Source of the DNA: Eledone cirrhosa
Lineage: Eukaryota
Direction of reading: 5' to 3'
NCBI GenBank assembly: GCA_964016885.1
Contig: OZ024743.1
Coordinates: 36,580,001-36,644,000 of the forward strand
DNA: 64,000 bases
The notes beneath the pieces are model-generated. The model had not been told where the DNA came from and did no database searches. It was given only the letters and a program-made list of their open reading frames with translations. Below are positions 1 to 64,000 of this stretch, in pieces (the first letter of the stretch is position 1; each line of letters opens with the position of its first letter). The translations under genes were made by a program, and so were the position numbers.

Positions 1-21
1 ATATATATATATATGCATATA

Positions 22-74
<53 letters not shown>

Positions 75-403
75 GCATATAAACATATATATATATTATA
101 TATATATATATATATTTCTATAGAGCCACCCTCTCATCGGCTCTTGAGAGGATAAACGCATCCAGCAACCAATACGCCAAGAGTTACACCTTAATTACCG
201 AACACCATTGGTACTTTAAATTAGGATGCAGTAGCACAGGTGACTGGAGAATCAAGACTGCTACTACTTATGCTACACCTTCCGTGGGCCCTCATTAGTC
301 CGGAATCTACAGACGGAACTGTATTTCATTGTGACAAACGGGCGTGACACTCCGATCTCCGCAACGAAAGTTTCCCCGTTTGTTGTCCTGAGAAATCTGA
401 GAT

Positions 404-590
404 AATTGTTTCTACTTTAGGCACAAGGCCAGCACATACCCAGTACATTACTGGTACTTTATTTTATCGACCCCGTAAGGATGAAAGGCAAAGTTAACCT
501 CGGCGGGATTTGAACTAAGACTGTAAAGCGACGTAACTATGCTAGAAAGCATGGCGTCCAACCCTCTACCGATACTGCCAATTCACCGCC
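404..590 (-). mobile_element. tRNA-derived SINE, family A
   Basis: Reverse complement has an A-box-like TGGCAGTATCGGTAGA, B-box GTTCAAATCC and body CTTTGCCTTTCATCCTTACGGGGTCGATAAAATAAAGTACCAG...GTAGAAACAATTAT; about 10 copies in the window. Confidence 0.85.
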
Positions 591-770
591 CTGGAAAGAG
601 AGATAATGGGAGACAACAAGTTACCTGAATAACAAATGTTATAGTGACAGCCGGTTGTGTGACATTAATGCCGTTCCCGTAATGTTTGATGTCGTTAGAC
701 TAACAAGAATATCAGAAAGTAGGTAAGAGTATTTTTCTCTCATATCCATATGTACATTCACGCACACACA

Positions 771-910
<140 letters not shown>

Positions 911-999
911 CCGTCTAATTTCGTTATAAACAGGGTATAAAAAAAATTCGTTATACAGAAAATCTCGTTATAATGGTATTCGTTATAACAGAATTCTAC

Positions 1000-1004
<5 letters not shown>
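911..1004. mobile_element. MITE terminus, Tc1/mariner/pogo-like
   Basis: Four TCGTTATA subterminal repeats ending ...TTCTACCTG-TA inside a (TA)n tract. Confidence 0.45.
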
Positions 1005-1037
<33 letters not shown>

Positions 1038-1055
1038 ATTAGTATTAAGAAAACT

Positions 1056-1215
1056 AGTATCGGTAGAGGGTCGGACGCCATACGTCCCTTTATTATCTGA
1101 GTTCAAATCCCGCCGAGGTTATCTTTGCCTTTCATCCTTACGGGGTCGATAAAATAAAGTACCAGTAATGCACTGGGTAATTGCTGGCCTTGTGCCTAAA
1201 GTAGAAACAATTATT
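1056..1215 (+). mobile_element. SINE family A
   Basis: Same consensus as 404-590. Confidence 0.85.
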
Positions 1216-1671
1216 TATAGTTATGTATACACTATATACAACTATAAACAAGAAAGGTCAGTAATTTATTATTACCTTATCACCAGTAAGAAAAATAGCT
1301 CAATGTAAATACATGAGATGTTTCACAGAGCCGGAATATAAATTACACAATAATCAAAGATACGTTCAAATCATTTTATTGCTGACAATCATTTGGAATC
1401 ATCGGAGCAGTAGCAATGTTTGTACATATAATTAACCTCCTATTCAACTGAACAATCATATAGATACATGGATATTAATGTTGTCAACAACAGTTTTGTA
1501 TTTACATATTGGAATAGATGCGACCTAGATAATAATTAAATAATAATTAAATAGTTTTGGCTTAATCAACAAAGTCTGGCTTAATGTGACTTAGGTTCCT
1601 CACGTTAGTTCTACTAAGATCAACTGATATGGTATCTTAATAATTATGAAGACAATGTTCTACATACATAA

Positions 1672-1746
<75 letters not shown>

Positions 1747-1874
1747 CACACATACATATATATATGTGTGTGTGTATGTATATATACATATATATTATAG
1801 GTAGTACGGTGAAGCACTGGTGTTGGTACATATATGTGTGTGTATATGTATATTTATATATATATATATATATA

Positions 1875-2200
1875 TTTCGTTTCTGAATTTGTTTAGCAAG
1901 ATTCTTTATCTGAAATCGTGTGTTGAAACCGATATTGTTATACTTTGGGAGGGTCATGTTGCCAATAAGAAACACACGCACCAGTTGCTTTCACTTCAAT
2001 TTATTATATATTTATAAATTTACAAATTTATAAATTTATAAATTTCTGGTTGGTTGGTTGGTTGGTTCCACAACCAGAAAGTTGTTTACATATAGTCATA
2101 GTCCTTTCGTCACACACTCTGTGACCTCTTCAGTGACTGGGGATTCCTTTCTTTGTTTCTGTGCCTCTCTTTTGTTCTGTCCTACGCCATTTTGTTTCTG
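1875..2200 (-). mobile_element. PLE pLTR-like repeat containing a hammerhead
   Basis: Homologous to 47960-48270 and, in part, 59660-59790; flanked by (TA)n; contains HHR 2094-2138. Confidence 0.65.
2094..2138 (-). ncRNA. type-I hammerhead ribozyme
   Basis: agtca-CTGAAGA-g-gtcaca/tgtgac-GAAA-ggact-a-tgact; stems I and II pair. Confidence 0.8.
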
Positions 2201-2412
2201 TGTGTGTGTTGTGTGCTCAGTTTGCGCATGCGCCACATCCAGGTGTCTGTGTGTGTTTATGTTCATTTATCTATTTGTTTATTTATTTATTTATTTACAT
2301 GTTATTGGTTGGTTGTTTGTTCTATGTGTGTGTGTGTTTTCATTTCTTGAAAACAGTCAAGAATATATAGTTTTCTCGTCTATATATATATATATATATA
2401 TACATATATATA

Positions 2413-2516
<104 letters not shown>

Positions 2517-2607
2517 TATATATATGTATATATATATATATATATAGACGAGAAAACTATATATTCTTGACTGTTTTCAAGTCCAGCGGCCGCAAGCGGT
2601 TAGGGGG

Positions 2608-2651
2608 ACCGTCCTGAAGAAGGCCAGTCAAACCTGAAATGCATAGACGGT
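2608..2651 (+). ncRNA. minimal type-I hammerhead ribozyme
   Basis: accgtc-CTGAAGA-agg..cct-GAAA-tgcat-a-gacggt; perfect 6-bp stem I, palindromic helix III (ATGCAT). Confidence 0.88.
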
Positions 2652-2823
2652 TGTCGCCGTTGCTTCTTCTGGACACCACCAGAGGGCGTTAGCCCTGGTG
2701 TGTGCATATCTACGGCTTCCTAAAACCGTGTTTTATGCTTGAAGCGAAATCCTATTTCTTTCATATATATATATATTATTCAAAATATTAATAAATGAGG
2801 ACGTTCACATAATCAAAATATAT

Positions 2824-2888
2824 GTTTTATTATATATATTTCGGAGGTACTGTGCTGTTTTTTCAGTACGTCCTCAACAGATGAAATA
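2824..2888 (-). ncRNA. degenerate hammerhead (CTGTTGA core)
   Basis: Related to 48345-48413 and 49618-49684; stem II gga-gtactg/cagtac-tcc followed by GAAA. Confidence 0.65.
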
Positions 2889-3527
2889 CATAAATTGATG
2901 TATGACATACCTCAACTGTCTTAATGGTTTAATTTCAGTCTTGGCAGTGATTTATTACAACAAAACTCTATGTTTATATACCACAAGAAGGAATAACATG
3001 ACAAACTAAATATGATGAAGAGAGGGATGTGGAACGAGATATAAGTATCAAGAGGGGGAGGGTATGAGAAAATATAGAAGAAATAAATAAACACATGAGT
3101 ACATAAATGTTAAAATATTTAAATATCCATGTTAGAGAATAAACAGAAGAGAGAGAGAGAGTGCTAAATAGCAGAGAAGAGGTAAAGAAAAAAATGAAGA
3201 TAAAAAGAAGGAGGGAGGGGGAGATAAAGAGAGGATGGAATACATAACTGCAACAGGAAAGAAAAAAAGAAAGAAAGAAGAAAGGGACATGATGCGTGAC
3301 AGTTTTTCAAATATTAAGTCAGGTAGAAGCGACTAATTAAATACCGTTAAATGTTTACTATCTATTGTATTTGGTTATGTTTGAGCAAAATTATACTAAT
3401 ATATTAAATCAAAATTAAAGAATATAAAATATTTTCAATGATAATCAGAAGTATAGTTAAATTAATAAATATATTCAATATTTTGTTACATTTGGTTATA
3501 TATATATATATATAATATATATATATA

Positions 3528-3600
<73 letters not shown>

Positions 3601-3834
3601 GTGTGTGTGCATATATATATATTTGTGTATGGGTACTTCGTTTTTGTATTTGTTTATATTTGTTTATATTTTGTATTTGTTTATATATATATATATATTG
3701 GAAAATGTGTGTGATTCTTGGTACAGTAAAGTATATTTGAAAAAGGAAAAGAAAATTATAAAATTGTAAAATTATAAAATTAAACTGTTATAGAATACCA
3801 ACTACAAATGAAGTCATACTTTGCCTTTTTTAAC

Positions 3835-3906
<72 letters not shown>

Positions 3907-4019
3907 ATAATAATAAATTTGAAGACTAAAATCCAAAGAGGGCTCGATAAGGATAATTATATATCAAATATATAAGAACCGTAGAGCAAATATTTATTAA
4001 ATTTTAATCTGTTATTTTA

Positions 4020-4080
<61 letters not shown>

Positions 4081-4084
<4 letters not shown>

Positions 4085-4375
4085 GAAGTTCTATTTAAAT
4101 TGTTGGCAAATATTTTTATAACTGATATAAAGCACTCAACAAATTATTGGAGTAAAAATACGATATTAACAAATGGAAACTATATTTATAAAACCATATT
4201 TATTTCATTATACATATTTCAAGGACACCAAGTTAAATTATGGTGTGCTTTCATCAGATAAAAGCACACCATAATCTGATGAAAGCACACCATAATTTAA
4301 CTTGGTGTCCTTGAAATATGTATAATGAAATAAATATGGTTTTATAAATATAGTTTCCATTTGTTAATATATCGT
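4081..4375. mobile_element. Fold-back PLE-like repeat with two opposed hammerheads (4201-4262 -, 4273-4332 +)
   Basis: CTGATGA-aagcacacca..tggtgtcctt-GAAA-tatgtat-a on both strands; same family at 59180-59600. Confidence 0.8.
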
Positions 4376-4390
4376 ATATATATATATATA

Positions 4391-4521
<131 letters not shown>

Positions 4522-4910
4522 TTTTAATTTAAGAGACAAACCAAAGATGATACTTCAAATCCTTTTATTTACGTCTACGCAGGTTTCAATTTTAATGTAA
4601 TCTGTTAACACTAAAATATCTTCAAGACATCAATGTAAGATCTGGAGAAAGCAAGACTCAAAGAAAAACAAGAAGTCATGGTCAATAAGGTATAGACAAT
4701 GAAAAGTTTTTTTTTTTCCAATGACAATTAAGCAAAGCCGTTGAATAGTTGTGCAAAATAAAAAGTGAGTGTTTAAGCATCATGTGATTATCTATAAAAG
4801 CCCAATGTAAGGCAAAGTTACCTTATATAGTTACCTTATATATATGTAAGGCATATATATATACATACATATATACATATATATGTACATATATATATAT
4901 AAATATATGT

Positions 4911-4997
<87 letters not shown>

Positions 4998-5626
4998 GAA
5001 TTAGTATATCTACCAACATATGCGTACAGATGTACACTAATGCTAGCAAATACATAAGTTATGTCATAGTACCTAGGTGGTTCAATGCAGGAGGATACAG
5101 AACAATAATATGAAAGACGTAAAATAAGAAAAATTTTAAAAAAAATTAAAAATTAACTTACTTACTAAAATTTTCACTCCAACTAATTAGTTTCTGTAAT
5201 GGGATAAAGATAGTTACGTAATATAACCATCGAGAATTCATTACGTCATCAGGGAGTCTATTCTCAGCTAAGTCTCCAGGCAATGCGCGGACACTAGGGA
5301 CTCATATAAAAATAATAATAATTCGGTGGATGGAACAGCTAGCGGGGACTGGATTCCATGCACTGAAAAAGTTCGCTGTCACTGGTCAAATGGCAGATTC
5401 TAAAGAATCAATCACGTGACACTGAGGCTAGTCGGAAGGAGTGGGTTGGTAAGATGACAGAAGCCTACTACCACACCAATGAATTAGTAGCGGATTTGGC
5501 AGGTTTGCTCAACAAATAAATAATTTGGAGATAAATACAGAGAATTAGTATATCTACCAACATATGCGTACAGATGTACACTAATGCTAGCAAATACATA
5601 TACATATATATATACATATATATATA

Positions 5627-5706
<80 letters not shown>

Positions 5707-5744
5707 TATACATATATATATACATATATATACATATATATACA

Positions 5745-5874
<130 letters not shown>

Positions 5875-5975
5875 GAGAGGTAGAACACGGGAAGGTAATA
5901 TCCGTAGTGGTTGAGCACTCAGTCCATGGGACGAGTTAGCTAGAAATGGTAACACAACAGTCAGTTCACCATACC

Positions 5976-6016
5976 GAGAACAATTGTTTCAGCGGATCTT
6001 AGCGGATCTTCAGCTC
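5976..6016 (-). ncRNA. hammerhead-like motif with damaged stem II
   Basis: gag-CTGAAGA...GAAA-caattgt-t-ctc; palindromic helix III; 10-bp duplication in stem II. Confidence 0.55.
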
Positions 6017-6763
6017 ATATATATATATATGCATATATATAGTTCACCCTTCCTTGAGTGCTTGGGAAAATAAATTTCCCCTCTTTCGGTAAACGAAACT
6101 ACTCGGAGCGGATGGATTTGCCCCGGGGCCCGCCGCACCGCCTGTTTTGACCGCCACATTACACTTATACCTATAAACTCTGGGCTTAGGCATAACTGTT
6201 AGCTGTATCATGCCTCCTTCTGCTGGCACGTAAATAAACCCCTCCTGTGTGAATTAATAGTATTCGTTTGGTATATACGATGGCCTGTAGAAGCTGGTAG
6301 ACTTCCCGCTAACACACCCGAAGCCTATCACAGCTACGTTACTAGAGTACTCGGAAAAATTAATTTCCATTTATTTCGCTAGACGATAGCACTCGAAATT
6401 GGCTGACACGTGGTTAGGAGGTGCTGGCTGGGATTTACAATCGAAGGCTTTTATCTTTACTCTATATCCCACCTTGATAACTTATCGAGATTCCCTATAA
6501 TACACTTTAACTTTTTCATATAAGACTCTCTCTGTAATTTCATTAAATAAATCTAGCAACACAAACCTTTAATTTTCTATTAATTTTCTAATAATTTAAT
6601 TTCATCCTATAACTCTTAACATAAGTTAACGTTCCAATTTTCTGTTCACACATTAGACCATACAGACACCCATATATATGCCTTTGTTAAAATATGGGTT
6701 CTTTGGAATAACATTTTTAGCGGCGTCCTCTAGCATGACTGTAGTGTGACCCTTACGCTGACT

Positions 6764-6768
6764 TTTCT

Positions 6769-6849
<81 letters not shown>

Positions 6850-6850
6850 T
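6764..6850 (+). repeat. (TTTC)n microsatellite
   Basis: Directly visible. Confidence 0.95.
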
Positions 6851-7044
6851 CTTTTTTCCTTCTCTGACGGAGAGGTGGTAGTACATTATAAGCCTTCGCC
6901 CCCTCACCAGATAGTGATTAGTAGACCTAGTTGCATTCACTTGAGGGCGACTGGCCGGGGTGAAAGCAGCTAGTTGGTCAGTCGTCCTCTCTGTCTCTGA
7001 TTTTCGGCCCCATGGATTTTATATATTCCTTTGTTATATTTCGA

Positions 7045-7102
7045 ATACCTGATGATATCACCGGATTCATACGGAACCCGGTCATTGAAATGATCATAGT
7101 AT
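7045..7102 (+). ncRNA. type-I hammerhead ribozyme
   Basis: atac-CTGATGA-..accgg..ccggt..-GAAA-tgatcat-a-gtat; palindromic ATGATCAT. Confidence 0.82.
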
Positions 7103-7340
7103 AATAAACTTTTCAAGGATTTACACCAGTCCAGCCTCATGTTATTTTATTTATAATAATTAACTCCGTATTAGCACCACCAACTACACAAACGAAGACG
7201 GGTGAACTGCACTACGTTGAGTACTCTCCATAATATTACATCAAGATTGACCATACGGAATGACCAATTCTATCAAGTGGTGGACCAACAAACCTAAATA
7301 AATATATATATACATACATATATATATATATGTATATATA

Positions 7341-7420
<80 letters not shown>

Positions 7421-7423
<3 letters not shown>

Positions 7424-7730
7424 TGGCTTCCAACTCGTTTTCGAGTACGGCCACTACTTTATATCCATCTAGGAGAACCCCTACCGATGCGCTGAACAAG
7501 TGTGACTTTTTAGTCCAGCCAGCGACTTGAAAACTCTGGTACAAACACTACACTTGTGACAATTATTGACACATAGTGCTGGGCCGATGGTACCATGTAA
7601 CGACAAGTGCAGAAAGATCTCCAGATATAAAGCAATGCCTGTGCCGTGAAGCTTCTATAGTGAGCAAAGGCACTGCACAAAGCCAGTCCCACTCTCTTAA
7701 CCAAGATGATATTTACCAAAAAGAATAACA
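7421..7730 (-). repeat. Partial copy of the ~410-bp unit at 40205-41070
   Basis: Reverse complement of about 40305-40612. Confidence 0.8.
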
Positions 7731-7800
7731 TATATATATATACATACATGCATAATACATATATATATACATACATAATACATATATATATACATACATA

Positions 7801-7852
<52 letters not shown>

Positions 7853-8000
7853 TAAAATAACAGATTAAAGTTTAAGCAAAGAATCGCTGCTTTCACCCTT
7901 AACGGGATCTTCTGAAATTCTACGGTTCTTATATATTTGATATATATTTATCCTTATCGAGCCCTCTTTGGATTTTAGTCTTCAAATTCATTATTATTAC

Positions 8001-8032
<32 letters not shown>

Positions 8033-8251
8033 AGTGCGTGTGTGTTTGTGGTTTGGAGTTTAAATATACTTGTGGTGATATTTGGTTAGAATGAAGAATA
8101 ATAATTGGATAGATTTCAATTACCACTGCTTAAATATGTTCAGAAATTGGGTTCGAACAGACAATCATTAAAAACCCCCAAACATATACAAATATGTATA
8201 TATACAGATATATATACTCGAGTATGTAAAGATGCACACACAGACACATGC

Positions 8252-8306
<55 letters not shown>

Positions 8307-8530
8307 AAATGGAGCAGGGAACAAAACAGAGAGGCAGTACGAACAAAGGTTTATTAGTTTTATGCTCTTGAGAGTGGGGGGTGAGGGGGGTATATATATA
8401 TGTATGTATGTGTGCGTGTGCATGATGTTTATAAATATATTTGTGTGTGCATGTATCTATATATGTATGTACATATATATGAATATAGCTATATCTAATT
8501 ATCTATCTCTCTCTATATATATATATGTGT

Positions 8531-8618
<88 letters not shown>

Positions 8619-8890
8619 ATATATATGCATCTAAGACATTATTTTACAAGTAATTTATTCTTCGTTGTGAAATGTAATCAAAATTCTTTCTTCGGTAGAA
8701 AAATTAATGTAGATCTGAAGTTGCTAGCGTCCATTGACCTTCATCGAGAAAAAATACCCGTCCATTCTCTAGCGTATACATACAAGAAATCAGCTAAGTT
8801 GGTTGAATGAATTTGTGTGCCTAACAATGTGTATTAATTCCTTTTTTCGTAATCTACTATGTGGCGTTTGGGGATAATATGAAATGTAAG

Positions 8891-9116
8891 CAAGAGTGGT
8901 GGAAGTATTTCTGAATTGGCGATGCCAAATCTAGTCAATTTAGTTGTAGGAATTAGTTTACCTCTTTACACTCTAAAATGGTCAGGAAACTTCGATATGT
9001 AATAAATATAACATGTACATAAATTGTAGCACATATCCAAATAGATGTGTTTTGGTAGTTTGGGGAGAAAAATATAATTATTGGGGGGGCTCCCCAGTTC
9101 CACCGCCCGCCCCTGT
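8891..9116. mobile_element. MITE with CAGGGG/CCCCTG-like termini
   Basis: Ends ...TTCCACCGCCCGCCCCTG-TA; a second, SINE-interrupted copy starts TA-CAGGGG at 9781 and resumes near 10390-10470. Confidence 0.5.
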
Positions 9117-9406
9117 ATATATATATTTTTTTTTAAATATGCTCTGAATCCTTTCCTAAAGGGTTAATATATCAAGCTTCTTCGCATTTGGTAAGAAACT
9201 GGTATTATACCCAATTTATACATCTCATATATATATATTCATTTATGATGGCTATTGGTGAGCTTTGTTACTCTAAACCTTCACCTGCACACTCACAGGA
9301 GTACTCAGGTGAAACTCCAGAGTAACAAGGATTAGCCATAATAAATGAATATTTAAACTCTACTTCGGTATTGAGTTTTCATTCTTACGTCCATCAATAA
9401 TTCAAT

Positions 9407-9749
9407 TACTCTCAGGTCTTGAATAATCGACCCCTCCCTCCCTCCTCGTGTTTATTAATTTTACAGATTTTTTTCCAACCCCGCTCTTGTTTTTATTCCA
9501 CTCGCTGCCTCACTGCTTATTAAAGCCTGCTAATCTATATCCAGCGAAATGTTGATTCATATCGATACAGCAACTGGAGAATCTAATAATAATTTTATTT
9601 TACAATAAAATAACATTATATATGACAAAAAAAAAAAAGAACATTACAAAAATTCCCATATTTACAAACGTACACTACAATTACCGAATTCCCTGCCCTC
9701 AACGGTTTTAAGAATTTAAGCAAATGTCCAACCCTTTTGGGACCTGATA

Positions 9750-9752
<3 letters not shown>
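9407..9752. mobile_element. TA-flanked MITE
   Basis: Imperfect TIR TACTCTCAGGTC...GACCTGATAGTA. Confidence 0.5.
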
Positions 9753-9785
<33 letters not shown>

Positions 9786-9910
9786 GGGTTGTGAAAACAT
9801 TTCTAAATGGGAGGGTGTGTGCAAATTTGGTTAATTTAGTTGTAGTGATTAGTTTAGCTCTTTGCACTCTAAAATGATCAGAAAATGCAATTTTAGTCTA
9901 AGCAGGTGAT

Positions 9911-10220
9911 ATTCCCGCCAAGGTTAACTTTGCCTTTCATCCTTACGGGGTCGATAAAATAAAGTACCAGTAATACACTGGGATAATTGCTGGCCTTGTG
10001 CCAAAAGTAGAAACAATTATATCTACAGCTTTGGGTGGTGAATTGACAGTATCGGTAGAGGGTTGGACGCCATGCTTTCTAGCATAGTTACATCCCATTG
10101 CGGTCTGAGTTCAAATCCCGTCGAGGTTAACTTTGCCTTTCATCCTTTCATCGATAAAATAAAGTACCAGTAATATACTAGGTAATTGCTGGCCTTGTGC
10201 CAAAAGTAGAAACAATTATA
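9911..10220 (+). mobile_element. Tandem SINE family A copies (one 5'-truncated, one full)
   Basis: Two consecutive consensus matches. Confidence 0.85.
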
Positions 10221-10553
10221 TTTACAGCTTTCAATAATTATAAAGTGATTATAGCAAAATGACCTATGGAATCTGTTTCTGAATACACATACTAGCAATT
10301 GGCAAATAGTGATGTGTGGAGAAAAATTTACTATGAAGGTGTATATAATATAATATCAAATATCAACCAATATATATATTAAAAAAAAAACTTCTATATG
10401 CGATAAACATAACATGTACATAAACAGTAGAGCATATGCAAATCGATATATGTTTTGGTAGTCTGGGAAGGTATATATTTTTTTAATGACTATACTATTT
10501 TAGCCGTGCTTTGAAAAATAAACAGAGATAATACTGCACACATATAAACTGCA

Positions 10554-11106
10554 CTAGCTGAGGTACCCAGCTTCGCCCGGGTAAACAGATGATAAGAGAA
10601 AACGATTGTTTTGGATGTATTGTCTAGTTAACAGTATGAGGCGAGAACTTGGTGTTTGTGTGACAAAAAAAAAATTATAAAATATCTTCCAGATACACCA
10701 GATTCTTCGTTTTACCGTTTGTGCATAGAATATGAAGATTTCTAGGTCCTCCCTCTCGTGAACAACCTACATATAACTGTCCATGGATAAACACCGATTT
10801 TCTCATATTCAATCCTACAGCTTTGAGACAGTGACCCTGAACTTTATTTATGGTCATAGCAAAACTAGCTCTAACAGGGAATTGAAGTCTTGAGAATTTG
10901 AACGGCAGCTCAGTAGAGGAAGAGATGAGAGCAATCTTAGGAATGAATCCATTTTCTCATTGATGTTTGCTTCCAAGAATAGTTACCTCTAGGAGATGGT
11001 CCATCTTCCGCCTGACTGTTAAGCATGTGTCATTGCATAGACGTGACTGGTCCATGTTTCTCAAAAGGATGATGGGAGTTCCAATCTTTTATATTATATA
11101 TATAGA
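10554..11106 (-). mobile_element. Non-autonomous Helitron with Pif1-helicase C-terminal remnant
   Basis: 5' TC; 3' hairpin CCCGGGCGAAGCTGGG then CTAG|T; translation MTINKVQG...HGQLYVGCSR matches Pif1 helicase C-terminal motifs. Confidence 0.85.
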
Positions 11107-11603
11107 GAGAGATAAATATAATTATATATAAATGCGTGAGTTTGTGTGTATGTGTAAGCCAACGTTCGAATCCACGAAATACGAGCATAGTTGACAACAT
11201 AGTCTCCCAACCTGCTAGAAATGGCAGTCGGGTTGGTTAGCATACCCGGGATGTTTTTCTTCTTCTTTGATGTTATAAAATGAGTACTAATAAACCTTTC
11301 TGGGTATAACCTTATTTCATTTATATACTTTTCTTTTGTTTGTCAGTGCACAGTTTATTTCCAATCGTTCAGAAATTATGTGTAAGGCGCTAAACATTAA
11401 TGAATTGATTCACGTTTTCAGCATATGTATTGTTATGCAAATGAGGTTAATCAATTTGGCTGAGTCATAGTTTTCACGCACATACATACATACATACATA
11501 CATATATGAATATATATATATAAATATGAATGTGTGTGTGTGATCTGAATATTTATATATATATACACACACACACATACACACATATATATATATTTAT
11601 ATA

Positions 11604-11679
<76 letters not shown>

Positions 11680-11998
11680 GATATTGGTTTCCTTCGCCTC
11701 GCCCAACCACCTCTGCACCATTTCTCCGCATACCCCAAACCTCACGCATGAAACAAATTAGGACCTCGCCCTTCAAGAGACATAGTTTGGAAATATCTGA
11801 AAGGGAAAAAATAATTCAGTTATCCATTCACCGTCAAAACGGCAAAAGCTCAGCAGTCGGGCATTAACCCTTTACAATATATATACACACATATATGGCT
11901 TAAGCGGGATGATACGTTAAAATAAACATACATATTCTATATATCTTCGCCCATGATGTCCTGTTACCAGCAGAACTGTTTACGTAAAATTATTTATA

Positions 11999-12179
11999 TT
12001 GGCAGTATCGGTAGAAGGTCGGACGCCATGCTTTCCAGCATAGTTACGTCCCTTTACGATCTGAGTTCAAATCCCACCAAGGTTGACTTTGCCTTTCATC
12101 CTTACGGGGTCGATAAAATAAAGTACCAGTAATGCACTGGGTAATTTGCTGGCCTTGTGCCTAAAGTAGAAACAATTAT
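11999..12179 (+). mobile_element. SINE family A
   Basis: Consensus match. Confidence 0.85.
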
Positions 12180-12206
12180 TTATGTATACATAGATAGATA
12201 GATGCG

Positions 12207-12245
<39 letters not shown>

Positions 12246-12247
12246 GT

Positions 12248-12286
<39 letters not shown>

Positions 12287-12344
12287 AATATATATATATA
12301 TACCGTATATTTTGGTAGATTTATCTAGATATATATATATATAT

Positions 12345-12900
12345 TAAGTGCAAAATTGCAAGAGTTGGTGTGGTAATGCGCCAGGTTCAGCATTCAGTAA
12401 TCAGAAGAAAGGCGGTAGGTGTAAAAGCCAAACTCGCTACCTTCAATTCGGTATTCGTACCAACCCTTGCCTTATGAATCTTGGGTAATGACCGAAAGGA
12501 TTTGGTCGCGAATGCAAGCGGCCGAAATTGGGTTTCGCCGAAAGCTCTTTGGAGTAACGTTACTCGATAGAGTGCGTAGCTCGGAGATCAGCGAGTCACT
12601 CCACGTAGAGCCGCTACTTCTCCAAATTGAGAGATCACAGCTCCGATACTATGGGCATGTGGTTAAAATGTCTCAGGAAAGAATTGCTGGACAGATTTTA
12701 CGGGCTAAACCAACTGGCAAGAGGCCCAGAGGTGGACCCCGAGCAAGATCGTTGGATAACATCCATGATCTTGGCTGGTCACTCTTGGGGATCCAGTCGA
12801 ATCAGTTGGAGACGGTTGCTTCTGACAGGAACTGCTGGAAGAAGTTTTTGAGGACTCTGCCCTCACGACCCTCTCAGGAGTGGACGAAGAAGAAGAAGAT
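12345..12900 (+). mobile_element. RTE-clade LINE 3' fragment
   Basis: YESWVMT..MQAAEIGF..QLRYYGHVVKM..GKRPRGGPR; (GAA)n tail. Confidence 0.85.
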
Positions 12901-12937
12901 ATACATGTGTGTGTGTATGTGTGTGTGTATGTGTGTG

Positions 12938-12968
<31 letters not shown>

Positions 12969-13526
12969 ATGTGTGTGTGTGTGTGTGTGCGTGCGTGCGT
13001 GTATGTGTGTTTATTTGGAAATGCAAAGGTCTTATAACTGCAATGTCATGAAAGCTTTATACAACACAATATGGTCAATTAGAGGTTTCCAACGAGCCAA
13101 TCCCGGTGAGAGGGGATAAGGGTTGTCTGTAACTCGGGTTGGAATAAATACAAGTCCCATCACTTGAAAAGACACGGTACTATTTTCAGTGATATTTTCG
13201 CTGATATACACCGACAGAGAGTGTACACATCACAATGGGTCTTTTATTGGTTTCAGCGATGCACATTTCAGTAATTTCATCAACTCATCAATCTACTCGT
13301 TAGACTCAACATTACACAAACACGTCTATCCTTAAAGAAATCCACGGGCAAAATCAGTGTGACACAGAGTGTGTGACAGGGTGACTCAGAAATAATGTTA
13401 AAGCCAAGACGAAAACCTCCCGAAATTATCGTCTATCAATTTCATTCAATAGACTTTGATCTACCCAAAGCGATAAGGAACTCGTGAATGCGAACATCTA
13501 TTACTATTCTTGGATCAATTATACAG

Positions 13527-13598
<72 letters not shown>

Positions 13599-13639
13599 TT
13601 TTTTTTTTTGAGTTTATGTTGGTTGTATACCAACACCTC

Positions 13640-15688
13640 AGTATGCAGGCTGGAGCACTCGACGAAGTGCGCAGGTTGGTTTGGTTACTCCGGAGTAGTG
13701 TAAAATAAAGTTAAATAAAAGTCAAATGATTAAAATTTAGCTTCGTTTATTACTGCTATATATATTTCAGTGACAGCCATCTTTGGCTGTGACCTCTTCA
13801 GGCAGTTTGAATTAGTATGGTATAGACAAGTACATATGTTGTTTAGGTGTATGATATTGTCAATACTCTGATATGCCCAGTTCCTTGCTGGGTTGTTAAT
13901 TCACTGGGGAACTGGAGTCATATGAATTCAAACAAACGAATTTTCATGTCACAGGTCCCCTTCTCCTCTCATTGGTCAGTTATTAGTGTTGTCATTGTTG
14001 GAGTTAGCTTAAAAATTGATAAGATGGTAGAAGGGACAAGGTGTTGAAGGAACAAAATATCAAAAAATGTGTCAAACTTCCCATTGTTCAGTTCTGAGAG
14101 CATTCCTCAGTCAGAAGTCTATAGAATTCTTTCTGGGGTGAGGCTCCCTGTGGTGTTTATGCCTGCTATTGTTCAGTACATTTGACCTCCACCATTATTT
14201 TGGTACTGTTGTTGTTGTAGTGGTCAGCTTATACCTTGCTGCTGCTAACAATTTAGAAGTATTCAGTTTGTGTTTTCTCTTCATCCCACCCGCCACCATC
14301 GTAGTGGTGGTGGTGGGGGGGGGTTCTTTCATGTATATGAAGAAATATAAGGCAATAAATGAAGAAAACAGAAGATAAATAAATAATATAATAAAATAAA
14401 ATAATTAATATAATTTGTGTAATTTGAAAATAAATAAATAAATAGAGAATAAAGAATAAAGAGTAAATGAGAGATTGGTGGAAAAGTAATGATAATGTAT
14501 ATGGAGAAGTGAGAAATAATGTAGGATAAAGTGTGTGTGTGTGTGTGCTATAACCAATCTCAAGGTCAGAATATGTTGGATAGATTGGTATGATACAAGA
14601 TGTTAAGATGAGATATTCAATGTGTTTGTGTTATAATCTATCTCAACTTAAAATAAATATAAGGTTATACAATGAAGAGGGCAGAAAATAAATAACAAAT
14701 TAATAAAGAGAAATCAAGATTTAAGATTGGAACTTTAAAGTCAGAAATCTGGTAAATTAAAAGTGTTTGTGTTATAGATGTTGGCCAGATTATTATGGCT
14801 GTGTCCGATTCTATCTCTAGGCTATCATGGTGTCTGCTCCACCTGGGTTGTTCCCTATGGCTTGAGGGGAGTTCACAACCTAGGGTGTTGTAATTGTCCA
14901 TATAGCTTGAGGGAGGTCTGGCCGAGAGGTGTTTTCATGTTCTGTAGAAGTCCCTATAGCTTGAGGGGAGTTCACATCTTCTTATGTTGCTACTGTCCAT
15001 ATATTTTGAGAAAGGTCCCGGCTCTAAGGTGTCTGCATGTCCCGAAGAAGTCGGTTCTGAGGTTTATCAGGCCGCTTCCACCTCTTAGTATCTCGAGGGT
15101 CTCGTTCAGGCATAGTTTGCATATGCAAGATCCCCCTTTATCGGGTGGTACTTTCCTGATTATGTACCAGGCCAGAGAGTATTGGGTCCTGTCCAGCTTA
15201 AGCTTCCAGATCAGGTCGGAGAGAGCTGTGCTTTTCCTTTTGGCCTCCTTCTTGAATGAATGGCGATGGTTGTACCAGCGGTCCTTAAAGCTCGTTGATG
15301 TGGCTCCTATGTAGAGGTGTTCGGAGTTGGGGGGTTTTAACCCTACAACCGTACACTATGTTCTTCTTGAGACATTCATTACCAAGGGGGCATGATTCGG
15401 GGTTTCTACAGTTGCAGAGGGTGGGCGGCCTCTGCGTGCTTAGATTAGGCTTCTCATTCGTATTCCACCACGAGAAATTTGGCCCAACACATAGCTAGCA
15501 TCAACAGAAGTAGGCTTAAAAACCACACACAACCAGATGATGGCAATACAAACACTCAGCAGAACCATGTGAAAGGAGGGAAGGGGGGGACCCAGAGCCC
15601 ACCCAAGAAACACAAACAGACCCAAGGACCCCCCACCGAGCATGGGGGAAGACCAACATGTAACACATAATGAGAACCCTAATCTAAG

Positions 15689-15692
<4 letters not shown>
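13640..15692 (-). mobile_element. 5'-truncated Penelope-like element (Naiad-type GIY-YIG)
   Basis: Minus strand ~15005-15425 reads, with frameshifts, CNCRNPESCP..NIVYGCRV..LYIGATSTSFKDRWYNH..ALSDLIWKLK..CKLCLNE..TCRH; 3' HHR at 13752-13806; 15670-15692 is an inverted copy of 15435-15457. Confidence 0.8.
13752..13806 (-). ncRNA. type-I hammerhead ribozyme
   Basis: actgc-CTGAAGA-..acagcca/tggctgt..-GAAA-tatatat-a-gcagt. Confidence 0.85.
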
Positions 15693-15767
<75 letters not shown>

Positions 15768-16323
15768 GTATGTATATATATACGTTAAAATACATACGTA
15801 GTGGATGTGTATGCACATGCACATGTAGGTATATGTGCGTGTCAATGTGTGCAGACATGTGTATATAAAGAACATATATACATGTATATGCAAAACGCTT
15901 GGCGGAATAGGTTTAATAAAATGTCCCAGTATTGCATGAGTGATCAAAAAGATCTTTGAAAACCTGAGACCTCACACAATTCTCAATATCTTTCTTGCCT
16001 TTACTCATTCTCTATATTTTCTCCTCACAATCGTCCTCAATTTATCTGCCTTTCTATAACCCAAAAGTACTCACACACATACAAATACACAGCCATATAC
16101 ATACACACACAGATACACACAGACACACACAGACACACACAGACACACAGACACATACACGCACAGATATACACATATATATGTGAGAAAAACCACAGAC
16201 CCTCCATCTCAACTCTACTTTTGAAAAGCAGAAGAACTGCGAAACCGGTAAAGGAACCACATAAATATATATATATATATTTTTTAAAAAGACTCCAGTT
16301 GCATTTTCGATTTCATCTTTTTT

Positions 16324-17205
<882 letters not shown>

Positions 17206-17209
17206 TTAT

Positions 17210-17768
17210 TTATTAAAATAACAGATTAAAGTTTAAGCAAAGAATCGCTGCTTTCACCCTTAACGGGATCTTCTGAAACTAACAAAGTCAATCTGTAAAC
17301 GCAGAAGTGGATATTTCAAAAAACGTTGCAACCGGAGGAAGACAGGAAGACGATACTTTGGTTCGTGGAAACGTTCCCTGGCAAAGAACGGGAATAACGA
17401 AAGTAATACGTCATTAATAGGAGCGGTGAAAAACAATTACGCAAAGACAGAACAATTGTTTTTCACCGCTCCTATTAATGACGTATTATTTTCGTTTTTC
17501 CCGTTCTTTGCCAGGGAACGTTTCCACGAACCAAAGTATCGTCTTCCTGTCTTCCTCCGGTTGCACGTTTTTTTAAATATCCACTTCTGCGTTTACAGAT
17601 TGACTTTGTCAGTTTCAGAAGATCCCGTTAAGGGTGAAAGCAGCGATTCTTTGCTTAAACTTTAAGCTGTTATGTTAATAAATATTTGCTCTACGGTTCT
17701 TATATATTTGATATATATTTATCCTTATCGAGCCCTCTTTGGATTTTAGTCTTCAAATTTATTATTAT

Positions 17769-17772
<4 letters not shown>
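17210..17772. mobile_element. Fold-back pLTR pair of the 37545-39300 PLE family
   Basis: 17213-17430 is inverted at 17460-17680; CAGAAGA hammerhead on both arms. Confidence 0.8.
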
Positions 17773-17854
<82 letters not shown>

Positions 17855-17917
17855 TTATATATATATATATATGATAAAGAACACAAGAGCGTCTACAACA
17901 TCAAAAGATTTTTATTG

Positions 17918-17962
17918 GCTTACAATGTTTCTTCCTTACGTAACCGTAGGATTCGTCAGAGC
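17918..17962 (-). ncRNA. type-I hammerhead ribozyme
   Basis: gct-CTGACGA-a-tcctacg/cgtaagga-a-GAAA-cattgt-a-agc. Confidence 0.75.
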
Positions 17963-18532
17963 TATAAAAGGGGTTTGATTGGTGTTATGGACTCTACCAA
18001 CCAAACATTCAAGAACAAAGAGTAAAGAGAGTAAAGAGCAAAAGTAGGGGACGATAAGTCTAATTTTGGTGCGGGAGGGTGGGGTGTGGGTCCTTGTTTA
18101 CTAGCTGCGGTCATATTCATTCCCGGGAGTCGAGTGGTTAGCTGAACCATAGATGGGGTGGCGTCGATAGCATGGCGCAGAGGGTGTGCAGAGGCTATAT
18201 ATATATATGTATTCTTATATATATCATCATCATCATCATCATCATCATCGTTTAACGTCCATGTTCCACGCTTGCATGGGTTTGGACGGGAGTTTTCCCA
18301 CTTGAGGCAAGAGTGGTTGTCTTGCTCGCATAGGACTGTCTGGCGGGTTTTCTACAGCTGGATGCCCTTCCTAACACCAACCACATTTACGATCTCATTT
18401 GTTTCGGCCTGGATGTTGTGGCACCAACATAACTTTACATTGAAAGAGGAGGTGTGGATGGGGTGGGGGTGGTGGGACGGGGGTGTATTTTATTAGAGAT
18501 GCCTACTGACTGTAGTAGGTTTTACTTTGTAT

Positions 18533-20653
18533 TTAGGTAAGGCGTGTCTTCTCTATTACTGAGTACCGCCAAAGGTCTCGGTCCAGTAACATTGTCTTGG
18601 AGAGGTGTAAGTGTGTGAGGTCGGAATTTATCAGCTCGTCCCAGGTTTTTCTGGGTCTGCCTACTCCGTGGCTACCATCTATCTTTATTGCCCTGCACTT
18701 TGTTATACAGCTGTCGTCTTTCATGCGCATCACGTGACCATACCAACGTAGCCTTCTCTCGAGTAAACAACATCTGATCCCTCTTATTTCTAATTTTTTC
18801 CTTAGTTCGTTTATGCTTTGCCGTTCACGTATATTACTATTACACATCCAGCGGAGCATGCAAGCTTCGTTCCTCTCTAGTCTGCGTATATCCTCTGCAC
18901 ACAATGCCCAGGTCTCACTGCCATGCAACATTGCTGTTCGTATGCAGGCATCATACAACCTGCCTTTCATTTTTAGGGAGAACCCTTTAGCGGCTAATAG
19001 TGGTATAAGCTCTCTGAACTTTTTCCATCCAGTTCTGACTCTAGCTACTGTACTTTCAGAGCACCCTCCCCCACTGCTGATTTTTTTGTCACCCAGGTAA
19101 CGGAAGCTGTCCACTATTTCTATAGAACCCTCTGCGCAATTGAAAGACCTAGTATTTTGTGGGCACTTGCTGCTACTTATTGCACCAGAGCACCGGCCAC
19201 ATGTAAAATCTGTGTTCTTAGTTAGCTTACCTGTGATCCCACTACATCTTTTATGCACCCATACTTTGCATTTGGGACATAAAATGGAGTTTCTACCTAC
19301 GCCTTTCCTACACACTGAGCATGGCCATTTCCCGGAAGGGACCGGCGCCTTATTTTCTTTCCTACAAACTAGAACTTTAGTCTTAGCCAGGTTAATTTTA
19401 AGGCCTTTTGATTCTAGGCCGTGCTTCCATGTTTGGAATTCCTTCTCTAGCTCGGCCATTGATTCAGCTATGAGCGTTAGATCATCTGCGTATAGGAGTT
19501 CCCATGGGCAGCCGGTCTTGAACTCCTCTGTTATAGCCTGAAGGGCAATAATAAATAGTAGGGGGCTAAAAACAGAGCCCTGATGGACACCAACTTTTAC
19601 GCTAAACTCTTCACTATATTCGTTGTTAATTCTAACCTTGCTGACTGTTTCTTTATACATGGCTTGTATAGCTCTCACAAGCCATTCGTCAACACCTAGT
19701 TTTCTAAGAGCCCACCAGATAATGGAACAGGGGACTCTGTCGAAGGCTTTCTCCAAGTCGACAAAAGCTAAGTATAAGGGTTTACTTTTAGCTAGGTACT
19801 TCTCCTGTAGTTGTCGTACAATGAAAAGAGCGTCTGTGGTACTTTTGCCTGACACAAACCCGAACTGCATTTTATCTAGATCAATTCTCTCTCTGATTAG
19901 TTGCGCTATTACTTTTTCCGTGACCTTCATGACCTGGTCGATTAATTTAATGCCTCTATAGTTACTCCTATGTAGGGCGTCTCCTTTACGCTTGTAACAG
20001 TTAACGATGATGCTGCTACACCAGTCCTTCGGAACAACCCCATTCTGTATGACTTGGTTTACTATCTGGGTGACCATGGTGTGTCCCACCGTTCCAGAGG
20101 CTTTCAGCATCTCAGCAACTATTTCCGAAGGCCCAGCCGCCTTACCCGTCTTCATATCTTTGATTGCCTTACTTATTATACTACCTTCGACTAACACTGC
20201 TGGTCCCTCTATTGGGTCGATGTGGGGGAGACTGTCTTTCTCCCATTTATTTTCCTCATTTAGTAGCCTTTCGTAGTGACACTTCCAAGCTACCTTCTTA
20301 TCAGCGTCAGTGATGGCAAGTACGCCATCATCGTTAAGTATACACTTCTCCCCGACAATATCACGGTTTTCCTTGACACATTGCCTAGCAATCCTGAACA
20401 CCTCACGTTTTTGGTCTTCGCGTTGTAGAACATGCTTGAACTTTCTTTCCTCTGCTTTCCTTCTTACGAAGTACACTTGTCTCCTAGCTTCCCTCCTGGC
20501 CACTTGATAGTCTTCTCTACTTCCCCCATCACGCCATGCTTTCCAAGCCTGCTTTTTGGCCTTGATTGACCCCTCTACCTTACTGTTCCACCACCATGTT
20601 ACTCTCCTCCTGCCTACAGGCCTGCTCCAGCCACAGACTTCGTCTGCCGCCAT
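18533..20653 (-). CDS. RTE reverse transcriptase, intact 706-aa portion
   Basis: Uninterrupted ORF with the RT motifs and a Cys/His finger CSVC..CPKC..HKRC..CGRC. Confidence 0.92.
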   Translation of the reverse strand: MAADEVCGWSRPVGRRRVTWWWNSKVEGSIKAKKQAWKAWRDGGSREDYQVARREARRQVYFVRRKAEERKFKHVLQREDQKREVFRIARQCVKENRDIVGEKCILNDDGVLAITDADKKVAWKCHYERLLNEENKWEKDSLPHIDPIEGPAVLVEGSIISKAIKDMKTGKAAGPSEIVAEMLKASGTVGHTMVTQIVNQVIQNGVVPKDWCSSIIVNCYKRKGDALHRSNYRGIKLIDQVMKVTEKVIAQLIRERIDLDKMQFGFVSGKSTTDALFIVRQLQEKYLAKSKPLYLAFVDLEKAFDRVPCSIIWWALRKLGVDEWLVRAIQAMYKETVSKVRINNEYSEEFSVKVGVHQGSVFSPLLFIIALQAITEEFKTGCPWELLYADDLTLIAESMAELEKEFQTWKHGLESKGLKINLAKTKVLVCRKENKAPVPSGKWPCSVCRKGVGRNSILCPKCKVWVHKRCSGITGKLTKNTDFTCGRCSGAISSSKCPQNTRSFNCAEGSIEIVDSFRYLGDKKISSGGGCSESTVARVRTGWKKFRELIPLLAAKGFSLKMKGRLYDACIRTAMLHGSETWALCAEDIRRLERNEACMLRWMCNSNIRERQSINELRKKLEIRGIRCCLLERRLRWYGHVMRMKDDSCITKCRAIKIDGSHGVGRPRKTWDELINSDLTHLHLSKTMLLDRDLWRYSVIEKTRLT

Positions 20654-20703
20654 CAGCAGGTTTGCTTTCAGGAATTCCCACTGCTCCTCTATATTGTACG
20701 ACT

Positions 20704-21565
20704 CTAATTGCTCTTCCTTACTGTCGAAAGCATCAAGTAATATGCTTTGTAATATGCTTTATTTCTGGCTGTGGGATCCTTTAGCTTCCATATTTTTCTC
20801 CTGAGGATAGTCCTCTTCTGCTGTCTAGTACGTCTCGTCCTGACTATGAGGTCGCTAATTATCAGTCTATGTTGGGAGGTGCATTCTTCATGGGGGAGGG
20901 ATTTAGTGTTTACAACAGACACTCTGTCACGTCTTCTGGTAAGGATATAATCTACCTGGCTTGTATGTTCCTCTAATCTGTAGGTGATCAAGTGATTGTC
21001 TCGTTTTTTGAAGTTAGTGTTACAGATAGTTAGGTTGTTTGCATCACAGAATTCCGGGATTCTGAAGCCTTCCTCGTTTCTAGTACCAAACCCATAGCCT
21101 TCGTGGATTCCGTCATTGCCGTCACAATGTTGTCCAACGTGGCCATTTAGGTCGCCAGCAATAATTATATAGTCACTGTCGGTTATTTGGGAGGTAGTGA
21201 GCATCAGTGTCTCATAGAATATGTCTTTTATAGCGCCAGGCAGTCCGGATTGGGGCGCGTATGCAGATATTACTGTCACAGTAGTTCTGTTTAGAACAAG
21301 TCTTATTTTAATTATTCTGTCATTCACTCTATTTACATCTATTATCTTACCCATTTTTCTGCTAACATGATTCCTACCCCACCTATCCCATTGTCATTTC
21401 CCACCCAGAAAAGCTTATAGCAACGTTTTTTACCCACAATGAATCTAGCAGCCCCGCCCCTCCACCTGGTCTCTTGGATACATCAAACATCAACCTCCTT
21501 ACGTTCAAGCAATTCTACAACCTCGTTAGAGCGGCCTTTTAAGGTGCCTACGTTCATGGTACCAA
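20704..21565 (-). pseudogene. RTE AP-endonuclease domain, disrupted
   Basis: Split across ORFs 21483-21692 and 20704-21354 with lesions near 21483, 21360 and 20740. Confidence 0.85.
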
Positions 21566-22260
21566 CTCTGAAGTTTTGGATTGTGTTTGGAGGATGGGGG
21601 AGGGGAGGGGCGAGGGGAATGAGTTTGGGGTTATGTTGGCCATCCGCGGCCGAAACAAAGAGGGGGGGCCTTGCCCTTTCGTCCGGCAGCATGAGGTGAA
21701 TTTGTCGTTATCTTTGGCATTGTCATCGAGTGTCCAGATTCTTCAGACTCTCCAGAAATTCCTTAGTCCATCCATCATATCGAAAAGCAGCCAGTAGTGA
21801 TAGCATAGGCCGTTGACTTGTGATTGGTCCAAATAGTAAAGGTGGAGAGTGGGGGCGGGAGGGAGGGATATGGGGTAGTTAGCAAAGATTTTTTTCGGCC
21901 AAAATGGTAGCAAAGTGGAGATTATTTAGAACAAGTTAGCAAAGAGAAGATTATTTAGAACAAGCGTGGAGAAGATTAATTTAGAACAGTGAGACGGAAT
22001 TATAGGATAGCAACGATTGTAGATATATATGGATGAATGAACCAAGTTTTAGGAGACAAGAAGAAAATGTTCTATTATACATTACATTTTCGTAGAATCG
22101 ACTGACCATTTAATAAGAGTTGACAAATTCTGAGGTTTTGTCCTTCGTAACATTCTTATTTATATTAGGGAGTGAGAGAGCGAGAGGGACGTATATGTTA
22201 GAGAGAGTGGGAGTAATAGCGATTTTTAGGGGCGAGATATATATATATATATATATAAAT

Positions 22261-22992
22261 ACAAATAAATTATCGAGAATCGCATTTCGGCCCACGAAAT
22301 AACGAAAAACAACCTCCGAGATGTGTGGCAAGTGCTCAATGATTCAGATGAACCAGAGCTATAATAAACGTTAAAGGCCGAACACACTGAGACGATGGCT
22401 AAACAATCATCCGCACAGCCAAAAAAAAAAACGATCAAGTAATTCGGGTCAAACAAATAGAAATATATGTGATTGAAAAATTTACCCAGACCCCTGGAAG
22501 GTTGGTAAAATCCAGCATTTGGGTTTCTGCGACTCCTAAATCACGTACTGTCCGCTTACATAAATGTTAGGCTTCTGGTAAGATGATTGAACAAGGAAGC
22601 CGCTTTCTCAACAGGCTTTAGTTCAATGCTAATACAAGGACTGACTATTGCTGACCCTACGTGGGGATCGGCAAGGGAGGCAACCCCTATATCAGGCGAA
22701 TGAATTCAGTTGTGTATATTATTGCAAGAATGCAAAACATCACAAATCGAATAGAGTTATCAACAGAAGGGTTAAAGTTAACATAAGCTATTCATCAGTC
22801 AATAGAATCAACTAAAAAATCAAGAAAATTAACTGGTCAATAGCTAGAGTCTGGAGATTAATACAAATAAATTATCGAGAATCGCATTTCGGCCCACGAA
22901 ATAACGAAAAACAACTTCCGAGATGTGTGGTAAGTGCTCAATGATTCAGATGAACCAGAGCTATAATAAACGTTAAAGGCCAAACACACTGA
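22261..22992. repeat. Pair of ~130-bp direct repeats (22261-22390, 22863-22992)
   Basis: Near-identical AAATTATCGAGAATCGCATTTCGGCCC...CACACTGA. Confidence 0.85.
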
Positions 22993-23136
22993 TGTATACG
23001 CACATACCAAATAAATATATATATATATTTTTTTAAATAAGACTCCAGTTGCATTTTCGATTTCATCTCTTTTTCTTTATACTTTCACTCGTGTAGGACA
23101 CCTCGGTTATTTTTCATTTTGTAAAAAAAACCTCAC

Positions 23137-23262
<126 letters not shown>

Positions 23263-23494
23263 TCATATTTATATATCATATATTTCCACTAGCTCTGACA
23301 GTTGGCAGGTGAGCAGTAAACTGCACTCATGACGGGCAATCACCCAGAAAAATTAGTGTCTGCAATTTTGTTTACATGCCAACACAAGAGCAAGAATAAG
23401 GGGCTCATTCTACTGACATGGCTTGAAAAAGAAAAGAGGCTGTTTGCATAATTGCAAACGAATTGAATATCATTATTAATATTCGAAAAAGGGC

Positions 23495-23872
23495 AGTGGT
23501 TTGGCAGTATCGGTAGAGCGTCAGACACCATGTTTTGCAGTATAGTTATGGCCCTTTGCATTCTGAGTTCAAATCCGCCGAGGTTAACTTTGCCTTTCAT
23601 CCTTACGGGGTCGATAAAATAATGTACCAGTGGTGCACTGGGGTAATCGCTGGCCTTGTGCCAAAAGTAGAAACTCTTAGGGGCGGTGGATTGGCAGTAT
23701 GGGTAGAAGGTCGGACGCCATGCTTTAACGCATAGAGTTACGGCCCTTGCCATTCTGAGTTCAAATCCCGCCGAGGTTAACTTTGCCTTTCATCCTTACG
23801 TGTTCGATAAAATAAAGTACCAGTAATGCACTGGGTAATTGCTGGCCTTGTGCCAAAAGTAGAAACAATTAT
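23495..23872 (+). mobile_element. Two tandem SINE family A copies
   Basis: Consensus matches at 23495-23675 and 23681-23872. Confidence 0.85.
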
Positions 23873-23896
23873 TAATATTCGAAAAACTCAGATTAC

Positions 23897-23977
<81 letters not shown>

Positions 23978-24473
23978 AGGCGTATATGTATGCATGTATC
24001 TGCTATTATTTGTTTGTCCTCCCACCCATCACGGTTGATTGAAAAAAAACTAAAACGAACTGGTATTTCTAGCGACTCCGTTTGCTTGCCAACAGTCCAT
24101 TTATTACTTCCCTTCTTGTGAACTATATACCACTTAATAGTTATCCCTTTCGGAAGAGTCTACGGCCACAGACAATCACTTGAAATTTTTCCGGGTAAGA
24201 GAAGGTTCCCCGAAGAGTTCTATTCTCTTAATCTATATACTAAATTATTAAAGTATCAGGCTGGTCATGTAGCATGCAACTGCAGTAGGAACCAAGAGTA
24301 TTTAAGGTAATTTTTTTTACCTTAATTACTTTACCCATTATTAATTTTGTAATGCTCTGACTAATTGATTAATGGTTTAGTTAATTCATTCATTGAGAGA
24401 AAATTGTAATTGATGGACACTTTTATATGTATCTATATACTTACGTATATGTATGTAACTGCTATTATTTGTT

Positions 24474-24639
<166 letters not shown>

Positions 24640-24654
24640 TGTGTGTGTGTGTGT

Positions 24655-24885
24655 AAAAGGTAAACAGAAATAACAACACAATCAGTACAATATATGGAAG
24701 GAATATAGATTAACGTTTGAAATAGCAGGAAGAGGGTCTTAACGTTTCGGACGTGAGTCCTTCATTAGAAGAAAGAATGAGAAATAAGATAGATAGTAGG
24801 GACGGGCGGGGTGGAATTGGAAAAAATGTCTTTAGATAAAGATAACAGGTCCTTTCATGTTGACATCTCTTGGAAAACTGTTGAT
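24655..24885 (-). mobile_element. HHR-bearing short repeat; inverse copy at 63235-63465
   Basis: tctt-CTAATGA-a-ggac/gtcc-GAAA-cgtt-aaga at 24737-24772 (core G mutated). Confidence 0.75.
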
Positions 24886-24892
24886 GCTGGTG

Positions 24893-24951
<59 letters not shown>

Positions 24952-26942
24952 CTCTTTTTTAATAGGGAGCTAAGAACCCGGGATGTGCAATTCATACTCT
25001 AGTCTGTGATGCAGATAAAATGAAGCGATCAACACCGTATAAATAGAACAAGCCGGATCATTATAGAATATGAAATACATAGATGGCCATATGCAGTTGT
25101 ATGTCGGTTTATTTTCATGCTATATATATTTCACTGGGGACGAAAGCTAGTTAGCGCTCTTCCTACCTAATCCGAGCTCGTCAGATGGTATAAAAATATT
25201 TAAACAATTTTAAGCAACTTTTATATTATTTTCTGATACGAAGGACTGACGGTTTGCGTTGTTGGCGAAATATATATTATGAACATAAATGTACATACAA
25301 CTGCACACGGCCTTCGATGTAATTAATATCATATACACATAGACACACATACTCATATATATATATATATGTGTGTGTGTGTGTCTGTGTGTGTGTATGT
25401 GTGTCCATGTGTCTTTGTGTGTGTGTGTGTGTGTGTGTGGAAATATACTAGGGAGAGAATGTTACAGGTAATCTCATATATAATATTACCGAAAGAGAAC
25501 TCAATACATATGCAGAGTATGTATTTCTATTGAAGTCATAGAAAGTAGGATCTCTAGAAATTGCTGATTAAGTTAATCTCAATGGGGATCCATCAGTCCG
25601 ACGAAAGTAATTATATGGATGTAAATAGTACAAGTTCTCACCATTGGTGTTTCCCTAATGTCTAAACTGTATATTCGAGTGTCCATTTTAGAATCCTAAA
25701 ATGTGATCATGTAAGAGCATTATGGGATGTGGAAGAGGCTCCAAAATGTTTTTAGGTGAGGAAATCTAATGAGGTCGAAACATTAGGATGACGTGATCCT
25801 TGGTTCAATGCTCTTATGGGATGTCACGCCTGGAATATCTTTGATCATAAGTCTGCTTGATCAGAGTTAACATGGGACTAAATAGCAATAACAGCAACCA
25901 TATGCAATCATTCATCTTGTCTTAATGCCTTATATCTCGTGAAACACTGCTACCAGCAATAATTATATTTTAGAAATATTAGTATTGATATTGTTATTGA
26001 CATTTAACCTTTGTTCAGCTCTGATCAAGCAAACTGAAGATCAAATACTTTCCAGCCATTACCTCCCCACCATTTAAAAAAAAAATCTGATTGTAGATAG
26101 GTCTATATTATCCAATGGTTTCTTTCCATATATTAAAACGATAAAGTGAGTGACATGAAATAGCTCACTGTTATTTCTAGTAGGCTGAGTAACTATTCTC
26201 AGGATTTCTCTTCGGTTCGCTTACAGATATTGTATATAGCATAAATGTTGTCATGTTTGAAAAGAAATTACATTGACTGGATATGAAGCGGTGCTGAGAA
26301 CTATCAGAATAATCTGTAATTGCTGAGACTGATTCAATTCTTGGTGACATCGCAATTTACTCAGCGTTTCAGTAACGTTCTCTCTTGCATTGACAATCTT
26401 AGCAACATGTTTTGTCTTTAGAAAAACATAGAAAAGAGACGGTCGACAGGTAGTAGCAAGGAAAGTGCGTTTTCACTGGTCTTTCCGTTGCTGATTCTAT
26501 TTGCCGGTCGCAATGCCTAGCAGAAGCATCGCCGCTTGTCGAGAAGCGAGATTTTAACTCAAAACGCACAGATCCGGAAAAGATTCCACAAAGCATCCCA
26601 CCCGACACTTAGACAATCCTGCCATTCCATCTCCTCTGGGTTTGTACTTTATTTTTCGACTCCAAAAGAATGAAAGGTTAAGTTAACCTCTGGGGTATTT
26701 GTACTCAGAGCGCAGAGAGCCAAGACAATTACCGAGGTATTTAATTGGGTGTTCTAACTACTCTGTCAATTTGCCAATTGTCTTTAGAGTCATATATAAA
26801 AAAAAACAATCAAAATATACAGTTTCCTAGGAAAGCGACGTAAGGATATCGTACATAACTCCATACTCTCTCCTCGGTTTGCTGGTCGGTCACCACTGTA
26901 TTCTCAGAAAAATCTATACAAGTAGCCTATGTATACCATACA

Positions 26943-27127
26943 TAATTGTTTCTACTTTTGGCACAAGGCCAGCAATTATCCCAGTGTATTACTGGTACTT
27001 TATTTTATCAACATCGTAAGGATGAAAGGCAAAGTTAACCTCGGCGGGATTTGAAATCAGACCATAAAAGGCTGTAACTCTTTGCTGCAAAGCATGGCGT
27101 CCGACCCTCTACCGATACTGCCAATCC
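26943..27127 (-). mobile_element. SINE family A
   Basis: Consensus match; older related SINEs at about 26640-26780 and 27270-27420. Confidence 0.8.
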
Positions 27128-27524
27128 TATGGACTCGTAACTCATGGCGGTAACGTAGGAGCACAGTAGTGACCAAGTAAAGCCTGTCTCTCTCTAGCTG
27201 GTTTCTTCCAGAGAAGGAGAGAGAGGTGTGAAGAGAAATAGAGAAAGAGATATAGAGAAAGAGTCGACCCTAGTATTTGGACTGGTAATTTATTTATCCA
27301 CCTTGAAAGAATGAGAGGTAAAGTAAGCCATGGCAAGATTTGAACTCAGAGCACAGAGAGCTGAAATAAATGGTACAAAGCATTCTATCTGACGTTTTAA
27401 AGGCTCTGCCAATTCACCGCCTACAATATGTATTGAGGCAAATGGTATTTCTCTATCGGACAGGTTACATGTCTTTCAACAACTAGTGGTGATAGTGCAG
27501 TTTTGTAATGTTAGACCCTTAGTC

Positions 27525-27725
27525 TTAGGCTTTCCTGTGCCTTAAGACACACAAAACAGCAAGCTTACCCCAGCATGATCGATCTGCTGCAGTTCTATCA
27601 GCACCCTCCCCACTGGTTGTTGTGTGGTTAAGATCCTGCTGGAATGTTCGGCGCCAGATGTTCTTGGGCTGGCCCTTCCTTCGTTTTCTCGTCTCCGGTG
27701 TCCATGACATTGCATGCCAGGTGAC
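27525..27725 (-). mobile_element. Old RTE LINE 3' fragment
   Basis: AMSWTPETRKRRKGQPKNIWRRT..AADRSCW. Confidence 0.7.
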
Positions 27726-28617
27726 TGGCGGACACAAAATGTGGATCATCAAGCAAAATCGGCATATGTTATGGCGTTAGAAAGACCAGCCTTTATAGTT
27801 TAGGATCCGTTAACGATGTTTCTCTTCTAATGATTTTACGGGTCGACTTATTAAAGACCATATCTGTTAAATTTATATAATCATACTTCAAATTATTTGT
27901 AACCAGGGATGAGTAGTGATAATGCTGATATAATTGTTTTTAAAGTTTTCTTTACATAGTTGATGGGTCTGTGAAGAACTTGCATCCAACAATTAACGTT
28001 CTTGAATTTTTCTTCAGAAGCTATTTTTTTTCTTTTATATATTCCCCAGTATTTTCTCTTGAAAGAAAATATTAATCTGTTCTTGTGCCTTGCTAGACGG
28101 CAGCTCCCATTGATTTTCGATAATATACTATGAAATCCGCAATTGAAATTGGCGAATTAAATATTCACCTAGTAATATCGCCCCCAAAATATTCGATATT
28201 TACACGTCTGCATCTCCAAGATGAGTTATTACTAGAGTAGAATGAATTGATCTGGGAATATACTAATGAAAACACAATACAGCTAGAAGCACGGCAGATG
28301 AAATTAACAACCAGATCAATGTCTGTCTGCACTGTACCATGTTTCCCCGTAGTCTGTTGAATCTGTTGTTAAGAATAATAATTAGTTTTGTTGCTGTGAC
28401 CCGCTTAATTCGATCGATTTTGTTCACTCATAATAACTAATAACTGGTGAAAAGAACTGAAGCCCAACACAACAGAACATTTACTGTTGTCTTATATATT
28501 AGCAACTTCCGTTTGTGATCAATGACGGATTAATTTACTAGCAAGAATAACATTTGCCATGAATCCTGCATTTTCACTAAATAGTATTACGAAATTACGG
28601 AATTTATGTAGCATTAT

Positions 28618-28808
28618 TGGCGGTGGATTGGCAGTATCGGTAGAGGGTCGACACCATGCTTTGACGCACAGAGTTACTGTCCTTGCCATTCTGAGTTCAA
28701 ATCCCACCGAGGTTAACTTTGCCTTTCATCCTTACGGGGTCGATAAAATAAAGCACCAGTAATGTACTGGGATAATTGCTGGCCTTGTGCCAAATGTAGA
28801 AACAATTA
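28618..28808 (+). mobile_element. SINE family A
   Basis: Consensus match. Confidence 0.85.
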
Positions 28809-29691
28809 TTAACAACAATCATAAGTATTGATCCTGATGTAAATGCTATACCAGCAGTAGCAGCCATGAAAACAAGACGGGTACAGTATTTTAAAGGCAT
28901 ATTTATTTGAAATGTTTAAGTTTGTAATAATAGATAAACTTCCAACGTAACTTTGTTCATCACTAGAAAATGGTTGTCTGATAAGCGTATATTGGATTTG
29001 TTGAGAAATAATTTATATGATTTTTCGAAAGTGAATACAATGAATTATCTACTCAAAATTCACAATATAACTCTGGATTACAGGGTTCATTGGCTATCTG
29101 GTTGCTTTAGGGATAGCAGTACCATTAAGGCCAACTAGGCAGCCACTAAGGGCGATTTACTGAACCTTAAAGGATAACAGCTTTATATAAATATGTATAA
29201 TTGAATTAAATATAAAATACTTTCCTGCGATCAACAAGTCGTTCAGCATTTTTGCCGCGTAGCAGTGTGTGGAAATATTGGTTTAACTCATTGGGTTAAC
29301 TGTTAATATTTTTGTTGATGCTGGTGGTGGTGTAAATACGGTGAATGGCTTAAAGGTTAGAACGTTGGGTAAAATACTTCATAGTATTCTTTCCGGCTTT
29401 CTGTGATCTGAGTTTAAATCCCACCCAGATAAAATTTACCTTTCATCCTCTTGGTGTCGATAAATAAAGTACCAATATAGGGGGAATATTCTAGTGAATC
29501 AATCGAATCTTGACCTGTTGGACACCCCTTCCACCTTCATCACTTCACATGTATATGAGAAGAGATTTTAAGAGAAAATTCACATATATTCTAACTGCCC
29601 ACTGAATATGAGAACAAACTCTTTAGATATTTGATATGATTGACATGCTATTCAAAACCGGTAATATTTGACAAAACAGACATCCAGTTAA

Positions 29692-29912
29692 CCCTTTAGC
29701 ATTTAGATTACTTTCTATATACTATTGTATTTTCATGGTAAACACTTTATCTTTTATAATTATCTCACATAATATCGAATCTATGAGATTTTTATATTAT
29801 TTATTTTGAGAACAATACCATAACATAAGTATGAATGGCTAATTACAGCTGGTTTGAACAGAAAAAGGTGAGAGAATTCTGGTCGAATATGACCGGTTTA
29901 CATGCTAGAGGG
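29692..29912. mobile_element. piggyBac-like MITE
   Basis: TTAA-CCCTTTAGCAT...ATGCTAGAGGG-TTAA: TIR plus TTAA duplication. Confidence 0.75.
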
Positions 29913-30571
29913 TTAATGTAACAATTTTAAAAGTATTTATTCTGTCGGATTAAAGAAGAGAATAATCTTTAGATGTACCTCCGGGACTTTTCACTTTTAC
30001 TTTTTACTTATAATCCTCAATTTGTATAGAACTTACCTACTTTTTTAAATATATATAAATAGTAAAATATATGATTGTATAGTAATATATCTATTTATTA
30101 ATTTCAAGAACGTCAGTATTCCGTGTGTCATAATTCTCGATTATCATTGGTTCATAGGTTTCAAACGACTTCGCCCACCTCAACGACGCCAAACTGAAAT
30201 TAATATGCATAATGGCAATAACGAAGTGAGAGGGGAGAGTGTGAACGCTGTGTCCAATAACTATTAACATGTGTGCGTGTGTATGTACGTGCGCGTATGT
30301 TTATGTGTGTGTGCGTGCGTGCAACGTTCCACAGAAAGAAAAAACTATCAACATGTGTGAGTGTGTGCGTGTGTAAGTTTGCGTGCGTGTGCGCGTTTTC
30401 ATGCGTGTATGTGTGTGGCGTTCCACAATTGCCACGCAGTTTATCTGTCTGTGTGCCTGTCTGTCAGTCTAACATACACAGAGTTGTGAAGGGAGTAAAT
30501 AGGGACCTTTCTTTACATTGACAGACATCTTTTATATTTATTATTGTGTCATATTTTGACAATTGCTCGAA

Positions 30572-33500
30572 ATGAATACTGATAATAAAAGCAATTCGAC
30601 TTTATCAAACAGTGAACTACAGCGGCGACGGCGTGCAGCCAGGAATGAAGAAAAACGGGCCGAACAGCGCCATCGGAAGGACAAACTTCAGAGGCGAAGA
30701 CGTGCCGCCATGAATGAAGAGGAGCTGGCTGAACAACGCTAACGAAATACTGGGGCCAAGCAGCGACGGCGTGCTGCGATGGTTGAAGACGAACTGGCTG
30801 AGCATCATCAGCAGATAGCCAGAATTCAGCAGCAACGGCGTGCTGCGATGGATGAAGAGGAGCTCGCTGAACAGCCCCATCGCAATAAAGAAGTTGAGAG
30901 ATTGTGTCGCCAAAGTGTTCCTCATTCCAGTAAAGAGGCCAGAAGGCGAACGAATGATATTAAAAATGGATCATGGCAACCGTGTCATTTTCAGAATGGT
31001 GGACGAGCAGAGTGTCCACATTGTGGAGCATTGCTTTGGAGGCACGAAAAGACGTGGACCACAATGTGCTGTTATAAAAGAGCAGTTCAACTAGAACCCT
31101 TGCGAATGCCGGATGATGAGGAGTCACCGGAGTTTAAAATACTAAGTATGTGGGGTTATCAAGGAGACCGAGGTAGATTACTGCGCAAATATTCGCGGCA
31201 AATTAACATTTCATTAGCTTTAGCATCGCAGAGAGTTAGTGAGATGTTTGAGAGTGGAGCATGGCAACCGAATGTAGTTATTCAAGGCCGTTTGTATCAT
31301 TGTATCGGTAATTTAGAAGTTACCCCAGGAGAGAGGCCTCGATTCGCTTAAATTTACGTTAACGATCCAGATTATAGTGAATCGGAGGAGGATATCAGGA
31401 TCGGTTGGATGAAGTTGCCGGGAAATATAACTGAACTTGAACGGCAAAGGTTAAGTGATTTGATCCGTGATTTGCAATCATGGCTTAGACAGTGTTATCC
31501 TTATGTTATGGATTTCATGCTGGTGGCTGAACTGCAAAATGATCAGCAGCAAACATTGGTGATTAAGGCTGACGCAGTGCCAAGGGATCAACACGAACGG
31601 CGATATAATGCCCCTGAAGGATTTTGTGAAGTGGCTGTGTTGATGGACGATAAGCCTGGATCGAGAGAGATATCGTCCTCAATCGCAGAGATGGTGGTCT
31701 CTAGACTATCAATGAGTCAAATAGGGCATACGATCCATTGCATTATGTTATTTTATTCCCAAAAGGTGAAAATGGATGGAACATGTCTGTTCATTTAGAT
31801 GATCATGAGAATCGGCATCAACAGGGAGGTGGCAATAGACACAATAATTCGATTCGCGACTTTTACGCGTTCCATTTGAACGAGAGGAATCAACAGAGAA
31901 ATGCGCTACTTCAAGCCAGCAGATTGTTCCAGGAATACTGTTGTATGGCATTCGCAAAGATCGAAAATCAAAGGCTAAATTATATAGCTACACATCAGCA
32001 ACATATCAGAGCTGAATTGTATAATAATATGCAGGATGCGATAACAGCCGATGATGCCAATTACAAGCAAATTGGTCGACGCATCATTTTGCCATCGTCG
32101 TTCATCGGCGGCCCGAGATATATGAACATTCGCCATCAGGATGCAATGTCTATTGTCAGAAAGTTTGGAAAGCCAGATTTGTTTATAACGGTTACATGCA
32201 ATCCTGAATGGAGTGATATTAAGGATGCACTTTTGCCAGGACAACAGCCAAAGGACCGCCCTGATATTGTGGCAAGAGTATTCAAAGGATATCTGAAAAA
32301 GATAATGGATGATGTGGAAAAAGAGGGAATCTTTGGAGGTATAGTTGCTTTTACATACGTAATTGAATTCCTAAAAAGAGGATTGCCACATGCACATTTG
32401 CTGATCATTTTACATAGAGATTGCAAATTGAGATGTGCTGAGGATGTCGACAGCATTGTGTGTGCTGAACTGCCGGAGAATGAGGCACTACGCAACTTGG
32501 TGGCAAAGTCAATGGTGCACAACCAATGCGGAGTGGCAAATCGGAAAGCGCCTTGCATGAAAAATGGCCAATGCAGTAAGCACTTTCCGAAATCTTTTGT
32601 CACGAACACTTCCTGGAACGTTGGGGATGCTCATCCCTCATACAGAAGACGGTCGCCTGCAGATGGCGGTTTGGTCGAAAATGTAAACGGTCGACAGGTT
32701 ACAAATCAATGGGTTGTGCCATACAATCCATATTTGATTATGAAATATCTTTGTCATATTAATGTGGAAATTTGTAGCTCAATGAAAGCTTGCAAATATC
32801 TATTCAAATATGTTTACAAAGGTCATGATCGGGCAATGATCAATGTCAGGAATGAGGAAGTGAACCAAGGAGATGAAGTTGGCAGGTTCCAGGATGTTCG
32901 CTCGATTGGTTCTAGCGAAGCTTGCTGGAGATTGTTCGATTTTGATCTCAATGAACGCAAACCCAGCGTTCAGAAACTGACGGTTCACTTAGAGAATAGG
33001 CAAATGCTCTGTTTTCAGGACACTAGAAGAGGTGTCGAAAGAATTGCTAACGCACCACCTCCTAAGACGGAATTGACTGAGTGGTTCAAGCATAATAGGG
33101 AACATGCTTTGAACCCGGATCAAAGGCGATTTCCCTTTGCACTATACGTGGGATAAGAAGGGAAAGAAATGGAATGATAGAAAACAAAAGTTGAGATTCA
33201 TGACTATTGGACGGGTTTGTAATGTCCATCCAGCATCTGGTGATGTGTTTTATCTCCGAATTCTGTTGCATAATGATTTTTCGAGAGGTAAACAGAGCTT
33301 CGCTGATTTAAAAACAATCAATGGCGTGGAATATGAAACATACCAGGCTGTGTGTCAGCATCTGGGACTCCTTCAGGATGACGCTGAATAGAATAACGGC
33401 ATGGAAGCTGCAGGAACAACACAGATGCCAGCTCAAATAAGGCAGTTGTTTGTCACGGTTCTAGGATTCTGCAATCCTGCCGATCCAAGAGAGTTATTTG

Positions 33501-35097
33501 AACGCCATTGGGGAATTATGGCTGATGATTTTAGGCATCATCTTCAGGTCTATGATGAGCAACTGCTTGAAGTTCATTTCAAATGTTTAACAGATTTCAA
33601 TTTGCCAATTCCTGATGAAGAAATGCAGCAATGTGTCTTAGCATTGAACATGAGATTGCAGTCGATCGGAGGGAACTATTCCAGTTTGATCTACTGGAAC
33701 AGCAACGTATTGTGAATGAACGTATGCCAATGTTGACCCAATCTCAGAGAGAATTGGTCGATGGCGTTCTCCACTCGATTTCCACTAATGAGCAACTTTG
33801 TGTTATCATAGATGTTCCAGGAGGCACCGGAAAGACATTCTGTTTCAACACTATATTATCGGCAGTCAGAGCTCAGAGGAAGATTGCTCTCTCTGTGGCC
33901 ACCAGTGGGTTCGCTGCCACTTTACTGAGTGGTGGAAGGACCTTCCACTCATTCTTCAAAGCTCCATTGGCTCCGGATGAGTTGAGTGTCTGTAACATTA
34001 CAAGACAAAGTGAACTCACGCGCCTTATACGCAATACGTCTCTGATTATTTGGGACGAGACTCCAATGGCACACAGATATTTGCTGGAGGCATTGGACAG
34101 AACTTTGAGAGATATCTGCGGTAGTGACCTGCCATTCGGTGGTAAGAGTATCGTTCTTGGTGGCGATTTCAGACAGGTGCTACCAATTGTTAGGAATGCT
34201 CAAAGAGCGCAAATTGTCGGTGCATGTCTGAGAAAGTTCCCGTTGTGGCGCCATTTCAGAGTTTTGCGATTACACGATAATATGCAACTTCGTATGTTCG
34301 GGCAAAACGAAGAGGCTGAGACATACGACCGATGGTTGATGCAGTTGGGAAACGATGAATTGCCACACGTTGGTGATAATCAGACTGTAAGAATCCCAGA
34401 CCATTTGGTCATGCCACTGGACCTCCAAGCATTGATTGACTGGGTGTTCCCTAATTTGAATGCTTTTTGGCAGAATATCTCCTGGATATCGGAACGCGTT
34501 ATTCTAACTCATACGAATGCAACGGTCGATGAAATAAATTCACAAGTAGCCGGAATGCTTCCTGGAGAGGAATGGTTGACCGTCAGTGCGGATGCAATGG
34601 AACCTAATCAGCAGAACAATATGGATGTTCCGACTGAGTATCTGAATTCACTTCAAATACCCGGATTCCCCCCACATATTTTGAGGTTGAAAAATGGTAT
34701 GCCGATTATATTGCTTAGAAATATCAATCATAAAATGGGTCTTTGCAATGGTACCAGATTGATAGTTGAGAGATTGATTAACGGAAGAGTTTTAGAAGCT
34801 AAACTCCCAGGCAGAGAGGACTCGGTTCTCATTCCGAGGATCATGCTGAGACCAAGTTAAGATCTGCTGTCATTTATTTGGCAAAGGAGACAGTTTCCCG
34901 TCAATTTGGCCTTCTCCATGACTGTCAACAAGGCACAGGGACAGACTTTCAAGCGAGTCGGTGTCTACTTGAATGATCCAGCATTCAGCCATGGGCAACT
35001 GTATGTTGCTGCATCTCGAGTGTGCGATCCTGATGGTATAAAATTTGCAATTGATACCACTAACAGAGGAACAACCCTGAATATTGTCTATAATTAA
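30572..35097 (+). pseudogene. Helitron Rep/Pif1 helicase, multiply disrupted
   Basis: Rep motifs PDLFITVTCNP, VIEFLKRGLPHAHLLI, KYLFKYVYKG; helicase motifs PGGTGKT, IIWDE, GGDFRQVLP, MTVNKAQGQT, HGQLYVAASRV; several stops and frameshifts. Confidence 0.95.
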
Positions 35098-35139
35098 GCT
35101 TTGAGCTGATGTATGCATATCTTTAGTGCTATCAATAAG

Positions 35140-35480
35140 CGACGTAAATGATTCGGACATTGGTGTCCTTTGATCAGTATTGTGAGCTTTGACAGAGTTA
35201 TAATTTATGTTCAATGTCATTTAATGTCGTTATGAGCAATAAAAACAAACAAGTATTGGTAAAAATTGCTTTCACTGCTATGTTGCGCAATAAATACCAA
35301 CAAGTATTGGTAGAAATTTCCTTCACTGCAATGAATATTCGACGTAAATGATTCAGACATTGGTGTCCTTTGATCAGTATTGTGAGCTTTGACAGAGTTA
35401 TCATTTCTGTTCAATGTCATTTATTGTCGATAATGAGCAATAAAAACCAACAAGTATTGGTAGAAATTGCCTTCAAATTT
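35140..35480 (+). repeat. ~200-bp tandem duplication in the Helitron 3' region
   Basis: CGACGTAAATGATTC...CAAGTATTGG repeated at 35140 and 35340. Confidence 0.8.
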
Positions 35481-35874
35481 ATCGCTTCTGATAGCGGTCT
35501 TAATAAAACCTCATCATATGCTGAGTCTGGCAAAAGGTTTGGTGCCTATGGCCGGCCAGGGCTAGAGTAACATTGAAAAACGATTCTATTTTCGAAGTAG
35601 AAGGCTCCGCCATTTGGAGTTCAAACCAGGTCACCTCCCTGAGTTGAACTCTGGGCAATATTGACTGTCTATTACTCTGTGGCTAAGAGCCTGGAAATTA
35701 CTGAATAAATTTTTATGTCATATAATTTGCTGTTTTATTATTATAGCTGACCACTTATAGATAAGCATGTTATCCATATCCATATTAATTTGGTATTTGT
35801 ATAAACCATTTCAAGTAAATAGGGACCTTTTTTACATTGACGAACATCTTTTATATTAATTATCTATATCTATA

Positions 35875-36187
35875 TCTACATATAATATAAAAGATTGGAA
35901 CTTTCATCATCCTTTTGAGAAAATGACTGTATTGGATGTTTGTCTGGTTACAGTATGAGGCGAGTCCGTGGTGCCTGTGTGATACCAAAAACAGTAAAAG
36001 AAATCTTCCCGATATACCAGATTCTTCGTTGTACCGTTTGTGCATAGTATATGAACAATTCTAGGTGCTCCCACCTAGAATAGTGACCTCTAGGAGATGG
36101 TTCATCTTTTGCCTGACTGTCATTTTCTCTTTTACCTGTCTTCTCTTATCATCTGTTTACCCGGGCGAAGCTGGGTACGTCAGCTAG
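35875..36187 (+). mobile_element. Non-autonomous Helitron, family of 10554-11106
   Basis: TC start; CCCGGGCGAAGCTGGG hairpin and CTAG end. Confidence 0.8.
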
Positions 36188-36622
36188 TCTATATATTAAT
36201 TTCAACAACGTCAGTATTCCGTGTGTCATAATTCTCGATTATCATTGGTTCATAGATTTCAAACGACTCCGCCCACCTCAACGACGCCAAACTTAAATTA
36301 ATATGCATAATGCCAATGAGGGAGTGAGAGGGGAGAGTAAGAAACAGAGAGGCAAAGTGAACGCTGTACTATTACCATGTGTGCGTGTGTATGTACGTGC
36401 GCGTATGTTTATGTGTGTGTGCGTGCGTGCAGCGTTCCACAGAAAGTAAAAACTATTATAATGATATATGTGTGGGGGGGGGCATGTATTTATGTCTATA
36501 TGTATCTTTTCATTCTCACAACTTTTTCTCCTTCCATCAACTTTGAAAAATATGGAAGGAAAGGCCCCTTATCTCCCTCTTGATTTAGTCGTAGGCGCGC
36601 CCTCTCAGCCCACATAGACTAG
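36188..36622 (+). mobile_element. Non-autonomous derivative of the 30090 Helitron
   Basis: 36188-36450 repeats 30090-30340; ends CTAG|T. Confidence 0.7.
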
Positions 36623-36623
36623 T

Positions 36624-37318
36624 GTTAGAGCATTGGGCTTGCAATCGAAAGGGTGTGAGTTCAATTCTCGAACCAGGTGATGTGTTGTTTCCTTGAGCAA
36701 GACACTTTATTTCATGTTGCTCCAGTTTACTCATCTGTAAAAATGAGATGATAGGACTGGGGTCCCTATCATTAAATTACCCAACACACCTCCAACGAGA
36801 TATACCTTGGAGGAGGCCAGCTAAACCTGTATAGGTGTGAGCTGTCGCACACACACCTCTTAACCCACACCGTGTCTAGAGCATGTTAAACCTGGCAGAA
36901 ACCATTTCTCTCCAGGTCTGAGCACAGCCAATTTCTTTTGGAGAAGGAATGAAATGGAAAATTGACAACCTCGGCAGGATATGAATTCAGAACGCAGTAA
37001 TGCCGAACAAATACTGAGGCATTTAATCCGACGCCCAGACAACTCTGCCCATTCACTGTCATCTTCAACCCTGGATAAATTTTATTAAGTAAATGTGACA
37101 TAAATATAATGATTTCTCTTATAGGTACAAAGCCAAGAATTTTGGGGGAGGGAAAGTCGATTAAAACGACCCCAGTTCATTACTGTTGCTTTATTTATCG
37201 ACCCCGTAATGATGAAAGGCAAAGTTAACCTCGGCAGGATTAGAAATCAGATTGTAAAGAGCCGTAACTCTATGGTGTATAGAATGATGTTCGACGCCCT
37301 AGTGATACTGCCAATCCA
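36624..37318. mobile_element. Cluster of three older tRNA-head SINEs
   Basis: B-box-like GAGTTCAATTC plus CTTGAGCAAGACACTT (+, 36624-36750); minus-strand SINEs at about 36870-37055 and 37110-37318. Confidence 0.6.
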
Positions 37319-37544
37319 ATAAATATATTGAAATTTGATTAATTGCCAATGTTAATTGAAGCAGGAACAATAAATTGTATACTAATATTAGATAGTACAA
37401 CTAAAATGTAACAGAAATTTGTATTTCAATAAATATTCAGTCAAAACATAATGGTATTCCTTAATAATTAAATTTTCTCCTTTGCAAAAGCATTGAAAAC
37501 AGCCAATAAAATCCAAATCTATGCTTCTATATATATATATATAT

Positions 37545-39300
37545 TAAAATAACAGATTAAAGTTCAAGCAAAGAATCGCTGCTTTCACCCTTAACGGGAT
37601 CTTCTGAAACTAACAAAGTCAATCTGTGAACGCAGAAGTGAATATTTCAAAAAGCGTTGCAACCGGAGGAAGACAGCAAGACGATACTTTGGTTCGTGGA
37701 AACGTTCCCTATGCAAATAAGTAATGGTATAAACATAACATATACTTAGCTACCACATCAAGACGTAAAATATCCACGTATAGATCGTACTATCCGTTAG
37801 GGTATAATGTGGGGCTGTAATACAGGAAAGTTTTGTTCAATTTATGTTTACAAGCCGAAATTGCCTCAGATTTTTTGTTTAAGATGTCGTCTGTGGCGTA
37901 GAGTATTTCCAGGGCCTCAGCGGCGCAGAGGTCACATGGTCTTTTATTTCCGTTATACGATCTAGCCCTAGCTAGGATCTCCCAGTGTAACTTATATTGG
38001 GTGTGGTTGTCTTTTAGACTCCAGATATAAGCTGAAAGTGACGTCATATTCCTTCTTAGAGGTAACGAAAAGAATGGGTATGCATGTAAAGACGCTGCTT
38101 GAATCTATTGGCGGTTAACTCTATTTCTTCTAGGTCTATTCTCGTACTCTATATATGTTACCTTATCGACAAATCCACTCCGAGCAAGAGCTTCATTGTA
38201 ATAAGTGGAATGGTCGTTGAAAATATGCTCGTTAGTAGATAGACGGGAAAAATTAAGCGTATCATTCGGCTTTCTATACGGGTAATACAAGCCACTCGAC
38301 AAATTGAGGGTAACGTCGAGGTAATTAACGACCGAAAGGTTGGCCTCAACCTGTATAGAGAGGTTGAAGCCTTTAAAGAAGGCTGTGAGTTCTTTTCTGA
38401 ACCTGTCGCAAGCACGAGGGCCACACTTAGTCATGGTCAAAAGACCATCATCACGGTACAAACCACCGCCCGCGTTGGGGAATTCGTCCTTGATAGAGAA
38501 AAGAAGGAAAAGGCCGATAAGATTAGTAACCTCCGCAGAATCGCTGGCGCCCATACTCACGTCGAATGGGGTACTATTGGATTTTTTAATCCAAATAGAG
38601 TCGTCGAAATTAATCACCGACTTTCGGGCATTAAGGATGACATCAACTTCAAAATCCTTAACCACTGTGAGTGTTTTAGCGAAATTGATAGCTCTAAGGA
38701 GAAGTGGTAAAGTGATGGAGGAGTAGTAATTATTGATGTCGAATTGGATAGAACGGCAATGTTCCTTGTTGCATATGCCGTTGAACCAATCAATGACGGC
38801 GAAAGAATTGTTCCACAGTGCAAGAGGAGCCAAACTTCTAATTTCAGGTATAATTCTATCAAGAATCCTTTTGCTAAGTCTACATATATTGGACTTCGTA
38901 GGCTTAATAAACCGAATAGAGGGGTTGTTCGGAAAATTGGATTACAGCCCCACATTATTCCCTAACGGATAGTACGATCTATACGTGGATATTTTACGTC
39001 TTGATGTGGTAGCTAAGTATATGTTATGTTTATACCATTACTTATTTGCATAGGGGACGTTTCCACGAATCAAAGTATCGTCTCCCTGTCTTCCTCCGGT
39101 TGCAACGTTTTTTGAAATATCCACTTCTGCGTTTACAGATTGACTTTGTTAGTTTCAGAAGATCCCGTTAAGGATTCTTTGCTTAAACTTTAATATGTTA
39201 TTTTAATAAATATTTGCTCTACGGTTCTTATATATTTGATATATATTTATCCTTATCGTGCACTCTTTGGATTTTAGTCTTCATATTTATTATTATTATT
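37545..39300 (-). mobile_element. Deleted Penelope-like element (Naiad-type) with inverted pLTRs
   Basis: RT IQFDINNYY..FDVSMGA..LYRDDGL..NYLDVTL; EN tail LSAYIWSLK..CDLCAAE..CKH; 37545-37820 is inverted at 38940-39210. Confidence 0.88.
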
Positions 39301-40004
39301 ATATATATATATATAAATTTTGAGTATATGTTGGTTGTATATGATTCCAGTTACTCAGTGAAATAACGACCCAACCAGGAACTGGGCATATCAGAGTATT
39401 GACAAAGTTAAACACCTCAACAACATGTGTACTCGTTTCTACCACACTAATTTGCATATCGAGTGAGTTAATCGGCCGGGGTACCGAAAACGATAAACGG
39501 AAAAAATGAAACGAAATTTCATTTCTCACTCTTAGTACGGCTGTTACTTAAATATAAGTATGTATACGTACATACATATATGTATACAGACGTACAGTAG
39601 TATGTATATATATATATACATACATGCACACATATATATATGTACGTATGGATTCACCGAACATTTATTATAATGTCAGTGTTGAACAAATGAGCAACGA
39701 TGGTTGCTAGACACTGTACGGCTTAATTCGGGATGTTTGTTTACAAACACACCGAGCATTATAATAAATGTTCGGTGAATCCATACGTACATATATATAT
39801 GTGTGCATGTATGTATACATATATATACATACTACTGTACGTCTGTATACATATATGTATGTACGTATACATACTTACATTTAAGTAACAGCCGTACTAA
39901 GAGTGAGAAATGAAATTTCGTTTCGTTTTTTCCGTTTATATATATATATATATATATATATACAGTATAAATATATATATACATATACATATATATATAT
40001 TATG

Positions 40005-41070
40005 TCAGGTCACCAGTTGGTGCTACTGGTAACATTTATCCCAGTACAACCTGTCTCATGGTCGGGTCGTTGGCGACTAAACTGGCAACCCCACCAAGGT
40101 TTCTTGGTGAGGAGGGTGACTTTGGACATCCTGCAGGACTAAAAACAAAACCTGTCAAAGGGCAAAGGAGCTCTTAAGAGTCAATGGCCATCCAAAATCA
40201 CCGGGAGAGATGACCCCTTAGCCTTTGTCAAGGCAGAATTCTAGGAGAAGGAAAACACTGATATAACACCTGCAACCCTGATGGTATCCAATGATGTTGA
40301 CTTGTTCTTCTTTTTGGTAAATATCATCTTGGTTAAGAGAGTGGGACTGGCTTTGTGCAGTGCCTTTGCTCACTATAAAAGCTTCACGGCACAGGCATTG
40401 CTTTATATCTGGAGATCTCTCTGCACTTGTCGTTACATGGTAGCATGGGCCCAGCACTATGTATCAATAATTGTCACAAGTGTAGTGTTTGTACCAGAGT
40501 TTTCAAGTCGCTGGCTGGACTAAAAAGTCACACTCGTTCAGCGCATCGGTAGGGGTTCTCCTACATGGATATAAAGTAGTGGCCGTACTCGAAAACGAGT
40601 TGGCAGCCACCATGTATATATATATATATGTGTATGTATGTATGTATATATATATATACGGGAGAGATGACCCCTTAGCCTTTGTCAAGGCAGAATTCTA
40701 GGAGAAGGAAAACTCTGATATAACACCTGCAACCCTGATGGTATCCAATGATGTTGACTTGTTCTTCTTTTTGGTAAATATCATCTTGGCTAAGAGAGTG
40801 GGACTGGCTTTGTGCAGCGCCTTTGCTCACTATAAAAGCTTCACGGCACAGGCATTGCTTTGTATCTGGAGATCTCTCTGCACTTGTCGTCACATGGTGC
40901 CATGGGCCAAGCACTATGCGTCAATAATTATCACAGGTGTCGTGTTTGTACCAGAGTTTTCAAGTCGCTGGCTGGACTAAAAAGTCACACTTGTTTAGCG
41001 CATCGGTAGGGGTTCTCCTACATGGATATAAAGTAGTGGCCGTACTCGAAAACGAGTTGGCAGCCACCAT
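40005..41070 (+). mobile_element. RTE-5'UTR-like or SINE-like repeat with a tandem ~410-bp duplication
   Basis: 40205-40612 repeats at 40660-41070; motif TCTAGGAGAAGGAAAACTCTGA resembles RTE 5' regions (from recall). Confidence 0.55.
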
Positions 41071-41088
41071 ATATCTATATATATATAT

Positions 41089-44000
41089 GTAGGAGGTAAG
41101 TTTTATTGTAGTACAATAAAGCAATGCAGATATCGGATAAGTAGCACTCTACAGTTTGTAGGACTGGAGTATAAATAATATATAAGATCAAAAGATGGTT
41201 AAAAAAGTTCCATGTATTTTATTATGCGCATTTCAAAAACAAATATCATCATGCGATGACATTTGCGTTTTCGTCAGATAAAATAGGGAGACATGATATG
41301 AAGGTTAACAAACACTTGTGAATAGTGCAGTTTTAAATCAACATATGAAAAGTAGTTTTAGATTGATGTGTGATATTTGGAAAAAATTGAGGGGGGGGGG
41401 GCTTGAAAGGATGACAAAGAGGAGGTGATGAGGGTAAAGAATGGAGGGGGGAGTATAATAAGGAAGGATGAAATAGGAGGAGAGATGGGTGATAGAGAGA
41501 GAGACATAGTTTTTATAACTGAGAAAAATATATTGTTTTACAGAGAGAGGTTAAAAAACCGCTGGAAGATAATATATAAATCAAAAGAATTTGAAAATTG
41601 ACGAAGAGAAAAATTTAAGAATAATGTTAAATTAAGGTTTGAATATTGAAGGGTTTAATAATATGTGCGATCGAAAGAAATTGTTGATATGTATTATTAA
41701 AAAAAAATATATATATATATATATAAATAGTGATGTAATTAAGGATATATTGTGAAAAGAAGTAGAAGAGTGGATGAATTTGTGTAATATGTAGAAGTTA
41801 GATGAGCATGAAAGGGATAAAAAAATAATGAATTGAGGATGAATAATCTAACTTAAAAAAAATGTTTATGTTTACGAAGGATTTTTCAAGGTGATATTAT
41901 AAAGTATTTAAAAGGGTATTAGTAAATGTTATGACCAGTGATAGGATGGAAGAAGGAAGAGTGGATATATTGTGGTGAGTAATAATGAGAATTGAGAAGT
42001 ATCTAGGAAGAAAAGATACAGATTAGAGGTTAGAAATTAAAAGAAAAAAGGGAAAAAAGAAAGAAAGGGGAGTGATAAATAGGAGTGATATAGAATGAGT
42101 AACTAGTATTATATAATGTATAATAAATAACATTGAAATAAGGTAGAAATATGGGTATATTTTTAAAGAAATATATATCTATATATATATGTGCCTTTGA
42201 GAAAGAGGATTTTAAATTGGTAAAGTATTAGATATTAGCTGTATACTTTATGGAATGTTCTGTGGAATTTATGCAAGCAGAGAGAAAACAAGTCAGTGCG
42301 TCTATTTATTATAGAATCTAAATTAGATATAATGGTAAATTTCTCACATAAACAGAGATTACATGTCTTGGATAGAGAATCATTCAAGTATGGAGAAGCA
42401 GAAAAAACCTTCCTCCAAGAGATGTTATAGTTAATATTTTTGTCTTTCAAGGACCATATGAGTTCTGAGAGTGCCGTGTTGGTTCTTTTAAGTTGGTATT
42501 TAAAAGACGAATGATGATTATAAAGACGAGCTTTAAAGGAGGTGGAAGTGGAGCTAAAATATGTTGATTTAAAACTGCACTATTCACAAGTGTTTTTTAA
42601 CCTTCATATGATGTCTCCCTATTTTATCTGATGAAAACGCAAATGGCATCGCATGATGATATTTGTTTTTGAAATGCGCATAATAAAATACATGGAACTT
42701 TTTTGACCATCTTTTGATCTTATATATTATTTATACTCCAGTCCTATAAACTGTAGAGTGCTACTTATCCGATATCTGCATTGCTTTATTGTACTACAAT
42801 AAAACTCACCTCCTACATTAACTTGCTCCTTAACGGTTGAGCGCTAACTCTCATATTGGATACCTTTTGATGGTATGGTCCTTCACCTTTTCTTCTACAA
42901 CATGGATTATTACAACATAACAACTTCAACTAAAGACATTCCTATACCTGGTAAATCTGAATTCATCAAACTTCTAATTGAAAAAACTGACTCCTTTATG
43001 AGAAGGCTTAGATGGATAGCTTTTTTCTATGACCAGCGCCTAAAAGGGAACTTCTATACCAAGGAACATAACTTTCTCGATCATTTATTTAATTCTAGAA
43101 CAAATCCTCCTTCCAACAAAAATCTAGTGCAATTCGAGGAGGAGTTAACTAACATTATTAAAAATCTTAAATTCAAGAGAAACCCTTACAGAGGACAAGA
43201 GCACGTTGTAAATCTCAAGAACACGATTTCAAACCTAAATTCCTCAAAATATGTTTTAGTCCACTCCGACAAAACAAATAATTTATATGGTATTTCTAAG
43301 GATAACTATAACAACCTTATCCTAAAGGAACTTAGGAAAAAATATCGCAAAACCAACCATGATAATTTAGAATCCATAAACTTTGAAGCTTCTGAGATTA
43401 TGTCAAAACTTGGCATCGGAAAAAAGACCGAACCATTCCTACCAAGAACTCCGAGGATAAATCTCAAGGATCACAAAAACAACTTTCGTACTGAACTACC
43501 TGTTAGACTAATCGCCCCCTCTAAATCAGATCTGGGGGTTGTTAGCAAAGCCATCTTGGATAGAATTATCCCACAGTTTCGTTCTAATTGCTCTACTTCG
43601 AACTTAAATTTATGGTTTGGTACTTCTGAAGTGATTAGCTGGTTCAACAAATTGAATAAGAAAAACAAAATGTATTTTATTATGCGCATTTCAAAAACAA
43701 ATATCATCATGCGATGCCATTTGCGTTTTCATCAGATAAAATAGGGAGACATCATATGAAGGTTAAAAACACTTGTGAATAGTGCAGTTTTAAATCAACA
43801 TATTTTAGCTCCACTTCCACCTCCTTTAAAGCTCGTCTTTATAATCATCATTCTTCTTTTAAATACCAACTTAAAAGAACCAACACGGCACTCTCAGAAC
43901 TCATATGGTCCTTGAAAGACAAAAATATTAACTATAACATCTCTTGGAGGAAGGTTTTTTCTGCTTCTCCATACTTGAATGATTCTCTATCCAAGACATG

Positions 44001-45250
44001 TAATCTCAGTTTATGTGAGAAATTTACCATTATATCTAATTTAGATTCTATAATAAATAGACGCACTGACTTGTTTTCTCTCTGCTTGCATAAATTCCAC
44101 AGAACATTCCATAAAGTATACAGCTAATATCTAATACTTTACTAATTTAAAATCCTCTTTCTCAAAGGCACATATATATATAGATATATATTTCTTTAAA
44201 AATATACCAAACTTTCTACCTTATTTCAATGTTATTTATTATACATTATATAATACTAGTTACTCATTCTATATCACTCCTATTTATCACTTCCCTTTCT
44301 TTTTTTTCTTTTTTCTTTTAATGTTTAACCTCTAATCTGTATCTTTTCTTCCTAGATACTTCTCAATTCTCATTATTACTCACCACAATATATCCACTCT
44401 TCCTTCTTCCATCCTATCACTGGCCATAAAATTTACTAATACCCTTTTAAATACTTTATAATATCACCTTGAAAAATCCTTCGTAACCATAAACATTTTT
44501 TTAAAGTTAGATTATTCATCCTCAATTCATTATTTTTTTCTCCTTTTCATGCTCATCTAACTTCTACATATTACACATATTCATCCACTCTTCTACTTCT
44601 TTTCACAATATATCCTTAATTACATTACTATTTTTATTTATTTATTTTTTTTTTTTTAATAATACATATCAACAATTTCTTTCCATCGCACATATTATTA
44701 AACACTTCAATATTCAAACCTTAACTTAATATTATTCTTAATACATATTAACAATTTCTCTTCATCGCACATATTATTAAACCCTTCAATATACAAACCT
44801 TAATTTAACATTATTCTTAAATTTTTCTCTTCGTTAATTTTCAAATTCTTTTAATTTATATATTATCTTCCAACGGTTTTTTAACCTTTCTCTGTAAAAC
44901 AATATATTTTTCTCAGTTATAAAAGCTATCTCTCTCTCTCTATCACCCATCTCTCCTCCTATCTCATCCTTCCTTATTATACTCCTCGCCCTCCATTCTT
45001 TTCTCTCATCTCCTCCTCTTTTTCATCCTTTCCACCCCCCACTCAATTTTTTCCCAATATCATACATCAATCTAAAACTACTTTTCATATGTTGATTTAA
45101 AACTGCACTATTCACAACTGTTTTTTAAACTTCATATCATGTCTCCCTATTTTATCTGACGAAAACGCAAATGTCAACGCATGATGATATTTGTTTTTGA
45201 AATGCGCATAATAAAATACATGGAACTCTTTTAACCATCTTTTGATCTTA
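41089..45250. mobile_element. Rearranged Penelope-like element forming a large inverted repeat, with four HHRs
   Basis: PLE N-terminal ORF 42875-43744 (STKDIPIP..RRLRW..SDKTNNLY..LKDHKNNF..PVRLIAP); GIY-YIG tail on both strands (42235-42560 -, 43800-44127 +); HHRs at 41214-41285 -, 42620-42690 +, 43673-43743 -, 45148-45218 +. Confidence 0.88.
42620..42690 (+). ncRNA. type-I hammerhead ribozyme
   Basis: tattttat-CTGATGA-aaac..long stem II..tttt-GAAA-tgcgcat-a-ataaaata; 8-bp stem I, palindromic ATGCGCAT. Confidence 0.88.
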
Positions 45251-45259
45251 TATATATAT

Positions 45260-47350
45260 ATATAACGGCGATGAATTAGTTTTGCGAGGTTTTTGATATG
45301 AAATCGTGTGTCGAAACAAATATTGTTATACTTACGGAGGGTCATATTTGTGTAATATTGCCAGAATTAATAACAGAACACACTCACTGTTTGGTTGGTT
45401 TTCGCTTTTCGCTTCTGGGTCTTTTATATCGGTAATCTAATTTATTCGGTCCTCAATGTTGCCATTGACTGACCAACGGTCAAAAATAATACAGATACAA
45501 TATAGACACAAACACATATATATAGTTTATCAAAGTTCTTTCGTTACACATCTGCAACATCGTCAGTGGTGCTATTGTTTCCTCCCGTTGCATTGTATTT
45601 TCTACGCCATCTTTATTTAGTCTGTTTATATATGTATTTATTTGTTTATTTTATTTTGTCTTCTTTGCGCATGCGTTTGCGTGTGTGTATAGTGTTTTGT
45701 TTGATGTGTGTTCGTGATTGGGTGACTGTGTATTGGTTAATGTATTCTATCTTTACTAGTGTGTGTTTATATGTGTTTGTTGTTATTGTGCTTGTGTATG
45801 TATTTATTTATTTATTTATTTATCTATTTATTTATTTATACTTCTCTTAGGTCAGTGTTGTTTGTTTGGGTGTTGTTGTTATACCATTCATTCTTTCTGT
45901 TTAGCCTTGGCCTTCTAAGTTCTATTTCACTGGCCTCTCTGATTTGCCTATCTGCTGGGTCATTTCTATGTTTAGATATTATTCTAATTTCTATGTTGTC
46001 TATGTTACGGTCGTGTTGTTGTCTGGCATGTTCGTATAGTACTGAACCGTTTTTTCGTCCTTTTAGTTCCCCCCAGTGTTGGTCTATCCTTTCACCTATG
46101 CTACGAGCTGTCTCGCCTATGTATGTTGTTGTCATGTTTCTGCAAGTACCCTCTGTACATCTTATGCTATAGACTACATTTCTAGTTTTACAGTTTATCC
46201 GGGGGTTTACTTTACATATGATACATTTCCTATTAGTACAGTGGGTTTTCTTAAAAGGGTAGGTTTTGCTGATCAGGGATTTTATGGTGGTTCCTGGCTT
46301 TTCTACCACCTTAATCTTTAAGTGGGTCTTTCTCAGGGCCTTTCTACACTGGTTAGCTAATTTCCCTCCAGGGGTAGCGTCCACAAACATAACACTCTGG
46401 TATCTCTGGTTGTCGTACCATGAGGTGGCCTTTCCTATCTTATGTCTAGCCCTATCTAAGCTATTCCGTGATTTGCACCTGTATAACGGGCAAATTCCTT
46501 TCATGTCCAGTTCTATGAGGGTCTTATACTTCTCCGTGGCTCCTTCGTATACTCTGATTATGTCTCTTTGGTTGTAGCCAGAGAACTGCATGCGGTTGAT
46601 GAAGTGTTGGATGTGTCTTTCCATTTCTGTTGGGTCGCACATGCGGGACACGTTCTTCATCACTCGTACCAAGTCTGCGATCAGAATATTAAACTTAGCA
46701 CTACTGGACATTGCTGAGTTTTTGAGTATCATGTATTTGGAGGCCATGGGTTTAGCATAGTGTGAGTGGAGAATTTGGGCTCTCTCGTCTATAGCGTTAA
46801 TCCAGAGTTCCGTGTCTAATACAGGTAGTCTATTGTTAGGGTGTTTGGAAGGGAAGTCGATAGTTACAGATATACTCTGGTGTATGGAATTAGCTATCTG
46901 CTGGATGCTTTCCATTGTGCTACGTTCTAAATCAAACTTGTTAGTGCTGTCTAGTGGGGATGTTCTTATAACTATATTGATATCGTCTACGTAACGAGAG
47001 TACATGATGAGGTCTATGGATCTCTCATCAAGGAGATCTTTGAATCTCCTTTCCCACCATACCATAAAAAGGTTGGCAACATCACCAGCTATGCTGACGT
47101 CAATGGCTGCTCCCTCATTTTGGGTGTAGATCTTCTCGTTGAACTTGAATATGTGGCCCTTTAGGGTAGTTTTGATACTAGCCCCTATTGCATGTGCGAC
47201 CATTTTTCTCACCTGATCATTGTTTTGGGGGGTCCGTATAGCTTTGGTCCACCCAATCCACCTTCCCATGGGAGTCTTTTTAGCCATTGAGGTTATGGTG
47301 GGAGGTCTACCTCTTATGGGTCTACTGGGGCAGAAACGTCTAAGGTCATG
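45260..47350 (-). mobile_element. 5'-truncated Penelope-like element
   Basis: RT plus GIY-YIG ORF followed by a pLTR with HHR at 45528-45571. Confidence 0.9.
45836..47287 (-). CDS. PLE reverse transcriptase and GIY-YIG endonuclease, partial (483 aa)
   Basis: YTQNEGAAI, YSRYVDDI, LPVLDTEL; NVVYSIRC..YIGETARSIGERIDQH..EH..REA..PRLN. Confidence 0.9.
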   Translation of the reverse strand: MAKKTPMGRWIGWTKAIRTPQNNDQVRKMVAHAIGASIKTTLKGHIFKFNEKIYTQNEGAAIDVSIAGDVANLFMVWWERRFKDLLDERSIDLIMYSRYVDDINIVIRTSPLDSTNKFDLERSTMESIQQIANSIHQSISVTIDFPSKHPNNRLPVLDTELWINAIDERAQILHSHYAKPMASKYMILKNSAMSSSAKFNILIADLVRVMKNVSRMCDPTEMERHIQHFINRMQFSGYNQRDIIRVYEGATEKYKTLIELDMKGICPLYRCKSRNSLDRARHKIGKATSWYDNQRYQSVMFVDATPGGKLANQCRKALRKTHLKIKVVEKPGTTIKSLISKTYPFKKTHCTNRKCIICKVNPRINCKTRNVVYSIRCTEGTCRNMTTTYIGETARSIGERIDQHWGELKGRKNGSVLYEHARQQHDRNIDNIEIRIISKHRNDPADRQIREASEIELRRPRLNRKNEWYNNNTQTNNTDLREV

Positions 47351-47420
47351 GCTGTCTAGGTAGTCAATGTCGTAGGTAAGTCTAAGTAGGAGGCCCGGTT
47401 CGTCTGTGTCGACGTCGCAG

Positions 47421-47454
<34 letters not shown>

Positions 47455-47636
47455 CGAAGGAAATGGGGTAAGGAACCAGATGGACCATGACGCACCAGAG
47501 TACTCAATACTTAGGGTAGTAGAGTGGGTAATAGGAAAAGGTACGACCCCGACAGCAGAGGTCAAGCCGTTTCGACGGCTATTTCTGAAATAGCCGTCGA
47601 AACGGCTTGAGCTCTGCCGTCGGGGTCATACCTTTT

Positions 47637-47722
<86 letters not shown>

Positions 47723-47765
47723 GTGACGAAACATAAGTCAATTGCATGAACTCATAATCCTTTAT

Positions 47766-47822
47766 TTACTGATATATATATTTCGATGATAGCCATTGAA
47801 TGGCTATGACCTCATCAGGTAG
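47766..47822 (-). ncRNA. hammerhead ribozyme, related to 13752-13806
   Basis: CTGATGA-..atagcca/tggctat..-GAAA-tatatatat. Confidence 0.7.
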
Positions 47823-47887
47823 TTAGTCAGTTCTTAGATATGCCAGCTCTGTGTTTATAGTGTTGATGGTATCAGAGCCTTGGGACA

Positions 47888-47959
<72 letters not shown>

Positions 47960-47962
<3 letters not shown>

Positions 47963-48270
47963 CGTTTCTGAATTTGTTTAGCAAGATTCTTTATCTGAAA
48001 ACGTGTGTTGAAACCGATATTGTTATACTTTGGGAGGGTCATGTTGCCAATAAGAAACACACGCACCATGCTTTCACTTCAATTTATTATAATAAATTTA
48101 TCAATTTAGGAATTTATAAATTTCCGGTTGGTTGGTTGGTTCCACAACCAGATGGTTGTTTATATATTGTCAAAGTTCTTTCGTCACACATTCTGTGACC
48201 TCTTCAGTGACTGGGGCTTATTTTCTTTGTTTTTGTGCCTCTCCTTTGTTCTGTCCTACGCCATCTTGAA
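47960..48270 (-). mobile_element. pLTR-like repeat with HHR at 48168-48212
   Basis: Copy of 1875-2200. Confidence 0.75.
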
Positions 48271-48309
48271 CTAAGCAGTTGTGCTGGCTTAGTTCGGATC
48301 TAATGTATA

Positions 48310-49715
48310 TATATATTAACAAAATAGATATTCTTGTGATCAAGTATATTTTATTATACATATTTCATCGGTACTGAGTTAAGTTAAACAGTACGTCCTC
48401 ATCAGATAAAATAAGATGATGAATGACATACCCTGACATAGTAGATGGTTAAGATTCAGTCATGGTAGTATTTATATACCTTAATATTGATATACCTTAA
48501 TATTTATATACCTTAATATTGAGAACATGAGAAAAATATATAAAACATACAATAGAGAGGGTGCGTGTAATACAGCTTAAAAAATACATGGCATCAATAT
48601 AACTGTTAAAACATTTAAATTACTGTAGAAAGAGGAAAGAAAGGAAAGCATAGAGGAAGAAACAGCTTATGGGATAATATAGTTAGTAGGTGCCTCGAAA
48701 GACAACAGAGAGATGATTAAAGAGAGAGAGAGAGACAAAGGGGAATAATTTATGTTCAAGTTTATAGACAATTATCCATATATACAATATATATCTAAAC
48801 TTATTTGGTTGACCGTTAATATTCAAAATATTTAATTTAAGTTAGTTCAGAGTAATGAATAATATTTTAGGTTTTAAAAGTTAATAGGTATCTGAATTAA
48901 TATTATATTATACTATCAAGTTTAATTTCTAAAATTCAAATTTTATGAAATCAAATTTAAAGGATTTACAAACACGAGAAAGAAAATATAATATTTTTAT
49001 AACCTCACGAAGGTAATCTTTACTAACATTATTTATAATATTGACAACAGTTTATATAATATAATTTATAAAATAATTACAGTTATAATTATTAAAGAAT
49101 TTATGATTAACAATTTGAGTGCCTAAAGGATCAACAGGCCTTATAATTAAATTTAAAGAAGTCTGAATTTTAAATTACATATATGTGTTAATCAAAAAAT
49201 ATACAAGGATTATATTGTCTAAAGATTTAAGGTGATACCTTTCAACTATACATAACATAATACAATAATACAATATAGTAAATAAGTTACTGAAAATATT
49301 GTTAGAAAAATTGTTAAAAATTAATGTTTTATATCAATTATTGTAAAAGGATCATTTAGTTGATATATACTATACATTTATAAGTCAAAACTACATGAGT
49401 CCTAAGGATAAGGGCTAGATACAAAATAAATATAAAAATAAAAAGTGAAAAATAATGAATTGTTTGCGAAACTTAAAAATGACCAATATTAAAAATATAG
49501 TTTAAAATGTAATAGGGTTTTAATATAAAGTAGACAAAAGATACTTCTAAAATGTCCAGCGAATGTGATGACTGAATCTTAACCATCTACTATGTCAGGG
49601 TATGTCATGCATCATCTTATTTTATCTGATGAGGACGTACTGTTGAATCTAACTCAGTGCCTCTGAAATATGTATAATATAATATACTTGATCACAAGAA
49701 TATCTATTTTGTTAA
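48310..49715. mobile_element. Non-coding element bounded by inverted HHR-bearing repeats
   Basis: 48310-48465 is inverted at 49570-49715; HHRs at 48345-48413 - and 49618-49684 +. Confidence 0.75.
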
Positions 49716-49984
49716 TATTTTGAATTAATATTAATAATTCTGGAAAACCATTCTGTTGAGTGCTTTCAATATATTGTAAAACTCATTCTTTGATTTATTC
49801 ATTGAACCTTGTTTAACTTTTAAATATATATCGCCTGGGAACTTAGCTGAGAATTGACTGCCTGATGACGAAAGGCATTCTCCATGTTGTTCCATTCGGA
49901 AACCATGTTTATTCCCTTTCAGAAACTAATTAGTTGGAGTGAAATTTTAGTAAGTTAATTTTTATAATTTTTTTATTTTACGTC

Positions 49985-50083
<99 letters not shown>

Positions 50084-50643
50084 CCGTATTTAGATAAATA
50101 ATGTTATTTATCTAAAAGCGGAAATAGGAAAATTACCGGAAATATATGGTGTTATTGGTCGTTCCAGTTCTTATGGAAGTACATAACGGACAGTATTATT
50201 CAATTGTCTGATGCAATAACTATTATTACCACTTAATGACTGGTGATAACGCTGTAGGCATTGTAACAGTCCAATTCATGGCTACCATAGATTTTTTTTG
50301 TTCCTTTTAATTGTGTTTTTGTATAAACAGCTTTGTAAAATAAAACAACTTACTGAGATTGATATACCAATAAAAGAAATAATAAAATAGCGAGTGATTG
50401 AATATGTACATGATCGAATGAGTGAGTTGGGAAGAGTAAGATGAAGAGAAAGAGGGGTATAAAATAGAGTGATAGTAAATAGAAAAGGTGGACGAGGTGA
50501 AAGGAAAAGATGTATAAAAGTTGCAAGGAAAGCTGGTTAAGATCAGATAAAAAATAAAGGGAGGTGGGGAAAGAAAAGAGGGGGAGAGACACATATATAG
50601 AGAGAGGGGAAGAAAGAGATTAAGAGAGAGGAAGATAGAGAAT

Positions 50644-50734
<91 letters not shown>

Positions 50735-50900
50735 AGAGAAGGAGAGGGTGTGAAATAAAGAGGAGATAAATTACATACAAAAGGTTAGCCAGAAAGGATG
50801 AGAGGACTACTTAAAGAAATGAAGGTGAAAAACGAGGAAATTGACCAATTGTGAAATAGAGAAGAAAGAGAAAGAAGGAGAGAGAGAGAGAGAGAGAGAG

Positions 50901-50972
<72 letters not shown>
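50644..50972 (+). repeat. (GA)n and (GT)n microsatellites
   Basis: Directly visible; representative of dozens of SSR tracts across the window. Confidence 0.95.
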
Positions 50973-50977
<5 letters not shown>

Positions 50978-51005
50978 CAAAAGGACATAAAAAGCCATCG
51001 TATAT

Positions 51006-51326
51006 TTGTCTACGGGTGCGTGTATAAGTATTGCCTATTCTGCGACTAACCCAGGTTCTGCTGCACGTCGGGCTGAGGAGGCCAAACTCTTCAAATACCG
51101 GTCGCTCTCCGACAGGTTTGCGGTTGTACCGTTGGCAATGGAGACTTCTGGTGTCCTCAGTCCTAGAGCTACCTTCTTACTCACCACCATAGGCGCTGGG
51201 CTGGCCAGCCGCAGGTGTGAGCCTCGCGAGCTGGAATGGCTTTTCCAGCGCGTCTCCTTTGCCGTCCTCCGGAGAAACGCCTTCTCCATTCTGTCCGCCG
51301 GAGCTGTGGGGAGGCCACCAATATGA
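51006..51326 (+). mobile_element. Early-branching non-LTR fragment (RLE domain, CRE-like)
   Basis: AEEAKLFKY..VVPLAMETSG..LFQRVSFAVLRRNA, typical restriction-like endonuclease C-terminus. Confidence 0.75.
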
Positions 51327-51799
51327 TTGACTGACTTGTCATTTTATCAGTCAGTGTAGATTATTATAGGGATTTTGCCTTATAGTATTAAACTTTGAAC
51401 TTAGTTTTTGTTTTCTCTGTTATAATATTTATAGTAGACTTAAAAAAATATTAACACCAAAGTATTGCCTATATAGAAAGAGTACTTTAGAATGTATACA
51501 GTTTGCCATGTATTTTGTACAATATAGTGCATATATATTTACTTCTAAGATTACATATTGATGGCCCTTTCTTTGGTGATTACAACCATACATTCAGGCA
51601 ATATATATCCTCTTGTCCTTTGCCCATTTGTTGCAGTACCTTGTGCACTAGAACCAGTTATATCGATCTTAAACCAACGAAAGAACCTATCTCTAGCGAT
51701 CGACTGATGTGTTGGGACTGTCTGTAGTCATTCGTTTTTTTTGTTTTTGTCGTCTTCGCTCATACATTTTTTTTTTGTATGATTTTAGCAACGAAGGAC

Positions 51800-52685
51800 T
51801 CTTCTTCTTCTTCTTCTTCTTCTTCTTCTTCTTCTTCTTCTTCTTCTTCTTCTTCTTCTTCTTCTTCTTCGTCGTCGTCGTCGTCGCCCACTTATTCCTG
51901 AGAGAGTCGTGGGGGCAGAGTACTCAAACACTCATTCCAGTGGTCCTACCAGAAGCAACCGTCTCCAACTGATCCGACTGGATTCTCATTCGTGACTAGC
52001 CAAGCTCATAGATGTTATCTAGCCATCTCGCTCGGGATGTACCCCTGGGCCTCCTGCCGGTTGGTTTTGCCCGCAAAATCTGTTCAAAATTTGCCCTTAT
52101 ATAAGGCATTTTATCTACCACTACCGATTGTACCACATGACCATCATTACGACTCCAGTTTTAGAAATTTCATGCATCGATAAGAAATTATCATTTCATG
52201 ACATCTTAAAACATCTGAGCATATATCTTCTTCTTCTCGCCCACTTATTCCTGAGAGGGTCGTGGGTGCAGAGTCCTCAAACACTCCTTCCAGCGGGTCC
52301 TGTCAGAAGCAACCGTCTCCAACTTATCTGGCTGGATCCCCAAGCAAGACCAGCCAAGCTCATGAATGTTATTCAACCATCTTGTTCGGGGTCTACCCCT
52401 AGGTCTCTTGCCGGTTGGTTTTGCCCGTAAAATCTGTCCAGCAATTCTTTCCTGAGACATTCTAACCACATGCCCATAGTCTTGGAACTGTGATCTCTCA
52501 AATCAGAGAAGTAGCGGCTCTGCCTGAAGTGACTCTCTCATCTCCGAGTTACGCACTCTATCAAGTAACGTTACTCCAAAGACCCTTCTTAAGTACCCTA
52601 TTTCGGCTGCTTGTATTCGCGATCGTATTCTTTCGGTCATTACCTAAGATTCAAGACCATAGGTAAGGGCTGGGATGAATACCAC
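51800..52685 (-). mobile_element. Two RTE 3' fragments, family of 12345-12900
   Basis: (TTC)n tail at 51800-51870; KPTGKRPRGRPRTRW; fragments at 51800-52085 and 52227-52685. Confidence 0.85.
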
Positions 52686-53184
52686 GCGGGACTCATTTTT
52701 CAAATTGATATGTTTTATTTTACACTATCCGCGTTCCTCTGTCTTTTTCTCACTTAGTCTCCTCTTCCTCTCTCTCTCCCCCCTACCCCCTCTCTTTCTC
52801 ACCCTCTCTCTGCTCGCTGTGTCTGTATTTTCAGGACAATAAAATATTTTTATTACCGCTTGTACATTCCCTATCTCTTCCACTTTCTCTTTTTACCTAG
52901 CTAATCATTATGATGGGCCTTGTCGATATCTCTTCTTTTCAGTTTCAACACACCTTTATCTTGTTTCTAAAATAGTCGAGAGACTAATCGTCTTGTCCTT
53001 TGTCCATTTGTTGCAGTACCTTGTGCACTAGATCCAGTTGTATCAATCTTAAAGCAACGAAACAACGTATCTCTAACGAACAACTGAGGAGTTGAAACTG
53101 TCTGTGTTCATTCTTCGCCCCATATATGTTATATATGTATACATATATAAAGAGAGAGAGAGAGAGAGAAATACACACACACAT

Positions 53185-53251
<67 letters not shown>

Positions 53252-53609
53252 TAAATTTAGTCCTTCATCAGTGATCTTCCAACCTTCATTGGTATTTCAT
53301 CGCTTTAAAGACCATATACCTCCGGTTGGTGCGAGCAACGGCTAAAGAAAGTCGTTGGGACACGTAAATAAGGGGAACGAGCGAGACAGTAAACAATCAA
53401 AGATGGTAATGCAACGAAAAGTGAGGAAGAAGGAGTCAAGTCCCTGAAATTGATGAACATAAGTTCTGTGAAATCGTGGACGAGAGAGAATAAAGACCAT
53501 CAAACCTGGTCGAAATGTGAGCAAGGAAAGAATTTTGCACAGGTCAAACGGGAGGAAGAAGGAGTCAAGTCCCTGAAATCGAGAGAGAGGGTGGGGGGGG
53601 GGGGGGTTC

Positions 53610-54300
53610 AGCCAGTATTGGCCCAGGCCATGTCTAACTTAATAGCATTATCTAGCGAAGTCTTTCAGACCATGATTTATAACTCAGTCTTGTTTTGAAC
53701 ACCGTGGCTCACACCAGTAAAGAGTTATTGCTTCTTGAGACACATGCGAAATTTGTTGAAGGAATTTTTTCAAAGACCTTTCAATTTTTATGGGATCAGT
53801 TTCTCTTACGAAGTGTTTTTGTATGATATTTAAGAGAGCAGGACCCGTTGTGGTGAAATAGTTGTGTCGTAACCTTGTTATATGATGCGAGGTCGCTTTT
53901 TTTAGTGGGCGGATAGCAAGGGGATCAAGCTGTGGGTGTATTTTAAAGTTGATGCCAACATCATTTGGGCAATGTTGATGGAATATTTTCCACATCATAC
54001 AAATGATATAGCGTTGGAGAGAATACAATTTGAGATTTTCGAGTTGACCCCAATAAACAAGGTATGTAATTGACCTCTGGGGTGCTTCAGTTTTCATAAT
54101 ACTTTCTTTCGTATGAGGACAACAGTATTCAAGGTGGGGCGGGCAAAGGTAGAGAAGAAGAGGAGGATAATGGTGCAAATATCTCGAGAATGAAAAGTTC
54201 TAAGAATCCAATAATATATCCTGCATGTCAGGTCAACTTTGTTGTTTATGTTGATAATCGACAATTACTCCAACATCTGCGATGCTGTTGGATGCCATGA
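53610..54300 (-). mobile_element. CR1/L2-group LINE 3' fragment, decayed
   Basis: PHLEYCC..LKLYSLQR; homologous to 61090-61810. Confidence 0.75.
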
Positions 54301-54581
54301 AGAGAATATGGTAACTTAAGATACATCCTCTTTAACAAAGAGGATGTATCTTCTTTCAGTGGCATATTTCTTTCTCGCACATTCGTAAAACCGCAAGCAA
54401 ATACGATTGAAGGCTTGGAATCATCTGCGAAGCCTCCTTATTTTAGGTGTGCTTGATGACGTTTGTAATTTGGTTGTTGTTTCTTATTTTTGATACAGTT
54501 GAATTAGCTATATTTCCTGCTTTGTTGGGTGTGGTAGAAGAATGCCATAGTCTAAGAACCAAATTGTATTTTTATAAAGAA

Positions 54582-54720
54582 CTAGACAACCCGTGACCCG
54601 TTGGGTCAATCATTTCAAAATATTTTTTTTAAAATCATGTTCACATAAAAATAATTTTTAAATAATTAAAATATACACAGACATGTATATAATGTGAAAT
54701 AAAACTGGAAGGCCCATAGA
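54582..54720 (-). mobile_element. Putative mini-Helitron
   Basis: Minus strand starts TC, has a GACCCAACGGGTC hairpin and ends CTAG|T. Confidence 0.45.
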
Positions 54721-54809
54721 TATACGTGTGCGTATGTATATATATAAATGTGCGTGTTTGTATACATATATATATGTGTGTGTGTGTATATATATACATA
54801 TGTGTGTGT

Positions 54810-55015
54810 CTGTGGCATTTTAAGCCTGGCGGAGTCCATCCCTCTCCAGGCCTGAGTAAAGCAGGAAGAATCGACTCCAGTACTAGACTGCTACTTTTTT
54901 TAATCGAAAGGTAAAGTTGACCTCGGCGGGATTTGAACTCAAAAAGAAGAGAACCTGAACAAATACTATACAGCATTCTATCCGACGTTCTAACGACTCT
55001 GCCAATGCGCCGACT
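54810..55015 (-). mobile_element. tRNA-head SINE
   Basis: TGGCAGAGTCGTTAGA A-box-like, GAGTTCAAATCC B-box. Confidence 0.7.
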
Positions 55016-55225
55016 ATGAATATATATATAACAAACAAACAAACACACAAACAAACACACAAACACGCACGCAGACACACACACACAAACAAACACACAA
55101 ACACGCACGCAGACACACACACACAAACACGTTCACACACACATATATGTATATATATATATGTATATATATATATACACACAAATATATATCTCTTTCT
55201 CTCTGCATATGTAGCGAAATCGTAT

Positions 55226-55300
<75 letters not shown>

Positions 55301-55304
<4 letters not shown>

Positions 55305-56250
55305 TTTAAAAGAATAGGACAAGAAACTAAGATAAAACTTTAAAAGAATAGGACAAGAAACTAAGATAAAACTTTAAAGAATTGGACAAGAAATAAAAAA
55401 TTTTACAATAATATTAGTGGCAAAATTTTATTGGTAAAAAATCGAGTTCCACATTCATAGGCTCTGGGTTCCACATTCAGAGGTCGTCGTCAGACCGGGG
55501 GGATCATTTGATCCTGGTTTGAACACCAATTGGGCCATAACCATTTCATCATTCGGCGAAACGCCTCATGTGTCATGCATAATGTGAATGGACCCATGGG
55601 CCCATGAGCACAGATCTTGAGCAGCAGCGGACGGTCTTGTCGTCCCGCTCATCCTTGATCTTGACCAACCCGTCCATCTTCTCCTTGCATCTTGTCCTTG
55701 AGTTCAAGTCCGGCAGTCCAGATGAATGCGTGCCACAGCTTTCTGGTACAGGAAGGGGGAGCAGGAGGACTGGAAGGATGACGGGACAGAGGGAGGGAGG
55801 ACCGGTGGTTGAGGGAGGTGCCGTAGTCGGTGGTCAGAGTCGACATCTTGTCCCGGTCGTCTTCTCCATCTTCGTCTGGTGTTGCGGGACCAGAAGTGCA
55901 TTCTTGGAGGAGATCTGCAGCTGCATCGGCCAATTCTTCTTGCAATGGTCATTCTGACGGAGCAGAACTGCTCAGTCAACCAACCCCAACCAGAACCAAC
56001 CGCTCAGGGGCAACGCACAATGAGAGCATGACAATTATTATGCACTAATCAAGAAGATACTGGGGCATAGCACAGGAAACGAATAAAAAAATGTTGCCAC
56101 TAATATTATTGTAAAATTTTTTATTTCTTGTCCAATTCTTTAAAGTTTTATCTTAGTTTCTTGTCCTATTCTTTTAAAGTTTTATCTTAGTTTCTTGTCC
56201 TATTCTTTTAAAGTTTTATTTTAGTTTCTTGTCCTGTATTTTTAAAGGTT
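55301..56250. repeat. Inverted repeats built of 33-bp tandem units flanking a GC-rich insert
   Basis: 55301-55425 is the reverse complement of 56094-56220. Confidence 0.85.
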
Positions 56251-56574
56251 TATATTCCAACAATATTACTTTTTTTTGCTGTACGCATTTTTCTATCTGG
56301 TCTACTATTTTTTAAGGCAATGCAAGCAACAACTATCTAATAATTAAATGATCATAGTGAATTACTGACAAGTCATTGACATTTTAAAGTTCTTTTGAGT
56401 ATAATTGCAATCTAGTTGAGGCAACTGGCTTAATGACAAAGCTAGTAAATCATGAATGCATTTGAGATGATTAGTGCATAATAGTGAATTGGTGAAACTT
56501 GTGCATTTCAATGGTGTTACAACAATAGATGTAAGTTATATAGTAGTAATACTTTATCATTTTAACTTTTTAGA

Positions 56575-56934
56575 ATGGACAAAAACCCATGCAAAGAAAT
56601 GACTTTGACTGCAGTGATTCTCTCCAATTTACTTACAAAGCAAAACGTGGTCAAATACCTTATCATCTCTGATAAAATGCCCATTGAATCACTGAAAATC
56701 GGATGCATGGAATTCCTCATAAAATGCACCTATGAATCGGAAGCCATCACATATATCAATGGATATAGGGAGTTGTTCACACTAGAAGACCATCACTTCA
56801 TTTGTGACTTCATCAGTTATCTCCACGATTATCTCAGACACCCAATGCCATTGATGAGAGGTGATCCATTGTGTGAGAATGTAACTAATCTTATAGAAGT
56901 TGTTATCGACCACCTGGCTTTTAGTGACATTTGA
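56575..56934 (+). CDS. 119-aa protein with a BACK-domain-like N-terminus
   Basis: LSNLLTKQNVVKYLIISDKMPIESLKIGCMEFL resembles the SPOP-type BACK pattern; preceded by a 43-nt GTAAGT..TTTTAG intron (56531-56573). Confidence 0.5.
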   Translation: MDKNPCKEMTLTAVILSNLLTKQNVVKYLIISDKMPIESLKIGCMEFLIKCTYESEAITYINGYRELFTLEDHHFICDFISYLHDYLRHPMPLMRGDPLCENVTNLIEVVIDHLAFSDI

Positions 56935-57114
56935 CTGATTTGACTGATAATGATGTATTTTTAAAAAGTATGTGTACATTCTTGTTACTATTTTAGGGCA
57001 ATGCAAGCAACAACTATTTAATAAAATTTAAATTTAAAAATGACCATTGTGCATTACTAGTATGATGACATTTTATTAAGTCACACAATTATTCAGTCAG
57101 CCATAGAACAAGGA

Positions 57115-57910
57115 TCAGGTGGCAAAAACATTGGCAAAAATTTGTGTCAATTTAAGATTTCCAACATTGTTCAAATGAATCATATCTGGTTTGAAGTCAG
57201 ATTTGTCAAATTCTGACCAATTTTCAATGTTGTGAAGATTGGGCAATTTCAATTTTTGAATCATTTCTTTCATGCAGTAATTAAACTTTTCCAAACGAGA
57301 ATTTCTCTTGCCCAAGTCATTTTTATTTTCAATTACACTTTGTGGACGTGGAATGACACCACTGTAGAAAATGGGTGTACAGTGGTGCTTTTCCGCTATT
57401 TTCTGAAGCCTTGCAAAGAGACTCTTCCTCTGTTTTTCCGGTTTTGTGCCTCGAATGGGCACTTTGTCCTTAATTTACAAATAAATGATTAATAAAAAAT
57501 ACTTGGGCAAAAATTATTGTATTACTTTGCACAGCTTTGTAGTGCCAGCGGTGCGACGAGGATTCAGATCATTAGAGCCGACATGAACCACCAATACTTT
57601 CACAAAAGGACAACAGATAACAATGTTGGCGATTAACATTACCTGGCCCTGACGAGCCCCAGGTATACAAAATATCTAAGTATTTTTGTTGGTATGATAA
57701 GTAAATACATTTGAATTAATATTTTTATACCTTCTGGTCATTCGATTTCGCCACATTTCTAATTATGAATTTGTAAAAACTGGCATGAATGTGAATTTGA
57801 TCAGTCCAATTGCCCGATTTTAGTGAAAAGTTTTGATTCGAAATGGAAATACTCCATTTCCGTGCCATGGAAAAAATGAATAAGCCGATCAAAAAGCCGC
57901 GAAACATCAT
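57115..57910 (-). CDS. Spliced SGNH/GDSL-hydrolase-like gene, 3 exons, 227 aa
   Basis: Exons 57731-57910, 57526-57675 and 57115-57468 joined by phase-0 GT-AG introns; motifs CIPGA, VVHVGSND, SGVIPR, DMIHLN..G. Confidence 0.75.
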
Positions 57911-59089
57911 TTTTAATTAAGCGAAATTAGTGGATGCAAATCTCAGAAAATATTGTACACTATTTGCACCTATCGCACTATTCGCACCTATTGGTACAAA
58001 AATATAGCGCACTATTCGCACCTATCGGTACAAAAAATCGCACGACTGTTAATAATACTAGAAGTGCAAACTATCTGTTGAATACCTGGTATATGAAGAG
58101 CAACCGATACGATCGGTCGGCGATCGGTCTTGAAGAAGAATGAAGAATGAAGTGAAATTTTGGTCTGGTTGTTGTCATCGGTGTTTCGCAGAGATGCCGG
58201 CACGAACAAAGGTGTCAGTGACACAAAGTTGTCCGCTTGAACAAAGGTGTCGGTCCGACAAAGGTGTCAGTCAGACAGACAGTCAGACAGTGTCACAGTC
58301 GGTGCGACAAAGCGATCGATGCGATTAAAAAAAATTTAACTCACATGTTTACCTATATTTTCGCAAACTATTGATAGATTGGTACAAAAAATAGCTTTGA
58401 TAATAAACATAAATTTTTAGCGAAGTATTTAAAAAGCATTTTAGCAGTGAAAAGTGAAGTAATGTTTCACACTGACGCAAGTAGGGCCGTTCAGAAATGA
58501 CGTAGTCAATTAGGAGGAGATGATTCGGCGATTTGACTACATTTGACTAACGTAATCACAATCACAAGAGTTCCGCCGAAAAAATTCGTCATTTCTGGAT
58601 TACCTCCCCTAGCGTCACGCTTACTACTCACTCACTTGAACACAAGATTTATCAGCAAACTTTGATTATAAACTTTTTCCCGCTGGACCAAATTTCTAGA
58701 TTTTTAAGCCAAAAGATGCGTAATGATCGACTGTTCATGCTCATATAAGTTTTATCTCAATTAAATAAAGTAGAGCCGCGCTGTACCGTCGTAAACAGAC
58801 GATTGCCAACGAAAACACGACCACAACAATATTACTAAACGGACTACCGTCCGTTTAGGATATATATATATATATATATATACATATATGATGGCTGACC
58901 CCTCGTTATCGAATATGGCCATTGCATGATATACCATTATTAATAATTATTAATTAATTCTATCGTGCAATGCCTGTGCATGAAGATGTTTTTTAAAGTG
59001 AGAAAAGACTGTGCACTGAGCCAATCCCACTCTCTGAGCGACAGTAGCTATAACCCGAAAAGAAGAAAAGTTCAACATCATCAGTAACT

Positions 59090-59179
<90 letters not shown>

Positions 59180-59184
<5 letters not shown>

Positions 59185-59599
59185 AAAGTTCTATTTAAAT
59201 TGTTGGGATACAACAAGCAAATATTTTTATAACTGATATAAAGCACTCAACAAATAATTGGAGTAAAAATATGATATTGACAAATGGAAACTATATTTAT
59301 AAAACCATATTTATTTCATTATACATATTTCAAGGACACCAAGTTAAATTATGGTGGGCTTTCATCAGATAAAATATAATATAAAGCAGTTTTATAAATA
59401 AATATTGACATACCCTTAAAGAATGCAACCCTTACTGTAATGGTTGCATTCTTTAAGGGTATGTCAATATTTATTTATAAAACTGCTCTATATTATATTT
59501 TATCTGATGAAAGCCCACCATAATTTAACTTGGTGTCCTTGAAATATGTATAATGAAATAAATATGGTTTTATAAATATAGTTTCCATTTGTCAATATC

Positions 59600-59600
<1 letters not shown>
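59180..59600. mobile_element. Fold-back HHR repeat, family of 4081-4375
   Basis: HHRs at 59312-59376 - and 59496-59560 +; arms 59275-59430 and 59445-59598. Confidence 0.82.
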
Positions 59601-59667
<67 letters not shown>

Positions 59668-59789
59668 ATACTTTGGGAGGGTCATGTTGCCAATGTTCTT
59701 ATTGGCAACATGACCCTCCCAAAGTATAACAATATCGGTTTCAACACACGTTTTCAGATAAAGAATCTTGCTAAACAAATTCAGAAACG

Positions 59790-59834
<45 letters not shown>

Positions 59835-60650
59835 AATTAATATAAATTAATATATGATATACAATAAATTAATACAGTTTTCCTGTCTCGATTTAAAATA
59901 ATAAATCAATAAAAACAAACCCATATTGGCAATAGCCGTGATACCTGGACAAATTTGAATTTCAAAACCCAAATCCGTCTCGCAACAATAAGTGAAAATT
60001 CCATTTCTGTGCTCATCTGCAGGTATCCAGAAATTGGTATGTTTCACCTCAAAATACTTAGGAGGGCTGAGAGAAAAATATGTTTTTGAACGCACATGGT
60101 GTCTCAGCGCCTAGCCAGTCCTATACTCGTGCCGCTAGAAATAACATCCGTTTTTATGGGACTAAAATTTAGCTCAACAAATGGAGCCGTTAATACTATA
60201 TATAGAGTTATAAACTCAAACAGTCTTTTACAATTAAATAACTCAAAGAAAGAGATATTTCTGAGCCGTGAAATACAAATTAATATAAATTAATATATGA
60301 TAAACACTAATACAATTATATAAGTGCTTGTATTGCAAATGACCAAGTTAGCTATATTGAAAAATACTAATTAAATTAATACAGTTTGCCTGTCTCGATT
60401 TAAGATAAAAACCCATATTGGCTATTGCCAATATGGGTTTGTTTTTATTGATTTATTATTTTAAATCGAGACAGGCAAACTGTATTAATTTAATTAGTAT
60501 TTTTCAATCTAGCTAACTTGGTCATTTGCAATACAAACACTTATATAATTGTATTAGTGTTTATCATATATTAATTTACGGCTCAGAAATATCTCTTTCT
60601 TTGAGCTATTTAATTGTAAAAGACTGTTTGAGTTTATAACTCTATATATA

Positions 60651-60794
<144 letters not shown>

Positions 60795-60853
60795 GTATAT
60801 ATAGATATATGTGTGTGTGTATGTGCGTGTCTGCATAACATATGTATATAGTC

Positions 60854-60889
<36 letters not shown>

Positions 60890-61089
60890 GACTATATACA
60901 TATGTTATGCAGACACACACATACACACACACATATATCTATATATACATATATATGTATATATATGTATATATGTATATATGTATATGCATATAGATAT
61001 ATTACATAATATATGTATATGTATATATATATATATATTACATAATATATATATATATATATATATAACTTTGATAACTTTGATATGCT

Positions 61090-62362
61090 TCGGCCAGTAT
61101 TGGCCCAGGCCATGTCTAACTTAATAGCACCACCACTGGCGAAGTCTTACAAATGAGGGTTTAGGCACCATGGCCCACTCGAGCAGAGAGTTATTGTTTA
61201 CGGAGGCATATCCGGGATTTCTTGAAGGAATTTGTCCAAAGACTTCATGAACTTGATGGGGTCTGTTTCTGCTTTGATGTGTTTTGGTGTAATGTTAAAG
61301 AGAGCAGGGCCAATTGAGGTGAAATAATTGTGCCGTATTGTTGTTATGAGATGCGAGTGAGAGTTTTCTCGTGGGTGGATAGTACGAGGCCCAAGCCTTG
61401 GGTGTACTTTAAAAGTGATGCTAACATTATTTGGGCAAAGCTGATGGAATATTTTCCATATCATACATATAATGTAGCGCTACGGCGACGTTGGAGAGAA
61501 TAAAGGTTGAGCTTTTCTAATCGACTCCAATAGTCAAGGCCTGTCATGCCATCTATCTTTTTTGTAATTGACTTTTGGGGTGCTTCAACTTTCATGATAC
61601 TTTGTTTCGTGTGGGGAGACAACAGTACTCAAGGTGGGGTCAGGCAAAAGTGGAGAAGAGAAGGATAACAGTGTGGATATCTCTCGACTAGAAGGTTCTG
61701 AGAATCCAGGAACACATTCAGCGAGTCATGTCAACTTTGGTGTTTATATGAGTGGCCCAGCTTATGTTGTTGTCCACAATTTCTCCCAGGTCTCTGATGT
61801 TGTTGGATGCCACTAGAGTTTCACCCGAAGGAAGAGAGTATGGTAGTTTTAGGGCATTCTTTTTTCCAAAGTGGATTAATTCACTTATCCTCATTCAGCA
61901 GCATATTATTCTTTTCTGCCCATTGGATAACAGCCAGTAGGTCTGACTGAAGGCAAGGCTGGTCACCCACCTCATTGATGACTCTTTGGAGCTTGGAATC
62001 ATCAGCGAAGATTCTTATGTTGCTGTGTTTGATGATGTCAGTAATGTCATTAATGTAGATGATGAAAAGAAATGGGCCTAACACAGTGCCTTGTGGGACG
62101 CCACTGCTGACTTTGGCAGGGCTTGACTTTACTCCTTCGACTACAACATGTTGGGTTCTGTCTGTGAGGAAACATTTGATCCACTGTAGTAGCTTTCCAG
62201 AGACACCAATATTGGGTATTCTTTTTCAGTAGAATCTTATGATGAACCCTGTCAAAGGCCTTGCTGAAATCAAGATAGATGACATCAGTGTTGGAGCTCT
62301 CTCCCAAGGCTCTCAAAACATCGTTAAAGTGATGCAGGAGCTGCGTTAGGCAGTCCCTTCCA
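61090..62362 (-). mobile_element. CR1/L2-group LINE RT and 3' end, frameshifted
   Basis: [20 protein letters not shown]; [19 protein letters not shown]. Confidence 0.88.
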
Positions 62363-62373
62363 TATATATATAT

Positions 62374-62422
<49 letters not shown>

Positions 62423-62514
62423 TTTATACGTCTGTATACATATATTATGTAATATATATATGTGTGTGTGTGTGCGTGTGTGTGCGTATGTGTGTATGTA
62501 TGTATACGTCCATA

Positions 62515-62610
<96 letters not shown>

Positions 62611-62641
62611 TATATATGCATATGTATATATATATATTTAC

Positions 62642-62672
<31 letters not shown>

Positions 62673-62735
62673 TATAATCAAGGTTTAGCAAATAAGATAA
62701 AGTTTCAAAATAAATTTTTAAAAATTAACTTTACT

Positions 62736-62780
<45 letters not shown>

Positions 62781-63114
62781 CATATGTATAGTAATTGTAT
62801 ATATACCTATATATATATAGTGTCATTTCTATAATATGAAGAGTGTGTTTAACTCCAACACACTCTAGTATTTCAATTCTTATATATATATATATATATA
62901 TATACAAGTGGAAGCTTAGTAAAATCGGAGCTTTGGCTGTGGCCAAGCAAAGCCGACATACAATAAGGAATGAGTAGCAAAGCACTCAATCGGGGTAGGT
63001 CCTTAGAGTAATAACATTACGGTAGGCAAAACCCAACCATACAATACCAAAAACAACGAAAGAACTAATCAGGAGGTATATATACATATATATATATATA
63101 TACACCCACATACA

Positions 63115-63185
<71 letters not shown>

Positions 63186-63340
63186 ATATACTGTATATAT
63201 ATGTATATATACAGATATATGTATATATATAAATATTTCCAAGAGATGTTAACATGAATGGACCTATCATTTTTATCTAAAGACATTTTTTTCCAATTCC
63301 ATCCCGCCCGTCGCCTCAGTCTATCTTATTTCTCATTCTT

Positions 63341-63377
63341 TCTTTCTGATGAAGCACTAGCGTCCGAAACGTCAAGA
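63341..63377 (+). ncRNA. minimal hammerhead ribozyme
   Basis: tcttt-CTGATGA-..gtcc-GAAA-cgtc-aaga; GUC cleavage triplet, ACGT palindrome. Confidence 0.75.
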
Positions 63378-63540
63378 CCCTCTTCCTGCTATATCAAGCG
63401 TTAACCTAATATATCCCTTCCATATACGGTATACGATTGTGTTGTTATTCCTGTTTACCTTTTACATGTATATAAATATCTATCTATATATTTATGTATA
63501 TATATATATATATACATATATGTGCATTTACATATATGTG

Positions 63541-63587
<47 letters not shown>

Positions 63588-63634
63588 TGGTGTGTGTGTA
63601 TGTGTGTATAAATACATATATATATATATATTTA

Positions 63635-63694
<60 letters not shown>

Positions 63695-63697
<3 letters not shown>

Positions 63698-64000
63698 GTG
63701 AGGGTTTTTTTTACAAAATGAAAAACAACCGAGATGTCCTACACGAGTGAAAGTATAAAGAAAAAAAGATGAAATCGAAAATGCAAATGTAGTCTTATTT
63801 TTTTTTTAAATATATATATTTATTTGGTTCCTTTACCAGTTTCGCAGTTCTTCTGCTTTGCAAAAGTAGAGTTGAGATGGAAGGTCTGTGGTTTTTCTCA
63901 CATATGAGAAAAACCACAGACCCTCCATCTCAACTCACCTTTTGAAAAGTAGAAGAACTGCGAAACCGGTAAAGGAACCAAATAAATATATATATTTTTT
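63695..64000. repeat. Repeat with perfect-apex fold-back; family also at 16184-16325 and 23005-23140
   Basis: 63805-63903 is inverted from 63904 to the window end. Confidence 0.8.

Follow-up and report, generated by a model that had tools for sequence, protein, structure and literature searches.

Helitrons are recognized by a transposase that combines a Rep (HUH) domain with a Pif1 helicase (RepHel). Elements of the Helitron1 type (HLE1), such as Helraiser, start with 5'-TC, end with CTRR-3' and insert between A and T; they lack DUF6570 and possess a short hairpin 11 nt from the 3' end, which in Helraiser acts as a pause signal (PMC4778049). DUF6570 is a marker of the HLE2 clade, where the usual target is T|T. 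Helentrons, HINEs and DINE-1 belong to this clade and have an AP endonuclease, subterminal repeats of 12–15 bp and many deletion derivatives with internal tandem repeats (PMC4067079). In the publications consulted, the mechanism by which HLE2 elements start and stop is taken from the HLE1 element Helraiser.

Closest to the elements analysed here are two HLE2 systems. The HLE2-reverse elements FoHeli3-5 of Fusarium (PMC5148889, PMC11417382), 9–11 kb in length, resemble ours in encoding a DUF6570 RepHel, in a 5' stem-loop that lies external to the left inverted repeat and in their asymmetric repeats of 13–16 bp, with the 3' copy 20–40 bp from the end and no 3' hairpin; no target preference is established for them there. 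Proto-Helentron-Pi of Phytophthora (PMC4067079, PMC11417382), cargo-bearing and of about 14 kb, is similar in that its HLE2 transposase has no endonuclease, its 3' end is CTAG and it inserts at A|T without target duplication, and also in its 5' stem-loop and inverted repeats of ~12 nt; proto-Helentron is the published exception to the T|T target of HLE2 (PMC4067079). The two systems are themselves separate, their layout has been reported from fungi and oomycetes, and the HELIANO survey of 404 genomes recorded nothing similar to proto-Helentron-Pi (PMC11417382).

Our reading, to which we give a probability of about 0.85, is that a block in the window (the whole stretch of DNA analysed, 64,000 nt) descends from an HLE2 Helitron by an internal deletion that took away the transposase, is likely mobilized in trans by longer members and has a 1.1-kb tail that may serve as its stop signal. 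It belongs to one of three families (A, B and C), all of which have the HLE2-reverse/proto-Helentron layout, with a 5' hairpin beside a repeat of 12–13 bp. TC/CTRG ends, a strict A|T target, a RepHel that ends in UCH, an apparently animal host and an inverted duplicate of ~200 bp of the 3' end distinguish them from FoHeli3-5. Proto-Helentron-Pi, unlike them, starts with TT, has its stem-loop 3.6 kb from the left repeat and carries SET and TIR as cargo. They share HLE2 membership, short subterminal repeats and numerous repeat-containing deletion derivatives with Helentrons, HINEs and DINE-1, but have neither the AP endonuclease nor the T|T target, and the hairpin lies at the end upstream of RepHel. 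Of the Rep motif 2 signature of Helentrons, they show the preceding F/Y-x-R (as YFWR) but read RGAPH in place of RGSPH. In starting with TC, ending with CTRR and inserting at A|T the families agree with HLE1, from which they differ in possessing DUF6570 and asymmetric repeats and in lacking the short hairpin 11 nt from the 3' end.

With these families the layout would be known also from what is apparently an animal genome, judged from its size and repeat content and from the named RepHel relatives, and NADAR would join the known Helitron cargoes; the copy in the window is, taken alone, an unremarkable derivative laden with passengers. They form a natural series, with three age classes, many deletion types and one family of ~100% identity, which makes the question of the terminator directly testable. 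The literature searched contained no report of NADAR as Helitron cargo, of the HLE2-reverse/proto-Helentron layout with A|T targets in an animal or of the inverted 3' tail, but the family may already have an entry in Repbase or Dfam.

Organization of the window copy

The block (55298–58860, minus strand) is a non-autonomous derivative of family A, of a 3.64-kb type, from which the last ~81 nt at the 3' end are absent by comparison with other genomic copies. It is bordered on both sides by (TA)n, as stated in the original prediction, where it was also called microsatellite-free; tandem 34-bp repeats are present in it. The element starts with TC (58859–58860) after a minus-strand flanking A, and the T and C are found in 66/66 and 65/66 copies, respectively. 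The predicted terminal hairpin (58835–58858), with a 10-bp stem and a 4-nt loop, is well supported (z = −4.0; none of 200 shuffles was equally stable). The 5' copy of a 13-bp asymmetric terminal inverted repeat (ATIR) occupies 58824–58836. It is followed by the RepHel leader (57869–58823), a possible promoter, which is CpG-rich and holds repeated motifs as had been noted: the observed/expected CpG ratio is 1.46 against 0.47 in the gene part, and two CGCACCTAT..GGTACAAAAA repeats lie at 57971–58002 and 58005–58036 (57971–58036 in all). One copy of CGCACCTAT is retained in family B.

Codons 1–33 of RepHel follow (57770–57868), the same N-terminus that opens the RepHel ORF of two longer copies (L075 and L077). 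The prediction that no transposase or reverse transcriptase (RT) is present thus holds apart from this remnant, which makes up most of what had been read as exon 1. Next (57731–57769) come the junction of a deletion of some 9 kb, which is also a loose end in contigs of DNA runs, and the remnant of a NADAR/SGNH exon that begins right after the deleted GDS. Beyond it lie an exon (57526–57675) with what we take to be the Gly of block II and the GSND of block III of SGNH hydrolases, and a last SGNH exon (57115–57468) with a DxxH motif, a Lipase_GDSL_3 match below cut-off (E = 0.0033) and an ESM Atlas assignment to the GDSL clan. The converging plus-strand ORF of 119 aa is present (56575–56934), as antisense BTB/BACK-like cargo between 34-bp direct repeats at 56310–56343 and 56991–57024.

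The last 1.1 kb comprise an inverted copy of the 3' end, a loop and the terminus, an inverted repeat (55298–55432 against 56085–56219) that the original prediction had missed. The internal inverted copy (56085–56300, plus strand, ~215 bp) contains an ATIR copy (56258–56270) and 34-bp tandem units, and its end coincides with the terminal CTGG, after which comes a T. The loop (55433–56084) is of 652 nt and ~52% GC, has no Pfam match and shows no relationship to its counterparts in families B and C. The terminal arm (55298–55432, minus strand) is clipped before the 3' ATIR and CTGG end; the arms are 99% identical, and in other copies the repeat reaches the very end of the element.

Decayed LINE-like RT fragments, presumably of a LINE family, flank the block on the minus strand (53600–54460 and 61090–62250). 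Other long-armed inverted repeats between (TA)n tracts occur at 59162–59603 and 59800–60650 of the window and also flank other loci.

Copy number and deletion derivatives

In a search of the 3.0-Gb genome, the best 40 of 734 candidates were scored and, apart from the window itself, are 96–99% identical to the query. Exact matches number 315 for the hairpin end (control 0), 420 for the internal arm junction and 879 for the arm end. The median divergence of 41 family A copies from one of them (L004) is 1.4%; most of the first 20 copies keep the whole block. The dispersed copies have unique flanks. The block is a young dispersed repeat of several hundred copies. The single-copy host gene that had been offered as an alternative is contradicted by this dispersal. 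The suggested copy-number check gave shared termini and longer copies with Rep/Hel.

Forty copies chosen by the hairpin only fall into a deletion series of ~3.6, 2.35, 1.9 and 1.5 kb. Recurring breakpoints at 2329 and 2405 (of 3640) fall just short of the internal arm at 2548, and even the 1.5-kb derivative retains the entire 3' cassette of arm, loop and arm. The deletion types define minimal ends of ~250–275 nt at the 5' side and the whole 1.1-kb cassette at the 3' side. The block has both ends around an internal deletion and is a unit transposed as such; the idea of a mobile sequence with a larger, gene-carrying parent was correct, but not that of the block as one end only.

A solitary hairpin end of ~30 nt without further element sequence was seen at L045:302–335. 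Two long copies have a second 5' end at an identical point just past Rep motif 2 (L060:5417 and L065:5184).

Termini and insertion sites

On the minus strand, A precedes TC in 66/66 copies and T follows CTGG in 55/57, the 57 including two family B copies with CTAG ends; the T|T target usual in HLE2 is not seen. Among the empty paralogous sites listed, those of four loci (L008, L030, L050 and L052) show a gap of 0 and no target-site duplication. There are exceptions, which count against our main reading: one locus (L017) has a 48-nt flank duplication and three (L006, L009 and L056), with AT-rich flanks, have non-zero gaps. (TA)3 adjoins 22/66 and 27/57 of the two ends compared with 20% of AT sites in the window, a bias too moderate for strict (TA)n targeting, which we rejected.

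The 13-bp repeat just inside the hairpin recurs ~31 nt from the 3' end. No stable short 3' hairpin was detected by shuffling (z = −1.2). Families B and C share the A|TC start and the 4-nt hairpin loop and end with CTAG|T; their hairpin stem is altered yet paired, and the ATIR changes together with it (its length is 12 bp in family C and 13 bp in the other two). The TC start, CTRR end and A|T site are common to all three.

We take the TC end to be the probable origin, with the polarity assigned by analogy. The polarity could be the reverse, the CTRG end being the origin on the other strand, the hairpin end the terminator and the whole an ordinary HLE2 element with an inverted ORF. Such a polarity is that of IS91, and, read the other way round, the ATIR, hairpin and end resemble the Helentron 3' end. 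An inverted RepHel orientation is known in HLE2 (PMC5148889, PMC4067079), and Helraiser RepHel cleaves both strands of the CTAG end in vitro (PMC4778049). Nevertheless, TC and CTRR at A|T fit the sense-strand rule of Helitrons in all three families, and 13 of 20 long family B loci have at least two hairpin ends upstream of one 3' end, which weakly discriminates in suggesting pass-through. We consider the reversed polarity unlikely.

Parent elements and the RepHel transposase

Three longer copies (L060, L067+068 and L077+078) have family A ends together with DUF6570, Helitron_like_N, PIF1 and UCH, and are thus Rep–Pif1 elements that share their ends with the block. L060 runs on from the hairpin end into the RepHel ORF. 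The other two show the order of parts: hairpin end, RepHel, a predicted spliced gene, the antisense BACK-like ORF and the inverted tail, with an estimated length of ~12.8 kb. DUF6570 is matched in the parents with E values of 2.7e-13 and 1.5e-12, and the RepHel ORF terminates in UCH without an endonuclease. The label Helentron-like in the original prediction is therefore apt for a Helentron-related element; a strict Helentron is contradicted by the missing endonuclease, the A|T site and the 5' hairpin. No unbroken RepHel was found among 12 long copies checked, so that the donor of the transposase was not seen, a further point against the main reading.

These RepHel-bearing parents refute the readings of the block as a host gene, as the end of a Penelope or CR1/L2 retroelement or as an assembly artefact, which we regard as practically out of the question. 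SGNH domains are known in CR1 elements and Terminons (PMC4021074, PMC6431247), and the original prediction had pointed to such accessory domains of CR1/L2 and some Penelope elements; this block has no such link. There is no RT in any parent examined, and an Rfam scan gave no match at gathering thresholds, neither a ribozyme nor a hammerhead. Hundreds of dispersed copies with unique flanks do not fit a host gene or an artefact, and one and the same fusion junction was met in 28 copies as well as in the run contigs.

A RepHel probe returned 32 rows: 25 at 95% identity or above, two at 85–86% and five (four loci) at 64–69%. Rep motif 2 is RGAPH with YFWR, and the replacement of S by A is shared by 42 of 116 motif-bearing homologues. 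The nearest relatives have DUF6570, often with UCH or OTU; among the 120 matches listed, endonuclease-bearing proteins first appear at rank 92. A quick helicase tree of 114 rows, from which FoHeli3-5 and proto-Helentron-Pi were absent, unites families A–C (SH-aLRT 100) and sets them apart, across a branch with 97% support, from the endonuclease-bearing proteins. Near the start of RepHel in families A (L060) and B (L081) there is a motif, GCVELNPGP, that is presumably 2A-like; similar motifs occur in eight of the 120 homologues.

Cargo genes

The open three-exon reading proposed originally stands as a frame (57868–57731, 57675–57526 and 57468–57115, minus strand; GT-AG introns of 55 and 57 nt, phase 0, 213 aa), but not as an intact SGNH gene. 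In the window type the ~9-kb deletion joins RepHel codon 33 to the residues following GDS. Since it removed the GDS serine, the nucleophile, the product is, judged from its sequence, a chimera that is likely inactive. Among 33 copies with the junction exon, a sample biased to the window type, 28 are fused and five keep GDS; SGNH blocks I, II and III and DxxH are all present in 5/33, and the window copy lacks block I.

In the parents, exons 1–3 match only NADAR (PF08719), in profile order (4–67, 82–115 and 118–162) and with scores of 18.7, 15.8 and 13 bits, each under the cut-off of 35.1. The third exon reads on into IVGDSIIR, and the NADAR and SGNH exons are predicted to form one gene downstream of RepHel. 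A genome scan for NADAR, with four candidates scored, returned two, both inside a family A element. A database search with NADAR exon 1 gave no match, PDB sequence searches with two NADAR exons gave chance matches only, and the last SGNH exon matched nothing among longer proteins or 1.84 billion representatives. Runs X1 and X4 behave as DNA, with no intron-skipping joints.

The last SGNH exon is open in 31 of 36 copies and the BACK frame in 39 of 48, rates that approximate to those that youth alone would give. The 119-aa ORF falls into BTB/BACK clusters of the ESM Atlas at 0.91 and has no Pfam BACK match; its AlphaFold model (pLDDT 39) is unusable, and we treat the BTB/BACK identity as a lead only. 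A donor host gene was not seen, the best 150 of 304 candidates all being 95–100% identical. The SGNH chimera and the BACK-like ORF are likely passengers of the window copy.

SGNH in Helitrons (PMC4021074) and NADAR in retroelements (PMC12477816) are already known. By description, the texim genes of fish Helitrons are likewise intron-bearing SGNH genes carried as cargo (PMC4021074), and NADAR is an accessory domain of Gypsy and Tx1 retroelements (PMC12477816); here, in contrast, the two stand in one predicted gene after RepHel. The HELIANO supplement (PMC11417382) mentions none of NADAR, GDSL, SGNH and BACK. None of NADAR, SGNH and BACK was found in 30 family B loci, 10 family C loci and six long B/C stretches; in the copies examined only family A carries them, and the other two families have spread without NADAR–SGNH. 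NADARs strip ADP-ribose from guanine in DNA (PMC11125620); a protective role of the cargo would be speculation.

Related families and the inverted 3' tail

The RepHel DNA of the related families is 85 and 65% identical. Family B gave at least 40 loop matches of ~100% identity and family C at least 40 rows of 86–97% apart from the query. In every family the 3' end is repeated internally in inverted orientation, from the terminal base on, and the distances of this internal copy from the end (1093, 1115 and 1130 nt, respectively) give the length of the cassette. Within a family the arms match closely (208/214, 189/192 and 133/136); between families they differ, and the loops of A, B and C are unrelated to one another. 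The cassette was found in 51 measured family A copies, in 31/31 family B cassettes (30 loci) and in 10/10 family C loci, those of B and C having been picked by their loop. Hairpin-picked family A copies have the internal arm in 36/40 cases by motif and 37/40 by BLAST; in L024 and L056 the terminal arm is present but the internal arm is missing.

Arm changes in family A are seven shared, 77 internal-only and 106 terminal-only, and the arm-length correlation is weak (rho = 0.21, p = 0.14). The arms mutate independently, so that re-copying at every jump is not visible and was rejected. Nor does the loop flip routinely in the way known from rolling-hairpin replication: it is inverted in only 1/66 family A and 1/31 family B cassettes (2/97), and this reading was also rejected.

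The terminal inverted repeats of ~215 bp might suggest that the 1.1-kb unit is a separate foldback element or MITE captured at a Helitron end. Free units, however, are not in excess (879 arm ends against 420 internal junctions, which leaves 459 other arm ends), and the arms contain the Helitron's own ATIR, which changes with the family; a separate element is very improbable.

The main rival to a functional tail, doubtful but to be taken seriously, is that it is a relic of self-insertion in the opposite orientation, its arms kept alike by occasional gene conversion, with only the last ~50 nt being of consequence. On the opposite strand the sequence at the internal end is CTRG|T, as an insertion would give, and opposite-orientation self-insertion has been proposed (PMC5148889). 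The loop inversions point to recombination between arms, and the missing internal arm of L024 and L056 also fits a relic. It accords less well with a cassette length held across three families in which the loop is wholly replaced, with the full cassette of the 1.5-kb derivative and with the 420 internal junctions against 459 other arm ends.

Proposed mechanism

By analogy with Helraiser (PMC4778049), RepHel of longer family members would nick at A|TC in trans, displace one strand, cut at CTRG, join the circle and insert it at AT. Pairing between the final ~200 nt of the displaced strand and the inverted copy inside the element might then produce a stem that reaches to the terminal base and would stall the helicase. 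As there is no short 3' hairpin, we infer that the long arm pair may be the pause signal; that the fold-back tail is a terminator replacing the missing hairpin has, in our judgement, somewhat less than an even chance. The amplified deletion types keep the cassette and breakpoints 2329 and 2405 precede the arm, which argues for it, while L024 and L056 and the independent mutation of family A arms after insertion argue against it. A favourable fold-back energy is to be expected of every long inverted repeat and does not speak for a function. Inverted self-insertion and a fold-back terminator can both hold, the one as origin and the other as use.

More tentatively still, the families may represent an animal HLE2 lineage with Helitron1-type ends (A|TC...CTAG|T), in which a 1.1-kb fold-back cassette replaces the short 3' hairpin, the arms are kept matched and the swapped loop is a capture slot, possibly with a self-priming end. 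The NADAR–SGNH product of one family could then strip ADP-ribose from the single-stranded intermediate.

Other features of families B and C

The ~100% identity of family B over at least 40 loci indicates that it is very recent. The helicase region of both its long copies (L081:650 to L082:1853 and L083–L084) is interrupted by the same single in-frame stop, and RepHel of the first is otherwise open over 1904 + 507 codons. In 13 of 20 family B loci (L101–L120), extra 5' hairpin ends, mostly of 260–266 nt, lie upstream of the main one. Six loci share a spacer of ~500 nt cut at differing A|T points. The family B loop (L082:971–1585) holds an open frame of 205 aa with a Cys/His cluster and no Pfam support, the ending of which we take to resemble those of LINE ORF1 proteins. 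Right after a family C RepHel there are two tandem parvovirus-like endogenous inserts (L088:4002–9811 and L087:900–1400; G000:C12, minus strand), with two Parvo_NS1 ORFs (E = 5e-18 and 1e-16) and a PLA2-like domain.
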